UHGV virus genome: UHGV-0162400
Length of the DNA stretch: 36,285 nucleotides
Strand: one strand, 5' to 3'
Source of the DNA: a virus
Below the pieces are notes generated by a model, which searched no databases, was not told the origin of the DNA, and saw only the letters and a list, made by a program, of their open reading frames with translations. The position numbers were made by a program, and so were the translations under genes. Numbering within the stretch: position 1 is the stretch's first letter; each line of letters begins with the position of its first letter. Below are positions 1 to 36,285 of this stretch, one piece after another.

Positions 1-1571
1 TCCGAATTGTCAACAGTATCATCTGTAAAATTCTGTACGTCTTCTTCGCTGTCTGTCGCTGTTTCAATAGGCTGTTTTACAGTTTCCTGTACGTTTTCTG
101 TCGTTTCGGCAGTTTCAACGGCTTCATCGGCTTCATCAGTCATAGCCGCAGTCGGCGTATCGTCTGTGTCTTCGTTGCTCTGAACAGGCTTTATAGGCTC
201 AGGCTGTACAAAATTCATTGTGTTTTCGTTATTTTCCGGCTTAGAAACGTTATTTTCCGGCTCGGAAATGTTATTATCCGGCTGAGGAATATTAGGCTCT
301 TTATCTGTCGGAACAGGATTTTTGCTTTCGGTATCGGTAACTTTAACAGGCGCTTCTTCCGTTCTCGGTGCTTCCTGCTTCGACTCACCCTTACCGCTGT
401 AGATCTTCTCCCTTGAATAATCTCTGCGGAGAACATCGTCATGCTCTTTGATAAACTCTCTGAGTTTACCTTGCTCCTCACGGAGCTTACGCTTATACTC
501 CTTGACCTTTTTCTCGTCCTGCGTGCCCTCAACCTTGCGTTTGAGCGCTCTTATCTTGCGCTCCATAGCCCGTTGCTTTTCTTCAAGCTCTCGCTGTTCC
601 CGTATCTTCTCGGCAGGAATCGGCTGAGGTATCTTTGTAAGCCCCTCTATGTATTGCCCCATAGTATGACGGCAGTTAGGGTGGAACAGCCCGCCTCGGA
701 TTGCCACAGACAACAGCATAAACCACTTGTCACAATAGTTTGACTTGCCGAAGTCGCCGCTTCTCTCGCCGTTCCATATTGTGAATACATCATCAATGTA
801 AACCTTGCCCTGATACGGCTCGCAGGTTTCTGAGCAGCCTCCGTACTGCGATATAAGCACGGTATCATATCCAAGCTCCCCAAAGCGTTTAGCCGCACCC
901 TGCAATGTTGCCCTTGTGGACGTTGTGCGCAGTGCCATACGCACATAATCGGCAATATTAACTCGCCTGCCGTCTGCGTATACGATACAGTTTATGCCCT
1001 TGTCGAGAAAATCCCTTGTTGCAAGGTCGATTGCTTCATTAAGCGTAATTGAGCCTGTGCCCATCATAAGCTGTACCTTGTTCAGCGTTGTGCGGTAAAC
1101 ATCGTCCATATTACGCACAGCGGCGGTAAGGGCGGTCTTTTCAAGCGTTGTTACATCTTCCATCAGCTTATCCATCTTCGGCTTGTTAACACCGAAAAAG
1201 TGATCATCGGGTATAGCTGTCGGCGCTTCGGGCGGCTGAGGCTGTGCCGGAACATCGGGAACATTGACACCGCTTTCCGAAACATCAATGACCGACTGCT
1301 CCGCTGTATGCTCTCCCTCGTGAAACTGATCCGTCATAAGCTGTCGGGTTTCATCGTCAATAACATCTACATATTCGTCCGCTATCTGAGCGTTCTCCTT
1401 GCGGAAATTGTCAATGTTATTGAGCTTTTCAGCCTGCCACGCAGACCATTCAAAGCCTTCTTTTTCTTCTTCAGCTTTGTGCCGTGAAAGATTGCGTTTC
1501 AGCGAAGCAATGAGCCTTAGCTCTATCTCCTCGAATATCCTTGCAATATCTCTGAAACTAAGCAAGCTCAT
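1..1571 (-). CDS. Phage minor capsid protein (MuF-like), N-terminal part; continues across the circular junction into the ART domain at 35724-36285
   Basis: Not in the ORF track because it has no stop before base 1. ATG at 1571 overlaps the portal end. Translates MSLLSFRDIARIFEEIELRL...YADGRRVNIADYVRMALRT...GLFHPNCRH...QRAMERKIR (HPNCRH minor-capsid motif), then an acidic/Pro-rich linker ending DTVDNS. Confidence 0.9.
   Translation of the reverse strand, partial: MSLLSFRDIARIFEEIELRLIASLKRNLSRHKAEEEKEGFEWSAWQAEKLNNIDNFRKENAQIADEYVDVIDDETRQLMTDQFHEGEHTAEQSVIDVSESGVNVPDVPAQPQPPEAPTAIPDDHFFGVNKPKMDKLMEDVTTLEKTALTAAVRNMDDVYRTTLNKVQLMMGTGSITLNEAIDLATRDFLDKGINCIVYADGRRVNIADYVRMALRTTSTRATLQGAAKRFGELGYDTVLISQYGGCSETCEPYQGKVYIDDVFTIWNGERSGDFGKSNYCDKWFMLLSVAIRGGLFHPNCRHTMGQYIEGLTKIPQPIPAEKIREQRELEEKQRAMERKIRALKRKVEGTQDEKKVKEYKRKLREEQGKLREFIKEHDDVLRRDYSREKIYSGKGESKQEAPRTEEAPVKVTDTESKNPVPTDKEPNIPQPDNNISEPENNVSKPENNENTMNFVQPEPIKPVQSNEDTDDTPTAAMTDEADEAVETAETTENVQETVKQPIETATDSEEDVQNFTDDTVDNS
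227..289. repeat. 3 x 21-bp tandem repeat encoding the PQPDNNI/SEPENNV/SKPENN linker
   Basis: cgttattttccggcttagaaa / cgttattttccggctcggaaa / tgttattatccggctgaggaa. Confidence 0.8.
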
Positions 1572-3030
1572 CACCTACCGCAGATGTCGCACCATCGGCA
1601 AGCCCCTTTTCCTGCATTATACGCTTGACTTCACCGGCTTTCCATTCGTCCTCTTTAGAACTGCCCCACAGCTCCTCGACCTGCGTTTCGACCGACATAA
1701 TTCCGTAGGTGCTTGCCTTGCCGACCGTTTCGACACGGCTGTCAAAGTCGGGTGCACCATATTCGCCAAAATCAACGCTTACCTCGTATTCTTCCGGGGC
1801 TTTTCCCTGCATATTGTCGTATGTCTTTAATACAGCCGACACAAGCTCAGGCAGAGCCTTTTCAAGCGCTGTCGTTATTGTGTTCCGGGTGTTGCCCGTA
1901 ACGTCCTTCTTCTCTCGCTGAGCGTCCGCACTTGACATCTTGCCGACATCAATACCGAGTGTTGCAGGCGATACAAGTCCTTGCAGGCACATCAGCAGGC
2001 AGTTTGTATACGATGATACAAATGCGTCATACTTTATGTCGGGCTGTACGACCTCAATCTTCGGGGTAACGCCCTCCTGCAACGGCTGGCTTATTGTGAT
2101 GTAATTGTTTCCGAACTGGTTGAGCTTTCCGACCGAGCCGTTCTCGGCATTGCGTGGTATCATATTATCGGGTATGTACTGCTTCACACGTCCCATTCTG
2201 ATTGCGTCCCACCACTGCGAGATAACCTCGTCCAGAGCGTCAAAACAATCGGATTTACCGCCGTCGAATATGCTCTTGCCTCTGCCCGGATATTTCTTAG
2301 AAGCGTAAAACTTCAGCGGTACAGCCATTATATAATTCCCGGCAAACTCTACTCGTTGTTCTATGCCGGCAAGGCAAGGAACACTGTCAAGGCTCACCTC
2401 GTGACCGCTGTGGTCGTACAATTGGCTTTCAATGTACCCTCTGCCGTAATGCTCCTCAAGCTGATATATCCTGTTGCCGTCTTCGTGGGCACTGCGGAAT
2501 ATCACTTCCGACAGAACACCCCTCAGATAGCGATATTCGGTCTTGTCAGCACCGACAAATTCAACAATAGGCGTTAATGACAGCGTATCATCGACAGAGA
2601 TCTTGAAAGCGCCGTCACCCTCAACGAGTGTATCTACTATTGCCTTCCCGACAAGTGCGGTAAAGTCCGTGTTCTGCGATATATCCTCAAATGCCGCTCT
2701 GCCTTTTTCGCCCTCGACCGCTATATCGTCCATATCCGAATACACGATATAGGCGAGCGTATCAGCTATAATGGCAGGCAAGCCGCTGTGTATCTTGCGG
2801 ACTTTCTCGTTATCGGGAACGCTCCCCCAGAAAGAATTTGTGCCGCAGCCGAGCTGCTTGAAGAACTGCGACAGCTCATAAGCGTCACCTCTGTACCACA
2901 GCTTCGCCCGGAGAATGTCCGCCATAAGCCCCGTTCTTTCGTTCAGGACAAAGGTTTGCTCCGATGCGGGATTTATATTGAGCCAGTTCAGAAACATCTG
3001 TCTGACTTTCTCTCCTATGTCAAATTTCAT
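1558..3030 (-). CDS. Phage portal protein (A118/SPP1-like)
   Basis: 490 aa between terL and the minor capsid gene; KIHSGLP and DALDEVISQW segments resemble A118-type portals. Confidence 0.85.
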   Translation of the reverse strand: MKFDIGEKVRQMFLNWLNINPASEQTFVLNERTGLMADILRAKLWYRGDAYELSQFFKQLGCGTNSFWGSVPDNEKVRKIHSGLPAIIADTLAYIVYSDMDDIAVEGEKGRAAFEDISQNTDFTALVGKAIVDTLVEGDGAFKISVDDTLSLTPIVEFVGADKTEYRYLRGVLSEVIFRSAHEDGNRIYQLEEHYGRGYIESQLYDHSGHEVSLDSVPCLAGIEQRVEFAGNYIMAVPLKFYASKKYPGRGKSIFDGGKSDCFDALDEVISQWWDAIRMGRVKQYIPDNMIPRNAENGSVGKLNQFGNNYITISQPLQEGVTPKIEVVQPDIKYDAFVSSYTNCLLMCLQGLVSPATLGIDVGKMSSADAQREKKDVTGNTRNTITTALEKALPELVSAVLKTYDNMQGKAPEEYEVSVDFGEYGAPDFDSRVETVGKASTYGIMSVETQVEELWGSSKEDEWKAGEVKRIMQEKGLADGATSAVGDELA

Positions 3031-4354
3031 CTGTTTTCACGCTCCCTATAAGTGATTTGAACGGCAGCCAGGCATACTGGCAGGAGTTTATGCAGTGATC
3101 GTTACCGTCCTCCGGCTCTGCCTTATCCTCTTTCCAGCTGTATATGTTAAGCTCCGCTATGTAATTTTTGCAATGTTCCAGGATATAAAAATCACCTGCC
3201 GCCAGCCACGCTGACTGCAAGTGAATACGGTCGATTATTTTCGTTTTCTTGAACGCAGGTATGAAGTTATACAGGCTTCCCGAAAGCCGCTTGAACTTCT
3301 GACATTCGAGTATCGTTGCCTGATCTGCGCTGTCTATGTAGACATCTTTTGCAAAGCCCCACAGCTTGCGATTTCTTTCAAGAAAATCGGTAAAGATTTT
3401 CGGAATATCGGACGGTGTAAGCGGTATCTGACGGTCACGGTTGTTGTATGTTTCCTCGTCAAGCGTTACGCATTTGCGGTCCGTCGTGATTCCCACAAAC
3501 GTAAATGCTATCGTATCAGGTGAAGACTGCGAGTAGGCTGTATCTAAACCCGCCGAGAACCGCTCGAATTTAAAGCCTTGCGCCGTACCGAGTGAAATTA
3601 TATTACGGGGTTGTAAATCGAAAACAAGCCCCGTTGCACGCCCTCTCAAGCCCAGTATCTTGTTCTTGTACAGCTTAGTACCCTTCGGGGCGGCAAGCAT
3701 CTTTCGTTGTATGTCCTCATCGGTCAGCGAAAGATTATCACGAAAAGTAAAGAACCAGTACCGCCAATCCGGCACAGGTTCTTCCGTAAGCTCTTTCATT
3801 ATTTCATCCGGCACGTCACAGGCGTATTTTTTGTATGGACGTGAACGGTTGACAAACTCTTTATACACCGGCAAGCCCGGATCATCGGGGTTCAGGGTAG
3901 CCATAAGGTAATCATTTCGGGTAGACATCTCACGGACGAACTCTATATCGGCGGTATTTATCTCATCGATATACACGCACCCGAACTGAGCGCCGAGCGC
4001 CATCTGCCATTTGTCCTTGTTGTCATAGCCGAGAACATAGATTATCTTGCCTTCGAATTTAATATGCGGCAGTTTATAATCCTTATCGCCGTTGCCGAAA
4101 TACTTTGCGTTTGCGTGAAGGTCAAGAATGCCGTTGTCCTGCTGAATGATAGTTTCTTCTGCCTTGCCGGTTGTCTTTGCGGCGATAACGTGGAGCTTCT
4201 TTCGGCTTGCGGACACCATACGCATGAACTTTACGCCTGCACCGACGGTTGTCTTGCCGCTTGCGGTAGTACCTTCGAGAAAGTCCGCTGTCACATTATG
4301 CACGCTGTTGATGAAGTCGATATACTTCTGCGACAGAGGAAAACTACTCGTCAA
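3020..4354 (-). CDS. terL: Terminase large subunit
   Basis: Walker A GTTASGKT, Walker B VYIDE, TLNP motif, nuclease DGNDH. TTG start at 4354 preferred (AGGCGG RBS); ORF track starts at 4363. Confidence 0.92.
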   Translation of the reverse strand: MTSSFPLSQKYIDFINSVHNVTADFLEGTTASGKTTVGAGVKFMRMVSASRKKLHVIAAKTTGKAEETIIQQDNGILDLHANAKYFGNGDKDYKLPHIKFEGKIIYVLGYDNKDKWQMALGAQFGCVYIDEINTADIEFVREMSTRNDYLMATLNPDDPGLPVYKEFVNRSRPYKKYACDVPDEIMKELTEEPVPDWRYWFFTFRDNLSLTDEDIQRKMLAAPKGTKLYKNKILGLRGRATGLVFDLQPRNIISLGTAQGFKFERFSAGLDTAYSQSSPDTIAFTFVGITTDRKCVTLDEETYNNRDRQIPLTPSDIPKIFTDFLERNRKLWGFAKDVYIDSADQATILECQKFKRLSGSLYNFIPAFKKTKIIDRIHLQSAWLAAGDFYILEHCKNYIAELNIYSWKEDKAEPEDGNDHCINSCQYAWLPFKSLIGSVKTDEI

Positions 4355-4727
4355 GCCCCTCACCGCCTATCTGAGCGAATACATCGGATAGCTTATCAGA
4401 AGTCCTGACTTCTGCCTGTATCTTAGCCACATACTCCCCCGTCATCTTATTCAGCGTGTCTATCGCCCGTATTCTGTCCGACAGTTCGTTCTGCGCATCT
4501 TTTGCCATATCGGAAAGTATCGCCTGCCGCTCACGAGCGGTCATTATGCGTGCGGTCTGAGCGGCTTCGGTTAATTCACGGATATAGTCCGCTATGTTAG
4601 TATTTTTTAGTAATTTGTCAGCGTTCTGACCTGCGTATTTCTCGCTGTATCCTGCCTGTATCGCACTCTGGGCGGCGTTACCGCACTGAGCGTAGTATTC
4701 GGCGAATTTCTTCTGTCTTTCGGTCAC
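4344..4727 (-). CDS. terS: Terminase small subunit
   Basis: MTERQKKFAEYY..GNAAQSAIQAGYS HTH signature of SPP1-like small terminases; directly upstream of terL. Confidence 0.92.
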   Translation of the reverse strand: MTERQKKFAEYYAQCGNAAQSAIQAGYSEKYAGQNADKLLKNTNIADYIRELTEAAQTARIMTARERQAILSDMAKDAQNELSDRIRAIDTLNKMTGEYVAKIQAEVRTSDKLSDVFAQIGGEGLDE

Positions 4728-4754
4728 GGTAACACCGTCCTTTCTTTTGGGTGT

Positions 4755-4786
4755 AAAAAATAGCCGCTCCGGTTAGAGAGCGGTTA
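4755..4786 (-). terminator. Intrinsic terminator after the moron
   Basis: Minus strand TAACCGCTC-loop-GAGCGGCTA followed by TTTTTT. Confidence 0.75.
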
Positions 4787-4794
4787 TATGTTAA

Positions 4795-5682
4795 TTATTC
4801 GGGAAGCGTTTCTTGTTTATTATCCTCACCAAAAGTTGAATAAACTTTCTTTATGCTATACTTTGTTGTATCCTCAATAGGCTTTCCGTGTTCATCTTTT
4901 TTGTATTGTAAAGCAACTAACGCTTCTAAGCCAATTCCGGCAAATAATTTAACATTACCTTCATCGAAATTATCTTTCCACGGTTCATCTTCAATTCTTG
5001 CCTCTATTGTCTTATTTTCACTTGTTTTAAAAGTCCACCTGCTGTTACCTTTCAGCACAGGCTTTATAACAATCAAACGCATTCGTTGTTCTGATGTATA
5101 GAAACAATCTTCGACAATATGATCATTCGGAGCGGATATGTCTTCAAATTGTTCTTTATCCAATTTTACAAACTCTTTTCCGTCTTCTCCGCTTATTGAA
5201 AAACAATTTCGATTTGAATTTGAAAGCGAATTGCCAATATTTATTACACAATGAGAAATATTGGCATTTCTTAAAATTTCGGCTCCTTGATTATTTGTTT
5301 GATAAACATTCCCGTCAACATTTTTTATACTCACAACATCGCCCTTTTGTTCAATAGATTCTGCAGGCTTTTGACGCAGGTGTGATTTTATTTTAAACCA
5401 CTCACCAACTGTTTCAAGAGTGGTTTTTATCACATTAACGCCACCTGCTACGGCATCGAAAGTTTGTAATGCTGGAGCTGTAGCAAGCAATTCAGTTATA
5501 AAACTTCCTGTTTTAGCACTAACAACTTTTAAATCACAATTGCAGTCACTTCCGGAAGCTATAGTTATCAGATCATTCAAATTTGACAACTGAATAGCTA
5601 AATCTTTTGCACTGATTCCTTCTTCTCCGCCTATGTATAATTGAAATTTATATTCCTGTGAAATCGTATCTATGCTATCCGT
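4795..5682 (-). CDS. Low-GC moron protein of unknown function (295 aa if started at ACG 5682)
   Basis: The frame is open 31 codons upstream of the ORF-track start at 5589. GGAGGT RBS (5691-5696) lies 8 nt before ACG. Has its own promoter and terminator and is visibly AT-richer than its neighbours. Confidence 0.75.
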   Translation of the reverse strand, partial: TDSIDTISQEYKFQLYIGGEEGISAKDLAIQLSNLNDLITIASGSDCNCDLKVVSAKTGSFITELLATAPALQTFDAVAGGVNVIKTTLETVGEWFKIKSHLRQKPAESIEQKGDVVSIKNVDGNVYQTNNQGAEILRNANISHCVINIGNSLSNSNRNCFSISGEDGKEFVKLDKEQFEDISAPNDHIVEDCFYTSEQRMRLIVIKPVLKGNSRWTFKTSENKTIEARIEDEPWKDNFDEGNVKLFAGIGLEALVALQYKKDEHGKPIEDTTKYSIKKVYSTFGEDNKQETLPE

Positions 5683-5716
5683 ATAAACGCACCTCCAAAA
5701 ATCACCAGTTTTCTAC

Positions 5717-5745
5717 ATTATAACCGATTATTTTGGAAGTGTCAA
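5717..5745 (-). promoter_or_regulatory. Consensus sigma-A promoter of the moron
   Basis: TTGACA (5745-5740), 17-nt spacer, TATAAT (5722-5717). Confidence 0.85.
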
Positions 5746-5772
5746 CTATTTATTTATATTTCGTCATTTTAA

Positions 5773-5804
5773 ATTATAGCACCCCTAAAACGAACAAAAC
5801 GAAC
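5773..5804 (-). promoter_or_regulatory. Putative activator-dependent late promoter
   Basis: Extended -10 TGCTATAAT (5781-5773) with tandem GTTCGTTTT x2 (5787-5804) in place of a -35; immediately downstream of the putative late activator gene. Confidence 0.6.
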
Positions 5805-5808
5805 AACA

Positions 5809-6186
5809 TTAACCTAAATACCGATTTATTCTCATTCTTACCCCGTCAGGTGTATTATCACCGCCGATTTCTACGGCAGTTTTCGATAACTTATACCCTT
5901 TGATGTACCTTAGCTTAAACATATCTCTCGTCTGCTCGTCTGGGATGTCATCAATAAACCGTTCCACCTCTGCTTTCTGCACTTTAAGTTCAGACAGTCT
6001 TTTTTTCTTAGCAAGGTGTGTGTCTGTATCGGGAACGCCGGAAATCGTGACGCTATGTTTAACATAGGGGTACTCGCTCTGTGAGCCCTGTGTACTGTCG
6101 GTTACCGCCGCATCGTTCAACTCGGCTTCGAGCTGCTTGATACACTTGCAGGTGTAACGGTAATCTTTAAGTTTTTGTTTTGTCAT
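5809..6186 (-). CDS. Putative late transcriptional activator (RinA/ArpU-like, C-terminal HTH)
   Basis: MTKQKLKDY...IDDIPDEQTRDMFKLRYIKGYKLSKTAVEIGG; last early gene before packaging; start at 6186 after a GGGGAG RBS. Confidence 0.7.
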   Translation of the reverse strand: MTKQKLKDYRYTCKCIKQLEAELNDAAVTDSTQGSQSEYPYVKHSVTISGVPDTDTHLAKKKRLSELKVQKAEVERFIDDIPDEQTRDMFKLRYIKGYKLSKTAVEIGGDNTPDGVRMRINRYLG

Positions 6187-6190
6187 TCTA

Positions 6191-6379
6191 TCACTCCCCA
6201 TAGTATCCGTAATCGTACAACTCATCCTCACGAACGATTTTTAGCTCACCGTCTGTTTCAACAACCCATAACTGGGGATATTCTTCTGTCACAAGAGCTG
6301 TGACAAGCGTAACGCTGCCATACCTATCGTGGCTAGCAACACAGCCGGGTCTCATTTCGCACTCGTAAAAACTACTCAT
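6191..6379 (-). CDS. Hypothetical protein
   Basis: 62-aa ORF in the operon with an AAAGGAG RBS. Confidence 0.6.
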   Translation of the reverse strand: MSSFYECEMRPGCVASHDRYGSVTLVTALVTEEYPQLWVVETDGELKIVREDELYDYGYYGE

Positions 6380-6776
6380 TCAAATTTCTCCTTTCAAATC
6401 CTTCCTCGCCGGTCATCAGCTCGATACACCTCAGTGCAAGCATCAGCTTGACATCGTGATTTCTCGTGCTGTTGATCTCACATCTCAGCTCGTCCGACTT
6501 TCGTATATTCTCCTGGTATCCGACTTCTGCCTCGTGATTTTTCCGTGTTTTGTCTGCGTCCTTGCGATAATCACAAAGATATGCGTCCTTGCGTTCCTTG
6601 CAAAGCCCTTTCGGAAGTTGACCGCTGCGGTAGATACTGCCGAGCTGTGACAGCTTATCGAAGTATTTATACTCAGCAGGCGGAAAGTCGGTATAATCAA
6701 GCGTGTTTTCGTATGCCATACGCTCCAGCTTTTCAAATGTTGCCGGATCATTGAAATTTATCTTCTTCATAATCAT
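6372..6776 (-). CDS. Hypothetical protein
   Basis: 134-aa ORF overlapping the next gene. Confidence 0.7.
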   Translation of the reverse strand: MIMKKINFNDPATFEKLERMAYENTLDYTDFPPAEYKYFDKLSQLGSIYRSGQLPKGLCKERKDAYLCDYRKDADKTRKNHEAEVGYQENIRKSDELRCEINSTRNHDVKLMLALRCIELMTGEEGFERRNLNE

Positions 6777-6777
6777 C

Positions 6778-6891
6778 GGTGTAAGGTTGTGCAGGGTTTT
6801 GCCCGTTTTCCAATACCTTTTATATATTTATTTTTTCATTTTCCGTATGAAAGGTTAGAAAAACCCTTAAACCCTTCACCACCCTTCACTC
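6778..6891. other. Putative replication origin
   Basis: Non-coding AT-rich core flanked by ACCCTT(C/A)A repeats on the right and GTAAGGTT/GCAGGGTT in inverted orientation on the left; directly downstream of the primase-helicase. Confidence 0.55.
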
Positions 6892-6896
6892 TCCTT

Positions 6897-9200
6897 TCAG
6901 CTTATCGCTATTCCGATGTAACAATTACCGTTTTTTGCTCGCACTTTAGGATACTTTTTCGACAATTCAACACCAAACCTCGTGTTTGACATCTTGTACT
7001 CATTGTTGTCATCGCACCACTGCGCATACGCCGCATAAAGCACGTTAGCCTGCGCATAGCAGTCCTTACCCTCTACGCACCTGTCCTCGACAAAAGCGGA
7101 GATAACGTCCATCTCTCTGCGGTACTCCTTGACCATAGCGATAACCGCCTTTGGCATATGCAGTCCCTCAGTCTGATACAGTACGCACCCCTCTACTGCC
7201 CAGCGGAAGATAGCGGGCAGTTCACGGCACAGCTTATATTTTAGACGTGGGTCTTTCTTTTCTTCGGGTATCTGTACAGTGAACGGTATCATATGCACTC
7301 TGCGCCAGATACCTGTGTCTGTGCCTCTGATTATCGGCTTATGATTGGTCGCCATCCACAGCTTGAATTCGGGCTTGAATTCAAATTCATCGCCGTACAG
7401 CTTGCGGGCAGTAACTATATCGTCACCTGTAAGCTGCTTCAGCAGTCCCTCATTGATACGCACACCCTCGTTAGGCTCTACCGATGTAACAAACCTTGCG
7501 CCTTTAAGGCGTGCTATATCGCTGTTTATGGCACTGCTCTGATTACTGCGTACCATAATCGTTTCCGGCTGGATATTGCTTGCGTAGTCACCCATAATGG
7601 CACGGATAATATCAAGGAACGTTGACTTACCGTTTCTGCCTGTGCCGAACAGGAAGAATACGCACTGCTCCGCCGTTGAGCCTGTCAGCGAATAGCCGAC
7701 CGCCTTCTGAACATATCGTATAAGGTCCTTGTCGCCGCCGAATATCTCGTCAAGAAATTTCAGCCACTGCGGACAGTCGGCATTGCTCGTGTACTCTGCC
7801 GATGTGATACGGGTAAAATACGCTTCCGGCTTATGCTCACTCAGCGTACCGCTTTTCAGGTCAAGAACACCGCTCGGAGTATTAAGCACCATCTTGTACT
7901 TATCCATCTGTGCCGGCACTATCGGGACGTGATGCTGTGCTTCTTTAAGCATTGCAGATTTTGACTTGTTGCTTCGGCTCGACTTCAGGTGCTTTTCAAA
8001 GTTCTTTGCCATATCTCCGCCGTCCTCAGCGTCCATCTGCTCATATGCCTTAGCCTCTGCCTTCATTGCAAGTACCGCCTTATCGGCTATGCGCTCTATC
8101 GTTCCGCTGTTGTCATAGCACCACTTCCTGCCGTCATAATACAGCCAGCGTTTATCTATATAGCTGTAGCGGATCTCTCTGCCGAATAGATCTATAAGCC
8201 GTTCTGCGTTTCCTGTATCGTCAAACGTGTACAGCTTTACAGGCTCGTCCTGCGCAGTGTCAAGTTTTGCGTGTACAGCGGAGTTTTCACCTGTGAACCT
8301 TGCCGTAAACTGCGGTGTTTTCTGTGCAGGTTCGTATACCTTTTCACAATCGGCTATGGCTTTTTGTATCGTTATAGCACCGTAGGTACTGCCCGACTGC
8401 CGCCTGTCCCATTTCTCACGCATAAGCCCCGACTGCCTGTATATACAGTCCATCATATCCGCATCACATCTGCACCAGAACGCAAGCATATTGCACAGTG
8501 CCATATCAGCCTCTGACTGTGACACATATCCTGAATAATCGCCCTGCATAAGTGCGTTGAAACGTGGTGCGTTCTTTGCTTTCCCGGCGAGAGTTATAAT
8601 ATCATTTGCGGTTGCCGGAAGTGCCGGTACATAAGCACGGGGTACAGCGGAAGGCTCACGCCCTCCGCCTATGTACTTTTCGTGCAATGCCTTGATAGCC
8701 TCTGTGCATTCGTTTATATCCATATATTCGGCGCACGGATTGCCCGTCATAACGAAAAATCTGCCTGTTTCGTACATTTCGACATTGCCTCGTCTGCGTC
8801 CCTGCTTCGGCAGGTTTCCTTTGCAGATTATGTGAATGCCTTTGCCGGACTGCGACAGCTCGGTGTATGACTGGAGCGTTGTTATAAATTCGGTGATGAT
8901 GTTGTTTTCACCGCTTTTGAATGCGGCTATCTCGTCACCCACTCCGTCAATATCCACACCGAAATACTCGCAGTTTCCGAACATGAATCCGATGCCTGCG
9001 AAACCTGCCGAAGCTGCTACAGCCGTATTGAAATCCGACCATGTGGACGGATCGTTGGAGCGGGCAAGTTCGCCCGTATGAGGATTGATCGGAAGTTTTT
9101 TTATCTTACCGCCTGCCTCATCGGGTACAGCCTGCCAGCACACCCAGTTTGATAGCTTTTTAAGCTCATCGGGAATATATTCGTACATTATTTCCCCCAT
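6897..9200 (-). CDS. Primase-polymerase / D5-like SF3 helicase (P4-family primase C-terminus)
   Basis: N-terminal prim-pol motifs GVDID and ELSQSGKGIH; D5-N DTGNAERL; Walker A GTGRNGKST; KQLTGDD and ATNHKP. Confidence 0.92.
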   Translation of the reverse strand: MGEIMYEYIPDELKKLSNWVCWQAVPDEAGGKIKKLPINPHTGELARSNDPSTWSDFNTAVAASAGFAGIGFMFGNCEYFGVDIDGVGDEIAAFKSGENNIITEFITTLQSYTELSQSGKGIHIICKGNLPKQGRRRGNVEMYETGRFFVMTGNPCAEYMDINECTEAIKALHEKYIGGGREPSAVPRAYVPALPATANDIITLAGKAKNAPRFNALMQGDYSGYVSQSEADMALCNMLAFWCRCDADMMDCIYRQSGLMREKWDRRQSGSTYGAITIQKAIADCEKVYEPAQKTPQFTARFTGENSAVHAKLDTAQDEPVKLYTFDDTGNAERLIDLFGREIRYSYIDKRWLYYDGRKWCYDNSGTIERIADKAVLAMKAEAKAYEQMDAEDGGDMAKNFEKHLKSSRSNKSKSAMLKEAQHHVPIVPAQMDKYKMVLNTPSGVLDLKSGTLSEHKPEAYFTRITSAEYTSNADCPQWLKFLDEIFGGDKDLIRYVQKAVGYSLTGSTAEQCVFFLFGTGRNGKSTFLDIIRAIMGDYASNIQPETIMVRSNQSSAINSDIARLKGARFVTSVEPNEGVRINEGLLKQLTGDDIVTARKLYGDEFEFKPEFKLWMATNHKPIIRGTDTGIWRRVHMIPFTVQIPEEKKDPRLKYKLCRELPAIFRWAVEGCVLYQTEGLHMPKAVIAMVKEYRREMDVISAFVEDRCVEGKDCYAQANVLYAAYAQWCDDNNEYKMSNTRFGVELSKKYPKVRAKNGNCYIGIAIS

Positions 9201-9748
9201 CAGAACGGATAATCGCCGTCATCTTCCGTAGCGGCTTCCGCTGTTGCTGCCACTGCAAAGCTCTCGTTTTTCGGCGCTGATACGGTATCGGCGGTTACGG
9301 CGGTCTTGAACTTATGCTTGCAGTCGGGGTGCTGCGTCGGTTCAAGATAGCTTACTTTTTCTCTTGTGGTTCCCTTATCGTCCGTTTCGTGCTTTACTAC
9401 AGCTATCACGCACTTGCCGACAAGATCGTCGCAGTATTCCGCAAGATCCTTGTATTCCTTGCCGTCAGTGAGCTTTGCGGCCTTGCCTACTGCCATAAGT
9501 CTGCCGAATGTATAACCGTTTACGGCAAGGTCTTCCTTTGTCGGATTCTTAGACTTCCATATCTGATAGAACAGGCAGGCGTTGCCGTATTTCTGCTCCG
9601 GAATATCGTTTCTTATCGTCAGTCTGAAACTCAACGATGTACTGCCGCTCTTATATGTTTTCTCGTCTACGCTTGTGATTATCGTTTCATATCTGCCTTC
9701 GGGCTTGAGCGCACTTGTAGCCGCTGAGTTGTTCTGTGAAAATGCCAT
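9200..9748 (-). CDS. SSB-like protein (DUF669-like)
   Basis: LKPEGRYETII N-terminus and acidic DDGDYPF C-terminus. Confidence 0.7.
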   Translation of the reverse strand: MAFSQNNSAATSALKPEGRYETIITSVDEKTYKSGSTSLSFRLTIRNDIPEQKYGNACLFYQIWKSKNPTKEDLAVNGYTFGRLMAVGKAAKLTDGKEYKDLAEYCDDLVGKCVIAVVKHETDDKGTTREKVSYLEPTQHPDCKHKFKTAVTADTVSAPKNESFAVAATAEAATEDDGDYPF

Positions 9749-9749
9749 A

Positions 9750-10070
9750 TTATTTATCCTCCGTTATAAGTCTTATTGCGTCTTCGGTGCTTCTGCATAT
9801 TCCTGCAACAGCACCTGAACGGCGCATCTTTTCAATGAAATTCTTCTGTTCGGGGCGAACACGTCCCGTTTTTGTCTTTACCTCTATGAATATTGCCTTT
9901 CCGTCCGACTGTCTTACGCCGAACAGGTCTGAAAATCCGACCGGTACGCCCGTGTCGAAATATCTACCGTCAAATGTTTTGCCCTTGCCGACGTTTATGC
10001 GGAATATCACGCAACCGTTCTCAGACAGTGCACGTCTGACGGCGTTCTGAATGCTGTGTTCTTCTGTCAG
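9750..10070 (-). CDS. VRR-NUC domain nuclease
   Basis: GFSDL and FIEVK..G..RPEQ motifs; frame extends to CTG at 10070 (TEEHSIQNAVRRAL), overlapping the helicase stop. Confidence 0.85.
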   Translation of the reverse strand: MTEEHSIQNAVRRALSENGCVIFRINVGKGKTFDGRYFDTGVPVGFSDLFGVRQSDGKAIFIEVKTKTGRVRPEQKNFIEKMRRSGAVAGICRSTEDAIRLITEDK

Positions 10071-11404
10071 TAGATAAAACCTCTCTTTCTTGCCTCATAA
10101 AATGCCCAGCCGTTCTTATATCCTTTCTTCTTTGCGTAAGCAAGCAGATCGGAATAGGACGAACAATCATCCGGACTACTGAAATCCAGCCTGAAGCCCT
10201 CGATATGAATAAGTTCGGTGCTTTCGCTTGTTTCTATCTCCCGGCTCTTTACCGGGAAAACATATCCGCAGTGAGGGCAGACGCAGGGCTGACCGGGTGG
10301 CGGCGCTCCGAATGTATAGTAACATTCGGGACACTGTTTCACCTTTTCGGCATTCTCCGCAGCTTCTTTCTTTATGTTGCGCTTGCGCTTTTCGAGCGAC
10401 CACAGGCGGTCATCATCGGGCATTCCGAAGCGTGCGTAATTGCCGACATGATCAAGAATTATCGCACGCTTGCCCTGGCGGTAGCGCATACATCTCATTG
10501 ACTGCTGAATGTACAGTGTAAGGGATTGAGTGGGGCGGAGCAATATTGCACATTCGCAGTCGGGAACGTCAAAGCCTTCCGATATTAAATCGACATTGCA
10601 AAGTATCGTTATCCGTCCTGCTCTGAAATCCGAAACAATGCGATTGCGCTCTGCATCGGGAGTTGTACCGTCAATGTGTACGGCGTTTATCCCTGCCTCT
10701 CTGAACGCTTCGGCAGTAGCGAGCGAGTGCTTGACGCTTGAACAGTAGCAGACGGCTTTCTTACCGTTCGCAAGCTGTCTGTAGTATCCGATAACATCAC
10801 CGAATACAGCCTTTTTGATCATCGCCTTTTCAACATCTGCCGTCACAAACTCGCCCATTTTGATATGAAGCCCCGACAAGTCGGCTACGGACGGTGCATA
10901 GTAGTCATACGGTGCAAGACAGTTGTGATCAATAAGCCATTTGGTAGACGGCCCGATTATCAGCTTGTCGTTGACATCACCCAGACCGTCACCATTCAGG
11001 CGGACAGGCGTTGCCGTTACCCCCACACGAAGCACATCGGGGAAAGCGTCATAGATTTTCTTATACGACAGTGCAAGACTGTGATGATTTTCGTCTGTGA
11101 TGATAAGCGCAGGCTTTGACAGCTTTTTTATCCGCCGTGCTGCGGTCTGTACCATCATCACGTCACAGTAGTTCATGTCAACGCCCCAGCGTATGAATGT
11201 CCTTATTATCTGCTGTACAAGCTCCTGCCTGTGTACAAGAAACAATACCTTTTTTCCGTTGAATGTAGTCCGCCGTGCTATCTCCGCTACTATCACCGAC
11301 TTACCGCCGCCGCAACCGAGAACAATGCAGGGAGCGTGATAACCCTCACGCCACGCCTGCCTTGTCTGCTCGACAAGCTCACTCTGATACGGTCTTAGCG
11401 GCAT
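10067..11404 (-). CDS. SF2 DEAD/DEAH-box helicase with C-terminal zinc ribbon
   Basis: LRPYQ Q-motif, GCGGGKS, DENHH, TATP, QQSMRCMR, CPEC...CPHC. Confidence 0.92.
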   Translation of the reverse strand: MPLRPYQSELVEQTRQAWREGYHAPCIVLGCGGGKSVIVAEIARRTTFNGKKVLFLVHRQELVQQIIRTFIRWGVDMNYCDVMMVQTAARRIKKLSKPALIITDENHHSLALSYKKIYDAFPDVLRVGVTATPVRLNGDGLGDVNDKLIIGPSTKWLIDHNCLAPYDYYAPSVADLSGLHIKMGEFVTADVEKAMIKKAVFGDVIGYYRQLANGKKAVCYCSSVKHSLATAEAFREAGINAVHIDGTTPDAERNRIVSDFRAGRITILCNVDLISEGFDVPDCECAILLRPTQSLTLYIQQSMRCMRYRQGKRAIILDHVGNYARFGMPDDDRLWSLEKRKRNIKKEAAENAEKVKQCPECYYTFGAPPPGQPCVCPHCGYVFPVKSREIETSESTELIHIEGFRLDFSSPDDCSSYSDLLAYAKKKGYKNGWAFYEARKRGFIY

Positions 11405-12260
11405 TCTGCTTTTCGACCTCCTTCTTTGCACACGCTATGCACAGCTTTCTGCCGAATTTTGCAACCGAGCTTCCAACCATTTCCGCTACCGTGTGCTTAG
11501 GCGTCGGCATAATGACAGCGCCGCATTCTTCGCATCTGTCGGGCTCTGCACCCTCGCTGAGCCATGCACCAAGCTGAGAGCCTAAATTTTCTGTGATAAC
11601 ACCAGACCACTTGTCAAGAAAAGTTGTGTCTTTTGAAAGACTTGCGATATGCTCACGGTTTATCTGAAAAGCAATATCAAATTCATACTCGGTGTTATCA
11701 CGCTGAACCGGCGCAAGTCCTATCTTGACGGGAACGGTCTTGCCCCTGTCGTTGATTTCCATAGCATAGCCCATCTTGGTACGCAGTGTAATGATCGTGT
11801 GGCAGTTGACCGACAGTATGGTATTGACAAGATTGTTCTGTATCTTTCCTGCTTCGTCCCATGCGGTATAATCGTTCTTTCCCTGCCGCTGTGCTATCTG
11901 CGATTTGATGTCAAGCACTCCGCCCTCGTTATCCCATGCGTGTGAAAAGCTGTCCACTATTATTACGCCGTCCTCTCCGACCGCCTCGGCCGCCTGTCTG
12001 ACGTACTCTATGTACTTTTCGGGCGAATACGGCGGTGTCAGCGGAGCGTAGAGAAATTCTCCCGTGCCGAGATCGTGACGATCGGCATAGAATCTGCCAC
12101 GCTCGTGTTCTGTATCTATAAGGGCAACCTTGCCCCAGTCGCCTGTTATGCCCTTTGCGAGATAGAGTGATGAAAGCGTTTTTCCGCTTCCCGACGGTCC
12201 CATAACCGCAATTCTCGCCTTTGATTTCTTTCTTGTTACAGGTGTAAATATATTGCTCAT
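11379..12260 (-). CDS. AAA ATPase, Sak4-like recombinase
   Basis: GPSGSGKT Walker A, IDTE, IVDSFSHAW, EYEFD; C-terminal CxxC...CxxC. Confidence 0.85.
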   Translation of the reverse strand: MSNIFTPVTRKKSKARIAVMGPSGSGKTLSSLYLAKGITGDWGKVALIDTEHERGRFYADRHDLGTGEFLYAPLTPPYSPEKYIEYVRQAAEAVGEDGVIIVDSFSHAWDNEGGVLDIKSQIAQRQGKNDYTAWDEAGKIQNNLVNTILSVNCHTIITLRTKMGYAMEINDRGKTVPVKIGLAPVQRDNTEYEFDIAFQINREHIASLSKDTTFLDKWSGVITENLGSQLGAWLSEGAEPDRCEECGAVIMPTPKHTVAEMVGSSVAKFGRKLCIACAKKEVEKQNAAKTVSE

Positions 12261-12267
12261 AGCTACC

Positions 12268-12864
12268 TCACTTTATCGTTATATACGGCTTTTTCTCAAG
12301 ATGCACGGCAGGAAGCTTTTCTCCGCTGTCGAGCAGTTTTTTGACCTCTGACTTGCATATGGTCGGTTTGCTGTACTTTATCAGCGATTTGTTGAATGCT
12401 TCGGCATAGTCGATAAACTGCCGCTCATCGTCAACAACCACACTGTCACGTCCCTCGGAGAACGTTATTTTTGCTCTTGGCATATCGACCTTTTTCAGCC
12501 TCATTGCCTGCATATCCTGTAACAGACGCTTTTTCAGAAACTCTGCCTTTTTGCGCTTTGTCTTTGCCCTTGCCGTCTGTTCTTTAGCTTCAAGTTCGTG
12601 GCTGTCTGCCTCACGCTCAAGGGATTTTATGAAGCAGGCAACATTCTCGGCTTTTTCACCAAACTCACCCTCGATGCCTTCGAGAGTATCAAACCACATC
12701 GTCAGCATATCGGCCTTGTACGCTTCAAGATCTGTTATGACCTCGCCGTCATCGTCTATATACTCACCGTCAGCATTGGTATCCGGTTCATAGTCATTTA
12801 TAGCGTCAAACGCATCGAAAAGTTCGGCAAACCTGCCGGTTATATCATATAATGTACTGCTCAT
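12268..12864 (-). CDS. Siphovirus Gp157-family protein
   Basis: TLYDI N-terminus, DTLEGIEGEFGEKAEN, coiled coil; typical position upstream of the recombinase. Confidence 0.8.
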   Translation of the reverse strand: MSSTLYDITGRFAELFDAFDAINDYEPDTNADGEYIDDDGEVITDLEAYKADMLTMWFDTLEGIEGEFGEKAENVACFIKSLEREADSHELEAKEQTARAKTKRKKAEFLKKRLLQDMQAMRLKKVDMPRAKITFSEGRDSVVVDDERQFIDYAEAFNKSLIKYSKPTICKSEVKKLLDSGEKLPAVHLEKKPYITIK

Positions 12865-13856
12865 ACGATTTCCTCCGTCATTTTTGTGAAAAACTGCTTT
12901 GCCTTTGATACAAACAGATCGTGATTACTGTCTGCGGGATTATTGCCGATAAACTCACAGAGCCGCTTTGCCGCATCAATAGCTGTTGCAAGGTACGCCT
13001 TAAACGTTTCCTTGCTGTCGGGCACAGCCACCGTAAGTTCCGACTGCTCACGCTTAGCGGCTTCAAGCTGACAGCGGAGCTCTTCAAGCTTCTTTTCATT
13101 CTCGGCTTTCAGGCTATTCATCTGCTCCGTATGCTCACGGTTCAGGCGGATAGTGTCCTGTAATGCGTCCTCCTGCACCTTATCAAGCTGCTGTTCGTAA
13201 GTTTTGCAGATATTATCAAATGCGGTCTTGTCCATAACGCCGTCCTTAGCCGGCTCAGCCGTAACCTCTATGGGACGGTTTTCAAGCTCCTTTATCTCGG
13301 CTTCGAGCGTCGCTATCTGCTGTGACAATGCGTTCTTAGCTTTTTCGAGCGATTTTGCCTGCTGAGCGGCGGCGGACGCTTCGGCTTCGGCGGCTGACTT
13401 ATCGGCTACCGCCTTATCCTTTTCCGCTCTGATCTGCCGTATCTGCTGTTCAAGTTCACGGACGGAGGTGTTTTCAAGGTCAGTCTTTTCGGCTATTTCT
13501 GTACGTTCTTCTTCGGAGAGAGAAGATAAAAGATATAGCTTTTTCACTCCAATTTGTGCACTCGAGTGCACAAAATCCGAAGGTAATTTTTCAATTACCT
13601 GTATATATGAATAAACCTGTCTGCGTTTGATGCCTGTTTCCTGTTCGCAGTAATCCTCAAACGTGTTATACCCCAGCTCCTTATAAAGCTTGCTGTCCCT
13701 CATTTCTTTAAAGCCTGAGCACATTTCATACAGACTCTGCTGTGCTACCTGTGCCGCCGCTTTAATATGGTAATTAAGATTTACTGCCTTGACATAATCG
13801 TCTGTTACCGCCTTTTCTGTATCCGCAGGCGGTGTGCGAAGTCCGGGAATTATCAT
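12861..13856 (-). CDS. DUF3102-like DNA-binding / coiled-coil protein
   Basis: KLYKELGYNTFEDYCEQETGIKRRQVYSYI HTH-like segment, SVRELEQQI, long coiled coil. Confidence 0.65.
   Translation of the reverse strand: MIIPGLRTPPADTEKAVTDDYVKAVNLNYHIKAAAQVAQQSLYEMCSGFKEMRDSKLYKELGYNTFEDYCEQETGIKRRQVYSYIQVIEKLPSDFVHSSAQIGVKKLYLLSSLSEEERTEIAEKTDLENTSVRELEQQIRQIRAEKDKAVADKSAAEAEASAAAQQAKSLEKAKNALSQQIATLEAEIKELENRPIEVTAEPAKDGVMDKTAFDNICKTYEQQLDKVQEDALQDTIRLNREHTEQMNSLKAENEKKLEELRCQLEAAKREQSELTVAVPDSKETFKAYLATAIDAAKRLCEFIGNNPADSNHDLFVSKAKQFFTKMTEEIV
13553..13574. repeat. Perfect 22-bp palindrome inside the DUF3102-like gene
   Basis: TTTGTGCACTCGAGTGCACAAA. Confidence 0.9.
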
Positions 13857-15379
13857 GCTGTTTTCCTCCTTGATTTTGTTTTTGATTTTTTCGCCGCAAT
13901 ACCGTCAAGGTACTGCTGATACATCTTTTCGACATTGATTATTTCCTGTGGTTTTTCCTGTCCGCCGTTTGCAACCCAGTTGTTTTTATAACCTCTGCAC
14001 TGGACTATTTTATAGTCGTTTGATACCTCTATCGTGTAATACGGCTCGTCCGGTGCGGATTTTCGGCGGAGAAACATAATTGTCAGCTTGCCGGTTGCGT
14101 GCCTTTCGGCGTAGCCGCCGACACAGTGGCTTAGCTTCTGACCTTCGACGACTATTTCGTCCGTGCTGTCGGGTTGACGGATAAAGTATTTATCAATCGA
14201 AAACTCAAGTATCTTTCGCTTTAATTTCAAAGTGTTCAGCTGTTCAGCCAGCTTAGCGTTTTTCTTTGCTTTTTCTTCAAGCTCCCGTGCCTGTCGCATA
14301 GCTTCTGCACGGTCGTGAGCTGCCTTCAGATTTTTTGGAAAGCATATCTGTCTGTCGCTGAAATCGGCGTTGAAGCTCTGCATTATACGGACATAATCCG
14401 AATAATCGCTGATATTTACATTCTGCTTTAAAATGTACTTCGCAATTTCGCATTTGTCAGTCTTGAGTTTCTTCTTGAGACTGTCGAGTATACCAAATGA
14501 ATATCCTATATGTTTATTTGTTTCAATAAGACGGTCAAGGTCGGTGATTTTAGGAAATTCTTCTTTTATCGCAAAATAATCCCTGTACCCGATCCGTCCT
14601 TTGCGGATTGCCCGCATAACATCTTTTGTTACGCCGAGCATTTTGTGCGGTTCGGTTTCTTCCCAGTTGATCATGTCTTTGTTGTACTTTACGCTGTTAT
14701 ATAAGCCACACTTAACGAGTGCCTCAACATTTTTGTGCGACTGCCAGAACCGCAGGTATGATATGCTTCCGAAATTCTCGCTCATTGCCGAATGCTCGCA
14801 AGCTGTTCCTTTTAATGCGGAATAATTGATAAAATTATAACCGCCATAATTCTGAAATATAGGCTCGTCAAATTTTGCTCGTAGCCCCCAGCCTGTCACT
14901 ACTTTTGTATAGCAACCGTTTTTATTCTCCCACGCATACTTTGGCCCGTAACGGAACGCTTGATTTGCCGTGAACAAATACCGCTGAACCTCATTGATTG
15001 CGATATGCGGCATAATCTCATGCGCATTAAAAAACAGCGTAACCGTATAGAAACGTATGTACAGATTATCGGTTTTGCCGTCTGACAAAAACACTCCGAC
15101 ATTTGATTTACATTCCACTACCGAACCGTGAAAATTGTGATAATTATATATTGCAGTGACAGTTTCGTCGCAGTGCGAGCATACAGTAGTCTGCCTATGT
15201 TTAACTGAGCTGTCATACTCACCGGGATACAGCTTTTCTTCGCAGGCTGTGCAATATGCTGTGCCATCATTATCCACAATAAGATACTTCATCGGCAACG
15301 TCTTTCTAAGCTCACGCTCAAGCTCTGCTGTAAGCGGCGGAAAATTGTCTGTATAGCTTTCGGCTTCTTTTCTTGTCAT
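13853..15379 (-). CDS. PcfJ-like protein
   Basis: N-terminal CxxC...CxxC; FPKNLKAAHD, EGQKLSHCVGGY, YYTIEV, QCRGYKN. Confidence 0.85.
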   Translation of the reverse strand: MTRKEAESYTDNFPPLTAELERELRKTLPMKYLIVDNDGTAYCTACEEKLYPGEYDSSVKHRQTTVCSHCDETVTAIYNYHNFHGSVVECKSNVGVFLSDGKTDNLYIRFYTVTLFFNAHEIMPHIAINEVQRYLFTANQAFRYGPKYAWENKNGCYTKVVTGWGLRAKFDEPIFQNYGGYNFINYSALKGTACEHSAMSENFGSISYLRFWQSHKNVEALVKCGLYNSVKYNKDMINWEETEPHKMLGVTKDVMRAIRKGRIGYRDYFAIKEEFPKITDLDRLIETNKHIGYSFGILDSLKKKLKTDKCEIAKYILKQNVNISDYSDYVRIMQSFNADFSDRQICFPKNLKAAHDRAEAMRQARELEEKAKKNAKLAEQLNTLKLKRKILEFSIDKYFIRQPDSTDEIVVEGQKLSHCVGGYAERHATGKLTIMFLRRKSAPDEPYYTIEVSNDYKIVQCRGYKNNWVANGGQEKPQEIINVEKMYQQYLDGIAAKKSKTKSRRKTA

Positions 15380-15390
15380 ACTGCCACACC

Positions 15391-15762
15391 TCAGAAGTCC
15401 AGCAAACTGTCAAGGTCAAGCTGTAGCTTGCCGCTGTCTTTATCTATGGACATTTCGTTGTTGCTGAACCCGCTGTCACCGAGATCAAGCGTCATAGTGC
15501 ATTTTATATCCGCACCGGGAAAGTAAAACGCTACGGCACGCTTGTATACTTCGAGATCTTCGAGGCTTGCACCTGCACCTTTGACTGTTGCCTTGAGGCA
15601 GTTGGCAAAAGACTTGCCTGACTGCTCTATGGCCTGTTTAAACTCTGCATTCTGCTCGCAGAATTTGCAGATAGTTTTCATCACAGCATTCTTTACTGCT
15701 GTTTCATACTTGCCGAGCTTTGCGTCTGTCAGCTCAGCTGTAAGTTTTTCTTTGATACTCAT
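15391..15762 (-). CDS. PcfK-like (AcrIIA9-related family) protein
   Basis: 123 aa directly upstream of the pcfJ-like gene; GKSFANCL...DLEVYKRAVAFYF and acidic LDSLLDF tail. Confidence 0.65.
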   Translation of the reverse strand: MSIKEKLTAELTDAKLGKYETAVKNAVMKTICKFCEQNAEFKQAIEQSGKSFANCLKATVKGAGASLEDLEVYKRAVAFYFPGADIKCTMTLDLGDSGFSNNEMSIDKDSGKLQLDLDSLLDF

Positions 15763-15763
15763 A

Positions 15764-15841
15764 TTGACTTTTTCTCCTGCCAGTGTTATACTGGTCTTGT
15801 ATAAATATTTGTTTTTGCCGCCTTCGGGCGGTTATTTTTTT
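15764..15841 (+). ncRNA. Putative short antisense transcription unit (promoter, about 40-nt RNA, terminator)
   Basis: TTGACT (15764-69), 17-nt spacer, TGnTATACT (15787-92); hairpin GCCGCC-TTCG-GGCGGT (15817-32) followed by a T-run. Confidence 0.5.
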
Positions 15842-15995
15842 ATTCTTCGTCGATGCTTTCGACATCATATCCGCATTCTGGGCAACACGGCAATGTTTCC
15901 CACGCAGGTGCACCGTGACACTCGCCTCGATACTCGGTGCAGTGTCCGAGTTCTGAAGACGAGCCTGTCCAGTCGCAACGTTCGCATTTATACAC
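15840..15995 (-). CDS. Small zinc-ribbon protein
   Basis: GTG start at 15995; CERC...CPEC. Confidence 0.65.
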   Translation of the reverse strand: MYKCERCDWTGSSSELGHCTEYRGECHGAPAWETLPCCPECGYDVESIDEE

Positions 15996-16011
15996 GTTTC
16001 TTTCCTCTCTC

Positions 16012-16839
16012 TTAATCTGCATCTACATCAATCCCGGTGATCTCTTTGAAAATAGCCTTGTCGAAGTTCGGGATTGCTGTGATAATTGCCTTTTGACAGT
16101 CAGAAAGATTACGCCACCAAAGAACGGTACATTCGGAATTATCCAGTTTTTTCAGATAACCGTCCGTAGTTTCAGCTTCTGGGTGTTCTGCCTTTTCTTC
16201 ATCTGTCATATTGGAATACTGAACCCACTGTACTACATTGTCCGATATCCGCTCAATCAGGCAACAAGCTTCACTATTCAACCAATCACGATATGTCCAG
16301 CTTGACGGCTTATTGAACAGGTAAATTTTCGGGCTTGTGGTGTTAAAACAACCATTAGAAAAGCTGCACTTGTTCCAATCGCCGCTGTTCCAATCGCCGC
16401 TGTTGCAATTGCCACTGTTGCAATTGCCGCTGTTGTGATTGCCGCTGTTGCAATTGCCGCTGTTCCAATTGCCGCTGTTGCGATTGCCGCTGTTGCGATT
16501 GCCACTGTTGCAACGTCCGGTGCAACCTTTCCCGGTGTTTACAAGGCCAAGCAATTCAGACCACGGGATTTCACGAACTACTTCAAGTTTATTCGTAGCG
16601 CACTTATCGCCTTCTTCTGAAACTTCGCCGTAAGCTATGACTTCTGCAACCTTGTTATTCTGGTCGAATAAATAATAATTGAAGCAGTCAGCCGCCTTTT
16701 TGCAGAAGTGCATCCCGCGCCTGCACTGGATTGGGGTAACATCTTCTTCAAATTTGCCAGGGCAAGTGTACTGCTTGCCTCTGCACGTCCAATCAGAATT
16801 GAACACCTTGTACCCTTTAACAACTTCTGTTTTGCTCAT
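16012..16839 (-). CDS. Pentapeptide-repeat (SGNxN) phage protein
   Basis: GYKVFNSDWTCRG...GMHFC N-terminal domain; SGN(R/C/W/H)N repeats; PNFDKAIFKEITGI C-terminus. Confidence 0.85.
   Translation of the reverse strand: MSKTEVVKGYKVFNSDWTCRGKQYTCPGKFEEDVTPIQCRRGMHFCKKAADCFNYYLFDQNNKVAEVIAYGEVSEEGDKCATNKLEVVREIPWSELLGLVNTGKGCTGRCNSGNRNSGNRNSGNWNSGNCNSGNHNSGNCNSGNCNSGDWNSGDWNKCSFSNGCFNTTSPKIYLFNKPSSWTYRDWLNSEACCLIERISDNVVQWVQYSNMTDEEKAEHPEAETTDGYLKKLDNSECTVLWWRNLSDCQKAIITAIPNFDKAIFKEITGIDVDAD
16371..16513. repeat. About 9 tandem 15-bp coding repeats
   Basis: gccgctgtt(g/c)(c/t)(a/g)at(t/c)-type units encoding NSGxx. Confidence 0.9.
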
Positions 16840-16997
16840 TTTCTTTGCCCTCTCTTTCTCTGTATTTCCGCTACCTGCCTTGCCCGACGGTAGTTTTGCT
16901 GCTGCTCAAGTGCTGATTTCGCCTTCCATGCAACATACTCACCATACGTCATGCCGTGATCGGTGGCTTCTTTGGCGATTCGCTCAAGATCTGTCAT
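16836..16997 (-). CDS. Hypothetical 53-aa protein (absent from the ORF track)
   Basis: GGAGG RBS; MTDLERIAKEATDHGMTYGEYVAWKAK...QRK; stop overlaps the next ATG (ATGA). Confidence 0.75.
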   Translation of the reverse strand: MTDLERIAKEATDHGMTYGEYVAWKAKSALEQQQNYRRARQVAEIQRKRGQRK

Positions 16998-17232
16998 CGT
17001 GTCCGCCTCCTATCATATCTCTATACCACACACGCATAAGCCATCCCAGCCCGTACCAGACCGCAACAGCGACTATTGCAACGGGGAGCATTTCGCCGCC
17101 TACGGCTTTATAGCCCCTCTGGGCGTATGCCAGTGCAGACATCGGGACGTACATCATCACGGCCGCACACGCTGTTATCCACAGCCGCAGGAGCTGAGAG
17201 AGTATGTAGGCGATTATCTTAGATATCTTCAT
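16984..17232 (-). CDS. Small two-TM membrane protein
   Basis: Two hydrophobic segments around RGYKAVGGE; GGAGG RBS. Confidence 0.7.
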   Translation of the reverse strand: MKISKIIAYILSQLLRLWITACAAVMMYVPMSALAYAQRGYKAVGGEMLPVAIVAVAVWYGLGWLMRVWYRDMIGGGHDDRS

Positions 17233-17446
17233 ATTGACCTCCTAACCATTTCTTTACTGCTTCTTTTTCAAGTCTATACTGCGTACCTACCTTAACACAC
17301 GGTATTTCACCGTTACGGGCTTTGCCACGAAGTGTTTCATAGGAAAGCCCTGTTATCCTGGCAAGCGTTGCAAGATCAAATATTATTGGCAAAGCTTCCC
17401 AGTCTGTTGGCACTCGATATTCAAGTGATGGCATTGTTCGTCTCAC
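17219..17446 (-). CDS. Excisionase-like HTH DNA-binding protein
   Basis: LARITGLSYETLRGKARNGEIPCVKVGTQYRL winged-HTH pattern; GTG at 17446 after GGAGG. Confidence 0.75.
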   Translation of the reverse strand: MRRTMPSLEYRVPTDWEALPIIFDLATLARITGLSYETLRGKARNGEIPCVKVGTQYRLEKEAVKKWLGGQYEDI

Positions 17447-17466
17447 TTCCTCACCTCCTCCGGTTG

Positions 17467-17495
17467 TTGCAATCGTCCTTTCCCGATGATATAAT
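17467..17495 (+). promoter_or_regulatory. Sigma-A promoter of the reverse-oriented small gene
   Basis: TTGCAA, 17-nt spacer, TGnTATAAT. Confidence 0.75.
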
Positions 17496-17528
17496 GTTAA
17501 TATCATATTGGAAAGGAGGATAACGCTA

Positions 17529-17690
17529 ATGTCTGATGTTCAGTACTCTCAATTGCTGGATCGTGTAGATAAGCTCGCCATGCTTTATCTCGAAAAATCC
17601 TGTGATATATCTTCTATGACCGTTGAAGAATATATCAAAAAATTCAATGAGATTTCAGAAGAGATTTTCAAATTTTGCTTGAAAAAATAA
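17529..17690 (+). CDS. Hypothetical 53-aa protein oriented against the early operon
   Basis: AAAGGAGG RBS, ATG at 17529, own promoter; MSDVQYSQLLDRVDKLAMLYLEK... Confidence 0.7.
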   Translation: MSDVQYSQLLDRVDKLAMLYLEKSCDISSMTVEEYIKKFNEISEEIFKFCLKK

Positions 17691-17856
17691 GCGCTTCTGA
17701 TACCTTTGAAAGTAACTGCTGTGCCTCGTAAATCGTCATGCCCTTCAACTGCTCGATGATTTTTGAGGCACATTCTTTTTCTTCCTCGTTAAATAGCGGG
17801 TAATATAATACTTTTCCATAACCCGATAACGGCTTTTTCACTTCCACTATTTCCAC
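17668..17856 (-). CDS. Hypothetical protein
   Basis: AAGGAGGTGA RBS, GTG at 17856; 3' end overlaps the convergent gene by 23 bp. Confidence 0.65.
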   Translation of the reverse strand: MEIVEVKKPLSGYGKVLYYPLFNEEEKECASKIIEQLKGMTIYEAQQLLSKVSEALIFSSKI

Positions 17857-17876
17857 CTTCCTCACCTCCTTTGACT

Positions 17877-18229
17877 GTTGCGTTTCGCAACTCAATGAGC
17901 AAAAAAATATGTGCCGAAATCACACGCATTTATGCCCAGAAGATTAGAAAATTTCTCAGCTTCATCTAAGTCGAACGGTCTGATATTGTTAATCTTCTGA
18001 TTTACAGTTGGCTGAGCGATATTCAAGCACTTAGCCACATCTGCTTGTGTTATTTCAAGTTCACGCATTTTGCCCTTGATTTTATTTGTATTCACCATTT
18101 TCTCACCTTCTTCGTTTGTTGCGTTTCGCAACTTTCCGTAAGCATATATTAACACATCTTTCAGCGTTTGTCAATAGCGTTTTGCAACTTTTTTTAGCAA
18201 ATTCAAAAAATGTTATTGCATTACGCAAT
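17877..18229. promoter_or_regulatory. Four palindromic operator sites (TTGCG-N3-CGCAA consensus) and divergent cro/cI promoters
   Basis: GTTGCGTTTCGCAAC at 17877 and 18118, ATAGCGTTTTGCAAC at 18174, ATTGCATTACGCAAT at 18215. Pcro (minus): TTGACA 18174-69, 17 nt, TAATAT 18151-46. PcI (plus): TTGCAT 18216-21, 17 nt, TATAAT 18239-44. Confidence 0.8.
17892..18098 (-). CDS. cro: Cro-like XRE HTH regulator
   Basis: ITQADVAKCLNIAQPTVNQKING-like HTH; divergent from cI; ATG at 18098. Confidence 0.85.
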   Translation of the reverse strand: MVNTNKIKGKMRELEITQADVAKCLNIAQPTVNQKINNIRPFDLDEAEKFSNLLGINACDFGTYFFAH

Positions 18230-18270
18230 TTAATATGCTATAATTCTTATAATGAAATGAGGTGAACAAC

Positions 18271-18933
18271 ATGGCAGATGTGAATGAAATTGGTAAAAGA
18301 ATCAAACTATGCCGTGAGAAAAACAAACTGACACAAGGGGAACTCGGAGAACGTTTAGGATTAAATAAATCAACGATACAGAGATACGAAACAGGACAGG
18401 TAGCAAAAATAAAATTGCCGATACTTGAGTCAATAGCGTGTGAGCTTAATGTAAGTGCGGCATACCTTGCGCTTAAAACAGATAATCCGGAGCTCACATC
18501 ACGCTCTATTGAATCAAATGCAACTATTCTTCCACAGGATAAAATCAGAATGATTCCTGTTTACGAGAGTGTATCAGCGGGCTTCGGTGCCTATGCCGAT
18601 AATTACATTCTTGAGTATATGCCGTTGTTTATTGCCAGTGACGAAGAAGCGAAAAACACGATGTGTATAAAGGTACAAGGCAACAGTATGTACCCAAAAA
18701 TTGAAGAAGGCGATTCTATTCAGGTGCTAAAACAAGATTGGTGTGATTCCGGACAGGTGGCAGTGGTTCTGATTGACGGTGAGGATTCGGTTGTTAAAAA
18801 AATAGAATATGATAAAAACAGCATTACTCTGCTGTCATTCAATCCCGAATATGCACCAAGAATTTTTAAAGGTGCTGAACGAGACAGGTTAAGAATACTT
18901 GGAATTGTGAGAAAAGTAATAAAAGACATATAA
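18271..18933 (+). CDS. cI: CI-like repressor (XRE HTH plus S24 autopeptidase)
   Basis: LTQGELGERLGLNKSTIQRYETG; AG cleavage site VSAGFG; GNSMYP catalytic Ser; VVKK catalytic Lys. Confidence 0.93.
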   Translation: MADVNEIGKRIKLCREKNKLTQGELGERLGLNKSTIQRYETGQVAKIKLPILESIACELNVSAAYLALKTDNPELTSRSIESNATILPQDKIRMIPVYESVSAGFGAYADNYILEYMPLFIASDEEAKNTMCIKVQGNSMYPKIEEGDSIQVLKQDWCDSGQVAVVLIDGEDSVVKKIEYDKNSITLLSFNPEYAPRIFKGAERDRLRILGIVRKVIKDI

Positions 18934-18992
18934 AAAACTTTTGTCGATACTGCATAAGCAATAAGATCTAATGGGAGAAGATAAAAAAGTAC

Positions 18993-20411
18993 ATGGACAA
19001 TCTTTTAAAAGCATTGATAGTAGGAGCAGAAACAGCAATAGAAAATGTTAAGCTTAATATACAGCTTGACAATGGAGTATCTTGTACTATAGAATCAATT
19101 GATTCTGCAATACGGTACGTTGAACCGCTCCTTGAGTACGAAAAGCAAGGCATTAAAACCACTACTCCGCCACCGTCAGAATTGATTGCATTTTTAGAAC
19201 AGAAGCGTTATGAAATCCAGGATCCTGATTATTTATACGATAATGTCAAATTTGCACAAGGCGTAAGCTCGTTTGACAAGGAATATTTAGATGATACTGA
19301 AAGCGAATTGACCGAAGTCATTGAGAAATGCAAGACAAGCAACAACGCACACGACAAACTTGCTTTGGCTATCATATATAAAAATCTCGGAGAAAACCAC
19401 AGCAAAGCCGCAGAATTATTAAAATCATACATAGACGGTAATTACAGCAATCCTTTTTATACAAAAATGCAAATGCTCTTTATGCTTGCGGAATTATACA
19501 AAAACGGTAGTAATCCTGCTGAGGCAATCAACACTTATACCAGACTTCTTAAAATTGCCCCTGCTAACGCCTCGATATACATTGAACTGATTGAAACACT
19601 AAATGAAATAGGCAGATATGACCTTGCCGCAAAAGCCCTTATGGCAACTAAAAACACGACGTATTATAAGGAATCTGCACCTTTCAAATATATGATTGAC
19701 AACATTATGACAAAGCATTGTCTGCTTTGTAAAACCGAAAAAGTACGCAACGAATTTTTAGTATGTGACAGCTGTAAAGCAAAATTTGATTTATCCACAG
19801 ATGAAAGTGACTTTATTGAAAATTTCCTACAAAACTCTTATACAAAGGTTGGTGCAAAAGAGCGCTTGATTTATATGAGCAGTTCTTCTGAATGCGTCTT
19901 AGGCAACTGTAGGCGATTTCTTAACAATTTCATTTTAAGTGTTTATAATAACTCATGTGAGCCGTTAGACATTTTAGCCGTTGCTACTACATACGCTCGT
20001 ATGTATGCGGCAGAGCGCCCATTGGCTATAAAGTATTGGGAGTTATTTTTAGAATCCCCTACAGATTTGCCACCGATAACTAACCGCATTGGTGCAGTGT
20101 TATATTCCAAGTGGCATCTCTACTCAACTTTTGCCAATATATACGAAGCTGAGTACCAATTTGACAAAGCAATACAAATGCTTAAAAAGTGTATCGAAGT
20201 AGACGCAGGGACAAATTCAAGTGACTATATAAGAATCGGTGACGTTTATGTAAAAATTGATACAAAATCCGCAGAAGAATATTATCTAAAAACAATTGAA
20301 GATGAAAATGTGACAGAGGATGTCCGTAACAGATGTAAAGCCGCATTAGCCGCTGTGCGTGAAAAAATACAAAGAGGCTATGTTTATAGGCCAAGAAAAG
20401 CAAAACAATAA
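18993..20411 (+). CDS. TPR-repeat protein with central zinc ribbon, function unknown
   Basis: Two TPR-like blocks separated by CLLC-x11-CDSC; low GC; between cI and int. Confidence 0.75.
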   Translation: MDNLLKALIVGAETAIENVKLNIQLDNGVSCTIESIDSAIRYVEPLLEYEKQGIKTTTPPPSELIAFLEQKRYEIQDPDYLYDNVKFAQGVSSFDKEYLDDTESELTEVIEKCKTSNNAHDKLALAIIYKNLGENHSKAAELLKSYIDGNYSNPFYTKMQMLFMLAELYKNGSNPAEAINTYTRLLKIAPANASIYIELIETLNEIGRYDLAAKALMATKNTTYYKESAPFKYMIDNIMTKHCLLCKTEKVRNEFLVCDSCKAKFDLSTDESDFIENFLQNSYTKVGAKERLIYMSSSSECVLGNCRRFLNNFILSVYNNSCEPLDILAVATTYARMYAAERPLAIKYWELFLESPTDLPPITNRIGAVLYSKWHLYSTFANIYEAEYQFDKAIQMLKKCIEVDAGTNSSDYIRIGDVYVKIDTKSAEEYYLKTIEDENVTEDVRNRCKAALAAVREKIQRGYVYRPRKAKQ

Positions 20412-20448
20412 ATTACCGCTAAGGTAGCATTTCACGACCTTGGCGATG

Positions 20449-20480
20449 GTCACCCTCTACATGAGGGCGTGGATTGAAAT
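20449..20480 (+). CRISPR. Solitary type I-C-like CRISPR repeat (no array, no cas genes)
   Basis: GTCACCCTCTACATGAGGGCGTGGATTGAAAT: 32 bp, GTC start, CCCTC/GAGGG hairpin, GCGTGGATTGAAAT 3' end. Confidence 0.85.
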
Positions 20481-20502
20481 AAATAAATTAGGAGGTGCAA
20501 AA

Positions 20503-21627
20503 ATGCCCGGAAAGGTAACTTATACAAAGCGAAAAGACGGCAGATATCAGGCAAAAATGTACTGTGGCACTGAAAACGGAGTGCCGAAATACAAGTATGT
20601 TTATGCTGCTACCGAGAGGGAAATGAAAGCAAAGTTGTCCGAAAAAACAAAGCTCGTAAACCGTGGTATAGACATCACCTCGGAGCGTGAAACTTTCGGT
20701 GACTGGCTCGAAATGTATCTTATCACAAAGCAGTCTTCGGTAAGTGACAAATGGTACCGTGCCATACGGACAAATGCAAAAATTTTAGAACCGTTGAAAG
20801 ATACGAAGTTATCAGTCATCAAGCAGTATATGCTGACTGAAATACTGTTTGATATGGCAAACAAGGGATATTCCGAGAAGACTATGCAGAGCGTTAAAGG
20901 AATCGCCCAGGGCGTACTTGAACTTGCCGCCGACAACAGAGCTATCGACCACAATTTCTTTAAGAATGTAGCAATACCTAAAGCAAAGCAAGAGCCTGAA
21001 CACAGGAGAGCTCTGACAAGCGAGGAACAAGCCTGGATTCGAGATACACCGCACAGAGCCCAGACCGCCGCAATGATCATGATGTATGCGGGATTGCGCA
21101 GAGGAGAACTCATAGCATTGCAATGGACCGATATAAATCTTGATGAAGCGACAATCCGGGTAAACAAATCTGTTGAGCAAGTCAGTGGTTCGGGGCTTGT
21201 AATAAAAAAAGGCGGTAAAACAGACGCCGCAACAAGAACTGTCTGCATTCCTCAGATTTTAGTAAGCTACCTGCGACAAGTTCCCCACACATCATTTTTT
21301 GTAGTCACGAATGCTAAGGGTAAAATGCACTCGGATAAAAGCTGGTATCGTATGTGGGAAAGTTACATCAAGTGCTTATCTGAAAAATACGGTACACATA
21401 AGCCAGGAACGGATCATAAAGTTATCCCACCTATAACCGCCCATTGGTTACGCCACACCTTCATCACGTTAATGTATCTCGCCGGCGTTGACATAGTAAC
21501 CGCAAAGGAGCAGGCAGGACATAAAGACATTCAGACCACCCTTTCAATATACACCCATCTGTCAGAAAAATATAAGAAAAAGAACCTCAAAATGTTGGAC
21601 GATTATATACAGATTGAAACATCTTGA
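20503..21627 (+). CDS. int: Tyrosine integrase
   Basis: N-terminal arm-binding RKDGRYQ; GLRRGE, HWLRH, GH and IYTH catalytic motifs; GGAGGT RBS at 20491-96. Confidence 0.95.
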   Translation: MPGKVTYTKRKDGRYQAKMYCGTENGVPKYKYVYAATEREMKAKLSEKTKLVNRGIDITSERETFGDWLEMYLITKQSSVSDKWYRAIRTNAKILEPLKDTKLSVIKQYMLTEILFDMANKGYSEKTMQSVKGIAQGVLELAADNRAIDHNFFKNVAIPKAKQEPEHRRALTSEEQAWIRDTPHRAQTAAMIMMYAGLRRGELIALQWTDINLDEATIRVNKSVEQVSGSGLVIKKGGKTDAATRTVCIPQILVSYLRQVPHTSFFVVTNAKGKMHSDKSWYRMWESYIKCLSEKYGTHKPGTDHKVIPPITAHWLRHTFITLMYLAGVDIVTAKEQAGHKDIQTTLSIYTHLSEKYKKKNLKMLDDYIQIETS

Positions 21628-21635
21628 TACAAGCA

Positions 21636-21859
21636 TAGGGTGTCAAATAGGGTGTCAAAGTGCTTACAAATGGCTCTATTAAGCCATTTTACTACAGGTT
21701 CAAGTCCTGTTACCCGTACCAACTGCAATATTTGTAAAACGCTCGATATTTGGCTCAACCAAGCCATTTATCGAGCGTTTTTGTTTTCTTGAAATGTGTG
21801 TGATTTGGTACATTTTCGGGCAGTTTGACACCATAATAGGGTGTCAAATCGGTGTCAAG
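21636..21859. mobile_element. attP: tRNA 3'-end core flanked by arm-type repeats
   Basis: TAGGGTGTCAAA x2 (21636-59); core ACAGGTTCAAGTCCTGTTACCCGTACCA (21694-21721); TTTGACACC (21824-32); TAGGGTGTCAAA (21837-48); TCGGTGTCAAG (21849-59). Confidence 0.85.
21736..21790 (+). terminator. Terminator-like hairpin after the tRNA fragment
   Basis: AAAACGCTCGATA...TATCGAGCGTTTT followed by a T-rich tail. Confidence 0.7.
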
Positions 21860-21889
21860 TTAGCTTCCTAACTATCTATAAAATCCAAC

Positions 21890-21932
21890 AAAAAATCCCC
21901 CGACAGAGCCTAATCGCTCCGCCGGGGGGATT
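21890..21932 (-). terminator. Terminator of the late/lysis operon
   Basis: AATCCCCCC...GGGGGGATT stem with a T-run on the minus strand, just after the lysin stop. Confidence 0.75.
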
Positions 21933-21940
21933 CTGTCATT

Positions 21941-22843
21941 TTACTTCTTTATGAGGTACTTAATATCGATCGGGCTCTGAATATCAAAAATATCGTTTGT
22001 ATCCTTGCCAAGCACGGCACGATTGCCGACAACTTCGGTGACTATCCAGGTCTTTTCAAACAACCAGTCCTTAAGCGGATTCGTTTCGCCGTACCATGTA
22101 GCTCCCTGCTTTATCTGCACACGGTCGCCCTTGCTGATTTTAGCGGGTGAGGTAACAGTTGATGTTTTCTTGCCGAGCATTCTGTCAACTTCCGCCTGCA
22201 CAGCCGTGTAATTATAGCCGGCGGCAGTCAATCTCTGCTTGCGTTCTATGCCGTTACCCCACGATCCTCTTATTACTTCTTTAGCTATCTCAGTATTTGA
22301 TTTCTTTGAAGTAGCGGTCTTTACACCGAGCTGAGCATTGACTTCTTTGGCGATTTTACCGAGTCTGCTGTATATGTACTCACCCGGGCAGGATTTGCCG
22401 GAGTTAAACCATCTGTGTACGGTCATGTTCTGCTTGTCAACCTGTCCGATAAGCGATTTATCAGCTTTCCACATTAGCTTTTTTATGCCGTTTCTCTTAC
22501 ATATATCCACGCAGAGCTTAATCAGTGACTTGTACACCTTGTCATTGATAGCATACGGCTCGTAACTGTCACTTGCGCACTCTATCGTGATAGCTCTGTT
22601 ATCATTGCTTGCACTTGAGGAGCACCAGGAGCGGTCTTTTTCCTCAACGTACATTGCAATTTTGCCATCATATCCGATACCGTAATTTGACGAAGCCTCT
22701 TTCGTCTGAAAGAGTTCACCGAGCGGTTCGACCGCACACTGACCTACAACACAATGAATTGTTATAGTGTCTATCTTGTGGTTTCTGGGGCTGTTCCTGT
22801 GAGGACTTATCCTCGTGTAACTGATTAACGGACTGTTACTCAT
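21941..22843 (-). CDS. Endolysin: N-acetylmuramoyl-L-alanine amidase with Cpl-7 (CW_7) repeat and C-terminal binding domain
   Basis: ITIHC, ASSNYGIG, TIECA, VHRWF..KSCPG; IAKEVIRGSWGNG.ERKQRL..AGYNY; true start is probably MSNSPL at 22843. Confidence 0.92.
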   Translation of the reverse strand: MSNSPLISYTRISPHRNSPRNHKIDTITIHCVVGQCAVEPLGELFQTKEASSNYGIGYDGKIAMYVEEKDRSWCSSSASNDNRAITIECASDSYEPYAINDKVYKSLIKLCVDICKRNGIKKLMWKADKSLIGQVDKQNMTVHRWFNSGKSCPGEYIYSRLGKIAKEVNAQLGVKTATSKKSNTEIAKEVIRGSWGNGIERKQRLTAAGYNYTAVQAEVDRMLGKKTSTVTSPAKISKGDRVQIKQGATWYGETNPLKDWLFEKTWIVTEVVGNRAVLGKDTNDIFDIQSPIDIKYLIKK

Positions 22844-22844
22844 A

Positions 22845-23258
22845 TTATTCTTCCTCGCTTTCGCTCTTATTTCTGATCTGCTCCATAAGACCGGTAATTT
22901 TCTTCGGCACGGGAAGCCCCAGTGCCGATGCGTTTTCGACAATACTAATACCCTCGTTTGCAATATAGAACAACATCACGGCCGACATTGCGGCAGGTGT
23001 TCCGCCGAGTATGTATGTATCGACTATGTGGCCGACCGCAACAAATACCAGTATCAGAAATTTCTTAGCCAGACCTCTGAAACCGACTTCTGATGACAGA
23101 CGTTTTTCGATTATGGCCACAATCACACCAGTAACGTAATCAAGTGCCATAAACGCTATCAACGCCCAGAACAGCCCACTTACCTCTCCATACATAAAGC
23201 CTAAAACCGCTCCGACAGCACCTGCTATGCTGTCAATAATTATCTGTATCTTGCTCAT
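22845..23258 (-). CDS. Phage holin (toxin secretion/phage lysis holin family)
   Basis: TM segments; DYVTG, LSSEVGFRGLAKK, NEGISIVEN...GLPVP. Confidence 0.92.
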   Translation of the reverse strand: MSKIQIIIDSIAGAVGAVLGFMYGEVSGLFWALIAFMALDYVTGVIVAIIEKRLSSEVGFRGLAKKFLILVFVAVGHIVDTYILGGTPAAMSAVMLFYIANEGISIVENASALGLPVPKKITGLMEQIRNKSESEEE

Positions 23259-23275
23259 TTTTTCGTCCTTTCTGC

Positions 23276-23617
23276 CTATTCGGCTAAAAAATCTTCTATT
23301 ACTATCATCTCGGCGGGCGTCAGAGCGACATCAGTCGAGAGAATATCAATCTTTTCGGGTATATCAACATCAATGTTGAGCAGTTCCTCAAGCTCCCCAT
23401 TGCAGACATCTACGTTTTCAGGGCGGATAACGTACTTCTCACCATCCTGATCACCGTATTTCTGCAAGAGCTTCTGCCGCTGTTCATTGTACAGCTTCGT
23501 TTCCTCATCTATTCTCCGTGCCAGCTTTGCTACCTCATACGACTGTATGACGGGCAGTTCCTTGCTCATCAGCTTGCTTATAACGGGGATTGCATTTACT
23601 ACAGTTGATAACTTCAT
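23276..23617 (-). CDS. Hypothetical protein (tail-lysis junction)
   Basis: 113-aa ORF with AAGGAG RBS. Confidence 0.75.
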   Translation of the reverse strand: MKLSTVVNAIPVISKLMSKELPVIQSYEVAKLARRIDEETKLYNEQRQKLLQKYGDQDGEKYVIRPENVDVCNGELEELLNIDVDIPEKIDILSTDVALTPAEMIVIEDFLAE

Positions 23618-23626
23618 AGCTTCTCC

Positions 23627-23857
23627 TTACTCTGCGTCCTGAGCAGTATATACGGCGGTCTGAAACTCCGTATAATCCGCTCTGACTGTGGTTTTGCTTT
23701 CTTCGTACAGTTCGGCGTTCGATACTGTCATGCTCATCGTTACGGTCTTATCCGCCCTTATGGTAGCGCTGAAATACGCTACGGTCTGTTCGTTGTCCTC
23801 TCCGTCAGTGATATAGCTTGTACCGTCAAACTGTGTTGTTTTGTTACTTCTAAGCAT
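23627..23857 (-). CDS. Hypothetical protein
   Basis: 76-aa ORF with AAAGGAG RBS. Confidence 0.75.
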   Translation of the reverse strand: MLRSNKTTQFDGTSYITDGEDNEQTVAYFSATIRADKTVTMSMTVSNAELYEESKTTVRADYTEFQTAVYTAQDAE

Positions 23858-23859
23858 AA

Positions 23860-26800
23860 TTAACTCCTTTCGCTTAGTGCTTTTCTTAATCTTTTTATCT
23901 CATTCCACATCAGCGGAATAAACTGCTCATATGCAAGTGCATACTGACTGCCATCGCCGTTTATATCGCAGAAACCTGCAAAATCATCTGTCGTAAGCCT
24001 GCATTTTTGTAAAGCGGATAAAACATCTTGTGCGATAAAACCGTAGTTTTTAGCGGTTGATGAATCGCCATTGTAGAAAAATGACTTTCCATCAAGATAA
24101 TCGAATAAATATTCAGATCCGCTCGGCAAGTCGGCTATGTGGTTTTTCACACGAGCATCTGACGATGTAGTGATAGCCTTTGTCGAGGTGATAGCAGTTC
24201 CTATCAGTTGCAAGGATTGCGTGCTGTTTCCGATTTTTATAAAATCGGCGCTAGTAACTCCGGTTGTTTGCTGACGCACACACGCATGAGTATCATCGGT
24301 GCCCAAGTTAAAATGCAAGGGCATATACAATCTAACTGTAGCGCTGCTATATGATAACGATGCCATTGGTGTAATTGCATTAGTACCGTTCGGACGGCTG
24401 AACTCTATTTTGTTACCGTTGCCGCATATTAGTCGTGTTGTACCCGAAATATCAATACTTCCGACATGAAAGTGATTCGATGTTGTTAGTGCTACAAGTC
24501 GTACAATATTACCATCAGTATCTCGGCTATTTGTATACGAACCATTTGCTGTCACCATTCCTCTTTCATTAAACATTACATAGCAATCATGGTTTTTTTG
24601 CAGAGCCGCACTCCCTCTGGATTCTGCTATTAAATACAGTTCTCCGAGACTATTACTGATAGCAGTACCACCAAAAAACGGATAGATTGACGTTGTAGTT
24701 GCAGTACGGATTCCGTTTTCCAGCAATTCGATATTTATTTGTCCGTCTGATAGTGTTATCAGCCCTGTACTACTTTGTGCATAAAAAGCTCCATTGCTCA
24801 AATCCCATTTTGACCCTCTTATAAACTCCGAGTAATTAGTGCTCTTTATTACTCCGCCCACAATCACATCACCTTTGATTTCGGTATCCGCAATAATCTT
24901 CAAGGCCTCGCTTGTCAGCTCCATACTGCTTGCCGATGTTCCCGATTTCACAAGCCACGATATTTTGTCGGCTTTCTGCTCTACGACGGAAACCTTCTGC
25001 GTTACGCTGTCGTTTGTTGCGTATGTGCTTTCAACAGTTGTTTTAAACCCATCTACCGTTTGCTCAAGACTTGACTGCTTGCTTGATAACGATGTTATTT
25101 CGGCTGTGGTATCCTCAGGAGCAGGCGACCAATCCGTAGCCTTAGTGCCTTTTTCGAGTTTGATGTTGCAAGCCTCGATCATGCCGTTTTTATCAAGCGC
25201 AAGCGCCACGCATTCGAGTTTTGATATATCGCTGTCATTTATCGTCCACGTCTTCTCGTAGTAAATCCACTTGTCTTTTACAGTATCAGCCCCCACCGTC
25301 AGCGACAGAGCGTACAGCTTTTTATCGTCTGCCGAGCGGAATCGTGCCATTACATACCCACTTGCGTCAAGATTAGCATCGCTTCTGACCTTTATCCACG
25401 CCGAAAGCGTGTAGCTTGTGCCGACGTTAAAATCTGTCATTGCGTGTTTTTTGCTCGTGCCAAAATATCGTGCATTGTCGGAATAGCCTGTTCTGGATAT
25501 TGCAAGGCTATTTCCCGATATTCCGCCGTCAACAGTTATTACAGTGTTACCGCTCCAGCCGTTTTTCAGATTTCCCGTGCTATCATACAGCAGGTTTCTT
25601 CCGCCGATCTGAATATTATCAACCGCCGACTTCGTGGCATACGTTTCCGATACGGTCGTCCGAAAGCCCGACAGGTCGCTTTCAAGAGCAGAAGTGCGAG
25701 TGCTGATACTGCCTATGCTTGTGGTAAGTTCAGTAAATTTTGCATTTATCGTCTGTGTCGTACCGTCTATGACCACCTTACTTGTCTTAAGATAGGTGCT
25801 GTTATCGGCATTGATACCGTCTATAATGCTCGAAATATCCAGCTTACTGCCACTGATATGCGCATCATCTGCTACCATATCATTTTTGATAATGCCGCTT
25901 TTGATGCCGTCCTCGTGAAGTCCGTCATAAGAAGTAAACATTATCTTTCCGTCTACATCGGTAACGTAAATGCCATAGTCGGATTTACCGTCCTCGCCTA
26001 TCTGGACACGGACGGTATTGTTTACATCCTTTATCTGTATTGTGTTTCCGACTATCTGTAGCTTACCACTGCTTGATTTTATCGTAAAATCATCGGTTTC
26101 GATAGTCTTTGACCGGAAGTTTGCGGCTGTAAGGTCCTTTATCAGTGCAGTCGCTATTTCTGCGTTTTCGGCAGTCAGCTTTATAGCTGTCAGCTCACCT
26201 GTGCCGGCTTTGCCTGACAGCAGAACATCTATGTTTGCAACATCGGATTTCAGCGATTTAAGCGTTGCCGTATCAGCTACAAGCGTATCTATATCCGCTT
26301 TCTTCGCATACAGCTGTTCAACGTCTGCTTTCTTTGCCGTCAGATTGTCGATTGTGGCGATCTGTGCGGTAAGCTCCGTGATATCTGCCTTTGCGGCGTA
26401 GACATTTTCAAGGTTTGCGATCTGTGCATTAAGCTCTGAGATATCCGCTTTTTCGAGCAACGCCTGTTTTGCACTGATTATATCGGCGGTTATACGTTCT
26501 GCCTGTTTCTGAGCAGGTGACTTATAGCTTTCGCCGCTGTCCGCAGACTGTTCTTCAGCCGGTGCTTCTATTGTCATGGAAAGTCCGCCATTAAACGTCA
26601 TAGAAATAGTAGCGACAGGGATTTTCACAGTTTCTCCGCCATAGGTTATGCTGACTGTATCCCACGCATCTATCAGCATATTGCCAAGCCTTAACGGAAT
26701 TTCGCCCGTGCGGTATTTAAATCCGTTTAATAACTTCTGCACTGCATTCAGTTGTGCCTGCGTCATAAACAAACAATCGTATGTTATTGCAGTACCTGTG

Positions 26801-27471
26801 CCGGCTGTAAAATCTCCACACACTACACGGCCGACAGTGATATCATCGGTTGCAAGCGTGGGTGTGTCATAGCAGTTTTCGGACAATTGCACCGTATTAT
26901 CAAACCACTTGAATATTATCTTACCGGTGCGGTCACAGACGGCGAATCTGCCGTACAACCCTGCGATATGACCGATTATTTCACGACAGGTATAGCCTTC
27001 GGGTTTGTCTTTTACTGCTACTGCCGTAAGTTCCGAAGTGTCAAAGGACACGCCGCACTTTGTAGCGATCTCCGACAGTATTTTCAGTGTTGTGGACGGA
27101 TATGTAAGGCTTGAAAAATAGCCTTTTTCCGTCTTTGCCATATTATCCTCAAGCGTTACCGACAACCGTTCTCCGCTTTTCTCAATCTTCTTTACCGCGA
27201 AAACTCCTTGCGGAGCGTATTCGCCGTTCACGCCGAAATACAACGTGCAAGTGCTTCCCTTTCTGACTGTCGCAGGAAGTACCGACAGCTCGACTTTGGC
27301 ATTTGCAATAACAGTTCCGCCCGGTGCTATACTGTCACTGCACGATCCACCGGAATAGCTGACGCTGAACATATCGTTCACCGCTACACTACCGAAATCC
27401 AGCTTACAGCAGTAGACTGGTTCTGCACTGTTCAATGCCGTCTTAAACTCATCCGAAACATTTGTATACAA
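23860..27471 (-). CDS. Tail tip/fibre protein with coiled-coil repeats, carbohydrate-binding-like module and C-terminal intramolecular chaperone (S74)
   Basis: KADIxxLxA repeats; IGGRNLL...KLEKGTKATDWSPAPED module; SDARVKNHI...YGFIAQDV...YEQFIPL. Confidence 0.85.
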   Translation of the reverse strand: MYTNVSDEFKTALNSAEPVYCCKLDFGSVAVNDMFSVSYSGGSCSDSIAPGGTVIANAKVELSVLPATVRKGSTCTLYFGVNGEYAPQGVFAVKKIEKSGERLSVTLEDNMAKTEKGYFSSLTYPSTTLKILSEIATKCGVSFDTSELTAVAVKDKPEGYTCREIIGHIAGLYGRFAVCDRTGKIIFKWFDNTVQLSENCYDTPTLATDDITVGRVVCGDFTAGTGTAITYDCLFMTQAQLNAVQKLLNGFKYRTGEIPLRLGNMLIDAWDTVSITYGGETVKIPVATISMTFNGGLSMTIEAPAEEQSADSGESYKSPAQKQAERITADIISAKQALLEKADISELNAQIANLENVYAAKADITELTAQIATIDNLTAKKADVEQLYAKKADIDTLVADTATLKSLKSDVANIDVLLSGKAGTGELTAIKLTAENAEIATALIKDLTAANFRSKTIETDDFTIKSSSGKLQIVGNTIQIKDVNNTVRVQIGEDGKSDYGIYVTDVDGKIMFTSYDGLHEDGIKSGIIKNDMVADDAHISGSKLDISSIIDGINADNSTYLKTSKVVIDGTTQTINAKFTELTTSIGSISTRTSALESDLSGFRTTVSETYATKSAVDNIQIGGRNLLYDSTGNLKNGWSGNTVITVDGGISGNSLAISRTGYSDNARYFGTSKKHAMTDFNVGTSYTLSAWIKVRSDANLDASGYVMARFRSADDKKLYALSLTVGADTVKDKWIYYEKTWTINDSDISKLECVALALDKNGMIEACNIKLEKGTKATDWSPAPEDTTAEITSLSSKQSSLEQTVDGFKTTVESTYATNDSVTQKVSVVEQKADKISWLVKSGTSASSMELTSEALKIIADTEIKGDVIVGGVIKSTNYSEFIRGSKWDLSNGAFYAQSSTGLITLSDGQINIELLENGIRTATTTSIYPFFGGTAISNSLGELYLIAESRGSAALQKNHDCYVMFNERGMVTANGSYTNSRDTDGNIVRLVALTTSNHFHVGSIDISGTTRLICGNGNKIEFSRPNGTNAITPMASLSYSSATVRLYMPLHFNLGTDDTHACVRQQTTGVTSADFIKIGNSTQSLQLIGTAITSTKAITTSSDARVKNHIADLPSGSEYLFDYLDGKSFFYNGDSSTAKNYGFIAQDVLSALQKCRLTTDDFAGFCDINGDGSQYALAYEQFIPLMWNEIKRLRKALSERS

Positions 27472-27479
27472 GCTATCAC

Positions 27480-27854
27480 CTACCTTTCTATCAGATTTAT
27501 TGACACGCTCTTGTAATAATAGCCGCTTCCTGCATACAGCTTGCCTGTGGCGGTAAGATCTGTACTGTATGCGGTTATCTCCTTATATTCGCCGTCATAG
27601 TCGAATTTTACGGCAAAATAATCGGGTTTGCTCTCAAACAGATTACGCAGGCTCTTCACCTGCGCTTCTGTGAGAAAAGACCATTTAAGTTCTATCTTGT
27701 ATTTCCAGCAAAGTATGCTTCCGACAGTTGTTCCTGCGGCATTTCTGCCGGTGTTTGGTTCCCACGTCTTGCATCGTGTGGCATTATAGCCGTCAATATC
27801 GGGCGGCGTGAGTAGAACACCCTTAACCCATATCAGATTTTTAGCCAAGTGCAT
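27480..27854 (-). CDS. Putative distal tail protein
   Basis: Follows the tape measure gene; TGRNAAGT, KIELKW, SINLIER. Confidence 0.65.
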   Translation of the reverse strand: MHLAKNLIWVKGVLLTPPDIDGYNATRCKTWEPNTGRNAAGTTVGSILCWKYKIELKWSFLTEAQVKSLRNLFESKPDYFAVKFDYDGEYKEITAYSTDLTATGKLYAGSGYYYKSVSINLIER

Positions 27855-30800
27855 TTACCCCCGTTCTGTATGTATTCTCCTTGTTCAGACGTACTATCAA
27901 CCGGTAAAGCGTTTTACCGTCAACCTCACCCTTAGCGATAAGATTAAGACCTTTCAGAAACTCCAGTATCTCACGAAGCAGAAGTACGACTTCCGTCATA
28001 TCTCCGCCTTCGCCGATGATGTCCTTGAGCTTTGACAGAGGCGCAATTACCTCCGGGTCTGTTCCTGCATTACGGTTATCACCGACCATTGCAAGCGTAG
28101 GTGCATATGCAAGACCGCCCTTTGCAAGTTTAGGTATCAGCGGAGGATTTTCAGGCATTGAGAAATGCCAGTCCTGACCGAACAAATCGCCTATTGCACC
28201 TGCCACACCGCCGATAGCGTCAACTATACCCTTAACTGCGTTGTAAATGCCTGTCCAGAGCATATTAATACCGTCGATTATCAGATTGATAACTCCTTTG
28301 ATCACGCCCCAGATTGTGTTCCAGATACCGCTGAAAAAGTCGCATATTCCCTGCCAAGCCTTATTCCAGTCGCCTGAAAATACGCCTGTTATAAAGTCTA
28401 TCAGTCCGCCGAAGGTCTTAATAATACCGCCGATTATATCGCCGATAGCGGTAAATACAGTGTCAAAAACGCCTTTGACCGCCGCCAGTACATTTTTTAT
28501 CGTGGGTCCCAACGTTTTTACGAACCAATCGACAAACGGCTTTAGAAAATTCCATACTGCTTTTACGCAATCCACGATTTTTGCGACAACGGCAACGACC
28601 TTTACATAGACAGGCTTTATTGCTTTGTCCCACAGGGATTTTATAAGGTCACATACCCACTGTATAACGGGCTGTATCCACTCTTTATAGACCGTCAGCA
28701 CTGTATCACCGACTGAAGTTATAAGCGACTGAATAGCTTCCATCATCGGTTCGCCATACTGCGACCATAGCTTTGCCGAGGTTATCCACAAATCGCTCCA
28801 TACGCCCTGCAAGGTTGTCAGTATCGGCATAACACCGGTTACAAAAACCTCGTCGAATATTGTCTTGACGGTTTCAAAGAGTGTCGTCATAACCTCTGCG
28901 GTCGCCGTCCACTGATCTGTCAGCAACGGTAACACAGTTGTTATCATTGTGTTCAGCGAAGGGAAAATAACGTTATCCCACAGCTGACCGAACACAAGAT
29001 TAAACGTATCTCCAAGCCCTGAAGCTATCGTACCTATTGACTTAAACGCTGTCTGAAGCGCCGGAGTCAGATTATTTGTAAAATAGTTCTTGAACGGCTC
29101 GGCAAGAGTTGCCATATCACTCCAGGCCTTGCTCATATTATCCTTGAAGCCCTCTATAACGGGTGCAAATTTTTTGCCTATCTCCGCAAATATCGGAGCA
29201 AAATTTGTGTCGAAATACTTTTTGACGTTTGCAAACTGCTTTTTCAGCAGAGCAAACCCTTTTTTAATCTGCTCACGGATCTTATTTCCGATACCCTCGG
29301 CTGTCTTATCGCCCTCGCTGTCAAGTGCAGAGAGATCAGAGGAGGAGCTGTCGCTCTCGTCCTTTGAAGCAACATTCATCTCATCAAAACTTGCAAGGAA
29401 ACGGCTGTTTTCCTTAGCCTTTTTTCCGACAGCTTCGACCTTTTTTGCCGCTTCAAGCGACTTTTTATACGTTGTGCCGAACAGCCCAGAAATAAAGCTC
29501 GCTATAGCTTTTGTCGCTGTGGCAAGTCCGGATGCCAATGTATTAAGCGCAGGCATGATAGCGTTTACTATAGGCGTAAACGCAACCTGAAGATTGCCCT
29601 TTATCTGCTTTACACTGTTGCCGAACTCCTCGTTTGCACCGATAGCGTCCGACATTACCGACTTTATGCCACGAAACGCCGCATAAAGCCCTGCCATAAG
29701 AAACGTAGATTTAAGTGCGGATTTGACACTTTTACCAAGTCCGCCTATTGTCTTGCCGAATCCACCGGCAGAAGTTTTTGCTTTGCCGAGCGATTTTTCA
29801 GCAGAAGCACCTACTTTTTTGACCGACTTTTCAAGGTTATCAACAGGTTTTTCTGCTCTTTTGAAATGGCTTGCAAAAGAGGAAGCCAGTTTTTTCACAG
29901 GAGCAATGACCGAGTTATTTACCGCCGTGCCTACCGTTTTCAGCGTGTTTTTCACCTTTGAAACAGGCTGTATTATCTTGCTTGCCGCCTTATCGGCCGT
30001 TTCCAGCACCTGCTCAATCTTTTTACACCCCGAATCCAGTACGGCGGTAGTTTTTTCTACCGCACTCTGCACTTTTTCGTTTGATGCAGCAGCCTCTGTT
30101 ACCGCTGTTTTAACCTGCAGCATTTTGTCTATCAGCATCGCTATGACAGGTAACGATTGCAGATTTATGTTGTTTGTGCTTTCAGGTATCTTGTTTACCG
30201 CTTCGGCAGCCTGCCGTGCGGCTTCAGCCAGCTTTTTGGCTTCTGCATCCGCTTGCATTGCCTTATCTATCTTGGCTTTAGTAGCTTCGGACTGCTGCTG
30301 CAGTTTCAGCATACTTGTTTCAACGGCGTTTATTTTTTCTATTACGGCATTGCCCTTTTCGCCTGCCATGTCTTTATCAGACATTGCCGCCATTTCTCTG
30401 TTAAGTTGTTTCCACTTCTCCTGTGCAAGCTCTATCTTTTCGTTAGTCAACTCAAGACTTTTGTTCAGACGGTCGATAGGTTCGGAAGGAATTTCAAAAT
30501 TGCCGACATCAATTTCGGGGAGCTCCTCTTTTTCTTTGGACTTCTTCTTATCGCTTTTCGGCTGATAGTTGTTCACGAAATCCATAGCTTCTTTGCTATA
30601 ACCGGGTCCGAACTCATACTTGTTATTTATCGCTTTGCCAAGGCTTTCTGCTTCCTTTTTTGCTTCCTTTACAGGCTCGACAAGCGCCTTTTCCAGCGTT
30701 TCGGAAGCCTTTTCGGCACTTTCGGATATAGAGCTTTCAAGCGTCTTTCCTACCTCTTCGGCGGGCTTTTCGACCTTCTGCACAGCCTTTTCAACGCTCT

Positions 30801-31026
30801 GCGTCACGGTCTTTTCTACAGCCTTGCCGACTTCCTCAACAGGCTTTACAGCCTTATCGGCGGCTTTTGACACACTGTCGGTAAGTGCCTTTTCAGCGGT
30901 TTCACCGACCTTATCCCACTGCGACTGTATGCTTTTCTGTAAAGCCGAAAGCTGTTTGTCAAGCTCTGCGTCTATTATCAGCGACAGGCTGATAGTGCCT
31001 ACTGACGCACCGTTTCCGTCAGCCAT
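27841..31026 (-). CDS. Tail tape measure protein
   Basis: 1061 aa, helical Ala/Lys-rich; LASFDEMN; W/F-periodic repeats (VFSGDWNKAWQGI); IPKLAKGG. Confidence 0.9.
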   Translation of the reverse strand: MADGNGASVGTISLSLIIDAELDKQLSALQKSIQSQWDKVGETAEKALTDSVSKAADKAVKPVEEVGKAVEKTVTQSVEKAVQKVEKPAEEVGKTLESSISESAEKASETLEKALVEPVKEAKKEAESLGKAINNKYEFGPGYSKEAMDFVNNYQPKSDKKKSKEKEELPEIDVGNFEIPSEPIDRLNKSLELTNEKIELAQEKWKQLNREMAAMSDKDMAGEKGNAVIEKINAVETSMLKLQQQSEATKAKIDKAMQADAEAKKLAEAARQAAEAVNKIPESTNNINLQSLPVIAMLIDKMLQVKTAVTEAAASNEKVQSAVEKTTAVLDSGCKKIEQVLETADKAASKIIQPVSKVKNTLKTVGTAVNNSVIAPVKKLASSFASHFKRAEKPVDNLEKSVKKVGASAEKSLGKAKTSAGGFGKTIGGLGKSVKSALKSTFLMAGLYAAFRGIKSVMSDAIGANEEFGNSVKQIKGNLQVAFTPIVNAIMPALNTLASGLATATKAIASFISGLFGTTYKKSLEAAKKVEAVGKKAKENSRFLASFDEMNVASKDESDSSSSDLSALDSEGDKTAEGIGNKIREQIKKGFALLKKQFANVKKYFDTNFAPIFAEIGKKFAPVIEGFKDNMSKAWSDMATLAEPFKNYFTNNLTPALQTAFKSIGTIASGLGDTFNLVFGQLWDNVIFPSLNTMITTVLPLLTDQWTATAEVMTTLFETVKTIFDEVFVTGVMPILTTLQGVWSDLWITSAKLWSQYGEPMMEAIQSLITSVGDTVLTVYKEWIQPVIQWVCDLIKSLWDKAIKPVYVKVVAVVAKIVDCVKAVWNFLKPFVDWFVKTLGPTIKNVLAAVKGVFDTVFTAIGDIIGGIIKTFGGLIDFITGVFSGDWNKAWQGICDFFSGIWNTIWGVIKGVINLIIDGINMLWTGIYNAVKGIVDAIGGVAGAIGDLFGQDWHFSMPENPPLIPKLAKGGLAYAPTLAMVGDNRNAGTDPEVIAPLSKLKDIIGEGGDMTEVVLLLREILEFLKGLNLIAKGEVDGKTLYRLIVRLNKENTYRTGVNALG

Positions 31027-31383
31027 TTACTCACCTCCCCCGAATGCTCTTTTTATCATCATTTCAAGAGCCGTTAAATCGCTCTGTATCTGTTTTGGAG
31101 TTTTCTCTGCAAGCTGTTTCTTCGCTCTGAATGCCGCCCACTCCCGCCGTATGCGGTTTTCATACGGCGAAAAGTGTTTGAGCATCTCCTTGTTATCCTC
31201 GCTTCGTATCCGCACTGTCTGACCGAGCGGAGTATCATTCATAATGCCGGATACAAGGCTCAGCCAGTCAGAATAGTGCAGATCGTCCTGCTCGGACGGC
31301 AGTATGTGATACTGTTTTGCTATCGACTGCCGTATCAGCTCACGGTCATACTCGACATCGTACCAGACTTCATTACTCGTGAA
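31027..31383 (-). CDS. Tail assembly chaperone extension (A118 Gp15-like), probably reached by +1 frameshift
   Basis: Open frame FTSNEVWYDVEYDRELIRQSIAKQY...DTPLGQTVRIRSE with no ATG until 31242. Confidence 0.7.
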   Translation of the reverse strand, partial: FTSNEVWYDVEYDRELIRQSIAKQYHILPSEQDDLHYSDWLSLVSGIMNDTPLGQTVRIRSEDNKEMLKHFSPYENRIRREWAAFRAKKQLAEKTPKQIQSDLTALEMMIKRAFGGGE

Positions 31384-31675
31384 ATCGCTCGGTATCTTCC
31401 TGTCCCGTCATGGCGGATATTACTATCTCGGACAGCTTCTGATATGCCGCCCATGGCATATTCATTTCGCTTATCTCCTTAGCGGCGGCAGGCTCGAACG
31501 CCAGCTTGAACATCTCGTCAATCTTTTCAATGTCCTTCTTATCGCCGTTATTGTAAAGCGCCATTACCTTCTTGACCGTCTTTTCACGATCGTCTACCTT
31601 GTAGACCTTTTCACCGATTCTGATTTCGGGAACGCCCACGAGTAACTTTTCATCAAGTGTGTACATCTTAGCCAT
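31373..31675 (-). CDS. Tail assembly chaperone
   Basis: Between the major tail and tape measure genes; ends CGA TTT CAC GAG TAA. Confidence 0.75.
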   Translation of the reverse strand: MAKMYTLDEKLLVGVPEIRIGEKVYKVDDREKTVKKVMALYNNGDKKDIEKIDEMFKLAFEPAAAKEISEMNMPWAAYQKLSEIVISAMTGQEDTERFHE

Positions 31676-31689
31676 TGTATTTATCTCCT

Positions 31690-32139
31690 TTACTTTGCGT
31701 CTGTAAATGTGGGTTTGCCGTCAGACATAATATCAAATGCAAGAGGTGCGACCGCTGTGGAGTCGCCCGACTCCCACTCCGTCACGTTTATAACGCACGG
31801 TATTGTCAGCGTTGCGCCGCTGGGGAACGTCCACACTACAGTTGTGTGGCTGTCTGCGCCTGTTTTGAGTGCAAGTCCTGCTACATAATCGTTGCCTGCG
31901 TCACCGATGTTTCTCTTGCCGGATACGCTGACGGTCAGTGCCTTACCTGTCACAAGTCTTCTTGTCCAGCCTTCCTGATCGAACGGCTTCCACTCCTCGA
32001 CATTGCCGTCAATGGAAACCGAAAAGCTCTCCATATCGGCAATAGTTACAAGATTCTCGGCTGTCGCACCTGTTCCGCCTGTCTTGTCAATCTTGAACTG
32101 ATTTTCATATACGGGATATACTCCTGTTTTGTTAGCCAT
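31690..32139 (-). CDS. Major tail (tube) protein
   Basis: 149 aa; GKRNIGDAGNDYV, SDGKPT; position in the tail module. Confidence 0.85.
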   Translation of the reverse strand: MANKTGVYPVYENQFKIDKTGGTGATAENLVTIADMESFSVSIDGNVEEWKPFDQEGWTRRLVTGKALTVSVSGKRNIGDAGNDYVAGLALKTGADSHTTVVWTFPSGATLTIPCVINVTEWESGDSTAVAPLAFDIMSDGKPTFTDAK

Positions 32140-32141
32140 TG

Positions 32142-32534
32142 TTAATTACTCCTTTCGTAATAAACCGTCACATCAATAACGTACTCGCAGATACCTCTTT
32201 CATCTCTGCCTGCGTTATGCGCCTCACTGCAACTCAAAAAGCCGACCGTGTGCCCCCCGGCAGTATAGCCGTGTACATCGGTCAGCTTATCAAGTATTTC
32301 GTTTGCCGCACTCTCGGCTGTTGTCGGATTGTCCGTCCAGTGTATCAGTACGCTGATGTGCTTTTCAAGTGTTTTCGTGCAAGGCTTACCGCCTATGCTG
32401 ATTTTCTTAGGATAGGTGTTTTTTGACGCATACACGCCGATACACTTATCCTGATTTGCGTTTATACAGCCTGCGTATACATTCTCTATGCCGAGAACAT
32501 CAGCAAGCATATCGGCTGCTTCAAGTAACGTCAT
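32142..32534 (-). CDS. Putative tail terminator (A118 'minor capsid'-like)
   Basis: Position; GRDERGICEYVI C-terminus. Confidence 0.7.
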   Translation of the reverse strand: MTLLEAADMLADVLGIENVYAGCINANQDKCIGVYASKNTYPKKISIGGKPCTKTLEKHISVLIHWTDNPTTAESAANEILDKLTDVHGYTAGGHTVGFLSCSEAHNAGRDERGICEYVIDVTVYYERSN

Positions 32535-32896
32535 ACGCCTGTTCTCCTCTTGAAATCATATATAAACGCATCACGGGCAAGGTCTTTCTTTTCCCCGCTT
32601 ACATAAGGTTCAAACCACCCTGCCCCTGCGTTTGCGTTCTTGCCCTGCTGGAAGTGATATTCAGGGTGATAATACAGCCGCCTTGCCTGAGGAGAACCGG
32701 TGACTATAGTTGTTCCATTCTGAGTTGTTGCAACGAAAGTCTGATTATTCTGCATATCGCCCGTGTCAAACGGCATTGTCTGTGAGCTTACAAGGTCGGT
32801 ATGTACCTGTTCCATTGCTACCTCAGCACTTTTTAACGCCGCTGCTTCCAGATTTGCTATAGCAGCCTTGTCGAGCTTTACGGTTACTTTTATCAC
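32531..32896 (-). CDS. Neck/tail-completion protein
   Basis: MPFDTGDMQ, PQARRLYY, AGAGWFE. Confidence 0.75.
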   Translation of the reverse strand: MIKVTVKLDKAAIANLEAAALKSAEVAMEQVHTDLVSSQTMPFDTGDMQNNQTFVATTQNGTTIVTGSPQARRLYYHPEYHFQQGKNANAGAGWFEPYVSGEKKDLARDAFIYDFKRRTGV

Positions 32897-33228
32897 TATA
32901 TCAGCTCCAGTCTTGTGTAATTTACCGTCCCGTCGGGGTTTTTAGCCTTTTCCGAGCCGTATATCTTGTACTCTCTGCCACCTATCTCCACAGCTCCGTC
33001 AACTATCGGGCTGTCCGGGGCAATATCACCGCAGAAAAGAGCCTCGCCAGACAGCGTTATAAGCTGTTTTTCTGCGGATAATTTCTGCCGTGCTTTTTCC
33101 GAATGAAAGCATTTACCCTCAAATATGACCGTCCGTTTCTTTGAGCCGTCACGGTTAAGGCCGTCTGTACGATACACGGTACAAGGCGTTGTACAAACCC
33201 TTTCGGGTACAAGTTTCGGATATTTCAT
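32896..33228 (-). CDS. Putative head-closure protein
   Basis: Position; NPDGTVNYTRLEL; ATG at 33228. Confidence 0.7.
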   Translation of the reverse strand: MKYPKLVPERVCTTPCTVYRTDGLNRDGSKKRTVIFEGKCFHSEKARQKLSAEKQLITLSGEALFCGDIAPDSPIVDGAVEIGGREYKIYGSEKAKNPDGTVNYTRLELI

Positions 33229-33596
33229 TATAACCCCCTGTAGCAAAGGCCCGTCTGCAACAGCGTGTTATAAACCTGCCGTGTTGTAGTGACACCGCCG
33301 TAATTTATAACCTTCGAGCTGTCAAAGGACATTGACACACCGCTGATACTATAGGAACTGAGCGGACTGTCAAGCAGCTCGGCATTGTCAAAAACAAATG
33401 CTGTCTGCTGTGACAGCGCCAGCCTTACCTTATCCTGCTGAAACGCTGTCAGATTATTAAATCCTATAGCCGTTATGCGGTTGAAGGTCAGTGTGTCGAT
33501 GTCGCTCTCCGCCATGTTTTCAAGAGCGTTGTACTGCTGTTCGGTTATCGTACTGTCGGGGCATAAGGTCTGAAATTCCGCAAAAGTGAGGTACAT
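33228..33596 (-). CDS. Head-tail connector/adaptor
   Basis: MYLTFAEF, AESDIDTLTFNRI, SYSISGVSMSF, LLQTGLCYRGL. Confidence 0.8.
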   Translation of the reverse strand: MYLTFAEFQTLCPDSTITEQQYNALENMAESDIDTLTFNRITAIGFNNLTAFQQDKVRLALSQQTAFVFDNAELLDSPLSSYSISGVSMSFDSSKVINYGGVTTTRQVYNTLLQTGLCYRGL

Positions 33597-33820
33597 TAAG
33601 CCTCACCCTTTTTTGTCTTTGCCGCCCTTACCTGAGCAAGCTCATCACGGAGCTTTGCTATCTCCGCCTGAGCCTTTTCATATTCGGCATACGGCACGGT
33701 AGCCTGAGGAGAATGCTCCACAGCCCCGTTATCGCCGATTATGTCATACCCCTGTGCAAGATATGACTTCTTCTCGGCTTCCGTGATAGTATACTGCTTG
33801 TTTGCCTTTACTGCTACCAT
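33596..33820 (-). CDS. Small head-module protein
   Basis: 74-aa ORF with AAGGAGGT RBS after the major capsid gene. Confidence 0.75.
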   Translation of the reverse strand: MVAVKANKQYTITEAEKKSYLAQGYDIIGDNGAVEHSPQATVPYAEYEKAQAEIAKLRDELAQVRAAKTKKGEA

Positions 33821-33830
33821 AGTTACCTCC

Positions 33831-34910
33831 TTAGTATGTTACGACTATAGCCTTTGCGTTGCCGGGAGCGGTATTGAATGTTATCACGCCCGATGACTTG
33901 TCATAGCTGTAGTCTGTTGTCGCTGTGCCGTCCACAGTTACGCCGATGAGCTTTTCGGGCTTGTCGGTCACCGTAAATGTCGTGGCTGAGCCGTTACCTG
34001 CGAATGTCTGCGTCAGAGCAGATACATTCATGATACAGCCGTCAACAAACAGGTGATCTATCGCAAATGTACCGTTGTACTTGCGGTTCTGGTACAGATA
34101 GTTGTCTGCCGTTCTGCTGTCAGAGCCGGGAGCAAACAGATGTATATATGCGTACTTATCTCTTGACACCTGGCATTCGGGGTCAATGAGAATGTAGTTT
34201 ATCTGCTTTGCACCGACACCGGACTTACAGCCGTCCGTGAAATCGTACACGGTCTTGAAACGAGCTGAGGGAACTGTAACGATATTGCCTATATCGTCAA
34301 CGGAATGGATACGTCTGTCGATACCGCCGCCGCTCTTGATGTCGAGCGTTCTCTGAATACCCTCTGCGTTCTTGAGTATCGTCTTATAGTCTGCGGTGAC
34401 ATAGAGTATCATTCTGTCAAGAGGCACGCCCTTATCTTCAAGTGTCTTGAGGTTCTCGTCAAAGTCCTTGAGGACATTCTCAATCGTGAGCTTGTCGTGC
34501 TTTATTGTTGCACCCACTCTTACAGCCTCTGCATACAGCTTTGAGAATGTATAGCTGTCGTGTTCGGGGATTGCCTGCGTCCTGTCGAAACGGCTCTGAA
34601 TGTTCGCCAGTGATACAACGGTATCGGTTTCGTCAAAGTCCATAGGATCTACTACGAACTCGATAGAACGGTCGTGATCGAGCGTCTTTGTTTCGTAGTT
34701 GTTCTCGTATGTACCCTGAGGGAAGCCGAGCGATGCTCTTGTGTGGTCCTTATAGCCGGATACCGACAGAGTGGGTATCTTGATTGTTTTTCCGCCTCTG
34801 AGCTGAATATCGGAATTTGAGTGATAGAGAGCGTCGGCCTTTGATTCCTGACCGTAAAGCTCTCTGAGCTGATTGGTATACTGTTCAGCATAGTTGATTG
34901 TGTTTGACAT
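33831..34910 (-). CDS. Major capsid protein with C-terminal beta-rich extension
   Basis: GGKTIKIP, LDHDRSIEFVVDPMD, AIPEHDSYTFSKL; follows the scaffold gene. Confidence 0.88.
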   Translation of the reverse strand: MSNTINYAEQYTNQLRELYGQESKADALYHSNSDIQLRGGKTIKIPTLSVSGYKDHTRASLGFPQGTYENNYETKTLDHDRSIEFVVDPMDFDETDTVVSLANIQSRFDRTQAIPEHDSYTFSKLYAEAVRVGATIKHDKLTIENVLKDFDENLKTLEDKGVPLDRMILYVTADYKTILKNAEGIQRTLDIKSGGGIDRRIHSVDDIGNIVTVPSARFKTVYDFTDGCKSGVGAKQINYILIDPECQVSRDKYAYIHLFAPGSDSRTADNYLYQNRKYNGTFAIDHLFVDGCIMNVSALTQTFAGNGSATTFTVTDKPEKLIGVTVDGTATTDYSYDKSSGVITFNTAPGNAKAIVVTY

Positions 34911-34928
34911 TTTTACACCTTACCTTTC

Positions 34929-35456
34929 TTACTTCTTTTTCTTGATACCGAATGCGTTATCAAGTCTGCTGTTGTCGGGCTTTTCTTCCTTGTCGGAACT
35001 GCCTGCTCCGACCTTGAAGCCGCCCTGCTTCTTGCTGTCGCCCACGTCAGCCTTCATATCGGGATATTTCTTGACTACTGCCGACAGCGCCGAGTTGATG
35101 TTTTCGCTTTTGCCGGACTTGACATAGCTTTCGGCAATAGCCACAGCATCGTCCATACAGTCGGGCTTCACACCGAGCGACATTGCGGCTATCTGTGTTT
35201 TCAGCCTTAAAATCTCCTCGTCCTTTGCATCGGGAACGGCGGGTGCAGGCTCAGATTCGGGCTTATCCGCCTTTTCTTCGGGCTTATCGTCCTTCTTGTC
35301 CTCTGCCTTGCTCTCATCGGGCTTCTCTGCCATGCCGTTATCGTCCGTCTGCTTGTTTTCGGCGGGCTTCTCTTCGGGCTTGGGCTCGTCCTTCTGCTCC
35401 GCTGCGGGAGCGTCGGGCTTCTTCTCCTCTTCGGGAGTTTTCTTTTCGGGTTCCAT
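34929..35456 (-). CDS. Capsid scaffolding protein
   Basis: Highly charged N-terminal half; VVKKYP, GFKVG; immediately upstream of the capsid gene. Confidence 0.75.
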   Translation of the reverse strand: MEPEKKTPEEEKKPDAPAAEQKDEPKPEEKPAENKQTDDNGMAEKPDESKAEDKKDDKPEEKADKPESEPAPAVPDAKDEEILRLKTQIAAMSLGVKPDCMDDAVAIAESYVKSGKSENINSALSAVVKKYPDMKADVGDSKKQGGFKVGAGSSDKEEKPDNSRLDNAFGIKKKK

Positions 35457-35488
35457 TGCTTTTCCTCGCTTTCTTTGATTTTGGGTAT

Positions 35489-35515
35489 AAAAATACCGCT
35501 CCTAATGGGGCGGTA
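35489..35515 (-). terminator. Terminator-like hairpin
   Basis: Minus strand TACCGCCCC-ATTA-GGAGCGGTA-TTTTT. Confidence 0.65.
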
Positions 35516-35557
35516 AAATTATTAAGTTTGGTTGTGCAATCAATTGCACACGGGTAT

Positions 35558-35588
35558 AAGAAAACCGCTCACTGCTGTGAGCGGTTTT
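35558..35588 (-). terminator. Terminator after the candidate immunity gene
   Basis: Minus strand AAAACCGCTCAC-AGCA-GTGAGCGGTTTT-CTT. Confidence 0.75.
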
Positions 35589-35727
35589 ATGAGTTCATTT
35601 TTTCCTCCCAGTCTTTTCGGGTTTCTTCATCCCAGTCATCTTCTCCAGAATTTATAGCCTTAATCAAATCGGATTTAGCTTTTTCAATTAATTCTCTGGG
35701 AATACGTACATTCGCATTACCTTTCAT
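35587..35727 (-). CDS. 46-aa candidate immunity protein (absent from the ORF track)
   Basis: GAGGTG RBS; ATGA overlap with the ART stop; MKGNANVRIPRELIEKAKSDLIKAINSGEDDWDEETRKDWEEKMNS. Confidence 0.7.
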   Translation of the reverse strand: MKGNANVRIPRELIEKAKSDLIKAINSGEDDWDEETRKDWEEKMNS

Positions 35728-36285
35728 ATTATCACCTCTAAAGTTATAGTTGTCCCATCAACATCCAAAATGCTATATTTAAGATTTTTATCGAATAAAA
35801 ACTCTCTCTGATTTGGATATTTGCTCAATAATTCAATATACGCACCCTTGCTTCCTTTCTTAGCAAATATAATTAAATTATAATTACCGCTTATCGCACC
35901 TGATTTAGTTACTGCTGAACTAACAAACTGCTTAGGCTCATATATATCGCCAACTTTCATTCCTTCCACAGGATTGTAATTGACAGAACGGTAACAGATA
36001 ATGTCGTGCTTTAACTCAAACTTCGCTATCGCACCCGATATAACATCAGAATAATATTTCAAAGTGTCATCTTCGGGAATATCCCCACGAAGCATTGAAT
36101 TAAGTCTTGCATAGAACTTATCGTCTTTGGGATCTCCGCTGTTCTTCGTGTACTTCTTGATTGCTCTGACTTCTTCTGAGGACAGACGGTTAATCCATTC
36201 CTTTGAATCTTCACGCAATACAGGGACAACAGTATCTGCCGACAATGGCTCGAAAACTGTTTCTTCCTCTATTATATCACTTTCA
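35724..36285 (-). CDS. ADP-ribosyltransferase (VIP2/C3-like) domain, C-terminal part of the minor capsid fusion
   Basis: AIKKYT, LNSMLRG, CYRS (catalytic R), FVSSA (STS-like), GAYI...NQREFL (QxE); frame open to the window end. Confidence 0.88.
   Translation of the reverse strand, partial: ESDIIEEETVFEPLSADTVVPVLREDSKEWINRLSSEEVRAIKKYTKNSGDPKDDKFYARLNSMLRGDIPEDDTLKYYSDVISGAIAKFELKHDIICYRSVNYNPVEGMKVGDIYEPKQFVSSAVTKSGAISGNYNLIIFAKKGSKGAYIELLSKYPNQREFLFDKNLKYSILDVDGTTITLEVII

Follow-up and report, generated by a model that had tools for sequence, protein, structure and literature searches.

The window analysed here, the whole 36,285-nt virus genome UHGV-0162400, carries a single type I-C CRISPR repeat upstream of its integrase gene (see table). 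We consider it probable, at roughly 0.7, that this lone repeat is the spacerless allele of a mini-array slot with which related phages turn type I-C systems of their hosts against one another, and that the spacer was likely lost by recombination between two repeats. In its present state, the repeat likely guides nothing. In sister phages, the same slot with the same flanks holds a first repeat, a spacer and a second repeat (R1-spacer-R2), with spacer A in 16 contigs, spacer B in 7 records and spacer D in 2 records. Viral mini-arrays have been described previously (Faure 2019, Medvedeva 2019, as covered in PMC8616872, PMC11656645 and PMC7099407): they have no cas genes, contain one spacer between host-like repeats, and their spacers match related viruses rather than the carrier.

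Table. Features of the window that are relevant to the lone repeat (position 1 is the first nucleotide of the window).
Feature	Position	Strand	Basis
Protospacer, 0 mismatches, TTC PAM, for a spacer of the G031 type I-C array	16030..16062	-	array-spacer search
cI-like repressor, first gene of the rightward lysogeny module	18262..18933	+	PHROGs phrog_4, E 1e-42
TPR-containing accessory gene, 472 aa	18993..20411	+	Pfam TPR matches
Hairpin, 29 nt, 9-bp arms	20417..20445	+	fold and comparison with sister phages
Solitary type I-C repeat	20449..20480	+	matches host-genus arrays, R1 of MT836969.1, and L004
Predicted 11-nt 5' handle, given a Cas5c cut after G21	20470..20480	+	cut position from PMC8524198
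Integrase RBS, GGAGGT	20491..20496	+	position
Tyrosine integrase	20503..21627	+	phrog_1, PF00589
attP core	21695..21721	+	27/27 identity with the 3' end of tRNA-Leu(tag) of G001
Minor head protein gene, allele A	32531..32896	-	phrog_556
TTC PAM (32637-32639) and protospacer (32640-32673) for spacer A of sister phages	32637..32673	+	spacer match

By PHROGs annotation, the window is the genome of a temperate tailed phage with head, tail, replication, lysis and lysogeny modules. In the lysogeny module, the cI gene is followed by the TPR gene, a 91-nt gap which contains the repeat, and the tyrosine integrase gene. The nearest genome, G001, which contains a sister prophage of the window phage, was used together with its genus as a proxy for the host. 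Adjoining the head genes, an ORF on the minus strand (35724-36245) contains a Pfam ADP-ribosyltransferase domain (ADPrib_exo_Tox) and may represent the C-terminal part of a minor head protein of the MuF type that is split by the ends of the window.

The original prediction, made from the letters of the window alone, described a solitary I-C repeat without a second copy, with an A4 mismatch in its stem, without any cas gene in the window, and located 10 nt before the integrase RBS and 22 nt before the ATG. All of these points were reproduced when position, solitude, stem and geometry were recomputed. The 32-mer was found once in the window even when up to 3 mismatches were allowed, none of 100 shuffles contained a match, and its tail GTGGATTGAAA also occurs only at the repeat. 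PHROGs scans of 42 ORFs and Pfam scans of 20 window ORFs revealed no cas genes, and an Rfam search gave no match. A contig of run X2, which comes from a study other than that of the possible source run, covers 20100-20900 without a break and with the repeat unchanged; thus, the single copy does not result from assembly collapse. Several further matches (L150, L053, L387 with 2 mismatches, and L395/L396/L400) were taken as chance.

We then compared the repeat with I-C arrays of the host genus, as had been proposed. Arrays with the same repeat tail are present in 6 of 37 genomes of the genus of G001, and one of them (in G019) adjoins a cas3-cas5c-cas8c-cas7-cas4-cas1c-cas2 locus. The window repeat differs from the consensus of this array by three changes (29/32) and agrees at 32/32 positions with the last complete repeat in the G029 array. 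A scan of 185,579 genomes for the exact repeat gave one match, L187, which is labelled uncultured Ruminiclostridium sp. Cas5c was detected in 31 of 108 genomes of the genus (30 above the cut-off) and is absent from G001, the nearest genome and carrier of the sister prophage. Four of the 442 spacers in six arrays of the genus match the window, with 0, 2, 4 and 7 mismatches, and the perfect match is next to a TTC PAM. Judged from these genomes, I-C is the relevant CRISPR type for the window phage at the genus level, which is also the level at which both the host-like repeats and the host effector expected for a mini-array are found. The junction pattern of the phage slot was absent from genus members among 301 genomes of the family.

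A blastn search with 20405-20515 against 50,697 phage records matched 8 records. The window lacks a spacer between two repeats; 25 sister contigs or records have one in the homologous slot. In spacer-A carriers (4 viral contigs and 12 of 16 metagenome matches, some of which may be redundant), the order is TPR gene, hairpin, R1, a 34-nt spacer, R2 and the integrase junction. Both sides of this arrangement are recognizable in the window: its TPR gene has 91–92% nucleotide identity to the gene located 5' of the spacer-A mini-array in L071/L090/L114/L130/L198 (blastn), and the junction AAATAAATTAGGAGGTG at its integrase RBS is the same as the sequence 3' of the second repeat in array-bearing sisters.

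As an alternative, the original prediction proposed a degenerate mini-array aimed at a competing element, with the ~37 nt upstream of the repeat as its spacer. The former part is supported by the sister arrays, whose spacers match sister phages, but the latter was rejected: the upstream 37 nt contain the 29-nt hairpin, which precedes R1 in array-bearing sisters and is also present in sisters without a repeat, and the upstream part of the query matched this hairpin only in the search against phages. The downstream 34 nt, also considered as a guide, match integrase leaders only, have no PAM, and were rejected as well. No close second copy of the hairpin exists in the window (best alternative, 16 mismatches); it is possibly a terminator or a leader element. 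Among sisters, it occurs in both loop orientations, implying inversion via the 9-bp arms. In L210/L215/L217/L218, a promoter-like stretch and two small ORFs take the place of the repeat behind the hairpin; these ORFs resemble what we take to be a HicAB pair.

The match of spacer A to the window lies inside the minor head gene, behind TTC. Mismatches are at positions 6 and 12 in 2 contigs, at 6, 12 and 30 in 9, and at 6, 12, 25 and 30 in 5, compared with 11 mismatches for the best of 300 shuffles. In Class 1 complexes, the guide base at every sixth position is reported to be flipped out (PMC11127173). The canonical PAM of type I-C is TTC, and in one such system TTT and TTA work as well (PMC5602111). 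Considering the flipped sixth bases and the TTC flank, most spacer-A variants should target the window. Because mismatch positions 6, 12 and 30 are third codon positions and L363 matches the spacer with 1 mismatch, these mismatches are no sign of selection.

The targeted segment differs between otherwise closely related phages. G064, a 94% complete genome that carries spacer A, shares 96% identity with the window across the structural genes apart from 32543-32796, the segment matched by spacer A, where it carries the other allele. This alternative form of the head gene has 37–40% amino acid identity to allele A within structural regions that are 95–97% identical at the nucleotide level. Allele A was found in the window, G072, G085 and the G001 prophage, and the alternative allele in G064, G002, G068, G069 and G081. 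The head gene is covered by only one spacer-A carrier (G064) and by neither of the spacer-D records, and none of 9 further head-gene records, all of which are less than 90% complete, has the repeat tail. In metagenomic runs, 32543-32853 of this gene appears as a hypervariable cassette: X2, X3, X4 and X7 show two different replacement junctions, X2 contains two forms of the head gene, and X4 has changes at the spacer-A PAM and at protospacer position 3.

Spacer D corresponds to the alternative allele. In MT836969.1, the slot contains the exact repeat of the window as R1, the 34-nt spacer D, a different R2 and the junction of the window; in L392, the spacer has one change, and the consensus G at position 4 is the sole difference of the repeat from that of the window. 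Spacer D matches the alternative head allele with 2 mismatches in G064 and four more records and with 3 in one, always next to TTA, a weaker PAM. It has 8 mismatches to four other phages with the alternative allele, its best match in the window has 15, and the best of 200 shuffles had 11. The upstream accessory genes of MT836969.1 and L392 have 94–98% identity to the one in the allele-A phages G072 and G085.

The relationship between these records and the window suggests how the slot became empty. The single repeat of L004 is the same as that of the window. L004 and MT836969.1 agree completely over 127 nt up to the end of R1, after which L004 continues with the sequence directly behind R2, with the spacer and R2 missing. 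Since spacer D is found behind both G4 and A4 repeats, the change to A4 likely took place in a spacer-bearing slot, an order that speaks for loss rather than gain; from this pattern, the A4 spacerless allele most simply, and likely, arose by loss. A4 is also present inside the G029 array and could be a recurrent change. Spacer loss through recombination between repeats has been predicted (PMC7099407). The left flank of the window is that of spacer-A carriers, and its right side (the repeat and its flank) is 98.9% identical to L004 over 733 nt, so that the two parts join at the repeat. L004 and runs X2 and X3 contain the same spacerless allele without any change.

It might be argued that such a repeat is kept as an RNA anti-CRISPR, whatever its origin, with a transcript of the lysogeny operon tying up Cas5c/Cas7 and shielding the prophage. 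The window repeat has the features of a solitary repeat unit (SRU): it is intergenic, single, more than 90% identical to repeats of the host genus, and without cas genes. The known example RacrIC1 acts from a bicistronic mRNA (PMC10651486). The phage is targeted by spacers of the host genus and by spacer A of its sisters, so inhibition would pay, and the unchanged recurrence of the allele would suit a maintained element. Racrs typically, though not always, have their own promoter or are co-transcribed with an acr gene. The ORF scans described above gave no Acr-family match, and no promoter-like site lies directly 5' of the repeat; the nearest one (20257-20285, scoring 10/12) is inside the TPR gene, and the total of 15 such sites is not above chance (12.7 +/- 3.4 in shuffles). 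The repeat stem has 6 of 7 pairs, with A4 opposite C20 unpaired, and although the 3' tail is intact and the sequence also serves as R1 of the spacer-bearing array D, the closing pair C3-G21 has a predicted probability of only 0.10 in context. Cas5c is predicted to cut after G21 and give an 11-nt 5' handle, and mutations at the stem base inhibited the B. halodurans enzyme (PMC8524198); the mismatch at the stem base may lower Cas5c cleavage of the window repeat. Stems in arrays A and B have 7/7 pairs, and other spacerless alleles (L061, L191) have decayed to 3–4 of 7. An initial idea that stems decay only in spacerless alleles was weakened by the A4 repeat being R1 of array D. Taken together, we consider maintenance as an RNA anti-CRISPR unlikely. 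Under the emptied-slot explanation, Cascade titration by the present repeat, like Cas5c cutting of the integrase leader, would be a side effect.

Spacer B (35 nt) corresponds to a different gene. It has a match without mismatches, next to TTT, in the Rha gene of G071, and the slot of G071 contains a single repeat. In the stretches compared, this Rha protein had no match in spacer-B carriers G068, G069 and G070 (100, 100 and 88% complete, respectively). Several loci (L260 at 2631-2800, and also L231, L264 and L200) have palindromes of ~20 nt beside the repeat, which resemble a variable palindromic segment of the Rha gene and are possibly another spacer or operator decoys. The first 31 nt after R2 match the L200 Rha gene at 29/31, and copies of window 6776-6893 then follow.

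The structure of the sister arrays also bears on the possibility that the repeat is no remnant but an empty docking site, where spacer-repeat units are gained by recombination with host arrays and which happens to be unloaded in the window. In none of the three arrays (A, B and D) are R1 and R2 the same, contrary to what a fresh Cas1-Cas2 duplication would give, and over 31 nt the R2 of array B does not differ from the host consensus of G019. At 1807-2530 of L258 (G067), a phage-type cI-hairpin-repeat-spacer B segment is joined to an 11-repeat host-like array, in which spacer B continues into nine more spacers and then non-phage-like genes; the second spacer of L258 matches G077 with 4 mismatches and a TTT flank. 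This record reflects either recombination with a host array or chimeric assembly. Moreover, the window repeat is the same as a host terminal repeat, its sole exact match in the large genome scan, and a recombinational route has been proposed (PMC7099407). However, L258 is one linear record that is perhaps chimeric across the 31-nt repeat, its spacers and spacer A are absent from the G019 and G029 arrays, and the A4/G4 pattern favours loss for the window allele. As a separate explanation, a docking site appears quite improbable to us, and it can be compatible with an emptied slot. A further record deposited as a phage, L389 (MT836912.1), contains at 125-290 a three-repeat array with a G019-like trailer, whose second spacer has a protospacer with 1 mismatch, next to a TTC PAM, in sister phage G070.

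In the sister arrays, the spacers match related viruses and, in the records searched, not their carrier, with TTC (A), TTT (B) or TTA (D) as the flanking PAM. Neither spacer A nor spacer B was found together with its own target in any of 25 records, many of which are fragments. As only G064 among the A carriers, and no D record, covers the head gene, no direct mutually targeting pair is seen among the records. In addition, most phages of both alleles have no spacer, and the exclusion pattern therefore carries little statistical weight: it is one-way and statistically weak. The window has a spacer-A target with a TTC PAM, so it presumably could not retain spacer A in a host with a type I-C system. 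The stronger proposal that an empty slot implies presence of the target was contradicted by run X3, which has a spacerless slot yet only the replaced (alternative-type) segment of the head gene; an empty slot can thus be explained without self-targeting.

Based on these observations, the emptied-slot explanation may be described as follows. The slot lies between the accessory genes of the lysogeny module and the integrase, and its alleles are empty, decayed, absent or loaded. When loaded, it would be transcribed with the lysogeny operon, host Cas5c would cut the transcript after G21 to leave the handle, and the guide would be loaded into host Cascade-Cas3. An incoming or co-resident sister with the other head-gene allele, or with the Rha gene, would then be destroyed. 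The spacer could be lost by crossover between the repeats or in module exchange: the repeat appears to serve as a swap junction for upstream accessory modules and downstream integrases, and a crossover there would drop the spacer. A broader and rather tentative hypothesis, which we find possible but less likely than not, is that the repeat is a reloadable guide port. Units would be gained by recombination with host arrays or among sisters and dropped at module swaps, sisters would attack the head allele that they lack, and CRISPR warfare within one phage species would keep the two-allele polymorphism. Many predicted Racrs might then be empty ports.

The proximity of the repeat to the integrase had led to a different prediction, namely that host Cas5c/Cascade cuts or occludes the integrase leader and thereby ties integration and excision to the CRISPR state of the host. 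The geometry is as described, and single I-C-like repeats were also observed before serine integrases in unrelated phages (L064, L069 and, more degenerate, L094). The proposed check for conserved linkage, however, was negative. Of 48 viral loci with a related integrase, 4 have 99–100% identity, and the repeat is present in only one of these (L004), a plain GC hairpin taking its place in the other three; the remaining 44 loci (one without upstream DNA) have no repeat tail. A second integrase family is represented by 16 loci at ≥98% identity, 14 with readable upstream DNA, among which 4 contain an array and 3 a single, decayed repeat; the other 7 have none. A third integrase is located 3' of the slot in L198 and L392. 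The repeat is thus found before three different tyrosine integrases, or before non-integrase DNA, at 2, 6 or 10 nt from the RBS, and in array B and L264 the integrase is ~1.2 kb or more downstream. Absence before near-identical integrases, the three integrases and the variable spacing together indicate that the repeat is not tied to the integrase of the window. Furthermore, cleavage would hardly alter the predicted accessibility of the RBS (mean unpaired 0.54 vs. 0.59), and PAM-adjacent seed matches of the downstream 34 nt, both in the window and in five cas loci (best 8–10 nt in the latter), did not exceed those of shuffled sequences. The lysogeny operon may simply be where a prophage would express such cargo. 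Coupling of integration to the CRISPR state of the host therefore seems very improbable.

A general search for I-C repeats ahead of integrases gave 92 RBS-pattern matches, 29 of which passed a stem filter and fell into 22 downstream groups, with true arrays and chance matches in coding DNA among them; 4 of the 22 groups, from two lineages, are integrases. A binomial test for integrase enrichment, based on a hand count of 3/13, was discarded for its assumed baselines and biased pattern. In other unrelated phages, single I-C-like repeats precede other genes downstream of cI-like genes (L097, L109) or a gene with an Acb2/Tad1 domain (L107).

We also considered the repeat as an attachment site for integration into CRISPR arrays, as in phage AP1.1. 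It adjoins the integrase, and in one sister record a repeat forms the junction with a host-like array. Nevertheless, the predicted attP core corresponds to the 3' end of tRNA-Leu, downstream of the integrase and outside the repeat, so the repeat is not the predicted att site of the window phage, and it accompanies three different integrases. We give this explanation almost no credence.

If the emptied-slot explanation is correct, solitary repeats (Racr candidates) and mini-arrays, which are usually treated as separate classes, are linked as alleles of one locus, and this cautions against calling a Racr from sequence alone. Mini-arrays are already known; in the literature searched, whose coverage stops short of subscription papers and bioRxiv supplements (e.g., the Cracr tables), we found no repeat in an integrase leader, no SRU as the empty allele of a mini-array, and no spacers against both alleles of one gene. 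Here, such spacers occur in phages that are ~96% identical over the structural genes. With spacers, targets, PAMs and host-genus I-C operons all defined, the locus offers a compact bacterial test case for mini-array conflict, experimental validation of which the reviews consulted cite for archaeal viruses only.

Among known systems, the sister slots are most readily compared with viral mini-arrays, as they have no cas genes, one spacer, host-like repeats and spacers against related viruses. They differ in that the window holds an empty allele, that R1 and R2 of the sisters are not the same, and that three spacers swap at one slot within a single phage population, two of them against both alleles of one head gene. 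Like SRUs and RacrIC1 (PMC10651486), the window contains a single intergenic host-like I-C repeat in a temperate phage with a probable polycistronic transcript; as differences, no acr neighbour was found, the stem base has a mismatch, and its direct relatives show that the unit is R1 of a mini-array. That study allows other functions for SRUs; the word integrase is absent from its main text, and neither the window repeat nor the L004 contig identifier was found in the searchable text of its 9 supplementary files. In AP1.1, a phage-borne repeat picks up spacer-repeat units from host arrays (10.1101/2020.10.09.333658), and sister record L258 resembles such a phage-repeat/host-array junction, whereas the attP here is the 3' end of tRNA-Leu, the repeat is upstream of the integrase, and the type is I-C and not II-A. 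Finally, Cracr/CreR elements (10.1101/2024.10.29.618823) are also phage-borne repeat units that rely on type I Cas proteins of the host. The PAM-adjacent seed against a cas or creT promoter that characterizes them was not seen for the sequence downstream of the window repeat at five cas loci (best 8–10 nt, within shuffles), and the spacers of the sister slots, unlike those elements, match phage genes over nearly their full length next to a PAM.
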